41,569 nt of DNA from a virus (lineage: Duplodnaviria; Caudoviricetes). Position 1 is the first letter of the stretch; every line of letters begins with the position of its first letter. The notes beneath the pieces are model-generated. The model was given only the letters and a program-made list of their open reading frames with translations. It ran no database searches and had not been told where the DNA came from. Below are positions 1 through 41,569 of this stretch, in pieces. Both the position numbers and the translations under genes were made by a program. Where the stretch lies: the IMG/VR virus record IMGVR_UViG_3300032212_000047, positions 1-41,569 of that record. One strand, 5' to 3'.

Positions 1-700
1 CCGTGTTACTTGCTGCTGATTGATAACCCGTGTTACTTGCTGCTGATTGATTACCCGTGTTACTTGCTGCTGAATAATTACCCGTGTTACTTGCTGCTGA
101 TTGATAACCCGTGTTACTTGCTGCTGATTGATAACCCGTGTTACTTGCTGCTGATTGATAACCCGTGTTACTTGCTGCTGATTGATAACCCGTGTTACTT
201 GCTGCTGAATAATTACCCGTGTTACTTGCTGCTGATTGATTACCCGTGTTACTTGCTGCTGAATAATTACCCGTGTTACTTGCTGCTGATTGATAACCCG
301 TGTTACTTGCTGCTGATTGATAACCCGTGTTACTTGCTGCTGAATAATTACCCGTGTTACTTGCTGCTGAATAATCACCCGTGTTACTTGCTGCTGATTG
401 ATTACCCGTGTTACTTGCTGCTGATTGATAACCCGTGTTACTTGCTGCTGATTGATTACCCGTGTTACTTGCTGCTGAATAATTACCCGTGTTACTTGCT
501 GCTGATTGATAACCCGTGTTACTTGCTGCTGAATAATTACCCGTGTTACTTGCTGCTGAATAATCACCCGTGTTACTTGCTGCTGATTGATAACCCGTGT
601 TACTTGCTGCTGAATAATTACCCGTGTTACTTGCTGCTGAATAATTACCCGTGTTACTTGCTGCTGAATAATTACCCGTGTTACTTGCTGCTGATTGATT
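1..700. repeat. 27-bp tandem repeat, 25 full units plus a partial, four variants
   Basis: Unit CCGTGTTACTTGCTGCTGA followed by TTGATAAC, TTGATTAC, ATAATTAC or ATAATCAC. On the minus strand it encodes SAASNTG plus YQ, NQ, NY or DY. Confidence 0.98.
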
Positions 701-1042
701 TTCGTTCTCTTTGTTCTCAGTTTTTATTTTTGACATAACCCAGTCAATAGATTTTGTTACCATCTCATTCAAAGATATTTCAGCCTGTATAGTAATTCTT
801 GCGGAGGCTATTTTAGTGTCACCCTCATTTGACGTAGTTGGATCACCCATCTCAACAATGGCAAAATTTGAGGTAGGCATGTAGTAACTAAATACATCTA
901 ACGGATATTCGCAAGCGTGAAACCCACTAGAGCAAATTTCTACATCTCCATCATGCTTATAGGATTTACCAACTTCATATTGAAAGCCCCGGCATTGCCA
1001 ATTATCATCAAAACCCTTATAAGCTATTTTTTTATTGCTCAC
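1..1042 (-). CDS. 5' part of a phage repeat protein (YKGFD...CRGFQYEVG...GFHACE domain followed by SAASNTGxx repeats); continues across the junction into 41145..41569
   Basis: GTG at 1042 behind a GGGGA RBS. Reads MSNKKIAYKGFDDNWQCRGFQYEVGKSYKHDGDVEICSSGFHACEYPLDVFSYY... and stays open to position 1. Not in the ORF track because it spans the window ends. Confidence 0.9.
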   Translation of the reverse strand, partial: MSNKKIAYKGFDDNWQCRGFQYEVGKSYKHDGDVEICSSGFHACEYPLDVFSYYMPTSNFAIVEMGDPTTSNEGDTKIASARITIQAEISLNEMVTKSIDWVMSKIKTENKENENQSAASNTGNYSAASNTGNYSAASNTGNYSAASNTGYQSAASNTGDYSAASNTGNYSAASNTGYQSAASNTGNYSAASNTGNQSAASNTGYQSAASNTGNQSAASNTGDYSAASNTGNYSAASNTGYQSAASNTGYQSAASNTGNYSAASNTGNQSAASNTGNYSAASNTGYQSAASNTGYQSAASNTGYQSAASNTGYQSAASNTGNYSAASNTGNQSAASNTGYQSAASNT

Positions 1043-1051
1043 CGCATTCCC

Positions 1052-1465
1052 CTAAATAAGTTCGTTGTCTTTAGCTTGCTCTAGTCGTTTAATTCTTAAA
1101 ACATCTGTAATCACTTCAAATAATGCCGGTAGGTTCTTAGCATCTGCATAATTCGCTATATCTAAGCTGACACTCTCTAGCGCTAGTTGAGTCACTTCTT
1201 CGTCTTCTTTAAGATTATTCATTTCATCAAAGACAGCACCAACAGCAGGGCATTGATAAGGGTCTGCACATTGGCAAGACTTTTCAGCAGGGTTAACCAT
1301 TGTTGCGCCGAGTTCTGCTAGGAAATCACAGTCCTGACAATGTTTAGAATCTCCAATTTCAGCCTCGCGCATTAGCTCTGAGGCTTCTTTGTAGCTGTCT
1401 TTAACAAGCTTGACGGAGGGATCAGGGAAAATTCTGTCAAAGGCTTCTTGTTGTGTGGTGTTCAT
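1052..1465 (-). CDS. hypothetical acidic Cys-containing protein, first gene downstream of PL
   Basis: 137-aa ORF with a GAGG RBS; contains CxxC and CxC...C. Confidence 0.75.
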   Translation of the reverse strand: MNTTQQEAFDRIFPDPSVKLVKDSYKEASELMREAEIGDSKHCQDCDFLAELGATMVNPAEKSCQCADPYQCPAVGAVFDEMNNLKEDEEVTQLALESVSLDIANYADAKNLPALFEVITDVLRIKRLEQAKDNELI

Positions 1466-1495
1466 GCTGTACCTCGTTTCATTTGACTTGAAATA

Positions 1496-1538
1496 AGCAT
1501 AAACAATAACTTTCGTTAAAGCAAGTAAAACTTTCGTT
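1496..1538 (-). promoter_or_regulatory. PL-like promoter with two operator copies
   Basis: Minus strand TTGCTT(1524-1519)-17 nt-TATGCT(1501-1496). AACGAAAGT lies in the spacer and again just upstream. Confidence 0.7.
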
Positions 1539-1585
1539 TTTAGGCGAGAAAAACTAAAATAATTTAATATTTTTTTAAATTACTG

Positions 1586-1897
1586 TTACTTTTCGAGCAT
1601 TTTTTGTATCGCGTAGGTTCTCACAGCCTGCTCGATGGAGACTTTTTTTAGCTCTTTAGCGTTATTATTAAGCTGCACTTCCATATTGTTCATTTTCAGC
1701 GATAAGATTAAGATGAAAACACCAAGTAAGCCCACGCAAGCGATATAACAGGCTTCCTTAATGGTGCAAATTTTTTTATTTTCTGGCGTAAGCGGACATG
1801 AACTGCCTTGTTGTAAGGTGTTTAAAACCTCACGCACTTTATAATCCTGCATAAAAACTCCCACAGTTATTAATAGGTGAGCGCACATTGGGCGCAT
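1586..1897 (-). CDS. small single-TM membrane protein downstream of cI (start probably MQDYK)
   Basis: Hydrophobic stretch ACYIACVGLLGVFILILSL followed by a coiled-coil-like tail; GGGAG precedes the internal ATG. Confidence 0.6.
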   Translation of the reverse strand: MRPMCAHLLITVGVFMQDYKVREVLNTLQQGSSCPLTPENKKICTIKEACYIACVGLLGVFILILSLKMNNMEVQLNNNAKELKKVSIEQAVRTYAIQKMLEK

Positions 1898-1958
1898 GTT
1901 AAGCGCATTTTTAAGGGGGAATTTCAGGCTAGCAAAAACAATGGGTTGCGATCAATTA

Positions 1959-2375
1959 TCACTCTGGGAATAGCGGTTTTTGTGCTTTTTGTACATCAAG
2001 ATAGGTTATGACGGCCTTTTTTGGTGGCTCCTCATCATCTAGCGAATAGAAATAAACGGTTGCTGCCGACTTAACAGCAGGGGAGTAATTACCCTCAGAA
2101 GCGATTCTCTCAACTGTCTCCATAATTCTAGTCAGCTTATTTAAATCTATACCTTGTAATTCTCTAAGGGTTTCTTTTTCGCCTTTTCCAGTATCCAGCC
2201 ATTCATAATTAACCTTAGCGAGTTCGGCTAACTTGTAGGTTTTCTTTGACCCAAGACTGCCGTTTTTGCACGCCTGACCAAGCCCTTGAGGGGTTATATC
2301 AAGCAATGGGGCAACTTCTGTCGGGTTCTTACCGACACGTCTAACGGCTTCTAAGATTCGGTCTGCTTTGGTCAT
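1959..2375 (-). CDS. CI-like HTH repressor, 138 aa, with no S24 peptidase domain
   Basis: HTH ending in LAELAKVNYEWLDTGKG; divergent from the cro-like gene. Start moved to ATG 2375 because of the promoter position. Confidence 0.85.
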   Translation of the reverse strand: MTKADRILEAVRRVGKNPTEVAPLLDITPQGLGQACKNGSLGSKKTYKLAELAKVNYEWLDTGKGEKETLRELQGIDLNKLTRIMETVERIASEGNYSPAVKSAATVYFYSLDDEEPPKKAVITYLDVQKAQKPLFPE

Positions 2376-2381
2376 TGAAAA

Positions 2382-2410
2382 ATTATGACAATCGAAAGTT
2401 AACATTTCAA
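2382..2410 (-). promoter_or_regulatory. PRM-like promoter (leaderless cI mRNA)
   Basis: TTGAAA-17 nt-CATAAT with an extended -10 TG; 6 nt from the ATG at 2375; CGAAAGT in the spacer. Confidence 0.65.
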
Positions 2411-2453
2411 GCAAGCTCCTATTTCGCAAAAATAAATTAATTGTTTGTTTTTC

Positions 2454-2481
2454 TTGACTAACGAAAGTGTTTGTTTATAAT
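2454..2481 (+). promoter_or_regulatory. PR-like promoter with operator in the spacer
   Basis: TTGACT-16 nt-TATAAT. AACGAAAGTGTTTGTTT matches the PL copy at 15/17 positions. Confidence 0.75.
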
Positions 2482-2487
2482 TCAAGC

Positions 2488-2715
2488 ATGGATATTAAAA
2501 ACGCATACAACATTAAAAATTTATTCATCAATATCTCAAAGGCTGAGCTATCACGCGAATTCGCCAAACGAGATATCAATATATCTCCACAAGCAATAGG
2601 TCAGTGGCAAAAGGTTCCGCCAAAACATGCCTTAGCGGTAGAGTCTATTACAGGGGTTTCTAGGTATGAACTCCTCCCTGAGGTCTATGGCAAATCTCCT
2701 GATATTGCGAGTTAA
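2488..2715 (+). CDS. Cro/YdaS-like HTH regulator
   Basis: ISPQAIGQWQKVP...AVESITGVSRYELLPEVY motif; ATG lies 6 nt after the -10 box. Confidence 0.88.
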   Translation: MDIKNAYNIKNLFINISKAELSREFAKRDINISPQAIGQWQKVPPKHALAVESITGVSRYELLPEVYGKSPDIAS

Positions 2716-2901
2716 AAAAATTTTAGTCAAATAAGGACAGTCAACGCCACAAACAACCTAAACAACTTAATAGAATTTTTTTATAGGTAAGGAATAATTT
2801 TATTTAGGTGATACGGAATACTCCGTCCTTACAGCACCTCGCCAGGTAGGTGTTCACCGAAAAATCTGGCACTCATTTAATTGCAGTAAGGAGCAAGAAA
2901 A

Positions 2902-3267
2902 ATGCAAAAAGAAATAAGGATATTAGATGTAATGCCTAAACCGTCAATGGTTGATTCAGCCTTGATACATAGATGTAAGGACGGCAAGGAAGCAATTTTA
3001 TTATGTATTCAATGTAGAAAAGTGCGTTATCCGTACTCAGATATTGCGAACACATTAGAGATAGACAAGGGGCATTTCTCAAGAATTTTAAGTGGCACAG
3101 CTCACTTTCCTGATGAGAAAAGATGTGACCTTATGAGGTTATGCGGAAACCTGGCTCCGCTTCAATTTGAAGCCGACCAGATGGGATATTTTTTAGTTGA
3201 GCCGACTGAAAAAGAAAACCGCATAAAAGAAGCCGAGCAAGCTTTGGAGAAATTAAAAGCAAGTTAA
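2902..3267 (+). CDS. CII-position HTH regulator
   Basis: HTH YSDIANTLEIDKGHFSRIL; AGGAG RBS; located between cro and the initiator gene. Confidence 0.65.
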   Translation: MQKEIRILDVMPKPSMVDSALIHRCKDGKEAILLCIQCRKVRYPYSDIANTLEIDKGHFSRILSGTAHFPDEKRCDLMRLCGNLAPLQFEADQMGYFLVEPTEKENRIKEAEQALEKLKAS

Positions 3268-3526
3268 CAATAAGATTTAGCTTATTGGTGGTTGCGACCA
3301 CAACCCACTATGCCGCCCGGTGGGGAAGAGAAAAGAGGCGGCATCAAATTCAATCGCAGGACGCGACTCTATCGAAGGGATAAGTATAAGTTTTAGTGTG
3401 TGAAAGTTAATGTTGAATCGAATTATAGCGTTTCTAAAAAATAAAACTTGTGAACAGGTAATGTATGAGCTCATCCAAAAACAATCGAATTCACGCTGGT
3501 TAAAAGATTATGAGAACTATAAATAA

Positions 3527-4303
3527 ATGTCTGACCCTCAAGTTGAAGACGGTTTCACACGAATTGCAAACGAGTTGCTTGATGCAATTTTATTATACCC
3601 ATTTACAAAAAGAGAGCATGTAGTCGTGTTAGCCATCATAAGAAAGACATACGGATTCAATAAAAAACGAGATGATATTTCGCTTTCTCAACTCGTTAAA
3701 ATAACCAATCTCCCAAAGCCTCATATCTCCGCAACGGTTACCAATTTGGTAACCCTTAATGTTTTATTTAAGAAATCGGGTAAATACGGGCATGTTCTTG
3801 AAATTAATAAGAAATACAGTAAATGGGTTACCAAAACGGTAACGGTTACCAAAACGGTAACGGGGGGTTACCAAAACGGTAACGCAGAGGTTACCAAAAC
3901 GGTAACCACAAAAGACAACCTTACAAAAGACAATATTACAAAAGACATAGTCGAGGAAAAAAATCCCTCGACAGAAGATGAAGGAAAGCCAAAAAAATAC
4001 AGCTACACAAATGGCGATCTTGAAATTGCCAGAAATATGTTTTCAAAGATTCTTGACTTAAACCCAAAACATACAACCCCTAACTTTGAGAGTTGGGCTA
4101 ATACAATTCGTTTGATGCGAGAAAGAGACAATCGAACCCATAACGAAATAATACGAGTTTTCTCATGGGCGAATAATGATTCGTTCTGGCAGTCAAATAT
4201 TTTATCTCCATCAAAACTCAGACAACAATTCAACCAGCTCTCAATCAAAATAAATAAAACTCAAAATAATTATAACGACGATCAATTTTTAGGTGTGATA
4301 TGA
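3527..4303 (+). CDS. lambda O-like replication initiator
   Basis: EDGFTRIANELLDA...IIRKTYGFNKK N-terminus, internal iterons, and DSFWQSNILSPSKLR C-terminal motif. Confidence 0.92.
   Translation: MSDPQVEDGFTRIANELLDAILLYPFTKREHVVVLAIIRKTYGFNKKRDDISLSQLVKITNLPKPHISATVTNLVTLNVLFKKSGKYGHVLEINKKYSKWVTKTVTVTKTVTGGYQNGNAEVTKTVTTKDNLTKDNITKDIVEEKNPSTEDEGKPKKYSYTNGDLEIARNMFSKILDLNPKHTTPNFESWANTIRLMRERDNRTHNEIIRVFSWANNDSFWQSNILSPSKLRQQFNQLSIKINKTQNNYNDDQFLGVI
3826..3947. repeat. replication origin iterons
   Basis: Four copies of GGTTACCAAAACGGTAAC (3826, 3844, 3866, 3889) followed by three ACAAAAGACA. A related palindrome lies at 3736-3754. Confidence 0.9.
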
Positions 4304-6090
4304 CAGCACGAGAAATAGCCCAACGATTAGCTAATTTTGTCGAAGATATTTGCCGACAATTATTGCCGAATGGAAAGAAGCAGGGTAGCGAGTGGTGCTC
4401 AGGATCTATCTACGACGAAAAAGGCGACTCACTACGAGTCCATTTGTCAGGTGAAAAAGCGGGAGTTTGGAAAGACTTTGCCTGCAATGATAAAGGCGGT
4501 GATTTGCTAGACCTCTACAGCAAGACACAAGATGTCGGAATCAAAGAATCGATTATTTGGGCGAAAGATTATCTAGGCATTGAAGATACATATTTTTCAG
4601 GCAGTAAAAAAACATACAAAAAACCAGAAAAGCCAAAATGCACAAAACCAAAAGGCGGGGTATTAAATTATTTGCTGGATGAAAGGAAGCTTTCACAAGA
4701 TTCGATTGACGCTTACAAAATTTCCGAAGCAGGTGATGAGATAGTTTTCCCTTATCTGCGAGATAGTGAGTTAGTTTTTGTTAAATACCGAAATTTCAAA
4801 GACAAGAAAAAACAACGAACCGAAAAAGACTGTGAACCCTGTTTGTTTGGCTGGCAAGCAATACCAGATGATGCACGAGAAGTTTTAATCTGTGAAGGCG
4901 AGATAGACGCGCCTAGCTGGTACATGGCTGGTATTCCTGCATTAAGTGTTCCGACTGGTTCGCAAGGTACAACCTGGATAGAGAACGAATATGACAATTT
5001 AGATCGCTTTGATGTTATTTATATATCATTCGACCAAGACGAGGCGGGGAAAAAAGGTGCAGCAGAAGTTATAAGTCGTTTAGGAAATGATCGATGCCGC
5101 CTTGTTTCTCTGCCATTGAAAGACGCAAACGAAGTCATTAAAAATATGGACGCACTCGCGTTAATTGGATGCAAGGAAAAATCAAAATCTCTAGATCCAG
5201 AAGAACTCAAAGCCGCTAGTTACTACCACAACAAAGTTATTGATATTTTTACAGGAAAAGCGCAAGAGCTTTCTGGTTATGTTCTGCCATGGGCGAAAGG
5301 TAGAGATCGCTTCCGTATCCGAATGGGCGAATTAACGATATTGGCAGGAGAGAATTTTCACGGTAAGTCCGAAGGCGTAGGACATATCTTGGTTGACTGT
5401 AAATCTCAAGGCGCAAAAATTTGTGGCGCATCCCTAGAATACCCGCCACAAAAATGGATTGCAAATTTAGCCGTACAAGCATCGGGTATCGACCCAAAAG
5501 AATCCTCCAAAGATTATGCTGAAAAAGTCGTTTCATGGACAGAGGAAAATCTTTGGTCTTTCAACGCATCAGGAACAGCCAAAGGACAAAAGGTTTTAGA
5601 AATATTCTTGTACGCTCACAAACGATACGGTATTGATTTATTTGTTATCGATAACCTGGCTAAGTGCGGATTCGATGAAGATGATTACAACGGACAAAAG
5701 AAATTCATCGATAATTTATCTGATTTCGCTAGAGATTTTAACGTCCATGTAATTTTAGTTCACCACCTAAACAAATCCGAAGAGGGCAAAGCAAGAACAA
5801 AAGCAGCCGTAAAAGGGACGGGTGCAATAACAGATATGAGCCACAACGTAATTATTTGGTGGCGAAACCGGAACAAAGAAAGAGAGTTAGAAGCTACAAA
5901 AAAAGAAGATGTCTCAGATTCATTATTAAATAAACCAGACGCATTAATGATTGTGGAAAAACAAAAAGAAGGGGGAGACACCCCAAAGATAGGATTATTT
6001 TTCGATAAAAAATCAAGACAATTTTTAGAGTTTAAAAATGCAAGACCAAAGCAATACGTTAACTACTCAGCAATTGCAGAGGAAGCGTGA
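4300..6090 (+). CDS. bifunctional TOPRIM primase / SF4 helicase (T7 gp4/Twinkle-like)
   Basis: TOPRIM motifs ICEGEIDA and FDQDEAG; Walker A AGENFHGKS; Walker B FVIDNL; ILVHH. Confidence 0.92.
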   Translation: MTAREIAQRLANFVEDICRQLLPNGKKQGSEWCSGSIYDEKGDSLRVHLSGEKAGVWKDFACNDKGGDLLDLYSKTQDVGIKESIIWAKDYLGIEDTYFSGSKKTYKKPEKPKCTKPKGGVLNYLLDERKLSQDSIDAYKISEAGDEIVFPYLRDSELVFVKYRNFKDKKKQRTEKDCEPCLFGWQAIPDDAREVLICEGEIDAPSWYMAGIPALSVPTGSQGTTWIENEYDNLDRFDVIYISFDQDEAGKKGAAEVISRLGNDRCRLVSLPLKDANEVIKNMDALALIGCKEKSKSLDPEELKAASYYHNKVIDIFTGKAQELSGYVLPWAKGRDRFRIRMGELTILAGENFHGKSEGVGHILVDCKSQGAKICGASLEYPPQKWIANLAVQASGIDPKESSKDYAEKVVSWTEENLWSFNASGTAKGQKVLEIFLYAHKRYGIDLFVIDNLAKCGFDEDDYNGQKKFIDNLSDFARDFNVHVILVHHLNKSEEGKARTKAAVKGTGAITDMSHNVIIWWRNRNKERELEATKKEDVSDSLLNKPDALMIVEKQKEGGDTPKIGLFFDKKSRQFLEFKNARPKQYVNYSAIAEEA

Positions 6091-6182
6091 AACATGGGAA
6101 AAAATAAAACTACATTTACCAGAGTTCGCAGAGTTTCTAATCGAGCTGGAAGAAAAGCCACCATGGGTAAGTATGGAGGTGC

Positions 6183-6491
6183 ATGGTGAAACCAAGAACA
6201 ACAACACAAAATGCAGCACTCCATAAATACTTCGATCAACTTGCAGAGGCTTTAAACGATGCCGGATATGATATGCGTAAGACTTTAAAGCAAAGTATCG
6301 ACATTCCTTGGACTAAGGACAGCGTTAAAAATTTCTTATGGAAACCGATTCAAGAATCAATGACAGGCGAGAAGTCCACAACAAAATTAAGCACCGTCGA
6401 TCCATCAATTGTTTATGAAACCTTAAATCGACACACAGCAGAAAAGCTAGGTGTATCTGTTCCTTTTCCATCAATGGAGACAATGAAATGA
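6183..6491 (+). CDS. NinB-like protein
   Basis: RTTTQNAALH...STTKLST motifs; position in the nin-like region. Confidence 0.7.
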   Translation: MVKPRTTTQNAALHKYFDQLAEALNDAGYDMRKTLKQSIDIPWTKDSVKNFLWKPIQESMTGEKSTTKLSTVDPSIVYETLNRHTAEKLGVSVPFPSMETMK

Positions 6492-6658
6492 ACGGTATCC
6501 CTTGTAATTATCCATCATGCATTGCTTTTGACTTAATTGAATCTAGTTACTGGACAGGCGTTATTGCTGGAAGCTGCACGGTTTTTATCGCTTGCTTGAT
6601 TGTGGTTTCAGTAGGCGTTTGGATTTATTTGGAGAGGGGAGATGATACAAAAAAATAA
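6488..6658 (+). CDS. small membrane protein (56 aa)
   Basis: ATGA overlap with the upstream gene; one hydrophobic helix; shorter than the ORF-track cutoff. Confidence 0.55.
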   Translation: MNGIPCNYPSCIAFDLIESSYWTGVIAGSCTVFIACLIVVSVGVWIYLERGDDTKK

Positions 6659-6914
6659 ACGGTATCGAAACAAAACCTACCTAGAGTGGGTAAAGACTCA
6701 GCCTTGCTCATATTGTGGCGCACCCTCAGACGATACACATCATGGAATAGGGCTAGGTCTATCGGGTATGGGAACGAAAGCCGATGACTTAGCAGTAATG
6801 CCCGTTTGCAGAGAGCATCACACAGCGATACATAACGGCTTTGCTAGATTAAGCGGACAATGGGAATTCATAGCTAAGACTTTAATAGCAGCAATTAAAG
6901 AAGGTGTACTTTGA
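6642..6914 (+). CDS. DUF968-like Zn/His-Cys protein
   Basis: YLEWVKTQPCSYCG...HH...GMGTKADD...PVCREHH motif. Confidence 0.8.
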   Translation: MIQKNKRYRNKTYLEWVKTQPCSYCGAPSDDTHHGIGLGLSGMGTKADDLAVMPVCREHHTAIHNGFARLSGQWEFIAKTLIAAIKEGVL

Positions 6915-7219
6915 AGGAATCGGAAATACAGAGCGACATTATGAATGCTTTAACAATGCACCCTAATGTCGTATGGGCGCACGTAACAACAGTTGGAAAC
7001 TTTAAAGGCCATAACGGACACCGATTCAAGTCAGGATTTAAAGGTCTATCAGATATTCTAGGGCAGCTTAAAGATGGGCGTTTATTGGCTATCGAAGTAA
7101 AGCGAGAAGGGAAAAAGCCTACGTGCGAACAAACAGAATTTATAAATATGTGTAACAAGTACGGCGGCGCGGCCGGAGTAGCAAGAAATGTCGATGATGC
7201 TCTGGAGTTAATTAAATGA
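6911..7219 (+). CDS. VRR-NUC domain nuclease
   Basis: ESEIQ...GLSDI...AIEVKR...PT.EQ PD-(D/E)XK pattern. Confidence 0.88.
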   Translation: MKESEIQSDIMNALTMHPNVVWAHVTTVGNFKGHNGHRFKSGFKGLSDILGQLKDGRLLAIEVKREGKKPTCEQTEFINMCNKYGGAAGVARNVDDALELIK

Positions 7220-7431
7220 AAACCTGTAAACAATGCAACAAAGGAAAACCTTATTCAGAATTTCAACACAATGCCAGTAGTAATGATGGTTACAGGTCAT
7301 TCTGTAAAGCATGTATGAAAAATCGGTACACCAAAGAAAGCGACAAGGAAACATTTAATTTTGAAATTAATTTATGGGAACCACCAAAATTAGGAGAATT
7401 ACCATGCAACACTCACCAGAAGCAATGTTAA
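7216..7431 (+). CDS. small zinc-finger protein
   Basis: KTCKQC...F......DG...CKAC pattern. Confidence 0.65.
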   Translation: MKTCKQCNKGKPYSEFQHNASSNDGYRSFCKACMKNRYTKESDKETFNFEINLWEPPKLGELPCNTHQKQC

Positions 7432-7601
7432 GTAAAAAAGAACTAGTCCACTCTATGGCCAAGAAACTAATTGATAATGTCGATAGTGGATGCTTTTGCA
7501 AAGCGAGAGAGGTATTTAAAGAAATCGGTTTAGAATTAGATTTATTGCAGGGCGATTGCAGCGATACAGTCAGAGATGCAGGATTAGAAAGTGGTTGTTA
7601 A
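7374..7601 (+). CDS. hypothetical protein (start probably the internal MQHS)
   Basis: Fills the operon; AGGAG precedes the internal ATG. Confidence 0.5.
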   Translation: MGTTKIRRITMQHSPEAMLSKKELVHSMAKKLIDNVDSGCFCKAREVFKEIGLELDLLQGDCSDTVRDAGLESGC

Positions 7602-7796
7602 ATGCCGATAACGAAACTCGACGAAAACGACAATAAAAACATTGATGAAATGCTCAATGAATACATTGCTATTAATGAGACTTGCTCACCCAAGGCATTG
7701 TCTGAAACATTTGAAGTGTCACAAAGCCTTATTTACCAAAGATTAACCTTTTTACGGAAGGAGCGAGAAATTGAGCGTGCCCGAAAGACTAACTAG
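7602..7796 (+). CDS. small HTH protein
   Basis: SPKALSETFEVSQSLIYQRL HTH-like segment. Confidence 0.6.
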   Translation: MPITKLDENDNKNIDEMLNEYIAINETCSPKALSETFEVSQSLIYQRLTFLRKEREIERARKTN

Positions 7797-8355
7797 CCTA
7801 ACCCCGTCAACTGTTGATCCAACAGCCGTGAAGAGTTTTGTTTTTTCAAAGCATAGCCCGGTAGAGATTGCAGGGGCTATGAAAGGACTTACTGATATTC
7901 AATTCAAGTTAATAGCCTGTATGTACCTTGATAGTGGGGAAATAGGTTCTTTAGAGGATTTAATCTCTGAGCAAATGGAAAGGCGTGTAAGACCCTCTAG
8001 GGGAATGTATCAGCACAGACAGTCTGTCGTTCATTCTGAGCTTAAAGATGTTATGTGGCTCAACATTTGTGAAAGTTGTCATGGTCAAGGTTTTTCAATG
8101 GAAGGCAATAAGATAATAAGCTGCTCTCACTGTAAACAAACAGGCAAAGCCTATCCTTCATTAAAATTAAAAATTAAATGGTATTCAGAAAAAAGACAAT
8201 ACCTTATTTCTAAACTTTACCCAGATAAAAAAATAAACCTACAAAGAATAAAAGACGATTACGTTAAAAGCTATCGAGATGCGGCACACGTTTACAGTTG
8301 GGTTGTCAATGAACACAACAAAGCAATAACTAAAATATCAGATAACTTACTGTAA
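7771..8355 (+). CDS. Q-like late antiterminator candidate
   Basis: CESCHGQG...CSHCKQTG zinc finger; last early gene, followed by a terminator and the late operon. Confidence 0.7.
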   Translation: MSVPERLTSLTPSTVDPTAVKSFVFSKHSPVEIAGAMKGLTDIQFKLIACMYLDSGEIGSLEDLISEQMERRVRPSRGMYQHRQSVVHSELKDVMWLNICESCHGQGFSMEGNKIISCSHCKQTGKAYPSLKLKIKWYSEKRQYLISKLYPDKKINLQRIKDDYVKSYRDAAHVYSWVVNEHNKAITKISDNLL

Positions 8356-8454
8356 AATATTACACTAAAAAGTAGTAGAAAAACTTGCATTTGCTATTAT
8401 GAGGGGGCGAAATAGCGTCAGAAGAAAACGCAATAACTTACTCCTAACACATTC

Positions 8455-8490
8455 AGTCGATAGTACCTCCCTGCTATCGGCTATTTTTTT
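8455..8490 (+). terminator. intrinsic terminator (tR'-like)
   Basis: AGTCGATAGTA/TGCTATCGGCT stem followed by A and T7. Confidence 0.75.
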
Positions 8491-8599
8491 GCTCTAACCC
8501 ACCTATTCCACGTAGCTAGCAGACACCTTTGAGTGCATGGCTAAAACATTATCTAGGGTTGGAGCATTCTATTTGGAAAGCTGATGAGATCCAGTCTTT

Positions 8600-9145
8600 A
8601 TGAAAAATACTTTAAGTTCAAGACTACACGCAATGCTCATCAGCATTTTTATTTCCGTTTTGATGCTTGTTCAAACGCAGGCTCAGGCGGAAATAATAAA
8701 GTACGACAAGTACACAATTGGGATAAATTTAAAGCCGCTTTCAATTTGTGCTATTTGGAAAGACTTAAGCAAGACGGATTATTATCAGTTTCGAGTCGTC
8801 AACGAAGCCGAGCTAAGAAGTCTGTTAAAAAAAGTTGTTGGAAAAAACGAAAAAGAAATAGAGGAAGTTGCCAAGCAAATACCTGTTACTCGCAAGCCGA
8901 TAGACGTTGAAATTGCACTTTGTAAAGAAGTTCAGGCTATTGCTGAAAAACCAAAAGTGTGGCGGGTAGCTAAGAATGGGAAGTATAAAACACGTCCTGT
9001 TTATACAACGGATTTAAATAAGAAAACAAAACACAGAGCAGCCGTAGGTTGGAATTGCGGGAAGTTAATTAAAAAAATTAATTCAAAACAACAATGGCGC
9101 TATCGTTATTTCGACAGAAAGCCTTATGCTGTGGTGTGTGAATGA
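8600..9145 (+). CDS. basic exported protein with signal peptide
   Basis: Hydrophobic N-terminus ending in AQA; ATGA coupling to the next gene. Confidence 0.7.
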   Translation: MKNTLSSRLHAMLISIFISVLMLVQTQAQAEIIKYDKYTIGINLKPLSICAIWKDLSKTDYYQFRVVNEAELRSLLKKVVGKNEKEIEEVAKQIPVTRKPIDVEIALCKEVQAIAEKPKVWRVAKNGKYKTRPVYTTDLNKKTKHRAAVGWNCGKLIKKINSKQQWRYRYFDRKPYAVVCE

Positions 9146-11373
9146 CCGCTTATGCCTCAGCAGGAACAGGTAATTGGAATATTGATACTAATTGGTCACC
9201 AGTTGGTGTACCTGTCGCAGGTGATACGGTTACTATCAATGCAGGCCATACGATAACCGTACCAAGTGCTTATCTTGCCGTTTACGGTACAGGGTTAGCA
9301 GGTACATGGGATCTAGATATACTTGGTTATTTTTATGTATACGGTGATTTAGATTTACAAGGTGATATGCGCTTACAAACTGGAGCGTTAGTAAGTTGTA
9401 GTGCTGGTTCAGTTTTAACGGGTAAAGTTATTGACCCAACTATATTGCTTGGCACAACAAATAACGGCGTTGTGACATTTAACTGTAACGGAACAGGCTG
9501 GGAAGCAGGTAATTCGGTGCAGATTAAAGGTGATGTTGGCCGCCATATTAAGTTTACAGATGTTTTGGCCGGCACAGCATCACCACAGGACAACGTCACA
9601 GCTAGATTTACTCGTTTTACTAATGTTGGCGATAGCGCAAACGATGCCTTTTTTACTGAATCGAATGTCTTTAAAACGTATGACTTTGCCGATGTCGTCT
9701 TTGATAATTGTGGACGATTAAATTTTGACGGACAGCTTGCACCAACGTTTACATTTAAGTATCAGAGAATTCTATGGGTTAATCCAGCAGTAGCAAGGCC
9801 GGTTTATTTTGCTACTAATGGGACATCAACAACATTAACATCAACTTGCTATATTAAAGATAGCGTCTTGATCGGCGATGGAGTAACCGTTCCGTCACTT
9901 TATATCGACAAGAACATATCAAACGCTGGCAATGCCGTTGTGTTCGATAACGTCGGTGTTATTGATGCACAGATATTCTTACGACATGGTTCTAATTATG
10001 ATATTTCATTCTGGGGGCAAAGTTTCGCGGCAGCAACACAAGATATACTGTTATATCGTGGTTCTGCCGAAGGTGGTTCGATAATACATGATTATGTTGT
10101 GTCAACTTTCCATAGTAACGCGCATCAAATCACAGGTTCAGCAAGTTTAGCGACTGTTACGAATCCGACTATTTTTGAAAATGGATTCTCACAAGGCAAC
10201 AATAGTATTGATGATTTACTTATTCTGATTGATGGGGCTATATCAAGAAATAATATCGGGCTGGCCGGTACGATGCATAACACGTTATCGAATGCAGGTA
10301 GCGGTGATATTAAAATGTTACACAATACCCATGTCGGCACAGCCGCACATGGTAAAACAAACTTGCATCGAATCGAAACACAAGAGCCAACACAAAATAT
10401 TGAAGTTCAATCTAATATCGACTATCGAGACGATATTAGTGGTGATGTCATAGAGAATGCGGCAGGGCTAACGGCGGATGTTGTCAACATTGCCGACTAT
10501 AACGTACAAAGCTATAAAGGCGGTGGAGAACCAGCGTGCGCTTATCATTCGAGCGTGGTTATCACAGCTAAGACCTGTGGTGACGCAGGATTCGGCCAGA
10601 ATGACATTAACAACAATCCTAATTTTGTTAATGAAGATTTTAGAATCTCAACTTGGCACGATACGTTAATCGGTGACGGTGTTACCGAACAAGATAAAAC
10701 AAATAATGCGTTTACTGAATTAATTAAAAATACTGTAAATCACGATAGAACAGGCGCTTACACTTCAACAGTTGATACGCGATATACAAAATCTAATTTC
10801 CTCATAGCAGCACGAACAGCCTTTGCACCGACTAATGTTGCTTTACAGAATAACGGGCATGATGGAGTAACGAGGGGAGCGCTTGAGTATGTTTCTGCTG
10901 ACACACCTTTAACAGTACAAAGTTTTAATCAGTCATATTCTTTAGATGTGCCTGTACTTACACAAGCTAATGTTCTATCCATAGCAGATATTTTACAAAG
11001 CAGCTCAACAGATAACGTATTATTATCACAGGGCAATATTATCGCTATTGATAATGTTACTTTTTCGAGCAGTTATGAAAATGTGGCTTTAGATGCTAGC
11101 TTGTCTTTGATTGTCTCAGATTTAAACTACTCTCAGTCACTAGAAAACAGCGTCTTATCTCAACAAAACATATTAAGCGTTCAATCTGCTTTGTATAGTG
11201 TTGGCGTGGATAATATAAATATTACTCAAGCTAATGTCTTGGTTGTTGATAATCAAACATATTCAAGCTTACTTGATGCGATTTTATTATCAGTAACTTA
11301 CCCTGTCACCACTCCATTAAGCAGAATTCAGATAATTAAATCAGAATCCCGAACCTTTATCATTTATAACTAA
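9142..11373 (+). CDS. large beta-helix-like putative head fibre/adhesin with 22-aa C-terminal repeats
   Basis: G8-like start GNW..TNWSP.GVP.AGDTVTI.AGHTIT; Asn/Gly/Thr-rich body; six 22-aa repeats at about 10909-11296. Confidence 0.6.
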   Translation: MTAYASAGTGNWNIDTNWSPVGVPVAGDTVTINAGHTITVPSAYLAVYGTGLAGTWDLDILGYFYVYGDLDLQGDMRLQTGALVSCSAGSVLTGKVIDPTILLGTTNNGVVTFNCNGTGWEAGNSVQIKGDVGRHIKFTDVLAGTASPQDNVTARFTRFTNVGDSANDAFFTESNVFKTYDFADVVFDNCGRLNFDGQLAPTFTFKYQRILWVNPAVARPVYFATNGTSTTLTSTCYIKDSVLIGDGVTVPSLYIDKNISNAGNAVVFDNVGVIDAQIFLRHGSNYDISFWGQSFAAATQDILLYRGSAEGGSIIHDYVVSTFHSNAHQITGSASLATVTNPTIFENGFSQGNNSIDDLLILIDGAISRNNIGLAGTMHNTLSNAGSGDIKMLHNTHVGTAAHGKTNLHRIETQEPTQNIEVQSNIDYRDDISGDVIENAAGLTADVVNIADYNVQSYKGGGEPACAYHSSVVITAKTCGDAGFGQNDINNNPNFVNEDFRISTWHDTLIGDGVTEQDKTNNAFTELIKNTVNHDRTGAYTSTVDTRYTKSNFLIAARTAFAPTNVALQNNGHDGVTRGALEYVSADTPLTVQSFNQSYSLDVPVLTQANVLSIADILQSSSTDNVLLSQGNIIAIDNVTFSSSYENVALDASLSLIVSDLNYSQSLENSVLSQQNILSVQSALYSVGVDNINITQANVLVVDNQTYSSLLDAILLSVTYPVTTPLSRIQIIKSESRTFIIYN

Positions 11374-11384
11374 AAGAGGTATTT

Positions 11385-11609
11385 ATGAAATTTAAAGTTT
11401 TACATGAGTTTAAACATGGACATTTAACCCTAGAAGTAGGGAATAGCCATGATTCAGAAGTTTTGGGAATAGATGACGGTTTTATGATGGCCTATTGTCG
11501 CGCAGGGTTTGTTGAGATTGACGGCCAGCAAGTACAAGAAATAAATACTTCTCATCAGGAAGTAATTGCAGATAATGTTCAGATTAAGGTAGGTGTTCAA
11601 AATGGCTAA
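11385..11609 (+). CDS. small hypothetical virion-cassette protein
   Basis: GAGGT RBS; overlaps the next gene. Confidence 0.65.
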   Translation: MKFKVLHEFKHGHLTLEVGNSHDSEVLGIDDGFMMAYCRAGFVEIDGQQVQEINTSHQEVIADNVQIKVGVQNG

Positions 11610-11973
11610 GTTTGCAGAAGATGTTTTCATTGATGGCGGCTTAGACCGTATGGATGATTGTGTTTTAATGTCGATCTGTTCAGCGCAACCAGCAAATAAG
11701 GCAGGTGTAGCGGCTGTGACTTTGGCATCAGTAGCACTAACGGCTGGCGCAGGTAATGGCGATTACACTAAAGCGGCTGGTGATGTATCAGGCAGAAAGC
11801 TAACTGTAGCACAGCAAGCAGCTATTTCTATTACTGCATCAGGTACGGCTACGCATATTGTTTTAGACGATGGTGTAAATATTTTGGGTACGACTTGCAC
11901 AAGTCAGGTATTGACGATAGGCGGAACGGTAACCGTGCCAGCCTTTAAAGCTGAGATTGCCGATCCTGCATAA
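11593..11973 (+). CDS. Ala/Thr/Gly-rich putative virion decoration protein (start probably MAKF)
   Basis: SGRKLTV...ASGTATH...GGTVTVP beta-rich pattern. Confidence 0.6.
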   Translation: MFKMAKFAEDVFIDGGLDRMDDCVLMSICSAQPANKAGVAAVTLASVALTAGAGNGDYTKAAGDVSGRKLTVAQQAAISITASGTATHIVLDDGVNILGTTCTSQVLTIGGTVTVPAFKAEIADPA

Positions 11974-12242
11974 TGTTTATCAAAGACCCTGATTCAGTAT
12001 TAGACTATAAGTTTGATTGGTCTAGCTGGTTAGATGCTGGTGAAACCATTACTGTTTCAACAGTGACAACCCCTGCTGGAATCATCAAGGATTCTGATTC
12101 AATCACTGATACTAATACAAGCGTTACGGTCTGGTTGTCGGGCGGTATTGCTGGCGTTAATTATAAGATTGCAAACAAGATAACCACATCAGCAGGCCGT
12201 ACCGATGAGAGGTCTATTATCATTAACATGTTAAATAAATAA
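11973..12242 (+). CDS. putative fibre adaptor protein
   Basis: KDPDSVLDYKFDW...VWLSGG..G..Y...ITTS.GRTDERS, a motif I recognise from small phage virion proteins. Confidence 0.65.
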   Translation: MFIKDPDSVLDYKFDWSSWLDAGETITVSTVTTPAGIIKDSDSITDTNTSVTVWLSGGIAGVNYKIANKITTSAGRTDERSIIINMLNK

Positions 12243-12589
12243 TGCCTTTATCACCACCAAGACCATGCCCTAAACACCCCAAAGTATTATTAAGTAAAGG
12301 CGATACCTGCCCACACTGCCCCAAATTTAACTGGAAGAAAGATAGTGTAAGAGGTAATAGACATCAACGCGGGTATGGAAAAGCTTGGGAGACAACCAGA
12401 GCAATAATATTAAAACGTGATAAGTACTTATGTCAGCCTTGCAAAAGAAACGGGCATATAGTTGCAGCGAAGCAAGTAGACCACAAGATACCAAAGGCAC
12501 AAGGCGGAACAGACAATCATGAGAATCTACAGTCAATCTGTATCTCATGTCATGCAAATAAGACTGCTAAAGAATCAAAGCAGGTATAG
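12242..12589 (+). CDS. HNH endonuclease, terminase-associated (HK97 gp74-like)
   Basis: RGYG..W...R..IL.RD.YLCQPC...VDHKIP...GG....NLQSIC..CH..KT; directly upstream of terS. Confidence 0.93.
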   Translation: MPLSPPRPCPKHPKVLLSKGDTCPHCPKFNWKKDSVRGNRHQRGYGKAWETTRAIILKRDKYLCQPCKRNGHIVAAKQVDHKIPKAQGGTDNHENLQSICISCHANKTAKESKQV

Positions 12590-12715
12590 TAAATGGATAA
12601 TAATATTATTTACGTTGTACAGGGGAAGGGCGGGTTGATCCTTTTTTGGACAATTTCTAAGTACCGCTGCTTTCCAAACATTTTCGCATAACCAGTTGAG
12701 CATTCTCAAAATACT

Positions 12716-13087
12716 ATGTCTAACCAACGAAAACCCAACAATCTGCATTTGCTTGAAGGGACCTTCAGGAAGCATAGACACGGTGATCCAAATAAGAAAA
12801 TAAAAGTTGGTGCGGAATTTCCGGTTCAGCCTAAGTGGCTTCCAAAGGATGCTAAAGCAGAATGGCAGCGAATTAAAAAAGTAATGGAAAAGTCTTCGGT
12901 TATTATTTCATCGGATGCGTCAACATTAGCGCAATATTGTTTGCTGTTCTCTGAAATGAAAAAATTAAAAGAAAACTTCCCAGCCGCAAAGCATACGCAA
13001 CTAAGAAGCTGCGCATCTGAGCTGGGATTAACACCAGTAGCGCGAAGCAAAATAGCAGTACCTAAAGATGACGACGAGGAATTCTAG
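12716..13087 (+). CDS. terS: terminase small subunit (P27-like)
   Basis: RKP..LHLLEG, PKWL...AKAEW and ELGLTPVARSKI motifs. Confidence 0.9.
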   Translation: MSNQRKPNNLHLLEGTFRKHRHGDPNKKIKVGAEFPVQPKWLPKDAKAEWQRIKKVMEKSSVIISSDASTLAQYCLLFSEMKKLKENFPAAKHTQLRSCASELGLTPVARSKIAVPKDDDEEF

Positions 13088-14735
13088 TTTTTCAGAAAGA
13101 GCCTTAGTTTATGCTAACAACGTTATAAGCGGCGAAGAAGTTTCTTGTTTGTATGTGCGCCAAGCATGTCAACGTTTTATAGACGATTTAGAACGATGCG
13201 CAAATAACGATGTAATAATTTTTGATTCAGATGACGCTCAGCTCTGGTGTGAAAATCTTGAGAAGTTGCCTCATGTGAAAGGGAAATGGATCGGCCAATT
13301 ATTCAAGCTTTCTGATTACCAAATATTCTGCACTGTAAATATATTCGGCTTCAAATGGCGTGATAGTAAATTGCGCCGGTTTCGTGATGCGTATATTGAA
13401 GTACCGCGAAAGAACGGAAAGTCTTTTTGGGTGGCCGGCATTGGTGTGGGGATGCTTACATGGGAAGAAGAACCAGGTGCTGAGATTTACTGCGGAGCAA
13501 CATCAGAAGATCAAGCATCATTTGTATTCGACCCAGCTAAATTAATATGTGATCGAACTCCTAAATTAAGAAAAAAATATAACGTATCTGTTAACGCGAA
13601 GACATTAACAATCGTAGACAAGGCATCTGTTTTCAAACGTGTGATCGGTGACCCTGGCGATGGCGCTAGCCCTTCCTGCGCAATTACGGATGAGTACCAT
13701 GAACATAAAGATTCCCGGCAAGTCGATACGATGGAAACCGGAATGGGTGCAAGAGAACAACCGTTAGGGTTTAAAATCACCACCGCTGGATCTGATATGG
13801 GTGGCCCTTGTTATGTAAAGAGATTGGATGTAATCAGTATTTTATCTGGCTCAGTTGAAGACGACACCCAATTCGGAATAATTTATTCGATAGATGATGA
13901 CGATGAATGGGACACAATAGAAGCTCAAAAGAAAGCCAATCCTAACTATGGGATAAGCGCCGATCCTGCTTTCCTTAAAGCGCAATTAAACCAAGCCCGG
14001 CGATCTGCATTAAAGCAGGCAACGTATAAAACTAAACACCTTAACCAATGGGTTGGCGCTAAGTCAGCCTGGATGAATATGCTTGCTTACCAAGCATGCA
14101 GAAAGAAAATTAACATCGAGGATTTCAAAGGCTGTGATTGTTACATCGGTATTGATTTAGCATCAAAGATTGATATTGCATCGATGGCGATAACGATAGT
14201 AAAAGATGGAAAATATTATTGTTTTGTAAAACACTATTTACCCGAAGAAACTATTTTAAATAACGATAGATACAAAGCATGGCATGCCGATGGCTGGATC
14301 ACATCAACACCGGGCAATACTATCGATTATGAATACATCGAAGATGATTTGAAGGAATTAAAAACACACCTCCAAATCAAAGAAGTGCCTTACGATCCAT
14401 TTCAGGCAACACAGTTTTCAATTCGTATGTTTGCAGAAGGCTTCCCAATGGTTGAGCTTGGCGCAACGGTTCGGAATTTCTCTGAACCAATGAAAGAACT
14501 TGAAGCTTTAATTCTTAAAAAAGAAATTCAATTTAATCATGATCCTGTTTTGATGTGGATGTTCGGTAATGTCGTTGCGAAACTCGACAAGAAAGACAAT
14601 ATTTTCCCGAATAAAGAAAGACCAGAAAACAAAATCGATGGTGTTGTTGCCCTTATCATGACAATCAACCGAGCAATGTTGGAGAAAGAAACCGGCAATC
14701 TCGATCAATTCTTATCAAACTTGGTTAGTATATGA
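13068..14735 (+). CDS. terL: terminase large subunit
   Basis: Walker A VPRKNGKS; Walker B ITDEYH; ITTAG; nuclease motifs GIDLAS and KIDGVVA. Confidence 0.97.
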   Translation: MTTRNSSFSERALVYANNVISGEEVSCLYVRQACQRFIDDLERCANNDVIIFDSDDAQLWCENLEKLPHVKGKWIGQLFKLSDYQIFCTVNIFGFKWRDSKLRRFRDAYIEVPRKNGKSFWVAGIGVGMLTWEEEPGAEIYCGATSEDQASFVFDPAKLICDRTPKLRKKYNVSVNAKTLTIVDKASVFKRVIGDPGDGASPSCAITDEYHEHKDSRQVDTMETGMGAREQPLGFKITTAGSDMGGPCYVKRLDVISILSGSVEDDTQFGIIYSIDDDDEWDTIEAQKKANPNYGISADPAFLKAQLNQARRSALKQATYKTKHLNQWVGAKSAWMNMLAYQACRKKINIEDFKGCDCYIGIDLASKIDIASMAITIVKDGKYYCFVKHYLPEETILNNDRYKAWHADGWITSTPGNTIDYEYIEDDLKELKTHLQIKEVPYDPFQATQFSIRMFAEGFPMVELGATVRNFSEPMKELEALILKKEIQFNHDPVLMWMFGNVVAKLDKKDNIFPNKERPENKIDGVVALIMTINRAMLEKETGNLDQFLSNLVSI

Positions 14736-16150
14736 ACTTATTCTTACGCGCATTAGCTCTATTTGGTTTAGGCGGAATATCTAATCCAGACAAAGGAAAG
14801 CAAACAGGAACATCGGGCGGTATAGGTACAGACTCTGGAATTTCTGTTTCAGATGAACGCGCAATGAAAGTTTCTGCTGTTTGGGCTTGCGTTCAATACA
14901 TTACAAATTCAGTTTGCTCATTACCGTTAAATTTTTACGAGACTACTGCTGACGGACGTAAGGAAGTTGGCCGTCATTATTTAACAGACTTATTTCATGT
15001 TTCACCTAATGCTTTAATGAAGCCAAGAGACTTTAGAAAAGCAATGACCATGCAATTGTGTATGTGGTCCAATGCTTACGCTGAGATTTTCTGGAATGGT
15101 GATAGGCCTGTATCAATTGTTCCTTTAAGACCTGGACGAATGACACCAGTTTTAAGTGATGGCGAATTAGTTTATCACTACCAAATGGAACAAGGTGTTC
15201 GAGTTTTATCAAAGCGATCTGTATTGCACCTAAAAGGTTTTGGAACAGATGGCATTGTTGGCCTTGAACGACAGAGTTATGCCCGGCAAACAATGGGCCT
15301 TTCTGTTTCAGCAGATACCTACGCGGCTAAACAATTTGCAAATGGTGGCCGTTCTGGTGGCGGTTACTTAATGTTTGATGAGTTCCTTACTGACACACAA
15401 CGTGATCAAGCTAAAGCATTATATTCTGGAATGTCTCAAACTGCTTTTGAAAAAGGCAAGCTATGGATTTTAGAAGGTGGCGTGAAGTATGAAACGGATG
15501 CTTTGAATCCTGACACTATGCAAATGATTGAAACACGCAAAATGCAGGTTGGTGAAATTGCACGTTTCTTTGGTGTGCCTGAAATCATGATTGGTGGCGG
15601 TGGTGCAACAAGTGCATGGCCGGCATCATTTGAGCAGCAATTATTATCTTTTCTCACGTTCACTCTTCAAGATTATTTAGATGAATGGGAGGCTGGCATT
15701 AAGGCTTCACTGATTAACGCAAAAGATAGACGAAAAGTATTTGCCGATCATGATGTGTCTGGATTCATAAAAATGGATTCTCTCACTAAAGCTCAGCTTC
15801 AATCTTCATGGGTTCAAAACGGACTCAAGACACGAAATGAGATTAGAAAAATTAATAATGACCCATCTAAAGAAGGTGGGGATGAGTTAACAGTACAGGT
15901 TAATTTAACGCCTATTGAACAATTGGCACTTGCCACAGGGCAAGCCGCAGCTATACCAGTAACCCCTAAGCCTAAATTAGAGATTAACAATAAGCCAGCA
16001 GAATCAATGCATCCAGATAAAGATGCCCCAAAAAATATAAATATCCATATATCTGGAAACCCAAATGGTGAGCAGGTTAAGCAATTAATAGAAGCCATTA
16101 ACGAAGAGCAAGGTAACCATAATGCTACGCAAATTACACAATCCAATTGA
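14732..16150 (+). CDS. HK97-family portal protein with an unusual C-terminal extension
   Basis: AVWACV..I...V.SLP, IARFFGVP and TRNEIR...GGDEL motifs; about 70 extra residues after NLTPIEQL. Confidence 0.95.
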   Translation: MNLFLRALALFGLGGISNPDKGKQTGTSGGIGTDSGISVSDERAMKVSAVWACVQYITNSVCSLPLNFYETTADGRKEVGRHYLTDLFHVSPNALMKPRDFRKAMTMQLCMWSNAYAEIFWNGDRPVSIVPLRPGRMTPVLSDGELVYHYQMEQGVRVLSKRSVLHLKGFGTDGIVGLERQSYARQTMGLSVSADTYAAKQFANGGRSGGGYLMFDEFLTDTQRDQAKALYSGMSQTAFEKGKLWILEGGVKYETDALNPDTMQMIETRKMQVGEIARFFGVPEIMIGGGGATSAWPASFEQQLLSFLTFTLQDYLDEWEAGIKASLINAKDRRKVFADHDVSGFIKMDSLTKAQLQSSWVQNGLKTRNEIRKINNDPSKEGGDELTVQVNLTPIEQLALATGQAAAIPVTPKPKLEINNKPAESMHPDKDAPKNINIHISGNPNGEQVKQLIEAINEEQGNHNATQITQSN

Positions 16151-16778
16151 TTCATGCAGTTTTAAATTCAGTTCTACCAAAGAAGGCGTATTCGAAGGAT
16201 ATGCCTCAAAGTTTGGGAATGTCGATTCATATGGCGATACGATTTTAAAAGGCGCTTACGAGAAAACATTAAAAGCGAATAGAGCTCCATCAATGTTTGT
16301 TAATCACGATAGCTACCAAGTCCCTGTTGGTGATTGGGTTGAATTATCAGAAGATGATCACGGTTTATACGTGAAAGGCAAAGTTGACTTAAATCACAAA
16401 GATGGTCCAACCGTCTATTCAGCTTTAAAACGTGGCGCAATGGATGGAATGAGTATCGGCTACAAAGTCGCTAAAGGTGGCGGTGTTGAAAACGATGCCG
16501 GTGGAATGGATTTAAGTGAAATAATTTTAAAAGAAATCAGTGTTGTGAATTTCCCTGCTGATGAGCATGCAAGAATATCGGTGGTGAAATCAGACATTGG
16601 TTTGATAGAAAGTTTAAAAGATGCGGAGGCTCTATTGCGTGATGCAGGATACTCTAAGTCAGCGGCCACAGCGTTTGTTGGTCGAATCCGTATGTTATGT
16701 AAGGGCGATCCTTCTGCAAACGATGAAATCATAAAAGACGCACAAGAAGCTCTAGCTAAAAGAATAGCTAATTTTTAA
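16122..16778 (+). CDS. HK97-family prohead protease
   Basis: FEGYAS.FG.VDSYGD, NHD, GMSIGY and EISVV.FPA motifs. Confidence 0.95.
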   Translation: MLRKLHNPIDSCSFKFSSTKEGVFEGYASKFGNVDSYGDTILKGAYEKTLKANRAPSMFVNHDSYQVPVGDWVELSEDDHGLYVKGKVDLNHKDGPTVYSALKRGAMDGMSIGYKVAKGGGVENDAGGMDLSEIILKEISVVNFPADEHARISVVKSDIGLIESLKDAEALLRDAGYSKSAATAFVGRIRMLCKGDPSANDEIIKDAQEALAKRIANF

Positions 16779-16802
16779 ACTAACAAATAATAGTATGAGA
16801 TG

Positions 16803-16824
16803 GCCGCTTAATTGCGGTTTTTTT
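16803..16824 (+). terminator. terminator-like hairpin upstream of the capsid gene
   Basis: GCCGC-TTAATT-GCGGT followed by a T run. Confidence 0.55.
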
Positions 16825-16840
16825 ATGCGTGGAGAACACT

Positions 16841-18058
16841 ATGTCACAAGCATATCAAAGTAATTTATCAGATGAGCAACGCGAAAATATCGTTGCTTTA
16901 AAGTCGATTGAAAAATCACTAGAAACTAAATTTGGTGATTTAGACGATACCATTGAACAAATGAATGGTCAGATGAAAGAGTCTGGCACTGTTTCAGTTG
17001 AAGTAAAAAACGCTGTTGAGAAATTAACAGAAGATTACGATGGCCTATATACTCGCCTTCAAGAGGTTGAGCAAAAAGGTATCCAGCTGCATGAAGATGC
17101 ACATGGTATTGATATTGGATCAGAGTTTATTAAGTCCGAACAATATCAAGCTTTAGTTGAAGGCAAACAAGGCCAAGCGCGAATTGAGGTGAAAACCGCA
17201 ATTATTAATGCGACAGGTCAAAACCAACCTTTAGTACCAGCAGATCGCAGCATGGGTATTATCAGCGAGCCTAATCGCATGCTTCGCATTCGTGACGTTC
17301 TTGCTGCAACAGGTACAAATAGTAATTTAATTGAATACGCAAAAGAAAATGTATTCACTAATAATGCTGGTCCTACTGTCTCTGGTTCACCGGAACAATT
17401 TGAAAATGTAACTAAACCAGAATCTGGAATCACATTTACGCTTGAAAATGAACCTGTTCAAACTATTGCGCATTGGATACCAGCATCTAAACAAGTGATT
17501 GAAGATTCAGCACAATTACAAGGGTATATCTCTGGTCGTTTAACTTATGGCTTGAAATTGAAAGAAGAAACTCAATTGTTGACCGGTACAGGTGCTAACG
17601 GCCAATTGAATGGCTTAATCACTCAAGCAACTGCTTACACTGTGCAATCACCTCAATTAACTAACGAAATGGACATTATTCGTGAAGCAATCAAACAAGC
17701 TCAATTGTCTGAATACTTCCCAACGAATATTGTACTTAATCCACAAGATTGGTATGACATTGATGTTCGTAAAGTTGGTACTTCTGATGACCGTTATGTT
17801 GTCGGCAACCCACGCGAAATGTCAGCGCCACGTTTATGGGGTCTTCCTGTAATTCTATCTAACTCTATATCAGCAGGTACTTTCTTGCTAGGTGCATTTG
17901 ATATGGGCGCGGAGATTAAAGACCGCATGCAAGCTACAGTTGAGGTGAGCCGTGAAAACAGTGATAACTTTGTTAAGAACATGATCACAATTCTTGCAGA
18001 AGAACGTATTGCGCTTGTTGTATATCGTCCGGCTGCTTTCATCACTGGCTCATTATAG
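16841..18058 (+). CDS. major capsid protein, HK97 fold
   Basis: GGAG RBS then ATG 16841; coiled-coil delta domain; KPES...TIAHW; NFVKNMITILAEER.AL.VYRP.AF. Confidence 0.97.
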   Translation: MSQAYQSNLSDEQRENIVALKSIEKSLETKFGDLDDTIEQMNGQMKESGTVSVEVKNAVEKLTEDYDGLYTRLQEVEQKGIQLHEDAHGIDIGSEFIKSEQYQALVEGKQGQARIEVKTAIINATGQNQPLVPADRSMGIISEPNRMLRIRDVLAATGTNSNLIEYAKENVFTNNAGPTVSGSPEQFENVTKPESGITFTLENEPVQTIAHWIPASKQVIEDSAQLQGYISGRLTYGLKLKEETQLLTGTGANGQLNGLITQATAYTVQSPQLTNEMDIIREAIKQAQLSEYFPTNIVLNPQDWYDIDVRKVGTSDDRYVVGNPREMSAPRLWGLPVILSNSISAGTFLLGAFDMGAEIKDRMQATVEVSRENSDNFVKNMITILAEERIALVVYRPAAFITGSL

Positions 18059-18063
18059 GAAAT

Positions 18064-18092
18064 AGGGGCTAGCAATAGCCCCTTATCTTTTT
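18064..18092 (+). terminator. intrinsic terminator after the capsid gene
   Basis: AGGGGCTA-GCAA-TAGCCCCT followed by a T-rich tail. Confidence 0.8.
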
Positions 18093-18359
18093 ATGAAAAT
18101 TAAAATACTTGGTAATCCAATTACTGCGCATGGTTCATTTGATGATGGGCAGATATTGACGGATGAGAAATATCAGAAAGCTTTTCTTGATCATCTAGTG
18201 GAAGCAAATGCAGCGGAATACGTGGACAAAGAAAAATACGAAACAAAAGTTGTTGAGGTGGAAGCTGTAAAAAAGAACCCGTCTTCACTGTTATCGCAAC
18301 CGGCCAAAGTCTTGAAGAAAGAGACATCCAAAAAGCGCAAGAAAAAACAAAAGTCATAG
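18093..18359 (+). CDS. small post-capsid protein with Lys-rich tail (zero-frame product)
   Basis: 88-aa ORF immediately after the capsid gene; contains the slippery site at VKK. Confidence 0.8.
   Translation: MKIKILGNPITAHGSFDDGQILTDEKYQKAFLDHLVEANAAEYVDKEKYETKVVEVEAVKKNPSSLLSQPAKVLKKETSKKRKKKQKS
18255..18275 (+). promoter_or_regulatory. -1 programmed ribosomal frameshift signal
   Basis: GAGG(TGG) at 18255 and A AAA AAG at 18269-18275, in the correct phase. Confidence 0.75.
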
Positions 18360-18841
18360 CAGTAAACAATGCATGGGAGCTATGCAAAGACGCTCCTTAT
18401 CATTATGCATGTGACTTTAAATGGTGGGATACCTACTATAACGATGTGAAAGAGGGCTTTAATGGCGAATCTTTCACTATTAACGATACAGATAGCAGCT
18501 TAAACCCATCAAGTGAGTATGATTTGACTCGAGTCAATTCAAGAAATGGTAATAGCCTCGGTGAAGATGTTATTCATTATGGCGGCAATTCAGGCTATCA
18601 AGCGGTGAATTTAGCCTATTTATTAGGTGCAAAAACGATCATTTTATTGGGTTTTGATATGTTTGGGACGCATTATTTCGGTAATCACCCTGCAAATTTA
18701 AACAATGGCTCACCTTATAAACGATTTATTGAAGCCTTTGAAACAATCAACCCTAAAAAGCATGGAATAGAGATAATAAATTGCTCAAGACAAACAGCCC
18801 TAGAATGTTTTCCGAGGACAACAATCGAATCGGTGTTGTAA
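18275..18841 (+). CDS. Maf/DUF115/GT42-like transferase domain, expressed as a -1 frameshift fusion (249 aa in total)
   Basis: VFTVIATGQSL...VIAVNNAW...YACDFKWW lies upstream of the track's GTG at 18446 with no in-frame start. It continues as NSGYQAVNLAYLLGAKTIILLGFD. Confidence 0.75.
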   Translation, partial: EPVFTVIATGQSLEERDIQKAQEKTKVIAVNNAWELCKDAPYHYACDFKWWDTYYNDVKEGFNGESFTINDTDSSLNPSSEYDLTRVNSRNGNSLGEDVIHYGGNSGYQAVNLAYLLGAKTIILLGFDMFGTHYFGNHPANLNNGSPYKRFIEAFETINPKKHGIEIINCSRQTALECFPRTTIESVL

Positions 18842-19398
18842 TTGGTACCGGTCCTTCATTAACGGTTGAACAATTAGAAAAAGTTAAGCATTTAAAGAAG
18901 TTTGGTTGCAATCGAGCGTTTGAATTTGATTTGGATGTTTTAGCTGCAACCAATAAAGAGTTTTGGGATCACTATTGGCCTGATATTAAAGATTTAAGGT
19001 GTGAAAAATGGACACCTTATAAGCCAACCGCTGAAAAATACAATATTAATTATATTGAAGAACGAAACGAAAAAGGACTTTCTACAGATACGAGTTATAT
19101 CCATCATCATCATGGCAGTGGACCAATTATTCTAAACATTGCCTTGCATTACGGTGTAAAGAAAATGCTTTTGATTGGCTGGGATATGCGTCACAAAGGG
19201 AAACGGCATTACTTTGGTGAATACCCTAAGTCTATGCAGCACACCACAAAGAACCTTGGCCCCGATGGTGAGTTAATCGGACTTATTAAAGAGATGGAAA
19301 CTATTAATCCATCAGACTACGGAATTGAAATAATCAATTGCACTCCTAACAGTGCTTTAAAACATTTTCCAATGGGAAACCTTGATGACCATATCTAA
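18805..19398 (+). CDS. second Maf/DUF115/GT42-like transferase (paralog)
   Basis: VIGTGPSL...GCN...SG...LNIALHYGVKKMLLIGWD...HYFG...GIEIINC motifs shared with the upstream domain. Confidence 0.7.
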   Translation: MFSEDNNRIGVVIGTGPSLTVEQLEKVKHLKKFGCNRAFEFDLDVLAATNKEFWDHYWPDIKDLRCEKWTPYKPTAEKYNINYIEERNEKGLSTDTSYIHHHHGSGPIILNIALHYGVKKMLLIGWDMRHKGKRHYFGEYPKSMQHTTKNLGPDGELIGLIKEMETINPSDYGIEIINCTPNSALKHFPMGNLDDHI

Positions 19399-19924
19399 TC
19401 CAGTACCAGAAGACGAACAAGTAATAATTTGGCCTTTAGTCGGTAAAACGATGCTTGAGTTAGGCAATAAAAAGAATGCTAACGGTGTTTATAAAACATA
19501 TTTTGAATCATTAGAAATTGAGCATACTTCGATTGATTGGAATGGCGAGGATGGTGCTTTAAAACTTGATTTGAGAGTGCCTATCGATCTTGAGCCGTTC
19601 GATATGGTTACGAATATAGGCACAACAGAGCATGTTTCAGATCAAAAAGCAGTATGGGAGAACATTCACAACCTAACGAAAATTGGCGGCGTGATTACCT
19701 CCTTAACCCCCTTAGAAGGTGATTGGTGGTGGCATGGTGAACACTATCCAAGACGTGAATTTTTTGAGCAGTTCGCAAAAAATGGCTATGAAATAGAATA
19801 CATGGATATAGGCCGTGAGCACCCAAATAGAAATCTATGCGTAAGGCTTAAAAAGATTTCACATAATGAATTTGTGATGCCTGAACCTGAAACGATGTTT
19901 TACAACAAAATGAGAGCACGATGA
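19382..19924 (+). CDS. class I SAM-dependent methyltransferase-like protein
   Basis: MLELG, SIDWNG, FDMVTNIGTTEHV and NLTKIGG motifs. Confidence 0.75.
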   Translation: MMTISNPVPEDEQVIIWPLVGKTMLELGNKKNANGVYKTYFESLEIEHTSIDWNGEDGALKLDLRVPIDLEPFDMVTNIGTTEHVSDQKAVWENIHNLTKIGGVITSLTPLEGDWWWHGEHYPRREFFEQFAKNGYEIEYMDIGREHPNRNLCVRLKKISHNEFVMPEPETMFYNKMRAR

Positions 19925-20430
19925 AAAGCGGTATTATCACTGAAAAAGAAAAATATAAAAAAGGCTGGACTGGTGGATTACCTGAAACGCCTTGTGGGTA
20001 TGGCTCTAAATTATCAGCCACAAAAAAACAACGTGACTGGATGCCTGAAATATTTGAAAAGTACAATATTAAATCTATTGCTGACATTGGCGCTGGCGAT
20101 CTTAATTGGATTAAGCATATTGATCTTGGTGATATTGAGTATCAAGCCTTTGATTTAGTGCCAAGGCACCCAGAAGTTAGGTCGTTTGATTTGTTGAAGA
20201 AAGTGCCTCCAAAAGTTGATTTAATCATTTGCCTTTGGGTATTGAATCACATGCCATACGATCACTGCAAGCAAGCTATTAAGAATCTTAAAAAAAGCGG
20301 CGCTAAGTATTTAATGATGACCGATGTTGAGCGTTATCATAAAAATCAACCACCAGAAATTCAAATGGATCATATTGAAATGCTTAATAACGGTGATTTA
20401 CTCGGAACAATTAAACTCATTAAATTATGA
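19921..20430 (+). CDS. class I SAM-dependent methyltransferase
   Basis: SIADIGAGDLNW, FDLV and DLIICLWVLNH motifs. Confidence 0.82.
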   Translation: MKSGIITEKEKYKKGWTGGLPETPCGYGSKLSATKKQRDWMPEIFEKYNIKSIADIGAGDLNWIKHIDLGDIEYQAFDLVPRHPEVRSFDLLKKVPPKVDLIICLWVLNHMPYDHCKQAIKNLKKSGAKYLMMTDVERYHKNQPPEIQMDHIEMLNNGDLLGTIKLIKL

Positions 20431-21044
20431 TCACCGTCTTTTGTGTATGCGTAGGTGATAAATATCACTCTGGCTATGTTTACGCACTAAGGGAAATGGT
20501 TGAGAATTTTTTAACTATTCCTCATGAGTTCAAGTGTATTTCAGATAAAGAATTAATCGGAATTGATACAATAAAACCTGTTAAGGCTTATCATTCTTGG
20601 TGGTCAAAATTAAACTTATTCGCTCCAGGTATTGCAACAGGTAAAAGTATCTATCTGGATTTAGATGTTGTCATTACAAAGAATATTGATTATTTAGCTG
20701 AATATACAGATACCTTTTCCGCTCCTGCGAATTGGGCTCAATCTGGGCATGGTGGAATTCAATCATCTGTTATGTGTTGGCCGGGTAACTGGTCAAAACC
20801 TTTTGATGACTTTAATTATGAAAATGATTCCTCAAGATTATGGGGCGACCAAGAATTTCTCTGGGAGTTGCTTGGCGATGATTGGCAAAAAGTTCAACAT
20901 GTTGGATCGTATAAGTACCATTGCCGTGAAAATATTCCTGATTGGCTACATGTTTGTGCTTTTCATGGTAAGCCTGATCCTCACGAAGTAAAAGACGAAT
21001 GGATGCTACCTTTCACTGCAACTTTACACAGCCACATCAAATAG
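20427..21044 (+). CDS. GT-A fold glycosyltransferase (GT8-like)
   Basis: WWSKL, YLDLDVVI (DxD), SSVM, GDQ and FHGKPDP motifs. Confidence 0.85.
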   Translation: MITVFCVCVGDKYHSGYVYALREMVENFLTIPHEFKCISDKELIGIDTIKPVKAYHSWWSKLNLFAPGIATGKSIYLDLDVVITKNIDYLAEYTDTFSAPANWAQSGHGGIQSSVMCWPGNWSKPFDDFNYENDSSRLWGDQEFLWELLGDDWQKVQHVGSYKYHCRENIPDWLHVCAFHGKPDPHEVKDEWMLPFTATLHSHIK

Positions 21045-21640
21045 AACATGCTCAGTGGTTTAAAAAAGGGTTAGCAAAGCACAATATAAAACTTCGTGTG
21101 ACAAATGACATCCAACAAGAGGCGGATGTACACATTGTTTCAGGTCCACACTACGCGAAACAATATTGGTTGAATCATCCAAAGGTTATTCTTTTAGATC
21201 GTGCTTTATATCATCAAGACAAGCCTAATAAATGGCACTCAATGGATTGGCTCTCAATAGGATGGATGAAAGATGGCAGTCGAGAATTTAAAATTGGTCA
21301 TGGACGTAAAAGTCCTATACCAAAAACTAGAAGCACTGGAACAGGAACTATATTCCTCGCAGATTACAATGGACCAGTGGAACACGCTGATACAGTCCGT
21401 CTACATCCGGCAAATGAGCATAACAGAGAACCATTGTATGACGCTTTACTTCGACATGCTCATGCCATCGGATATAACACAACTGCATTAGTCACAGCCG
21501 CACTCAAAGGGCTTGAAGTAACTTGCAAAGACAAAAGAAATATTATGTATCAGAAAAATTGGCTTGAGATTTTACCTTATGCTGATTGGAGATACTCAGA
21601 GATTGAATCAGGTGAACTATGGGAACACTTACAACTATAA
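20999..21640 (+). CDS. putative GT-B-like transferase (KpsS/KpsC-like C-terminal motif)
   Basis: VRLHP...YNTTALVTAALKG resembles the HP...NST...EA...G motif. Confidence 0.5.
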   Translation: MDATFHCNFTQPHQIEHAQWFKKGLAKHNIKLRVTNDIQQEADVHIVSGPHYAKQYWLNHPKVILLDRALYHQDKPNKWHSMDWLSIGWMKDGSREFKIGHGRKSPIPKTRSTGTGTIFLADYNGPVEHADTVRLHPANEHNREPLYDALLRHAHAIGYNTTALVTAALKGLEVTCKDKRNIMYQKNWLEILPYADWRYSEIESGELWEHLQL

Positions 21641-22164
21641 CTGAACCAACAGAAGAACCTGTCAGATTGGAAGATGTTAAGTCTACGTTAATTATTGAGG
21701 ATGATTCCGAAGATTCAAGAATTCTAGGGATCATCAGGGCATCAAGAAAATTTGCTGAAGATTATTGCAAGCTAAAACTTATTTCACAGGTTGTTGAGTT
21801 AAGTTTTGATAGTTGGCCATCATCAGAGATATGTTTAGGTGTTTGGCCAATTATCTCAATTGATAGCGTTAAGTATGATGACACATCTTCACCTATTACT
21901 GAACAGACATTGGTTGAGGGTGTTGATTATTATGCTGATACAACGACTATAAAAGGCAGAATTAGAACAGTTAGCGGCTGGCCATCAGTCGCGGTTAAAC
22001 CTAATGCAATTCGGATTAGAATGACAGTTGGTTATGCGGATCAAGAATCTGTACCCGATCAAATCAAAGAAGGTATAAAGGCTTACTGCGCTTACCTGTA
22101 TGACTCAGATAAGATGCTACTTGACAGCACAAAGGAATTATTGTGGTCAGCAAAAATCATGTAG
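21619..22164 (+). CDS. head-tail connector/adaptor
   Basis: EEPV.L..VK..L, AE.YC...I.Q and GY....VP..IK motifs. Confidence 0.88.
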   Translation: MGTLTTITEPTEEPVRLEDVKSTLIIEDDSEDSRILGIIRASRKFAEDYCKLKLISQVVELSFDSWPSSEICLGVWPIISIDSVKYDDTSSPITEQTLVEGVDYYADTTTIKGRIRTVSGWPSVAVKPNAIRIRMTVGYADQESVPDQIKEGIKAYCAYLYDSDKMLLDSTKELLWSAKIM

Positions 22165-22487
22165 TTGGCCGACTAAGGCATAGAATAATAATTGAAGCGC
22201 CGACAATAGTGCAGAATAGTTATGGAGAGCCAATAGAGTCCTTTTCAGCGTATGCTTCTCGTAAATGTGAAATCATGACAACAATTGGGAAAGAGAATTT
22301 TAATAAGTTCCAAGAGTTCAATGAACATTCAGTTATTTTTAAAGTCCGTTTTGATTCATTGACTAAAAACATTACCCCTAAGATGCGTGTTTTGCATTAT
22401 TCAAAATATTACGATGTTGAAGGCATTGTTGATTTTAATATGATGAAAAAAGAGATCCATATTTATGGCAAAAATAGAGGGTCTTAA
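22143..22487 (+). CDS. head closure protein (SPP1 gp16-like)
   Basis: GRLRHRI.IE...N.YGE and I...MRV motifs. Confidence 0.88.
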   Translation: MVSKNHVVGRLRHRIIIEAPTIVQNSYGEPIESFSAYASRKCEIMTTIGKENFNKFQEFNEHSVIFKVRFDSLTKNITPKMRVLHYSKYYDVEGIVDFNMMKKEIHIYGKNRGS

Positions 22488-22875
22488 CAAGCTAAGTAAA
22501 CAGCTTGAAAATCTAGGAAAAGAACTTGGTACAAAAACTCTACGTAACGCTACAAGAGCTGCTTTAGTTCCAACGCATAAAAAAATCCAAACCTTAACCC
22601 CAGTCGGCAAAAGAACTCATAGAACCTATAAGGGACGATTGGTTGCCCCTGGCTTTCTTAAGCGCAGCCTGAAGTTAAGAAGCAGATCAAAAAGAGGGAT
22701 CATATCAGCATCAGTGGTGGCTAAAGATGAGGCGTTTTATGGGATGTTTTTAGTTATAGGTACAAAAAAAATCAAAGCAAAGGATTTCTTTTTTCGAATA
22801 TTTTCAAACGATAGGCCAAGAATTGAAGCAAGCCTTGTTGCTGAGCTAAAAAAACGGATAAATAAAATAAAATGA
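22465..22875 (+). CDS. HK97 gp10-like tail completion protein
   Basis: IEGL..L...L..L, G.LKRS and AFYG.F...GT.K motifs. Confidence 0.85.
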   Translation: MAKIEGLNKLSKQLENLGKELGTKTLRNATRAALVPTHKKIQTLTPVGKRTHRTYKGRLVAPGFLKRSLKLRSRSKRGIISASVVAKDEAFYGMFLVIGTKKIKAKDFFFRIFSNDRPRIEASLVAELKKRINKIK

Positions 22876-23264
22876 TTGCTGATAATTTATATGCTTATCT
22901 TACATCTCAGGCAGGAATTACGAATATAGCTTCAACAAGAATCTATCCTGTCATTCTTCCCCAAGAGCCAACTTATCCAGCTATTACCTACAACGATGAT
23001 GACTCCAATTACACAGAGACTTTTTCAGGTCAGACCGATCATGTTCAATCAATTTATCAATTAGATGCGTGGGATAATACATATGCAGGATCAGTGGCTT
23101 TAGGTAATGCAATTAGTGCGGCATTAAAAAACAAATCTGGTAGCTTTGGCGGAATCACCATCCAAAGATGCACGGTATTAAGTGGGCCAATTATGGCCTA
23201 TGAGGACAGTGTGGAAGCCTACAGGCAAACATACATTTTTTCTATTTGGCACAATGAGGGCTAG
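22872..23264 (+). CDS. tail terminator (DUF3168-like)
   Basis: RIYP..LPQ...YPAITY and QLDAW motifs. Confidence 0.85.
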   Translation: MIADNLYAYLTSQAGITNIASTRIYPVILPQEPTYPAITYNDDDSNYTETFSGQTDHVQSIYQLDAWDNTYAGSVALGNAISAALKNKSGSFGGITIQRCTVLSGPIMAYEDSVEAYRQTYIFSIWHNEG

Positions 23265-23267
23265 ACA

Positions 23268-23687
23268 ATGACAGCAGGTTTCACAGGCGGATTAACTTTC
23301 AAGATGAGCGATAGCGCATCTCCAGAGGATTACTCAGTAGTTGAAGAAGCAAAAAGCGTTTCTGGATTAGGGAAGACTAATCCATTAATTGATACTACAA
23401 GCTTCGATTCAACATCAAGAGAATATATTGCAGGTCTTGCAGATGGGCAAGAAATATCAGTCGAATGCGTACGGGTTCACACGGCATCTAATATTCAAGA
23501 TACGGTTATCACTGCTATTGATAGCGGCTTAACTAAGAATTTTCAGCTTACTTTAACAGACGGCACAACATCAAAGACCTATACATTCGCTGCTGTTTGT
23601 TTGTCATGGGCAATTACACCTTCTTTTGATGATGCAACAATGGTCTCTTTTACATTTAAAATTACTGGCGATATAACGGTAGCATGA
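23268..23687 (+). CDS. tail tube protein
   Basis: IDTTSFDS..REYIAGLADG and FTFKITG motifs. Confidence 0.9.
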   Translation: MTAGFTGGLTFKMSDSASPEDYSVVEEAKSVSGLGKTNPLIDTTSFDSTSREYIAGLADGQEISVECVRVHTASNIQDTVITAIDSGLTKNFQLTLTDGTTSKTYTFAAVCLSWAITPSFDDATMVSFTFKITGDITVA

Positions 23688-23971
23688 TGAAATTTAAAAC
23701 TAAAAAACTAAAAATAGATAGTGAAAAATTCGACATAAAAGAAATAAATGCTAGACAAAGGCAAGAGCTTTTCAAGCTATTTAAAGATGAAACCGATCCA
23801 GTTGAAGCGCAAGCTCATGCCATTAAAATGGGCTGCTCTCAATTTCAGGATATGGCAATAGATGAAATCCTTGATATGCCTGGCACTGTCTTTGCCAGCT
23901 TAGCCGAAGAAGTAATGAATATTTCAGGGCTTGGTGATAAAAGTGAGAAAGACGAAGTAAAAAATTCTTAA
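23684..23971 (+). CDS. tail assembly chaperone (G-like)
   Basis: Located between the tube and tape-measure genes; ends with GTA AAA AAT TCT TAA. Confidence 0.85.
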   Translation: MMKFKTKKLKIDSEKFDIKEINARQRQELFKLFKDETDPVEAQAHAIKMGCSQFQDMAIDEILDMPGTVFASLAEEVMNISGLGDKSEKDEVKNS

Positions 23972-24282
23972 CCGATCCGAGTAGATTATTTATTTTTCGC
24001 TTAGCCCTTGCCCTTGGCCGAACGGTTAACGAATTAGAAAGCTCTTTAGGATCGGGGGAGTTAACTGAATGGAAGGCTTATTACTCAATCGAGCCATTTG
24101 GCCAAGAACGAGATAACTGGAATAGCGCAATTATTGCCTCAACTATTGCAAATTATAGCGGCAAAACAAGAATTCCAAAAAAACCAGAAGAATTCATGTT
24201 TACTCATCCTGAAATAAAACGACACCAAGAGACCCACAAAACCCTGTTAATGATGGAAGCGCTGGCTAAAAAAAATGTCTAA
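23959..24282 (+). CDS. tail assembly chaperone T segment via -1 frameshift (GT fusion)
   Basis: Slippery A AAA AAT at 23959-23965. The -1 frame reads FLTDPSRLFIFRLALALGRTVNELE...ELTEWKAYYSIEPFG; not in the ORF track. Confidence 0.88.
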   Translation, partial: KKFLTDPSRLFIFRLALALGRTVNELESSLGSGELTEWKAYYSIEPFGQERDNWNSAIIASTIANYSGKTRIPKKPEEFMFTHPEIKRHQETHKTLLMMEALAKKNV

Positions 24283-26119
24283 ACAATTGCAAAAATTAGT
24301 TGTTACGCTTGAAGCAGAGAGCTCACGCCTTCATTCTCAACTTGATAAGTCAAACAAGCGACTTAAAAAATGGGAAAATAAAGCTGGTAAATCTGTTGAT
24401 AAAGTTAAGCAAGCATTTGTTGCCCTTGCCTCATTTGCTGCCGTTTCATCTATTGGCAATCAAATAAAATCAACGGTTGCTGAGTTTGAAAAGATGGAAG
24501 CATCGTTGAAAACGATCACCGGCTCTTCTGCGAATGCAGCCGCTGCAATGCGTAAGATTCAAGACTTTGCATCAACAACGCCTTTTCAGGTGACAGAAGT
24601 TACACAAGCTTTTATTAAACTAAAAGCATTAGGGTTAAAACCATCTGAAGAGGCTTTGTTGTCATATGGCAATACAGCTTCTGCAATGGGTAAATCATTA
24701 AATCAAATGATTGAAGCTGTTGCTGATGCCGCGACAGGGGAGTTTGAACGGTTAAAAGAATTTGGTATTAAGTCTAGAAGCCAAGGCGAGAATGTTACTT
24801 TCACTTTCCAAGGAGTAGCGAAAACTGTTAAGAAAAATGCTGCTGAAATAGAAGAATACTTGAAAGGTATTGGTCAAGTTCAATTTGCTGGCGCAATGGC
24901 TGAACAGATGGACACCATCAACGGTAAGTCCTCTAATTTATCCGATCAAATTGACAAGTTATATGTTGCTTTGGGTGATGCCGGGCTTACGAAAGTATTC
25001 AAAGACTCTCTTGATTCAATGATTAACTTCACTAATAAAATGAGGGAGTCAGGAACTTTTATAAATGCAATCGTTGCTCCTATTCAATGGCTGGGTAAAG
25101 TCACTGAAACTGTTGCGCTAACCTTTGAAGATATTGGCGATAAGATTGGGGCGTTTGCCGCAATTGCTGCATCCGCATTAAAGTTTGATTTCAGTGCCGT
25201 TAAAGCAATTATTAAACTTAGAAATGAAGGTGCAAAAGCGCGTGAAGCTGAGTTTGAAGCTATATGGGCAAACATTGCAGCTACAAAAGAACTCGGAAAA
25301 GTAGAGGCCAAAAATGCAGCTGCAAAAATTAGTCAGAGTAGCGGTGGTGAAGCGGCGGCGGCTGAACTTGTTGGAATGCAAGAGCAAGCGGCTAAAAAAT
25401 TCGCTGTCCTAGATGAATCATTACTCGCTGAAAATGAACGGCTTATTCTTGCCTATGCGAATAGACAATTCATCATTGAGGATGCATTTCAAAATGAAAT
25501 CATTACTGAGGAAAGGCGATCTGCATTATTACTTTCCTTAAGAGAAAGACACGAAAAAAGCATTCTAAAACTTGAGCAGAAATCCCAATCAGCACAAGAA
25601 AAAATGTGGGCTGCTGGATGGAAAGGAAAATTAAAAGTTGTTGGCGGCGTATTAGGCTCGTTATCACTTTTAATGCAATCAGAGAATAAAAAGCAATTTG
25701 AGATCGGAAAGAAAGCAGCCATTGCCCAAACGGTCATTAATACTTATGAAATGGCAACGAGCTCGTATAAAGCTTTGGCTGGCATCCCGATTGTTGGACC
25801 TGTATTGGGTGCACTCGCGGCAGGGGCGGCAATCCTTTACGGTAAGTCACAAGTTGATTCAATCAAAGGCACTACTTTTGGTGGCGGTGGCGTAGGGGGT
25901 GGAGGCGCACCATCTATTCCAACAACAGCATCTAATGCTTCAACTGGCTTACCAGAAGGAAGCCCAGGTGATGTTGGCCCACCAAGAAACGATGAGCCTC
26001 AAAATGTAATAAACATTTCAATCTCTGGAAATCCAACCGGCGAACAAGTTAGAGATTTAATCGAAGCTATTAACGAAGAACAAGAAAATGGTGCCGTTTT
26101 GCGAGCAACCGTAAATTAA
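24275..26119 (+). CDS. tape measure protein
   Basis: Ala-rich helical protein with FASTTPFQV and ERLKEFG motifs; follows the chaperones. Confidence 0.93.
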   Translation: MSKQLQKLVVTLEAESSRLHSQLDKSNKRLKKWENKAGKSVDKVKQAFVALASFAAVSSIGNQIKSTVAEFEKMEASLKTITGSSANAAAAMRKIQDFASTTPFQVTEVTQAFIKLKALGLKPSEEALLSYGNTASAMGKSLNQMIEAVADAATGEFERLKEFGIKSRSQGENVTFTFQGVAKTVKKNAAEIEEYLKGIGQVQFAGAMAEQMDTINGKSSNLSDQIDKLYVALGDAGLTKVFKDSLDSMINFTNKMRESGTFINAIVAPIQWLGKVTETVALTFEDIGDKIGAFAAIAASALKFDFSAVKAIIKLRNEGAKAREAEFEAIWANIAATKELGKVEAKNAAAKISQSSGGEAAAAELVGMQEQAAKKFAVLDESLLAENERLILAYANRQFIIEDAFQNEIITEERRSALLLSLRERHEKSILKLEQKSQSAQEKMWAAGWKGKLKVVGGVLGSLSLLMQSENKKQFEIGKKAAIAQTVINTYEMATSSYKALAGIPIVGPVLGALAAGAAILYGKSQVDSIKGTTFGGGGVGGGGAPSIPTTASNASTGLPEGSPGDVGPPRNDEPQNVINISISGNPTGEQVRDLIEAINEEQENGAVLRATVN

Positions 26120-26532
26120 ATCAAGTTCAGTAACTCTTGTTCAAGCGTTCCGTTTGATGAACAAACCAGAGTCTTACTTCCACCTTCTGCAATAGCATTA
26201 AAAGTGCCGTTGATGTTTGTTGTTACGGTCATTTTTGAATTTAGGAAGGTTACAGAATAAGACAATTTAATAATTGTTCGCTTGTCATCGATATATGGAA
26301 ATCCCCAAATATTACCGCAATCAGCTTGCTTACTATTTAACTTAACGACTTTCGGAGCTGTGCTGATTATTCCATTGGCATTCGATGTTAAAGAGAAACC
26401 TTTATTAACCAAAACAATGGCAGCTTGTTTCTGTGAATCACTTGAGGCTTGTTTGGAGTAAACCTTTTGGCTTTGAGTGGGCGCGTTATAAGCACAACCG
26501 GTAAGAAATAAACACAAGATTATAAGTTTCAT
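26116..26532 (-). CDS. antisense-oriented lipoprotein (moron)
   Basis: Lipobox LFLTGC; AAGG RBS; convergent with the tape-measure gene. Confidence 0.8.
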   Translation of the reverse strand: MKLIILCLFLTGCAYNAPTQSQKVYSKQASSDSQKQAAIVLVNKGFSLTSNANGIISTAPKVVKLNSKQADCGNIWGFPYIDDKRTIIKLSYSVTFLNSKMTVTTNINGTFNAIAEGGSKTLVCSSNGTLEQELLNLI

Positions 26533-26568
26533 TAGAATTCCCTTATTTGGCTTTTTGGTAAAATATAC

Positions 26569-27327
26569 ATGACAGCATACATCGGTTACAACAATATTCT
26601 TGAATCTGGGACTGTTTCTGTCACATCTGAGGCTACAGGATACCCAAAGGAGAACGCTTTTGACTGGCTTCCTGGTGATTGGTGGAAAGCTAATGGATCT
26701 GGAACTGTTTATTTAACAGTTGATATGGGTGTAAGCACTATTGTTGACTATTGGGCTTTAGCGTTTCATGATTTAGCTGATCACTCTGGCACTATCAAGC
26801 CGCAATATAGCTCTGGCTTAACTTCTCCTATTTCTTGGTCTGATTTGGATACTGTTCAAACACCCACAGAAAACCAAATGATTTTCAGACCTGTTACTCA
26901 ACAAAATGTAAGATATTATCGTTTTGAAATTTCCTCAACTTCAGTGGCTTCGTGTATCGGCTCTTTATTATTAGGGCAGGCTTTGACTTTACAACGTGGA
27001 ATCAAGGCACCTTTTACAACTGCTAAACACGGAAGAAATAAAAAGATACTTAACAGTCTAAGTGAGACGGGGAATATTATTGGTCGGACTGTTTATCGGC
27101 AAGGTCAAAAATTCTCAATTCAGCAAAAGAATGTCACTCCTGCATGGATTAGTAGTAATTGGGATGACTTAATCGACCACGTAGAAGCTAAGCCGTTTTT
27201 CTTTATGCATGACTATGAAGACGCCCCTAATGAAATTTGTTTTGCATGGTCTAATAAAATATCACATCCTAATTATAATAATAATGGTTTTCAGGATTTC
27301 TCTATTGAGTGTGGCGCTCTAATATGA
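26569..27327 (+). CDS. distal tail-like protein
   Basis: First tail gene after the tape measure; beta-rich sequence. Confidence 0.65.
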   Translation: MTAYIGYNNILESGTVSVTSEATGYPKENAFDWLPGDWWKANGSGTVYLTVDMGVSTIVDYWALAFHDLADHSGTIKPQYSSGLTSPISWSDLDTVQTPTENQMIFRPVTQQNVRYYRFEISSTSVASCIGSLLLGQALTLQRGIKAPFTTAKHGRNKKILNSLSETGNIIGRTVYRQGQKFSIQQKNVTPAWISSNWDDLIDHVEAKPFFFMHDYEDAPNEICFAWSNKISHPNYNNNGFQDFSIECGALI

Positions 27328-29132
27328 GTTTTGACACTGAGCAGTCAAGACTGGGCCATGAGACTTTTGTGCAATGTGAATTAGATTTAGATTATTGTTC
27401 TAATTTATATGGTGGTGGGCTGTTAAGTCCTTTAAACGGTACTTGTACGTCCGCGCTTTCAGTTGGCAGCGAGTGTTATAACACGCGTCACGAATGCCAA
27501 GACACTGACAATTTTGCCAAGACAACAAAGACATATATTTTCTGTACGCCACATCCTAATATCCCAGTAGGTACAGAGATGATCCCTTGTATTGTTGGAG
27601 AACCAAAATTTACACCCACAGAAATTAAACCCGATGGCGGTATGTCATTAAGATCTAAAGTTACCATAAAGGTAAAAGACTTTCCTCACCATGATCGAAA
27701 TGTTGACCCATACGTTTCGACTCGAGCTAATACAGCTCAAGGGACATATTTCGGAAGGCTATTAGAAAGAAACCGCTATTATGTTGGTCGTTTAATGCGT
27801 GTAAAAGATGGCTATATTGATCAAAATGGATCTTTGCAGTTACAAACAAGGCTTTATGTTATAGATAAAATCACTGGCCCTGTATCATCAGGTGACGACC
27901 TAATATACACAATAACTGGAAGCGATATATTAAGTCTCGGAAAAGATACAAGAATACAAATACCACCACCCACAGACGGTATCCTTAATGCTGATATTAC
28001 CTCTGGAGCAACAAGCCTTGTTTTAGACGGTGGAACAACAATAGCGGATTACCCTTCAGGTGGTGGAATCGTTGTTATAGGTGACGAATGGATCGCCTAC
28101 GCATCAAGAACAAGCTTTACTTTAAATTCTTTAACTAGAGGCGCAAAAGGAACAACCGCTGATGAGCATAAAGCTGGTGACGGTGTTCAAATTGTTAAAA
28201 ATTTCACTGGTACGCCTATTGCCGTAATTTATGAAATATTAACATCTTATATCGGAATTAGCTCCGCTTATATTCCTTATAATACATCTCCATTAGGCGC
28301 TTGGAATGATGAAGAAACCAACTGGCACAATGGCGTATCTATAGATTCATATATTGGAACACCTACTGGAGCATTCAAATTATTAACAGAACTATGTGAA
28401 GTTTTTAATATTGATCTATGGTGGGATGAAATAGCTTCAGAAATTAAATTAAAAACCAATGCGCCTCCACTAGGAAACGTACCTGTAACAGAATTAAACG
28501 ATGGAACTCATTTGGTTGCAGATAAAACTACAATATCAGAGGACCCAGATAGAAGAATAAGCCGTATTATCCTTCATTATCATAAAATAGATTATAGCGA
28601 AGGAGATAAAATATCAAACTTTGCTAGACATCATTTTGAAACCGATGATGTAGTTGAGGGATCGGATTTATACGATGAAATTAGACTTAAAGAAATAAAG
28701 TCAAGATGGTTAACAAACTTAAATGATTCAACTGCGATTCAGAATACACAAAGAAAGATAGCCAGGTTTGGTGAAACACCAATCACAATTAAATTTTTTT
28801 TAACCGCTAAAGACGCTGCATTAAAAACAGGTGATTTATGCGACATAACAACCAGTAAAAGACAAAACTCAGACGGTAGTCCAAAAACAGTTCGCTATCA
28901 AGTTGTAAAACATAAAGAATCAAAGATAGGCCATCAAGTCGATTATGATGCATTAATCAGTAGTTTTACTTATAACACTCGATATGCATTTGTTGCTGAT
29001 AACTCACTTAATACCACATCTCCTATGACTGTTTACGATAATGCAAGTGACGCTGAGAAACTTGCAAATGCTTTTGTTGGGCCAAATTCAGGTAACTTCC
29101 CTGATGGCGGCACTCTTTATTTAATAATCTGA
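27309..29132 (+). CDS. tail tip/baseplate hub protein (start probably MSFD)
   Basis: Cys cluster with CYNT; DPY...R...GTYFG; LTRGAKGTTA..H.AGD.V; LWWDE motifs. Confidence 0.75.
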   Translation: MWRSNMSFDTEQSRLGHETFVQCELDLDYCSNLYGGGLLSPLNGTCTSALSVGSECYNTRHECQDTDNFAKTTKTYIFCTPHPNIPVGTEMIPCIVGEPKFTPTEIKPDGGMSLRSKVTIKVKDFPHHDRNVDPYVSTRANTAQGTYFGRLLERNRYYVGRLMRVKDGYIDQNGSLQLQTRLYVIDKITGPVSSGDDLIYTITGSDILSLGKDTRIQIPPPTDGILNADITSGATSLVLDGGTTIADYPSGGGIVVIGDEWIAYASRTSFTLNSLTRGAKGTTADEHKAGDGVQIVKNFTGTPIAVIYEILTSYIGISSAYIPYNTSPLGAWNDEETNWHNGVSIDSYIGTPTGAFKLLTELCEVFNIDLWWDEIASEIKLKTNAPPLGNVPVTELNDGTHLVADKTTISEDPDRRISRIILHYHKIDYSEGDKISNFARHHFETDDVVEGSDLYDEIRLKEIKSRWLTNLNDSTAIQNTQRKIARFGETPITIKFFLTAKDAALKTGDLCDITTSKRQNSDGSPKTVRYQVVKHKESKIGHQVDYDALISSFTYNTRYAFVADNSLNTTSPMTVYDNASDAEKLANAFVGPNSGNFPDGGTLYLII

Positions 29133-29139
29133 GGTAACT

Positions 29140-29406
29140 ATGTATAAGTTCGCAAAACTTCCGATAGAAACGGAGGATGTTTCGATCCCTAAAAATGTCC
29201 TTGTTCCTTGCCCTATAAGCGGAATACAAACAAAAAGACTTGCTTACAAATGTTGTCCTAACTGCGAATACTTTAAAGGTCTAGCTAAACTAACCTGGGC
29301 TGATACTGAAGAAGAGAAAGCCAAAATAATAAATCTTCCTTGGTCTAAAAAATACGCAATTCGATGTGTAACAGTTGCCGAATGGATAACGGAGAGTTTT
29401 GAATGA
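29140..29406 (+). CDS. small Cys-rich protein
   Basis: GAGG RBS; VPCP...CCPNCEYF...IRC; ATGA coupling to the next gene. Confidence 0.65.
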   Translation: MYKFAKLPIETEDVSIPKNVLVPCPISGIQTKRLAYKCCPNCEYFKGLAKLTWADTEEEKAKIINLPWSKKYAIRCVTVAEWITESFE

Positions 29407-29927
29407 CAACTTTTTCAGCTATTGCTAATAGTGAAATTGCTGTTGGCGCACCTGTTACTAATAGCTTAATGACAAAGAATCGGGATAACCCTTTAGCCAT
29501 ACAAGAAAACGATCCAAGCGCCCCCGATGTTCAGTATGCCGTATCAGCAGGGTCGGCCAGTTCAGCGACTACAGCAGGATCAGCAAGTTCAGCGACAACG
29601 GCTGGCAGTATATCAGGGCAGGGGGCTCTAGCTACAAGAAACACTGTAGCGAATGGACATATAGATAATAGTGCAGTTAACTCCGTTAAGATTAATAAAG
29701 CTGTTGGAACCACCTCGATATTCTCAGTAGCCGCAAATTCAACGCTATTAATACCTGCCGGATTCTACTTTTTCTATACTAATACTTTTATCGATCTTTT
29801 AGTCAGTGCGGTACCGGTGGGTAACTTCACTAATGGAAAATTTGTCTGGTCAGACGGTGCATCGTTTTCGCTTTATGAGAATGATGGGGTTGGCACACAA
29901 AATATTTCATACAAGAAACTAGCATAG
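29403..29927 (+). CDS. short tail fibre-like protein
   Basis: EIA.GAPVT..L....RDNPLAI.E N-terminus; AGSASSATT repeats. Confidence 0.7.
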   Translation: MTTFSAIANSEIAVGAPVTNSLMTKNRDNPLAIQENDPSAPDVQYAVSAGSASSATTAGSASSATTAGSISGQGALATRNTVANGHIDNSAVNSVKINKAVGTTSIFSVAANSTLLIPAGFYFFYTNTFIDLLVSAVPVGNFTNGKFVWSDGASFSLYENDGVGTQNISYKKLA

Positions 29928-29937
29928 AGATATACGT

Positions 29938-30501
29938 ATGATTATAAATAACACACAGCCAGAATATGAAGGATTCCCCGATAGTTTAAATGGTGAAGTT
30001 TTATTAAATACAGATATAAGTAGCGGTATCCAAACTGCCACACTTGCGACGTGCTATTTAATGTCAAAGCTTACCGCGCAACAACGTATTGACAATGGGT
30101 GGAGTCAATACGAAACGCTATTAGCTACGCTTGATTTTACGCCGCTTACTGCTGGCGAGATAGTTAGCGCCTATAAAATTAAAAAAGAAAAAGAAATGAA
30201 CCGCGCGTATAAAGATGCGGAAGCCGCACCCATTGTTTTTAATGCCGTCTCATACTATGGCGGTCGAAATTCGGCGGCGAGTATTAAAGAGAGTCTTGAT
30301 ATAACCGAGTTAGCAGGGTTAACCGATGTTGATGTATACGACATAAACGATGCGCCGCAGGTATTAAGCATTGCAGATGCTAAAGCTTTGATACTTGCAA
30401 TAGCTAACACTGCTAAAACAAATTTATTTAAATTTAACGCGAAGGTTAACGCTATCAAGGCGGCGACAACAGAGGCTGAGTTAGATGGGGTTGTCTGGTA
30501 A
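29938..30501 (+). CDS. tail fibre assembly chaperone (DUF4376-like)
   Basis: C-terminal AIKAATTEAELDGVVW motif. Confidence 0.7.
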   Translation: MIINNTQPEYEGFPDSLNGEVLLNTDISSGIQTATLATCYLMSKLTAQQRIDNGWSQYETLLATLDFTPLTAGEIVSAYKIKKEKEMNRAYKDAEAAPIVFNAVSYYGGRNSAASIKESLDITELAGLTDVDVYDINDAPQVLSIADAKALILAIANTAKTNLFKFNAKVNAIKAATTEAELDGVVW

Positions 30502-30800
30502 TGTCTTGTTCAGTTGCTACGTTCTTAAATAAATTAGGTTACAAGTCTTATTGTGACGATCACGATAAAGACTATAAATGCCCGATTTCACTCTGGCATA
30601 AATTTAAAAGCGACTTGGTGTTTTCTTGGCGTATGTTCACGCATAATGATTGGCATTCATACTATGTTGGTATTGGTGCTATGTTGGCCTTAACGTTCCT
30701 CCCTATTTCATACCGCAGATATTACCAGTCTCTTACTCCCTTTGTGGTTTATGGGGTGATTTTAGTTTTTTTAATTGAAATTATAAGGATTTTAAATTGA
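30501..30800 (+). CDS. membrane protein with a CxxHDxxY motif
   Basis: CDDHDKDY...SDLVF plus two hydrophobic segments. Confidence 0.6.
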   Translation: MSCSVATFLNKLGYKSYCDDHDKDYKCPISLWHKFKSDLVFSWRMFTHNDWHSYYVGIGAMLALTFLPISYRRYYQSLTPFVVYGVILVFLIEIIRILN

Positions 30801-30985
30801 TACAGGAAAGCACCAAGCACACTGCCGATGTTATAGCGGCAGCATCAGGACTAGGGGCAACTATTACTTATTATATGGATGTGTTTGTAAATCCATTACT
30901 CACGGCAACAGTCTCACTCTTAACAATTATATGGCTTTATCACAGAATTAAAGAGTTAAGAATTAAAAACAAAATAGATAAATGA
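30797..30985 (+). CDS. holin candidate
   Basis: Hydrophobic segments and a basic C-terminus; ATGA-coupled to the endolysin. Confidence 0.65.
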   Translation: MIQESTKHTADVIAAASGLGATITYYMDVFVNPLLTATVSLLTIIWLYHRIKELRIKNKIDK

Positions 30986-31383
30986 ATATCACCGATTTAA
31001 TTATTAAACACGAAGGTTTAGAACTTCAACCCTACCAAGACTCTTTAGGGGTATTCACTATAGGAGTAGGGCATAACCTGGAGCGCGGCATCTCATACGA
31101 GGCCGCTATGTTCATTCTTAAAGAAGATTTAGCAGAAGTAGAAGAACAAGCTAAACAATTTGATTGGTTCTCAGAGTTAAATCAAGTCCGTCAAATGGTC
31201 ATTATAAATATGATTTTCAATCTAGGAATAACCCGCTTTAAACGATTTAAAAAAACAATCAAAGCTATCAAAGAAAAAGAATATAAACGGGCTGCGATGG
31301 AAATGCTCGACTCTAAATGGAGTGAGCAGGTCGGACAAAGAGCAATCGAATTATCATTAATGATGGAGGCAGGAAATGTTTAA
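30982..31383 (+). CDS. endolysin, T4-lysozyme-like (GH24)
   Basis: HEG....YQD..G..TIGVG (E-D-T triad), NMIFNLG and EMLDSKW..QV..RA motifs. Confidence 0.93.
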   Translation: MNITDLIIKHEGLELQPYQDSLGVFTIGVGHNLERGISYEAAMFILKEDLAEVEEQAKQFDWFSELNQVRQMVIINMIFNLGITRFKRFKKTIKAIKEKEYKRAAMEMLDSKWSEQVGQRAIELSLMMEAGNV

Positions 31384-31555
31384 ATCCAAAACAATAAATT
31401 TTAGTTACCTATTAACCGTATTCGGTATTCTCGAATTGAACATGCCTTTAATACGTGAACAGCTTGGCGAGAATTACGGCTATTTATTTATTGCCGTTTC
31501 TATCATTGTTGGCCTATTAAGACAGGCCACTACTAAACCTCTGTCAGAAAGATGA
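31376..31555 (+). CDS. second holin-like two-TM protein (59 aa)
   Basis: MFKSKTINFSYLLTVFGILE...IAVSIIVGLLRQATTKPLSER; GGAGG upstream; shorter than the ORF-track cutoff. Confidence 0.7.
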   Translation: MFKSKTINFSYLLTVFGILELNMPLIREQLGENYGYLFIAVSIIVGLLRQATTKPLSER

Positions 31556-31776
31556 AAAAATATCTCATCATCGGAGCGGCTGTATTTGTAGCCTTTTTAA
31601 AGGTGTTTTATCTGGGTTTTTCTAAAGCAAAAGACCAATTTAAAGCTAAGGCAGAGCAAACAAAATCCAAATCCTATGAGAATCTAATCAAGACCCAAAA
31701 AGAGAATAAAGAGGATCTAAAAAATGTCAAAGCCAAACTTGATAACAATGATTTTTCTTCTTTTAACGATAACTAG
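31552..31776 (+). CDS. i-spanin candidate
   Basis: N-terminal TM segment plus coiled coil. Confidence 0.7.
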   Translation: MKKYLIIGAAVFVAFLKVFYLGFSKAKDQFKAKAEQTKSKSYENLIKTQKENKEDLKNVKAKLDNNDFSSFNDN

Positions 31777-31963
31777 CTGTACTACAGTAGTAAAATTACC
31801 TCTCCCAGCTTTACCCGATTACCCAAAATTTTCACAACAAGAACTAGACATTTTAAAAGAATGTACCAAGTGTATTCCTATTATTAGAAAGCTCGGTATT
31901 AAGGATAAAATGTGTAGAGGCTCAATAAAAGAACATCGAGCCATCATCGAGGCGACTCAGTGA
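31724..31963 (+). CDS. o-spanin lipoprotein candidate
   Basis: Lipobox-like LTITSC; Pro-rich linker; overlaps the i-spanin. Confidence 0.72.
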   Translation: MSKPNLITMIFLLLTITSCTTVVKLPLPALPDYPKFSQQELDILKECTKCIPIIRKLGIKDKMCRGSIKEHRAIIEATQ

Positions 31964-32076
31964 ATTTAGCCCTGCTTGTTGTTAATAATTTCCAGTTTTT
32001 TAACGTCAAGATACTTTGTTATAAATTGCTTAGCGACTAATTTATTTACGCATTCTCTCTATCATCTAAGTATTAT

Positions 32077-32433
32077 TTAATAATCTTTCAACGTCCACAC
32101 TCTAATATAAATATCATACCCTGATAAATACTCCCTTAAATAATTAAGATATTTCTTATCAGAGGGCTTTTTAAATATCATTACAATGCCGGGTCTTTTC
32201 CCTGTTTGAAGAGCGTACCATCTAGCCTGCGCTATATCTTCTTTCCACTTATTTGCAAAGCCAAACTCAATTGCGTGTGATTCGGTTAAACAATCGACAC
32301 GCCCACCTTTCACTCTGTATTCAGTTTGAATAAAGTTAGACTGGCTCTTACACCATGCGTCCTGATGCTCTCTTTCTGAAAGAGCATAGGCATTAAACGA
32401 TAGTAAAAATAAACTAAGCGACCTTAATAGCAA
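32077..32433 (-). CDS. signal-peptide protein with a PD-(D/E)XK-like fold
   Basis: Signal peptide ending in AYA; RVDCLT..HAIEF...W...IAQA.WY pattern. Confidence 0.65.
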   Translation of the reverse strand: MLLRSLSLFLLSFNAYALSEREHQDAWCKSQSNFIQTEYRVKGGRVDCLTESHAIEFGFANKWKEDIAQARWYALQTGKRPGIVMIFKKPSDKKYLNYLREYLSGYDIYIRVWTLKDY

Positions 32434-32731
32434 CTTTTTTAATCTCCTTTAAAAGCGGCCTTAATTCTTGCTCAGCCTTCCATACATCCCAATTACGCTG
32501 TAGGTTAAGCCATAAAGTAGGCGTATTACCAACCCAAGCACCAAGCTTTAAGGCTGTATCAGGTGTTATAGGCTTAGTTTTATCCATAATATGATATAAC
32601 AAACTGCGTGATACTTTTAATATTTCAGCAAGTTCGGTTACTTTAATTTTAGAGTCATCAATAATATCCCTTAGTAATTCACCTGGATGTGTTGGCTCTC
32701 TGTTTGGTCTTTCGGCCTTGTAAATAGTCAT
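32414..32731 (-). CDS. higA: HigA-family antitoxin
   Basis: PTHPGELL, HTH, ITPDTALKL and WLNLQ..WD motifs. Confidence 0.93.
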   Translation of the reverse strand: MTIYKAERPNREPTHPGELLRDIIDDSKIKVTELAEILKVSRSLLYHIMDKTKPITPDTALKLGAWVGNTPTLWLNLQRNWDVWKAEQELRPLLKEIKKVAIKVA

Positions 32732-32781
32732 AATCTGACCTCTTTGTAATGGCCTTACGGCCTAGTAAGTACCATCTAAAA

Positions 32782-33057
32782 TCAATGGTAATCTAAATAA
32801 TCAACAATAAAAGCATCTCCTTCTTTAAAGTCGAATGTAATTCTGAAATTTCCGTTAACTGTAAAGCTGTAGCGATTGGCATAACCTGATAATTTGTGAA
32901 AGCGCCATGTAGGGATATTTAGATCATCGGTAGTCTCAGCATTATCTAAAACGTCTAACTGCAATTTACATTTTCTAACGTGATTAGGATTAATTCGATT
33001 AGTCCTTCCAGTTCGGAAAACCTCTTTAAGTCCTTTATGTTTGAATGTCTTAATCAT
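32782..33057 (-). CDS. higB: HigB-family (RelE superfamily) toxin
   Basis: MIKTFKHKGLK, FHKLSG, VNGNFRITF.F and DYLDYH motifs; toxin-first gene order. Confidence 0.93.
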   Translation of the reverse strand: MIKTFKHKGLKEVFRTGRTNRINPNHVRKCKLQLDVLDNAETTDDLNIPTWRFHKLSGYANRYSFTVNGNFRITFDFKEGDAFIVDYLDYH

Positions 33058-33064
33058 GGGTATA

Positions 33065-33106
33065 AGTGTATACCATTAGTGTACATGTGTCAACTAATAG
33101 TATACA
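33065..33106 (-). promoter_or_regulatory. higBA promoter and operator inverted repeat
   Basis: TTGACA-17 nt-TACACT; inverted repeat TGTATACCATTAGT/ACTAATAGTATACA (13/14 match). Confidence 0.8.
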
Positions 33107-33152
33107 TTGAAGAGAGTAGAAGTAGTAATATGTATTTCATAATCCCATCTTA

Positions 33153-33370
33153 TAAGCTATTGATTCTTGGTTTAAATCTAAGGGGTAAAAGTTGCGAAAA
33201 TGCGCTGTAACATATTGATTCTAAAGAATTTATAATGGGATTGTGATTCCGGTCGTCGAGGGTTCGAGTCCCTTTAGCCACCCCATTTTCCTTTTATTAA
33301 ACAGTAAGTTATCTTTTTTATTTATTAGGGGTTGCTTATTTTCATAACTTTTCATAATCCCTTTCATAAC
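33153..33370. other. attP with IHF-like and arm-type sites
   Basis: IHF consensus TAAnnnnTTGATT at 33153 and 33208; three TTTCATAA(C/T) repeats at 33339-33370; inverted copy GTTGCGAAAA at 33191. Confidence 0.8.
33238..33285 (+). other. attP core: 3' half of tRNA-His(GTG), not a full tRNA
   Basis: GGATTGTGATTCC...GGTTCGAGTCCC...AGCCACCCCA; no D arm or 5' acceptor strand upstream. Confidence 0.9.
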
Positions 33371-33373
33371 TTT

Positions 33374-34462
33374 TTACTCGCTGTCATCGAATTTAAGACG
33401 CTTTAAAGGTGTTCTTTTTTGAGGGTCGAGTATGTCAACTACATCGGCTGTACGGTTGTAAACCTCTGCCATTGCCTCGGTTGTGTGGCCTGAAAACTTC
33501 CTTTTATCTCCTTCAAATTCTGAAACACCTTTTGCCTTCAAGTCATGCATAGAAAATCGTTCTTCAACGATAGGCGGGTATTTCTCATCAAAGGCAGCCT
33601 TTCTAATTTTATACTGTTCGTCTGTTTCTTTTTTCTTACGTCTACATATCCCCATTGCTTTATCGACAAGCTTGCCAAACATTCCTTTAAGTCCATTTTC
33701 TGTATAAGGTTGGCCGAATCGATTATGTATAACGTATAACGTTTTAATTTGCGAAGGTTGGTTGACTGCCATCTTAATAGCTTTTTTAAGTCTTGGAGTC
33801 CATTTCTTAATTTGTTTTTTACCTGTTTTGTTTTGCTCTATATAAAGACCTTCTTCAAATAAATCATTCAACATCATTAACCGAACATCACCCGACCTAG
33901 CACCACATAAATAAGCGACTTCCATAGCGGTTTTAATATTAGGTGAAGCTAAATCATAAACAGCTTGGTATTCTTCATCCGTAACACTTCTATCTCTGCT
34001 TTTTAATTGAAAAGGCTTCACGCCAATACAAGGATTCATTTGAATATAACCTCTTTCAAATGCCCACGACATAACATTGTATAAAAATGTTCTTTCTCTA
34101 TTGGCGCGGTGTTTTGATTCTTTTCCTCTAAGGTCGAGGAACTTTCTAACGTGTTTGGGTTTTAGATCGATAGAGCGCATCTTTCCGAATGCTTGCTCTA
34201 TTCGTTTCCGACAATCTCTATAGTCTTTTTGGGTAGGGGGTTTTAAATTATTTAAAAAATGCTCGCTTGAAAAGTAACCTTCAATTAAAAATGTAATGGT
34301 CTTTTTGTCGGTAGCATTTTCTTTTACTTTTTCATACGCAATCCAAACATCAGCGCGACTTGCTGAAAAATTACATAGTCTTATATTCTTACCAGAAGGA
34401 GGGTGATATTCCCATGCTGAACGGCCTCTATAAACTCTTGGTGGTTTCCAGTTATCTTTCAT
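33374..34462 (-). CDS. int: tyrosine integrase
   Basis: CGARSGD, KTGK, HDLKAK and SGH...VY motifs; adjacent to attP. Confidence 0.95.
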   Translation of the reverse strand: MKDNWKPPRVYRGRSAWEYHPPSGKNIRLCNFSASRADVWIAYEKVKENATDKKTITFLIEGYFSSEHFLNNLKPPTQKDYRDCRKRIEQAFGKMRSIDLKPKHVRKFLDLRGKESKHRANRERTFLYNVMSWAFERGYIQMNPCIGVKPFQLKSRDRSVTDEEYQAVYDLASPNIKTAMEVAYLCGARSGDVRLMMLNDLFEEGLYIEQNKTGKKQIKKWTPRLKKAIKMAVNQPSQIKTLYVIHNRFGQPYTENGLKGMFGKLVDKAMGICRRKKKETDEQYKIRKAAFDEKYPPIVEERFSMHDLKAKGVSEFEGDKRKFSGHTTEAMAEVYNRTADVVDILDPQKRTPLKRLKFDDSE

Positions 34463-34652
34463 AAGGTGAGAAGTCAGGTTCGGTTGTTCGTTCTTCTACG
34501 GGTTTATCTTCTGTCACAACAAAATATAGCCTACCAATACGCTTTCCTGCAAGTTCTCCTGTTTTTATCCAGTTCTTAACAGTGGCCATTGATGGCCTAG
34601 AATCAGGTGTAAAACAAGTTTCTCTATACTCTTTAGCTGACATTAACATCAA
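34452..34652 (-). CDS. xis: excisionase
   Basis: RPSMATVKNWIKTGEL.G.RIG..YFV winged HTH directly upstream of int. Confidence 0.85.
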   Translation of the reverse strand: MMLMSAKEYRETCFTPDSRPSMATVKNWIKTGELAGKRIGRLYFVVTEDKPVEERTTEPDFSPYER

Positions 34653-34740
34653 ATAAACCTCTATAACTTGACCTTTATTTGCCCATAAATGGCTAATTGC
34701 TTTCTATTGGCCAGTCTCACACGCATTTTTAGTTCATTGC

Positions 34741-34974
34741 TCAGTCATCGTTTTCTTTCTCATAATCACTCACTTCCCTTGTTTTCAAGGTTGCTAAGAC
34801 ACCCTTATATTCAGCGACAAGAGCCGCTAGTTGTGCTGCGTAAGGTATCCAACCAAATGGCTTTAGCTTATCTTTCGATACATTAAACTCTAAATTTAGT
34901 TTAGCTATTTTTAGCTTAATATCATCAAGCGCCGCTTTTTTACCTTCCTCAAAATAGTTTGTTTCTGCGTTCAT
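34741..34974 (-). CDS. hypothetical protein
   Basis: ORF in the leftward operon; ATGA-coupled to the upstream ORF. Confidence 0.55.
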   Translation of the reverse strand: MNAETNYFEEGKKAALDDIKLKIAKLNLEFNVSKDKLKPFGWIPYAAQLAALVAEYKGVLATLKTREVSDYEKENDD

Positions 34975-35153
34975 GTTTTTTCTTCTTTATATATCAACTT
35001 TAACCTTCCTGCATACTTCCAAGGTGATATTTTTCCGCTTGGAGATTTGCACATAAAAAAATGCTCTTCCATTTTTACAAATTCTCGCCGAAACAGACCC
35101 TTAGAATCTGGCTCGTTGTAAACGATTATTTCATCACCTGGTTTAAGTTTCAT
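34971..35153 (-). CDS. hypothetical protein
   Basis: ORF in the leftward operon. Confidence 0.55.
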   Translation of the reverse strand: MKLKPGDEIIVYNEPDSKGLFRREFVKMEEHFFMCKSPSGKISPWKYAGRLKLIYKEEKT

Positions 35154-35288
35154 TGTTCATCTCTAGTTCAGCCATGCGTTTCATATTGTCTCAATGAGAA
35201 CACGACTTTTTGTTCTCCGTCCTCCAAATCAAAATTAAATGTTGTCATTTAAAGCCTCTGTTATTCGATTCGTTTAAATATATCTTTT

Positions 35289-35666
35289 TCATCGCCTCAC
35301 CGCAATTGCCTCTTCCAAATTAGGTAGTACATGCGATAAATCTCCAACATTAAGTTTTTTCGCAGCTTTAAGCTCTGCAATCTCTTTTTCTAAATCATGA
35401 ATCGTCTCAGGGGCTTTAGATATAAATTCTGCAAGCTCTTGTCTTTCATCTTCTGGGACGTCAGAATGAATTACACATATATAATGCGCTCCCCATTGTG
35501 CGACTCTGCCAACTGAACATTCGTCAATTTTATCGACGTCATAGTCTTTATAACTGCATGAGGATTGCCAGCCGCTTAAGATGTCATCTATTGATATGTG
35601 TATTAGCTCGCTCATTTTCTCACCTTTAAAATAATTCAGCTTCCATTTAAATTGCTCAAGATTCAC
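35289..35666 (-). CDS. hypothetical protein (start probably MSEL)
   Basis: AEFISKAP motif common in small phage early proteins; AGGTG precedes the internal ATG. Confidence 0.6.
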   Translation of the reverse strand: MNLEQFKWKLNYFKGEKMSELIHISIDDILSGWQSSCSYKDYDVDKIDECSVGRVAQWGAHYICVIHSDVPEDERQELAEFISKAPETIHDLEKEIAELKAAKKLNVGDLSHVLPNLEEAIAVRR

Positions 35667-35712
35667 TTATGCTTAACCTTCCATAACTCCTGTTAAATCG
35701 GGGTTTTCGTAT

Positions 35713-35991
35713 TTAGGTGTATTTCCACCAAAGTATTTTTCGTTTTGCGGCCTTGTTGCTGCCCACGCGACACTCATCGATAATCTTGCGTAATTCACCT
35801 ACAGTTAGATCATCAACATGCTTGCCTGTGTTAGCAATTCTGTCTGCTACTAAAGTTACAAACCACATACTTGTTTCTGTTAAATTCATCGGTTCAAGCC
35901 GATCAATTAAATCGCACGCAATCAATAAAGGCGTTGGCGTAGGATTTTTCATTTGCTCATAGAGAGTTAACTTATTCATATCACCACCCAT
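35713..35991 (-). CDS. hypothetical protein
   Basis: ORF in the leftward operon. Confidence 0.55.
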   Translation of the reverse strand: MGGDMNKLTLYEQMKNPTPTPLLIACDLIDRLEPMNLTETSMWFVTLVADRIANTGKHVDDLTVGELRKIIDECRVGSNKAAKRKILWWKYT

Positions 35992-36020
35992 ACTCTATAC
36001 TGGTATATACAATTAGCTTC

Positions 36021-36272
36021 CTAATTATTACTCTGAGATATTGAAATTATTTTCGGCACTACTTTATTTATTTGCTCACCCAAATAAGTGAACACTAAAA
36101 AGAAAGCTACAATATCCCAGTACGGTAACTGCTGAAAAATCTTAGGCAGAAAATTTAGATACACATCAGCGACACAATTCCATGCATAGTAAAACGGTAT
36201 TGCAGTGACAATTGCAAATGCCACATGAAAAGCTATTTTCACGAACGCGCTTAAATATTCAATCCCAAACAT
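36021..36272 (-). CDS. small membrane protein
   Basis: GGAG RBS; two hydrophobic segments. Confidence 0.65.
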   Translation of the reverse strand: MFGIEYLSAFVKIAFHVAFAIVTAIPFYYAWNCVADVYLNFLPKIFQQLPYWDIVAFFLVFTYLGEQINKVVPKIISISQSNN

Positions 36273-36331
36273 ATTATTTATCTCCAGTTAAGAAAGGCCA
36301 GTATCATTGCTTTTGCTTTAATATTTTTCAT

Positions 36332-36820
36332 TTAAGTCCAAACTTTAGATAAATCGTCACAATTTTTTATTTCATTTATCTTTTCTTTGTACCTATCAAT
36401 ATCACGAACAGCTTGCCTTCTCTCAAAAATAGCATCTTCTAGTTTCCTCTCTGCTTCCATCAGCATTGCTTTCCCGCTTAATTTAGCTAGCTTTTTCACA
36501 TAAACATTATCTCGTGTACTGTTCGGATGATTTAAGTTAATGATGTCTTTTGAATCGTAATATTCAGGTTTTCTTGTTTTTATTAAATCTCTTTCATTAG
36601 CCAAGAATGTTAAATCTAGCTCTTTACTCGCCGCATCTAATGTCCAACTTCTGTTTTCAGTGCCCTGCCAGTAAGTATCGACAAAGTGCTCGCCATTAAA
36701 TCTAAAAATCCTAGACATACACCAATATAAGGTTCCTGCTTTAACTTTATGCTCCCTTTTTTTGTATTCCTTATCGTTAAAGCTCCATCTAAACAAATCA
36801 CCTTCTTGTGGTTTACGCAT
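36332..36820 (-). CDS. hypothetical protein
   Basis: GAGG RBS; 162 aa; C-terminal coiled coil. Confidence 0.7.
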   Translation of the reverse strand: MRKPQEGDLFRWSFNDKEYKKREHKVKAGTLYWCMSRIFRFNGEHFVDTYWQGTENRSWTLDAASKELDLTFLANERDLIKTRKPEYYDSKDIINLNHPNSTRDNVYVKKLAKLSGKAMLMEAERKLEDAIFERRQAVRDIDRYKEKINEIKNCDDLSKVWT

Positions 36821-37154
36821 GACTCTTACCTCTACTTAATGGGTGGGGTAGCCTGTTATCACTCGCCTCACAGGTTAGGCCGACTTGTACAGTCTTTGTT
36901 CGTATCCCGTAGCTATTGTTAAATTGCCCTGATACCAGAGGTCGGAGCCAACCTTTTTTATGGCGTGGTATCTAGCCAGCTTTCATCCAAGCTCGGTATT
37001 TCTATCTCTCTTATATTTTTTAAATTTCGGCATTGGCGGTGGCGTTTCTACCGCACCATTAATCTGCTACTCTCTCCCAGCCTTGCGGAGTCATTTCTTT
37101 TTGTCGGTTAATACGAAATAAGCCAACAGGAAATAATAGTGCTTCATGTCTAAT

Positions 37155-37269
37155 TGGGTGGGGCATGGAGGCGTTTGCCTCTCGCTATTACACAAGCGAC
37201 TAACATTCACGCAGTTAGCCTTGTAGGGTGATTCACCGCTTCGCAAGTACAATGTAATTTCATGCCCCA
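37155..37269 (-). ncRNA. candidate cloverleaf-like structured RNA
   Basis: 9-bp closing stem enclosing four hairpins; 3' end ...CCCCACCCA. Confidence 0.4.
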
Positions 37270-37410
37270 TAAACTGTTACCTTCGTTTAAATAATTAAGC
37301 ATGGCTTTATGCATGTGTTCCGATGCCATTTCCATGCCTTCTACACAAATTTGCAAAGCGTTTAAATCTTTATCTTCGCTTATTAATTCAATCTCTATTT
37401 TGTCTTTCAT
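37207..37410 (-). CDS. hypothetical protein; its 3' third overlaps the structured element
   Basis: Overlaps the end of the methyltransferase gene; AGGT RBS. Confidence 0.45.
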   Translation of the reverse strand: MKDKIEIELISEDKDLNALQICVEGMEMASEHMHKAMLNYLNEGNSLWGMKLHCTCEAVNHPTRLTA

Positions 37411-38899
37411 TACCTAATCTATCTTTAAAACCGTTATGAGTGTGCATTTTTTGCTGGTAAAGATTTGCTTGAACTAATGCTTTTGCAATTACCGGGCTAA
37501 CACTGTTTCCGCACATACGAACCTGCGCGGCTTTTGATAGTTTTCTTCCTGTTGATGGATTGACTAAGTCAATTATGTATTCGTTCGGAAAGCCTTGCGC
37601 ACGATAAAGTTCACGCGGGGCCAGCATACGCATACCGATATCAATTATTCTATAATCTTGACCGGCTACCGCAACCAGTCCAAAACGGTCGCGTGATGTA
37701 ACTGTATGCATAGGATCGTTAAGTATTGGGGCCTGATCGGTTCCATAATATTTTACTAAGAATGCGCGCAATTCACCAAAATGCAGGCCACCAGAAGTAA
37801 TTGTGTGCATAGGTTTATTTAATTCTTGACCGTGAGTGTTATTTCTTAATTTCAATAAGTTGCTGGTTACAAGTGAATGGTGATCAACTGAAGTAATGGT
37901 TCCGATAGGCTGCTTAACGCCATGACCAGTTACACCGCTATAGTGCTTAGCTAAAAATGCTGAAACCAATGCAAAATGACCGCCTTTAGTTTGCGCGCAA
38001 ATAGTACGAAGCGGCTCGTTTATTGGCATATTACGCTGTACCGAACTGTTTGAATGTTCAGTAATAAAGTTTGGTATTATGAATGGTTTTTTAGTATCGA
38101 GCACATAACGTTGAACACCTTTTGCAATTCGTTTTAATGTATTTTCAGCTAACGGTCTGCGTACACCAACTTGTTTTGCTTTATCTTTATTTAAAAAAAT
38201 TGAATGGCAAGGTAACGTCCAGTCAATGCAATCTGCTGCAGTATTAAGTGGCTGTAAATATTTTTTATCTCCATGCGTTGGTGCTGGCCAAACAATTGGT
38301 AGATTATCGCAGCGCGCAATTAAAAATAATCGTTTCCGTATAGTGGGTGCGCCATAATCACAAGCTTTCAGTTCTTTCCATTCTACCTGGTAACCAAGTT
38401 TTTTAAATTCATTTACAAAGCGTCTAAAAGTTAAACCTTTGCTATTAGGGCAGGGTTTATTGTTATCAAGTAATGGCCCCCATGTTTGAAACTCTTCAAC
38501 GTTTTCCAACATAATTACTCGAGGCTTAACAAGTGACGCCCATTTAATGGCTACCCATGCAAGGCTTCGGATTTTTTTATTAACGGGCTTGCCGCCTTTT
38601 GCTTTGGAGAAGTGCTTACAATCAGGGCTGAACCACGCGAGTGCAACGGGTTTACCATGGCATATTTCAACCGGATCGACTTCAAAAACATCAGATACAT
38701 AATGTTTTGTTTCGGGATGATTGGCCTCATGCATAGCAATGGCTTCCGGGTCGTGATTTATTGCTATATCAACTGATCGCCCCATAGCTTGCTCTATTCC
38801 CATGCTAGCACCGCCTCCGCCGGCAAAATTATCAACAATAATTTCATCGTCCAATGCTAATCGTAATTGTGGTGGACGCTGCCATTCAAATGGTTTCAT
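37388..38899 (-). CDS. C5 cytosine DNA methyltransferase (orphan)
   Basis: DNFAGGGG, SPDC, ENV, R.RLF and CGNSV motifs. Start moved to ATG 38899, which is coupled to the upstream ORF. Confidence 0.95.
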   Translation of the reverse strand: MKPFEWQRPPQLRLALDDEIIVDNFAGGGGASMGIEQAMGRSVDIAINHDPEAIAMHEANHPETKHYVSDVFEVDPVEICHGKPVALAWFSPDCKHFSKAKGGKPVNKKIRSLAWVAIKWASLVKPRVIMLENVEEFQTWGPLLDNNKPCPNSKGLTFRRFVNEFKKLGYQVEWKELKACDYGAPTIRKRLFLIARCDNLPIVWPAPTHGDKKYLQPLNTAADCIDWTLPCHSIFLNKDKAKQVGVRRPLAENTLKRIAKGVQRYVLDTKKPFIIPNFITEHSNSSVQRNMPINEPLRTICAQTKGGHFALVSAFLAKHYSGVTGHGVKQPIGTITSVDHHSLVTSNLLKLRNNTHGQELNKPMHTITSGGLHFGELRAFLVKYYGTDQAPILNDPMHTVTSRDRFGLVAVAGQDYRIIDIGMRMLAPRELYRAQGFPNEYIIDLVNPSTGRKLSKAAQVRMCGNSVSPVIAKALVQANLYQQKMHTHNGFKDRLGNERQNRD

Positions 38900-39036
38900 A
38901 AAACCCTGCTTAAAATTAATCCAATACCGCAACAAATTAAAAATATAGAAAACACATCATGCTTTTTTGCGTACTTATAAGTGAACAGGTAAGACCCAAG
39001 CCCTAATGTCGTTAAGATGATGCCTAGTAAAATCAT
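38896..39036 (-). CDS. small two-TM protein (46 aa)
   Basis: AAGGA RBS; ATGA overlap with the methyltransferase gene. Confidence 0.55.
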   Translation of the reverse strand: MILLGIILTTLGLGSYLFTYKYAKKHDVFSIFLICCGIGLILSRVL

Positions 39037-39068
39037 ATCTATCCTTTAAGAAAAACTATTTTTACTTT

Positions 39069-39094
39069 AAAAAAGGCTAGGCCGTAACCTAGCC
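39069..39094 (-). terminator. intrinsic terminator
   Basis: GGCTAGG/CCTAGCC stem followed by U6 on the minus strand. Confidence 0.8.
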
Positions 39095-39108
39095 AATGAG
39101 GGAGGTCA

Positions 39109-39798
39109 TTAGGCTGCGAAGCTTATTGCTTTGTAAATTTCTCTCGTTCGGATTACATCGCTATCGCAATATTCAGAAATTTCCTTGTACCTTCCTTCCT
39201 TCCAATAGTCGTAGACTTGAGAGCCGTCCATACCGTTCTTGCCTTCAATGTTTAGTGCTTTACAAACAAAGTCCATTGATGATTTATCTTTACCGCTTGT
39301 ACCTTTCCACTCTATACAGGTATCGTAAACTTCTTTATCCCAAGGCTTCGCGCCATACGGAATCTTAACGGCTGGCTTTATACGATTTATGACAAATCGT
39401 TTCCATAAAAACCTTAAATCAAATCCTGTTATATAATGGCCTATCCATGTGGCTTGCTGTTGACTATCGTAATTTCCATGTTTACTAAAAAACATCACTT
39501 TAAATATTTCATTTATAGCCTCTAACAAGTCGTATTCAGTAGACTCATTAGTTCGGTATGCGTTATATATTTTTCCGTCATCGACCGCGCAACTAAAAGC
39601 AATAATTTCACCCATCCCGCCGTCAAAAACAGATTCGCTGACAGCTTTTTCAATTAGCGCGGGTTTCTTATCTTCTTCCCATGCTTTTAAAGTCTCAGCT
39701 TTTTTAATGTTTGCAGGGGGGGTGATAGTGACTGCAAAATCATCTATAAAATCTTGTCTTTGGGTCTGGATTGTTTCAATGTCAAAATAAAAATTCAT
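39109..39798 (-). CDS. DEDDy 3'-5' exonuclease (PolB-exo-like)
   Basis: FDIET, GHYITGFD and EYC.SDV motifs. Confidence 0.9.
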   Translation of the reverse strand: MNFYFDIETIQTQRQDFIDDFAVTITPPANIKKAETLKAWEEDKKPALIEKAVSESVFDGGMGEIIAFSCAVDDGKIYNAYRTNESTEYDLLEAINEIFKVMFFSKHGNYDSQQQATWIGHYITGFDLRFLWKRFVINRIKPAVKIPYGAKPWDKEVYDTCIEWKGTSGKDKSSMDFVCKALNIEGKNGMDGSQVYDYWKEGRYKEISEYCDSDVIRTREIYKAISFAA

Positions 39799-39806
39799 AA
39801 ATCCTC

Positions 39807-40085
39807 CTAAATAAAGTATTCAAGCCCTAAAGAGCTGAAAGGTATATCATCGTCAAAGTCACCAGAAGGTTGTGGTGATGGTGCGGTGTTTTGATTCTTT
39901 GGCGCATACAGGTTATAGAAATTAATCATTGAGCCGTCATCTTTCATTGCTAATGGCATAATCGTTTTAAGGTAAAACTTACCTTCTTTTTCAATGACCA
40001 TGCCGACATTCTGATACCTGAGTTTCTTTTGTCCTTCTTTTTCATATTCACCCGTAATGGCTACTACATCGTATTTCTTTGGCAT
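39807..40085 (-). CDS. single-stranded DNA-binding protein-like
   Basis: DFDDDIPF acidic tail; located next to the recombinase. Confidence 0.7.
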   Translation of the reverse strand: MPKKYDVVAITGEYEKEGQKKLRYQNVGMVIEKEGKFYLKTIMPLAMKDDGSMINFYNLYAPKNQNTAPSPQPSGDFDDDIPFSSLGLEYFI

Positions 40086-40094
40086 CTGTATCTC

Positions 40095-40592
40095 CTATGC
40101 TGCTTGTTTCTTGTTTAAAATATCCTGGTATCCTGCTGGAGTTGCCCACAAGGGCAGGTTAGGGGTCTGGAATTTTCCATATTGATCTAAATCAACCCAC
40201 CCACTCTTAATAGAGTAAAGATAACGGCCAATACCAAACTTAACCGCCGCACGTTTAAAGGCATCACTGATTGCGCCTTTCTCGCCTTCCGTTCCCGTAT
40301 CTCCTGCACCGTCTGATTTTGTGATCCATTCCCCATCAATAAAACAGGAAAGCTCACAAATAACACGACCTGAATTTGTCTCGAAATATTTGTCCTGCCA
40401 TTTACCCTCTAACACTTCGTCAAGCCGTTGCATCACGTCCCTTGCATCTATATAAGCAAGAGGCATACCTTTAGTTGGCCTTGCATTTTGATTGTTTGTT
40501 TCGCGTTGTACTTTTTTCTTGTTTGTTGAGCCGACACGCCAGCTTACCTTGGCAACATCAAAAGGAGCTTTTAGTTTCTCTAAAGTATTCAT
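40095..40592 (-). CDS. Rad52/Sak-like single-strand annealing protein
   Basis: LAYIDARDVM.RLD, KSDG and KGAISDAFKRAAVKFGIGRYLY motifs. Confidence 0.92.
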   Translation of the reverse strand: MNTLEKLKAPFDVAKVSWRVGSTNKKKVQRETNNQNARPTKGMPLAYIDARDVMQRLDEVLEGKWQDKYFETNSGRVICELSCFIDGEWITKSDGAGDTGTEGEKGAISDAFKRAAVKFGIGRYLYSIKSGWVDLDQYGKFQTPNLPLWATPAGYQDILNKKQAA

Positions 40593-40786
40593 TTCATTCC
40601 CTCCAGGCTATCTATCTTTAAATCAACCCAATTATTAAAATCTTCAAACTCTTTACCGCCGAATTCTTTAATCATTACCTTGTTACCTAAAACATGCTTC
40701 AAGGCTTCATAGGCTGTCCATTTGACGCTTTCTTCCATGTTGTCGGGTTCATCCATTTGTTCAGTAATTTCATGCGCTGCTCTCAT
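40589..40786 (-). CDS. hypothetical protein
   Basis: GAGGAG RBS; ATGA coupling. Confidence 0.6.
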   Translation of the reverse strand: MRAAHEITEQMDEPDNMEESVKWTAYEALKHVLGNKVMIKEFGGKEFEDFNNWVDLKIDSLEGMK

Positions 40787-40871
40787 TTCAATCTCCTCAC
40801 TAATTTATCTTTTTTACCTAACCTTAAAACCCAATCAAAAAGCTTTTGAAGCCTTGACCGTTTCCAGTTTT

Positions 40872-41075
40872 TTAAATCTTGCATAGTCCTTGCTCTCTTT
40901 CCATTTTTTTGATTTGTTTGTTACTTCTTTGGCTTAGAAGGTCTTTAAACTTAAAATACGCATCAGTTTTTTTCTTCTTGCCTTGAGCGGTTTCAAATTT
41001 ATTCCATGCCTGATTAATCTTGGCTTCTAGTATCTCGTCAACATCGTCCAGGTATATGACTTTAGCTAAGCTCAT
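40872..41075 (-). CDS. hypothetical protein
   Basis: AGGGA RBS; helical; ends in QIKKMEREQGL. Confidence 0.6.
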   Translation of the reverse strand: MSLAKVIYLDDVDEILEAKINQAWNKFETAQGKKKKTDAYFKFKDLLSQRSNKQIKKMEREQGLCKI

Positions 41076-41144
41076 AATGTTTCCCTTAAAATAAAACCGA
41101 TCAATCCAATAATGAATATCATTAAGAGGTAATCCGTTATTAGC

Positions 41145-41569
41145 TCAATGGTTTTCATTTGCCACTTCAATAAATTCAGCTTTAGAGTCAAGCATGTACC
41201 ATGTGTCCGCTTTAATTCCATTATCACCAACCTTGCTAGATCTAATATGGATTAGCTCACCCTTGTCGTTTCGGTAGCAAAGAACAATTGCACTTGATTT
41301 AGAAGCTTTTGCTTTGCTTTCACACCCAATGGCTATAGCAACTGAATTTTTTCCTTGTACACTTGCTGCTGATTGATTACCCGTGTTACTTGCTGCTGAA
41401 TAATCACCCGTGTTACTTGCTGCTGAATAATCACCCGTGTTACTTGCTGCTGAATAATTACCCGTGTTACTTGCTGCTGATTGATTACCCGTGTTACTTG
41501 CTGCTGATTGATAACCCGTGTTACTTGCTGCTGATTGATTACCCGTGTTACTTGCTGCTGAATAATTAC
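41145..41569 (-). CDS. 3' part of the repeat protein starting at 1042
   Basis: ...SAASVQGKNSVAIAIGCESKAKAS...VGDNGIKADTWYML...; in frame across the junction. Confidence 0.9.
   Translation of the reverse strand, partial: NYSAASNTGNQSAASNTGYQSAASNTGNQSAASNTGNYSAASNTGDYSAASNTGDYSAASNTGNQSAASVQGKNSVAIAIGCESKAKASKSSAIVLCYRNDKGELIHIRSSKVGDNGIKADTWYMLDSKAEFIEVANENH
41361..41569. repeat. 27-bp tandem repeat, 7 full units plus a partial; last 81 nt identical to first 81 nt
   Basis: 41489-41569 is identical to 1-81. Confidence 0.97.

What the first reader, a model, noticed from the sequence alone, without database searches (positions are those of the whole stretch)
18093..18841. Hidden -1 frameshift fuses the post-capsid protein to a sugar-transferase-like domain
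Seen: the -1 frame opens after a TGA at 18254 and encodes the N-terminal motif VFTVIATGQSL (paralog: VVIGTGPSL) with no start codon before it. At that point the upstream ORF reads GTA AAA AAG, and GAGG lies 10 nt upstream of the heptamer. Established: A AAA AAG with a 5' internal Shine-Dalgarno is the dnaX/IS3-type -1 signal. Predicted products are an 88-aa short form and a 249-aa fusion sharing 61 residues. The tail chaperone site uses the same GTAAAAAA context. Inference: the shared N-domain binds capsids and delivers the enzyme at a fixed ratio, giving a capsid-targeted modification enzyme that standard annotation truncates.
Basis: partly seen in the sequence, partly recalled or inferred. 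Interest (0 to 1): 0.86.

Follow-up and report, generated by a model that had tools for sequence, protein, structure and literature searches.

The report
Frameshift joins head-module protein to glycosyltransferase
The small gene after this phage's capsid gene overlaps a sugar-transferase-like gene that has no start codon, and the same one-base offset with a slippery site recurs in dozens of distant phages, so the ribosome likely slips back one base to make both a short protein and an enzyme fusion that is predicted, but not shown, to put sugars on the phage head.

Summary
Observation confirmed. An 88-aa ORF (18093-18359) follows an HK97-type capsid gene. A Maf/MptE-like enzyme frame opens at -1 after TGA 18254 and has no start codon before its core. 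A AAA AAG lies at 18269, with GAGG 10 nt upstream. The fusion would be 249 aa.

The layout is conserved. It is found in 60 of 89 non-redundant related loci, and in 43 of the 47 that directly follow a capsid gene. Of the 60, 54 carry an in-phase X XXY YYZ heptamer, against 16 expected. The heptamer sequence varies, and Pseudomonas phage D3 has C CCA AAG. The short protein's tail also stays open (55 of 60, 14 expected), so both products appear selected. Five of six long homologues carry the same N-domain in frame.

The enzyme model best matches the flagellin glycosyltransferase Maf (Z 14.7). The N-domain has an L9-N/GINS-B/gpFI-like fold, but the match is weak (Z 4-5). Capsid binding, donor, acceptor and shift rate are untested, and the window has no 3' hairpin.

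Ten literature searches found no description of this frameshift. Four earlier scan reports reached the same reading. Verdict: a new variant of phage -1 frameshifting.

The parts
16829..18058 (+). HK97-type major capsid protein gene, directly upstream; candidate acceptor
   Evidence: PF05065 E 1.6e-48
18093..18359 (+). 0-frame ORF, 88-aa short product: ~50-aa beta-alpha domain, acidic linker, Ser/Pro-rich then Lys-rich tail (net +11)
   Evidence: 11 relatives of 86-98 aa besides itself
18093..18275 (+). Shared N-terminal 61 codons; L9-N/GINS-B/gpFI-CTD-like fold, resembling DUF7210/DUF7302
   Evidence: model pLDDT 82; Z 4-5; Pfam hits in 4 and 2 of 51 alignment members
18254..18256 (+). TGA that closes the -1 frame 13 codons before the motif alanine, so no upstream start can read the enzyme
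18255..18260 (+). Internal Shine-Dalgarno-like GAGGTG, with GAGG 10 nt before the heptamer
   Evidence: GAGG is the commonest sequence at -14..-11 among 40 A6 loci; stronger than synonymous recoding, p 9e-5
18269..18275 (+). Slippery heptamer A AAA AAG (Lys-Lys), predicted -1 shift site
18257..18841 (+). -1 frame encoding a start-less Maf_flag10/MptE-like (GT42/GT29-fold) domain; 188 residues of the predicted 249-aa fusion
   Evidence: PF01973 E 9.3e-7, below cut-off; PHROG 4603 E 1.3e-43; homologue model matches Maf at Z 14.7
18781..19398 (+). Second Maf/MptE-like paralog, 32% identical, with a weak start (TTG 18781 or ATG 18805) and no slip site
19382..20430 (+). Two SAM-methyltransferase-like genes
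20427..21640 (+). A glycosyltransferase gene and a 213-aa unknown gene, ending the modification cluster before the head-tail connector
   Evidence: PHROG 1962 E 2e-18; connector PF05135 at 21619
23959..23965 (+). Tail assembly chaperone G/GT -1 site A AAA AAU (separate, known type)
   Evidence: PHROG 344

Best explanation
The gene after the capsid gene overlaps a start-less glycosyltransferase-like frame offset by -1 at a conserved slippery site, and it likely makes two proteins: an 88-aa head-module accessory protein and, by a predicted programmed -1 ribosomal frameshift at A AAA AAG, a 249-aa fusion that would use the shared N-domain to bring a Maf-like sugar transferase to the phage head. 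Shown: the frames, the absence of a start codon, the heptamer and SD, their conservation, and selection keeping both frames open. Inferred with high confidence (~0.9 for two products, ~0.85 for ribosomal tandem slippage): tRNA-Lys pairs slip back one base, helped by the upstream SD, without a 3' hairpin, so the fusion is probably the minor product. Inferred with moderate confidence (~0.7): the enzyme transfers a CMP-activated acidic sugar (Kdo or a nonulosonic acid from the host pool) onto Ser/Thr, as Maf does on flagellin, and the downstream paralog, glycosyltransferase and methyltransferases extend and cap the glycan. Inferred with lower confidence (~0.55): the N-domain docks on proheads like lambda gpFI, so the capsid is the acceptor, while the short form with its basic tail keeps an ordinary assembly or packaging-helper role.
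For: Layout: 60 of 89 loci at <70% enzyme identity have the -1 overlap, as do 43 of 47 within 520 nt of a capsid gene. A separate genome collection gives 13 of 14 post-capsid loci. Heptamer: 54 of 60 against 16.1 expected under synonymous recoding, with 0 of 20,000 simulations as high. A AAA AAG falls in the slip-competent phase in 28 loci against 3 and 2 in the other phases. Lys-Lys pairs read A AAA AAR in 39 of 40 loci against 55 of 399 background pairs. The heptamer changes sequence (C CCA AAG, C CCU UUG, A AAC CCN, G GGA AAA, U UUU UUG) but keeps its phase. SD: -6.8 versus -5.1 kcal/mol recoded, 29 of 40 stronger. A 9-14 nt spacing is the published range for -1 shifting (PMC5009743). In the overlap the enzyme frame is the conserved one (identity 0.60 versus 0.33), yet the 0 frame stays open for at least 20 codons in 55 of 60 loci against 14 expected. 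Five of 6 long homologues carry the N-domain in frame (E 1e-12 to 3e-4; reversed controls 0.19 or more). Fold: Maf 5mu5 Z 14.7, rmsd 2.7 over 165 residues; Cst-I Z 11.7. Of 38 loci with 3 kb downstream, 15 have a second paralog and 14 have the glycosyltransferase.
Against: There are no reads, RNA or peptide data. The window has no 3' structure (z +1.08), and across 54 loci the mean z is only -0.61. The window's own SD is matched by 12% of synonymous recodings, and several relatives have no SD. Six of 60 loci lack a full heptamer. 29 of 89 loci were not classed as -1 overlap; most have their own start and no N-domain nearby, so the enzyme can work without the domain. The N-domain's fold matches are all under Z 8, and gpFI ties with L9-N and GINS. 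The in-frame fusions are single-member clusters and could include assembly indels. The pyrophosphokinase MptE also matches (Z 10.9). K+R is not enriched in the first 20 tail codons (0.21 versus 0.23 expected). Loci are related, so the counts are not independent.
Confidence: 0.6

Rival explanations
1. The frameshift is real, but the N-domain does not target the capsid. The enzyme simply borrows a strong late start and an expression ratio, or the domain binds another partner (terminase, DNA, neck or tail proteins, or the short protein's own Ser-rich tail), which is then the acceptor.
For: The fold is shared with RNA- and protein-binding L9-N and GINS B-domains. Many relatives have a stand-alone enzyme, some placed after neck genes as in PAJU2 ORF010. 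In P1 and P7 the enzyme overlaps a different small ORF in the other frame.
Against: The domain gene sits right after the capsid gene in most loci. In-frame fusions keep the folded domain and fall in at least 3 places on the tree, which suggests the domain matters to the enzyme.
Confidence: 0.22
2. The fusion is made by RNA-polymerase slippage on the A-run (an extra A in the mRNA), not by ribosomal slippage.
For: Several relatives have runs of 8-10 A at the site, for example L001, L012 and L022.
Against: The window has only 6 A. Non-homopolymer heptamers occur in phase (D3 C CCA AAG; C CCU UUG; A AAC CCN). The phase preference (28/3/2) and the SD at 10 nt act on ribosomes, not on polymerase.
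Confidence: 0.07
3. The two-product scheme holds, but the enzyme is not a protein glycosyltransferase. It could be a pyrophosphokinase-like enzyme, or a DNA- or host-surface-modifying enzyme of the same fold.
For: PF01973 covers MptE. HPPK 8sd5 matches at Z 10.9 and TPK at Z 7-8. The Pfam score is below the curated cut-off.
Against: Maf and the sialyltransferases rank higher. Invariant His139 and His144 follow the GFD strand, as in sialyltransferase motifs (mapping recalled). The neighbours are a glycosyltransferase and methyltransferases inside the head operon.
Confidence: 0.07
4. There is no recoding: this is an assembly error in a homopolymer, a decayed gene, or an independent non-canonical start.
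For: P0003 is a 249-aa in-frame version from a close relative. Raw reads were not available.
Against: The same offset occurs in 60 of 89 diverse loci and in cultured phage D3. The enzyme frame is intact and conserved. The short tail is under selection. No usable start codon precedes strand 1, and 54 of 89 loci have no ATG/GTG/TTG at all before the motif.
Confidence: 0.04

Closest known systems
Tail assembly chaperone G/GT -1 frameshift of lambda-like phages (PMC5009743, passages)
   Same: One gene gives a short product and a -1 extended product sharing an N-terminal binding domain, inside a morphogenesis operon. The window has such a site at 23959 too.
   Different: It lies in the head module, the extension is an enzyme, and the short form continues about 27 codons in the 0 frame over the enzyme's N-terminus instead of stopping just after the slip.
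Capsid and tail-tube frameshift extensions of phages A2, T3/T7, A118/A500, PSA (PMC5009743, passages)
   Same: Frameshifting adds a C-terminal domain to a head-related protein, and relatives may carry it in frame instead.
   Different: Those extend the structural protein itself, mostly with Ig-like domains. Here an accessory protein gains a catalytic domain.
E. coli dnaX / IS3-family -1 signal
   Same: A AAA AAG with an internal SD 9-14 nt upstream.
   Different: No 3' stem-loop or pseudoknot in the window. Here the shifted product is the long one.
Maf flagellin nonulosonic-acid glycosyltransferases (PDB 5mu5; PMC11339370, passages)
   Same: The central Maf_flag10/PF01973 catalytic fold is the best structural match (Z 14.7).
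   Different: It has only the catalytic domain, without Maf's N-terminal Rossmann-like and C-terminal helical domains. A small phage domain takes their place. Donor and acceptor are untested.
Lambda gpFI packaging chaperone (PDB 2lsm; PMC13595911 and PMC4493119, passages)
   Same: A small protein with a similar domain fold (Z 4.0, rmsd 1.5 over 41 residues); gpFI bridges the capsid and the terminase-DNA complex. Its gene position after the capsid gene is recalled.
   Different: 12% identity, no sequence-level match, and the fold match does not stand above L9-N or GINS. The domain is N-terminal here and followed by a basic tail.
Mycobacteriophage Che8 virion glycosylation (Freeman 2023; not held, seen only as cited in PMC11256854)
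   Same: Phage-encoded glycosyltransferases put glycans on the capsid.
   Different: The related phage described in that citing paper has its glycosyltransferase genes near the genome's 3' end; here they sit in the head operon and the first is frameshift-coupled. I did not compare the enzymes.
Pseudomonas phage D3 orf6.5/orf7 and P1 pmgO / P7 hdmB
   Same: Same enzyme family (PHROG 4603). D3 has the same -1 overlap with C CCA AAG.
   Different: D3 is annotated as two genes with the enzyme truncated. P1 and P7 have in-frame ATGs and a different overlap, and pmgO is non-essential in a CRISPRi screen (PMC10695390, passages).

Membership tests
Programmed -1 ribosomal frameshift (tandem slippage) | X XXY YYZ heptamer in the 0-frame phase, after the last -1 stop | tested here: met
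   A AAA AAG at 18269; 54 of 60 relatives against 16.1 expected
Programmed -1 ribosomal frameshift (tandem slippage) | Downstream frame is coding, conserved and lacks its own start | tested here: met
Programmed -1 ribosomal frameshift (tandem slippage) | Transframe protein is made, and depends on the heptamer | not testable with these tools
   needs reporter or MS data
dnaX/IS3-type signal | Internal SD 9-14 nt upstream | tested here: met
   GAGG at 10 nt; family-level enrichment p 9e-5, window alone not significant at 12%
dnaX/IS3-type signal | 3' stem-loop or pseudoknot | tested here: not met
   z +1.08 over 70 nt; pseudoknots are not modelled by the tool
Maf_flag10/MptE-like domain (PF01973) | Profile score above the curated cut-off | tested here: not met
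   29.2 bits against 34.6, E 9.3e-7
Maf_flag10/MptE-like domain (PF01973) | Maf/Cst-like Rossmann fold | tested here: met
   model of homologue P0003 (60% identical): Z 14.7 to 5mu5, 11.7 to Cst-I
Maf glycosyltransferases | Three-domain architecture | tested here: not met
   only the ~190-aa central domain is present
Maf glycosyltransferases | CMP-nonulosonate/Kdo transfer to Ser/Thr of a protein | not testable with these tools
   biochemistry needed
PHROG 4603 ('alpha-2,3-sialyltransferase') | Full-length profile match | tested here: met
   E 1.3e-43, profile positions 1-173 of 178; the name is an annotation, not a tested activity
gpFI-like head-binding domain | Fold of gpFI C-terminal domain | tested here: inconclusive
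   Z 4.0, tied with L9-N and GINS B-domain; no PDB sequence match
gpFI-like head-binding domain | Binds capsid protein/proheads | not tested
DUF7210/DUF7302 | Profile match | tested here: inconclusive
   window protein has no hit; 4 and 2 of 51 alignment members hit; some distant members pass the cut-off

The most novel reading that the evidence does not exclude
A widespread, unannotated second frameshift in HK97-like phages turns a prohead-binding accessory protein into a dual-use gene. The short form serves in assembly. The shifted form is a self-targeting Maf-like enzyme that primes O-linked nonulosonate or Kdo glycans on the capsid at a dose set by the shift rate, and the neighbouring genes extend and methylate the glycan. 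Proteobacterial phages such as D3 would then carry glycosylated heads, testable in a laboratory phage.
Probability: 0.4. Interest if true: 0.88.

Novelty: new variant of a known kind. Interest (0 to 1): 0.7.

Why it matters
If true, it adds a third conserved class of phage morphogenesis frameshift, after G/GT and structural-protein extensions, and one in which the extension is an enzyme. It would correct many truncated or missing gene calls: 77 of 120 listed homologues lack the N-terminal motif. It also gives a direct route to ask whether proteobacterial phages glycosylate their heads, because cultured Pseudomonas phage D3 has the same site. Virion glycans bear on antibody recognition in phage therapy (secondary citation). 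Within this scan the reading is a repeat: four earlier reports on other genomes describe the same frameshift or fusion.

Tried and rejected
Sequencing runs: one DNA holder, probably the source, kept as contigs, and no RNA holder listed. This gives no evidence on expression. 3' hairpin: not found. 'Same context as the tail chaperone' as support: rejected, because the heptamer differs and the 8-mer is common. A second frameshift into the paralog at 18781: rejected for the window, since there is no heptamer and relatives place the paralog in all three frames, several with their own ATG. K/R enrichment in the first 20 tail codons: not found. 'GRP' (AT-hook-like, recalled) occurs in only 11 of 60 tails. 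Sequence search of the PDB with the N-domain or enzyme profile: nothing significant; Cst-II reached E 0.5. Foldseek gave no match at E <= 0.001 for either model. NCBIfam: no hits. ESM Atlas: feature hits all under 0.9, leads only. Search for longer N-domain proteins: the 34 hits were 134-182 aa, and the five I read were short forms with long 0-frame tails, not fusions. L068, L085 and L096 have long in-frame extensions that look like the domain by eye but did not match the profile at E 0.05, so they are not counted. CMP-sugar synthetase genes occur in 3 of 3 genome bins holding close relatives but also in 11 of 14 controls, which is uninformative. Co-folding the N-domain with the capsid protein was not available, so there is no result. 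The tree is the quick version, with many open forks. Literature searches found no paper on this frameshift. The library lacks most subscription papers. Popovic 2012 and Freeman 2023 were not held. I did not look in supplements (for example PRFect's false-positive lists or genome-wide frameshift catalogues), which may list these loci.

Full report
Setting. The window is a 41.6-kb virus record with terminase, portal, protease and an HK97-type capsid gene (16829-18058), followed by the 88-aa ORF. Next come six enzyme-like genes (two PF01973-like, two methyltransferase-like, one glycosyltransferase, one unknown), then neck and tail genes.

Observation. Every sequence claim checks out. TGA 18254 closes the -1 frame, which is then open for 194 codons. 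GAGG lies 10 nt before A AAA AAG (18269-18275). The products would be 88 and 249 aa. The first standard start in the enzyme frame is GTG 18446. A protein starting there would lack invariant G16, S18, N37, D53 and W57 of the family alignment, so it could not hold the core. The contig of the likely source run has no indel, but that is not independent evidence. The tail-chaperone comparison is weaker than stated: that heptamer is A AAA AAU, it opens a 107-codon -1 frame, and it has no GAGG at 10 nt.

Conservation of the layout. I held 188 loci from viral contigs, metagenomes and four annotated phages. I left out 2 (the window's paralog and a duplicate of the window), 13 with too little flank and 3 where the motif was not found. 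That left 170, which reduce to 89 at under 70% enzyme identity, the window included. Loci were classed by ORF structure only, without looking at heptamers. Sixty of 89 have an ATG-started ORF covering at least 45 codons up to the enzyme's first motif in the -1 relation, with no nearby ATG in the enzyme frame. So do 43 of the 47 loci within 520 nt of a capsid gene. 54 of 89 have no ATG, GTG or TTG before the motif. Three loci classed 'own start' also carry the N-domain in the -1 relation. In the genome collection, 59 loci were found and 10 gave no motif. Of the other 49, 18 were classed as -1 overlap, of which 12 have a heptamer and about three GC-rich ones look misclassified. 13 of 14 post-capsid loci have the overlap. 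The two closest relatives (73-76% identity, in MAG bins labelled Methylomarinum and Alphaproteobacteria) keep GAGGTG and GTA AAA AAG at the same spacing. Cultured phage D3 and two relatives have the same overlap with C CCA AAG, and their records start the enzyme downstream of the motif.

Is the signal beyond chance? 54 of 60 loci have an in-phase X XXY YYZ between the last -1 stop and the motif. Synonymous recoding of the 0-frame protein gives 16.1, with a maximum of 28 in 20,000 simulations. In a fixed window A AAA AAG falls in the slip-competent phase in 28 loci, against 3 and 2 in the other phases; the 29 other loci give 4, 0 and 1. Lys-Lys pairs there read A AAA AAR in 39 of 40 loci, against 55 of 399 elsewhere in the same loci. 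The heptamer is replaced by other slippery sequences in other lineages, which points to selection for slipperiness rather than for a sequence. Six of 60 lack a full heptamer; by eye several of them have U UUU or A AAA tetramers in phase. Upstream of the 40 A6 sites, the commonest bases at -14..-11 are G, A, G, G (26, 25, 24 and 21 of 40). Pairing to the anti-SD is stronger than after recoding (-6.8 versus -5.1 kcal/mol, p 9e-5), though for the window alone 12% of recodings do as well. The review PMC5009743 (passages seen) gives 9-14 nt as the spacing for -1 shifting. No 3' structure is predicted in the window (z +1.08), and the family trend is slight (mean z -0.61; 11 of 54 below -1.5). The loci are related, so these p-values overstate independence.

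Both products look selected. Over the first motif the enzyme frame is the conserved one (0.60 versus 0.33 identity, 55 loci). Yet the 0 frame stays open for at least 20 more codons in 55 of 60 loci, against 14.0 expected by recoding the enzyme frame and 10 of 29 in the other loci. Most tails end in a Lys/Arg-rich stretch, though K+R is not enriched in the first 20 codons. A profile search found 596 N-domain proteins among 50%-identity representatives. Of 149 examined, 57 carry the off-frame shadow of the enzyme motif by a rough pattern, and many short members are just the domain plus a basic tail. I infer that an ordinary small head-module protein acquired the enzyme as an overprinted -1 extension without losing its own tail.

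In-frame fusions. Six of 120 listed enzyme homologues have 45 or more residues before the motif. Five match the N-domain profile (E 1.4e-12 to 3e-4; the sixth 0.052; reversed controls 0.19 or more). On a quick tree they need at least three positions. One, P0003, is 249 aa and 60% identical. All are single-member clusters, so some may be assembly indels, P0003 above all.

What the parts are. The model of P0003 (pLDDT 91.5) has two domains joined by a low-confidence linker at residues 48-59. The enzyme part best matches the Maf flagellin glycosyltransferase (Z 14.7, rmsd 2.7, 165 residues), then Cst-I (11.7), archaeal HPPK/MptE (10.9) and GT29 sialyltransferases (8-9). Maf enzymes move CMP-activated nonulosonic acids or Kdo onto Ser/Thr (PMC11339370, passages). 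The N-domain model (pLDDT 82) matches GINS B-domains, L9-N and the gpFI C-terminal domain at Z 4-5, all tied and under the trust level. It also resembles many small phage proteins, including DUF7210 members. gpFI bridges the capsid and terminase-DNA (PMC13595911, passages). Capsid binding therefore rests on gene position and a weak fold likeness, and the co-fold could not be run. Among 38 overlap loci with 3 kb downstream, 15 carry a second paralog, 14 the glycosyltransferase, 13 the unknown gene and 9 the second methyltransferase; several, D3 among them, have none of the first three.

Mechanism. Shown: frames, signal, conservation and dual selection. Inferred: ribosomal -1 slippage (~0.85), a minor fusion product (no hairpin), sugar transfer from a CMP donor (~0.7), and delivery to proheads by the shared domain (~0.55). 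The main rival keeps the frameshift but changes the target. Polymerase slippage may contribute where the A-run is 8-10 long, but it cannot explain D3.

Novelty. Phage -1 frameshifts are known for G/GT and for Ig-like extensions of capsid and tail proteins. Ten searches (listings seen) showed no paper on this event, and the PRFect main text does not mention glycosyltransferases. Subscription papers and supplements were not seen. Earlier scan reports on other genomes reached the same reading. They are not independent support, and they make this a recurrent rather than a first sighting. Verdict: a real, conserved, apparently unpublished variant of programmed frameshifting with an untested but concrete functional model; interest 0.7.

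Noticed in passing
window 18781-19398: The second Maf-like paralog has only a weak start (TTG 18781, or ATG 18805 without SD), overlapping the first enzyme's end in the -1 frame. In five close relatives both positions are TTG, forced by the first enzyme's conserved residues. No slip site in the window; how it initiates is unclear.
   Followed up: partly
window 23684-24282: Tail assembly chaperone G/GT with A AAA AAU at 23959; the 107-codon -1 frame is missing from the ORF list.
   Followed up: yes
L006/L008 2332-3091 (P1 pmgN/pmgO, P7 hdmA/hdmB) and L250 (Cronobacter phage JK004): The same enzyme family overlaps a different small ORF in the other frame. In JK004 the enzyme gene is not annotated at all. 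pmgN scored essential in one screen and non-essential in another.
   Followed up: partly
L007 2462-3031 (PAJU2 ORF010) and record LR881104.1: Enzyme homologues are annotated 'structural protein', which may mean they were seen in virions; the basis was not checked.
   Followed up: no
L249 1501-2040 (Citrobacter phage phiNP): An unannotated enzyme homologue lies next to an annotated paralog, downstream of lysis genes rather than the capsid gene.
   Followed up: no
L252 1492-2648 (record named Tetraselmis viridis virus S20): Same -1 overlap with C CCU UUG and a glycosyltransferase cluster. The record is classed in Caudoviricetes despite the algal host label.
   Followed up: partly
L043, L050, L069, L088 and relatives: In one lineage the 0-frame tail runs about 80-94 codons over the enzyme, and A AAC CCN and C CCA AAN heptamers replace each other at the same distance (81 nt) from the motif.
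   Followed up: partly
window 9142-11373 and 27309-29132: 743-aa and 607-aa ORFs with no Pfam or NCBIfam hit.
   Followed up: no
window 4300-6090: Primase-helicase fusion (Toprim + DnaB-like) next to a lambda O-like replication gene.
   Followed up: no
P0222: A 272-aa protein made of four tandem copies of the N-domain.
   Followed up: no
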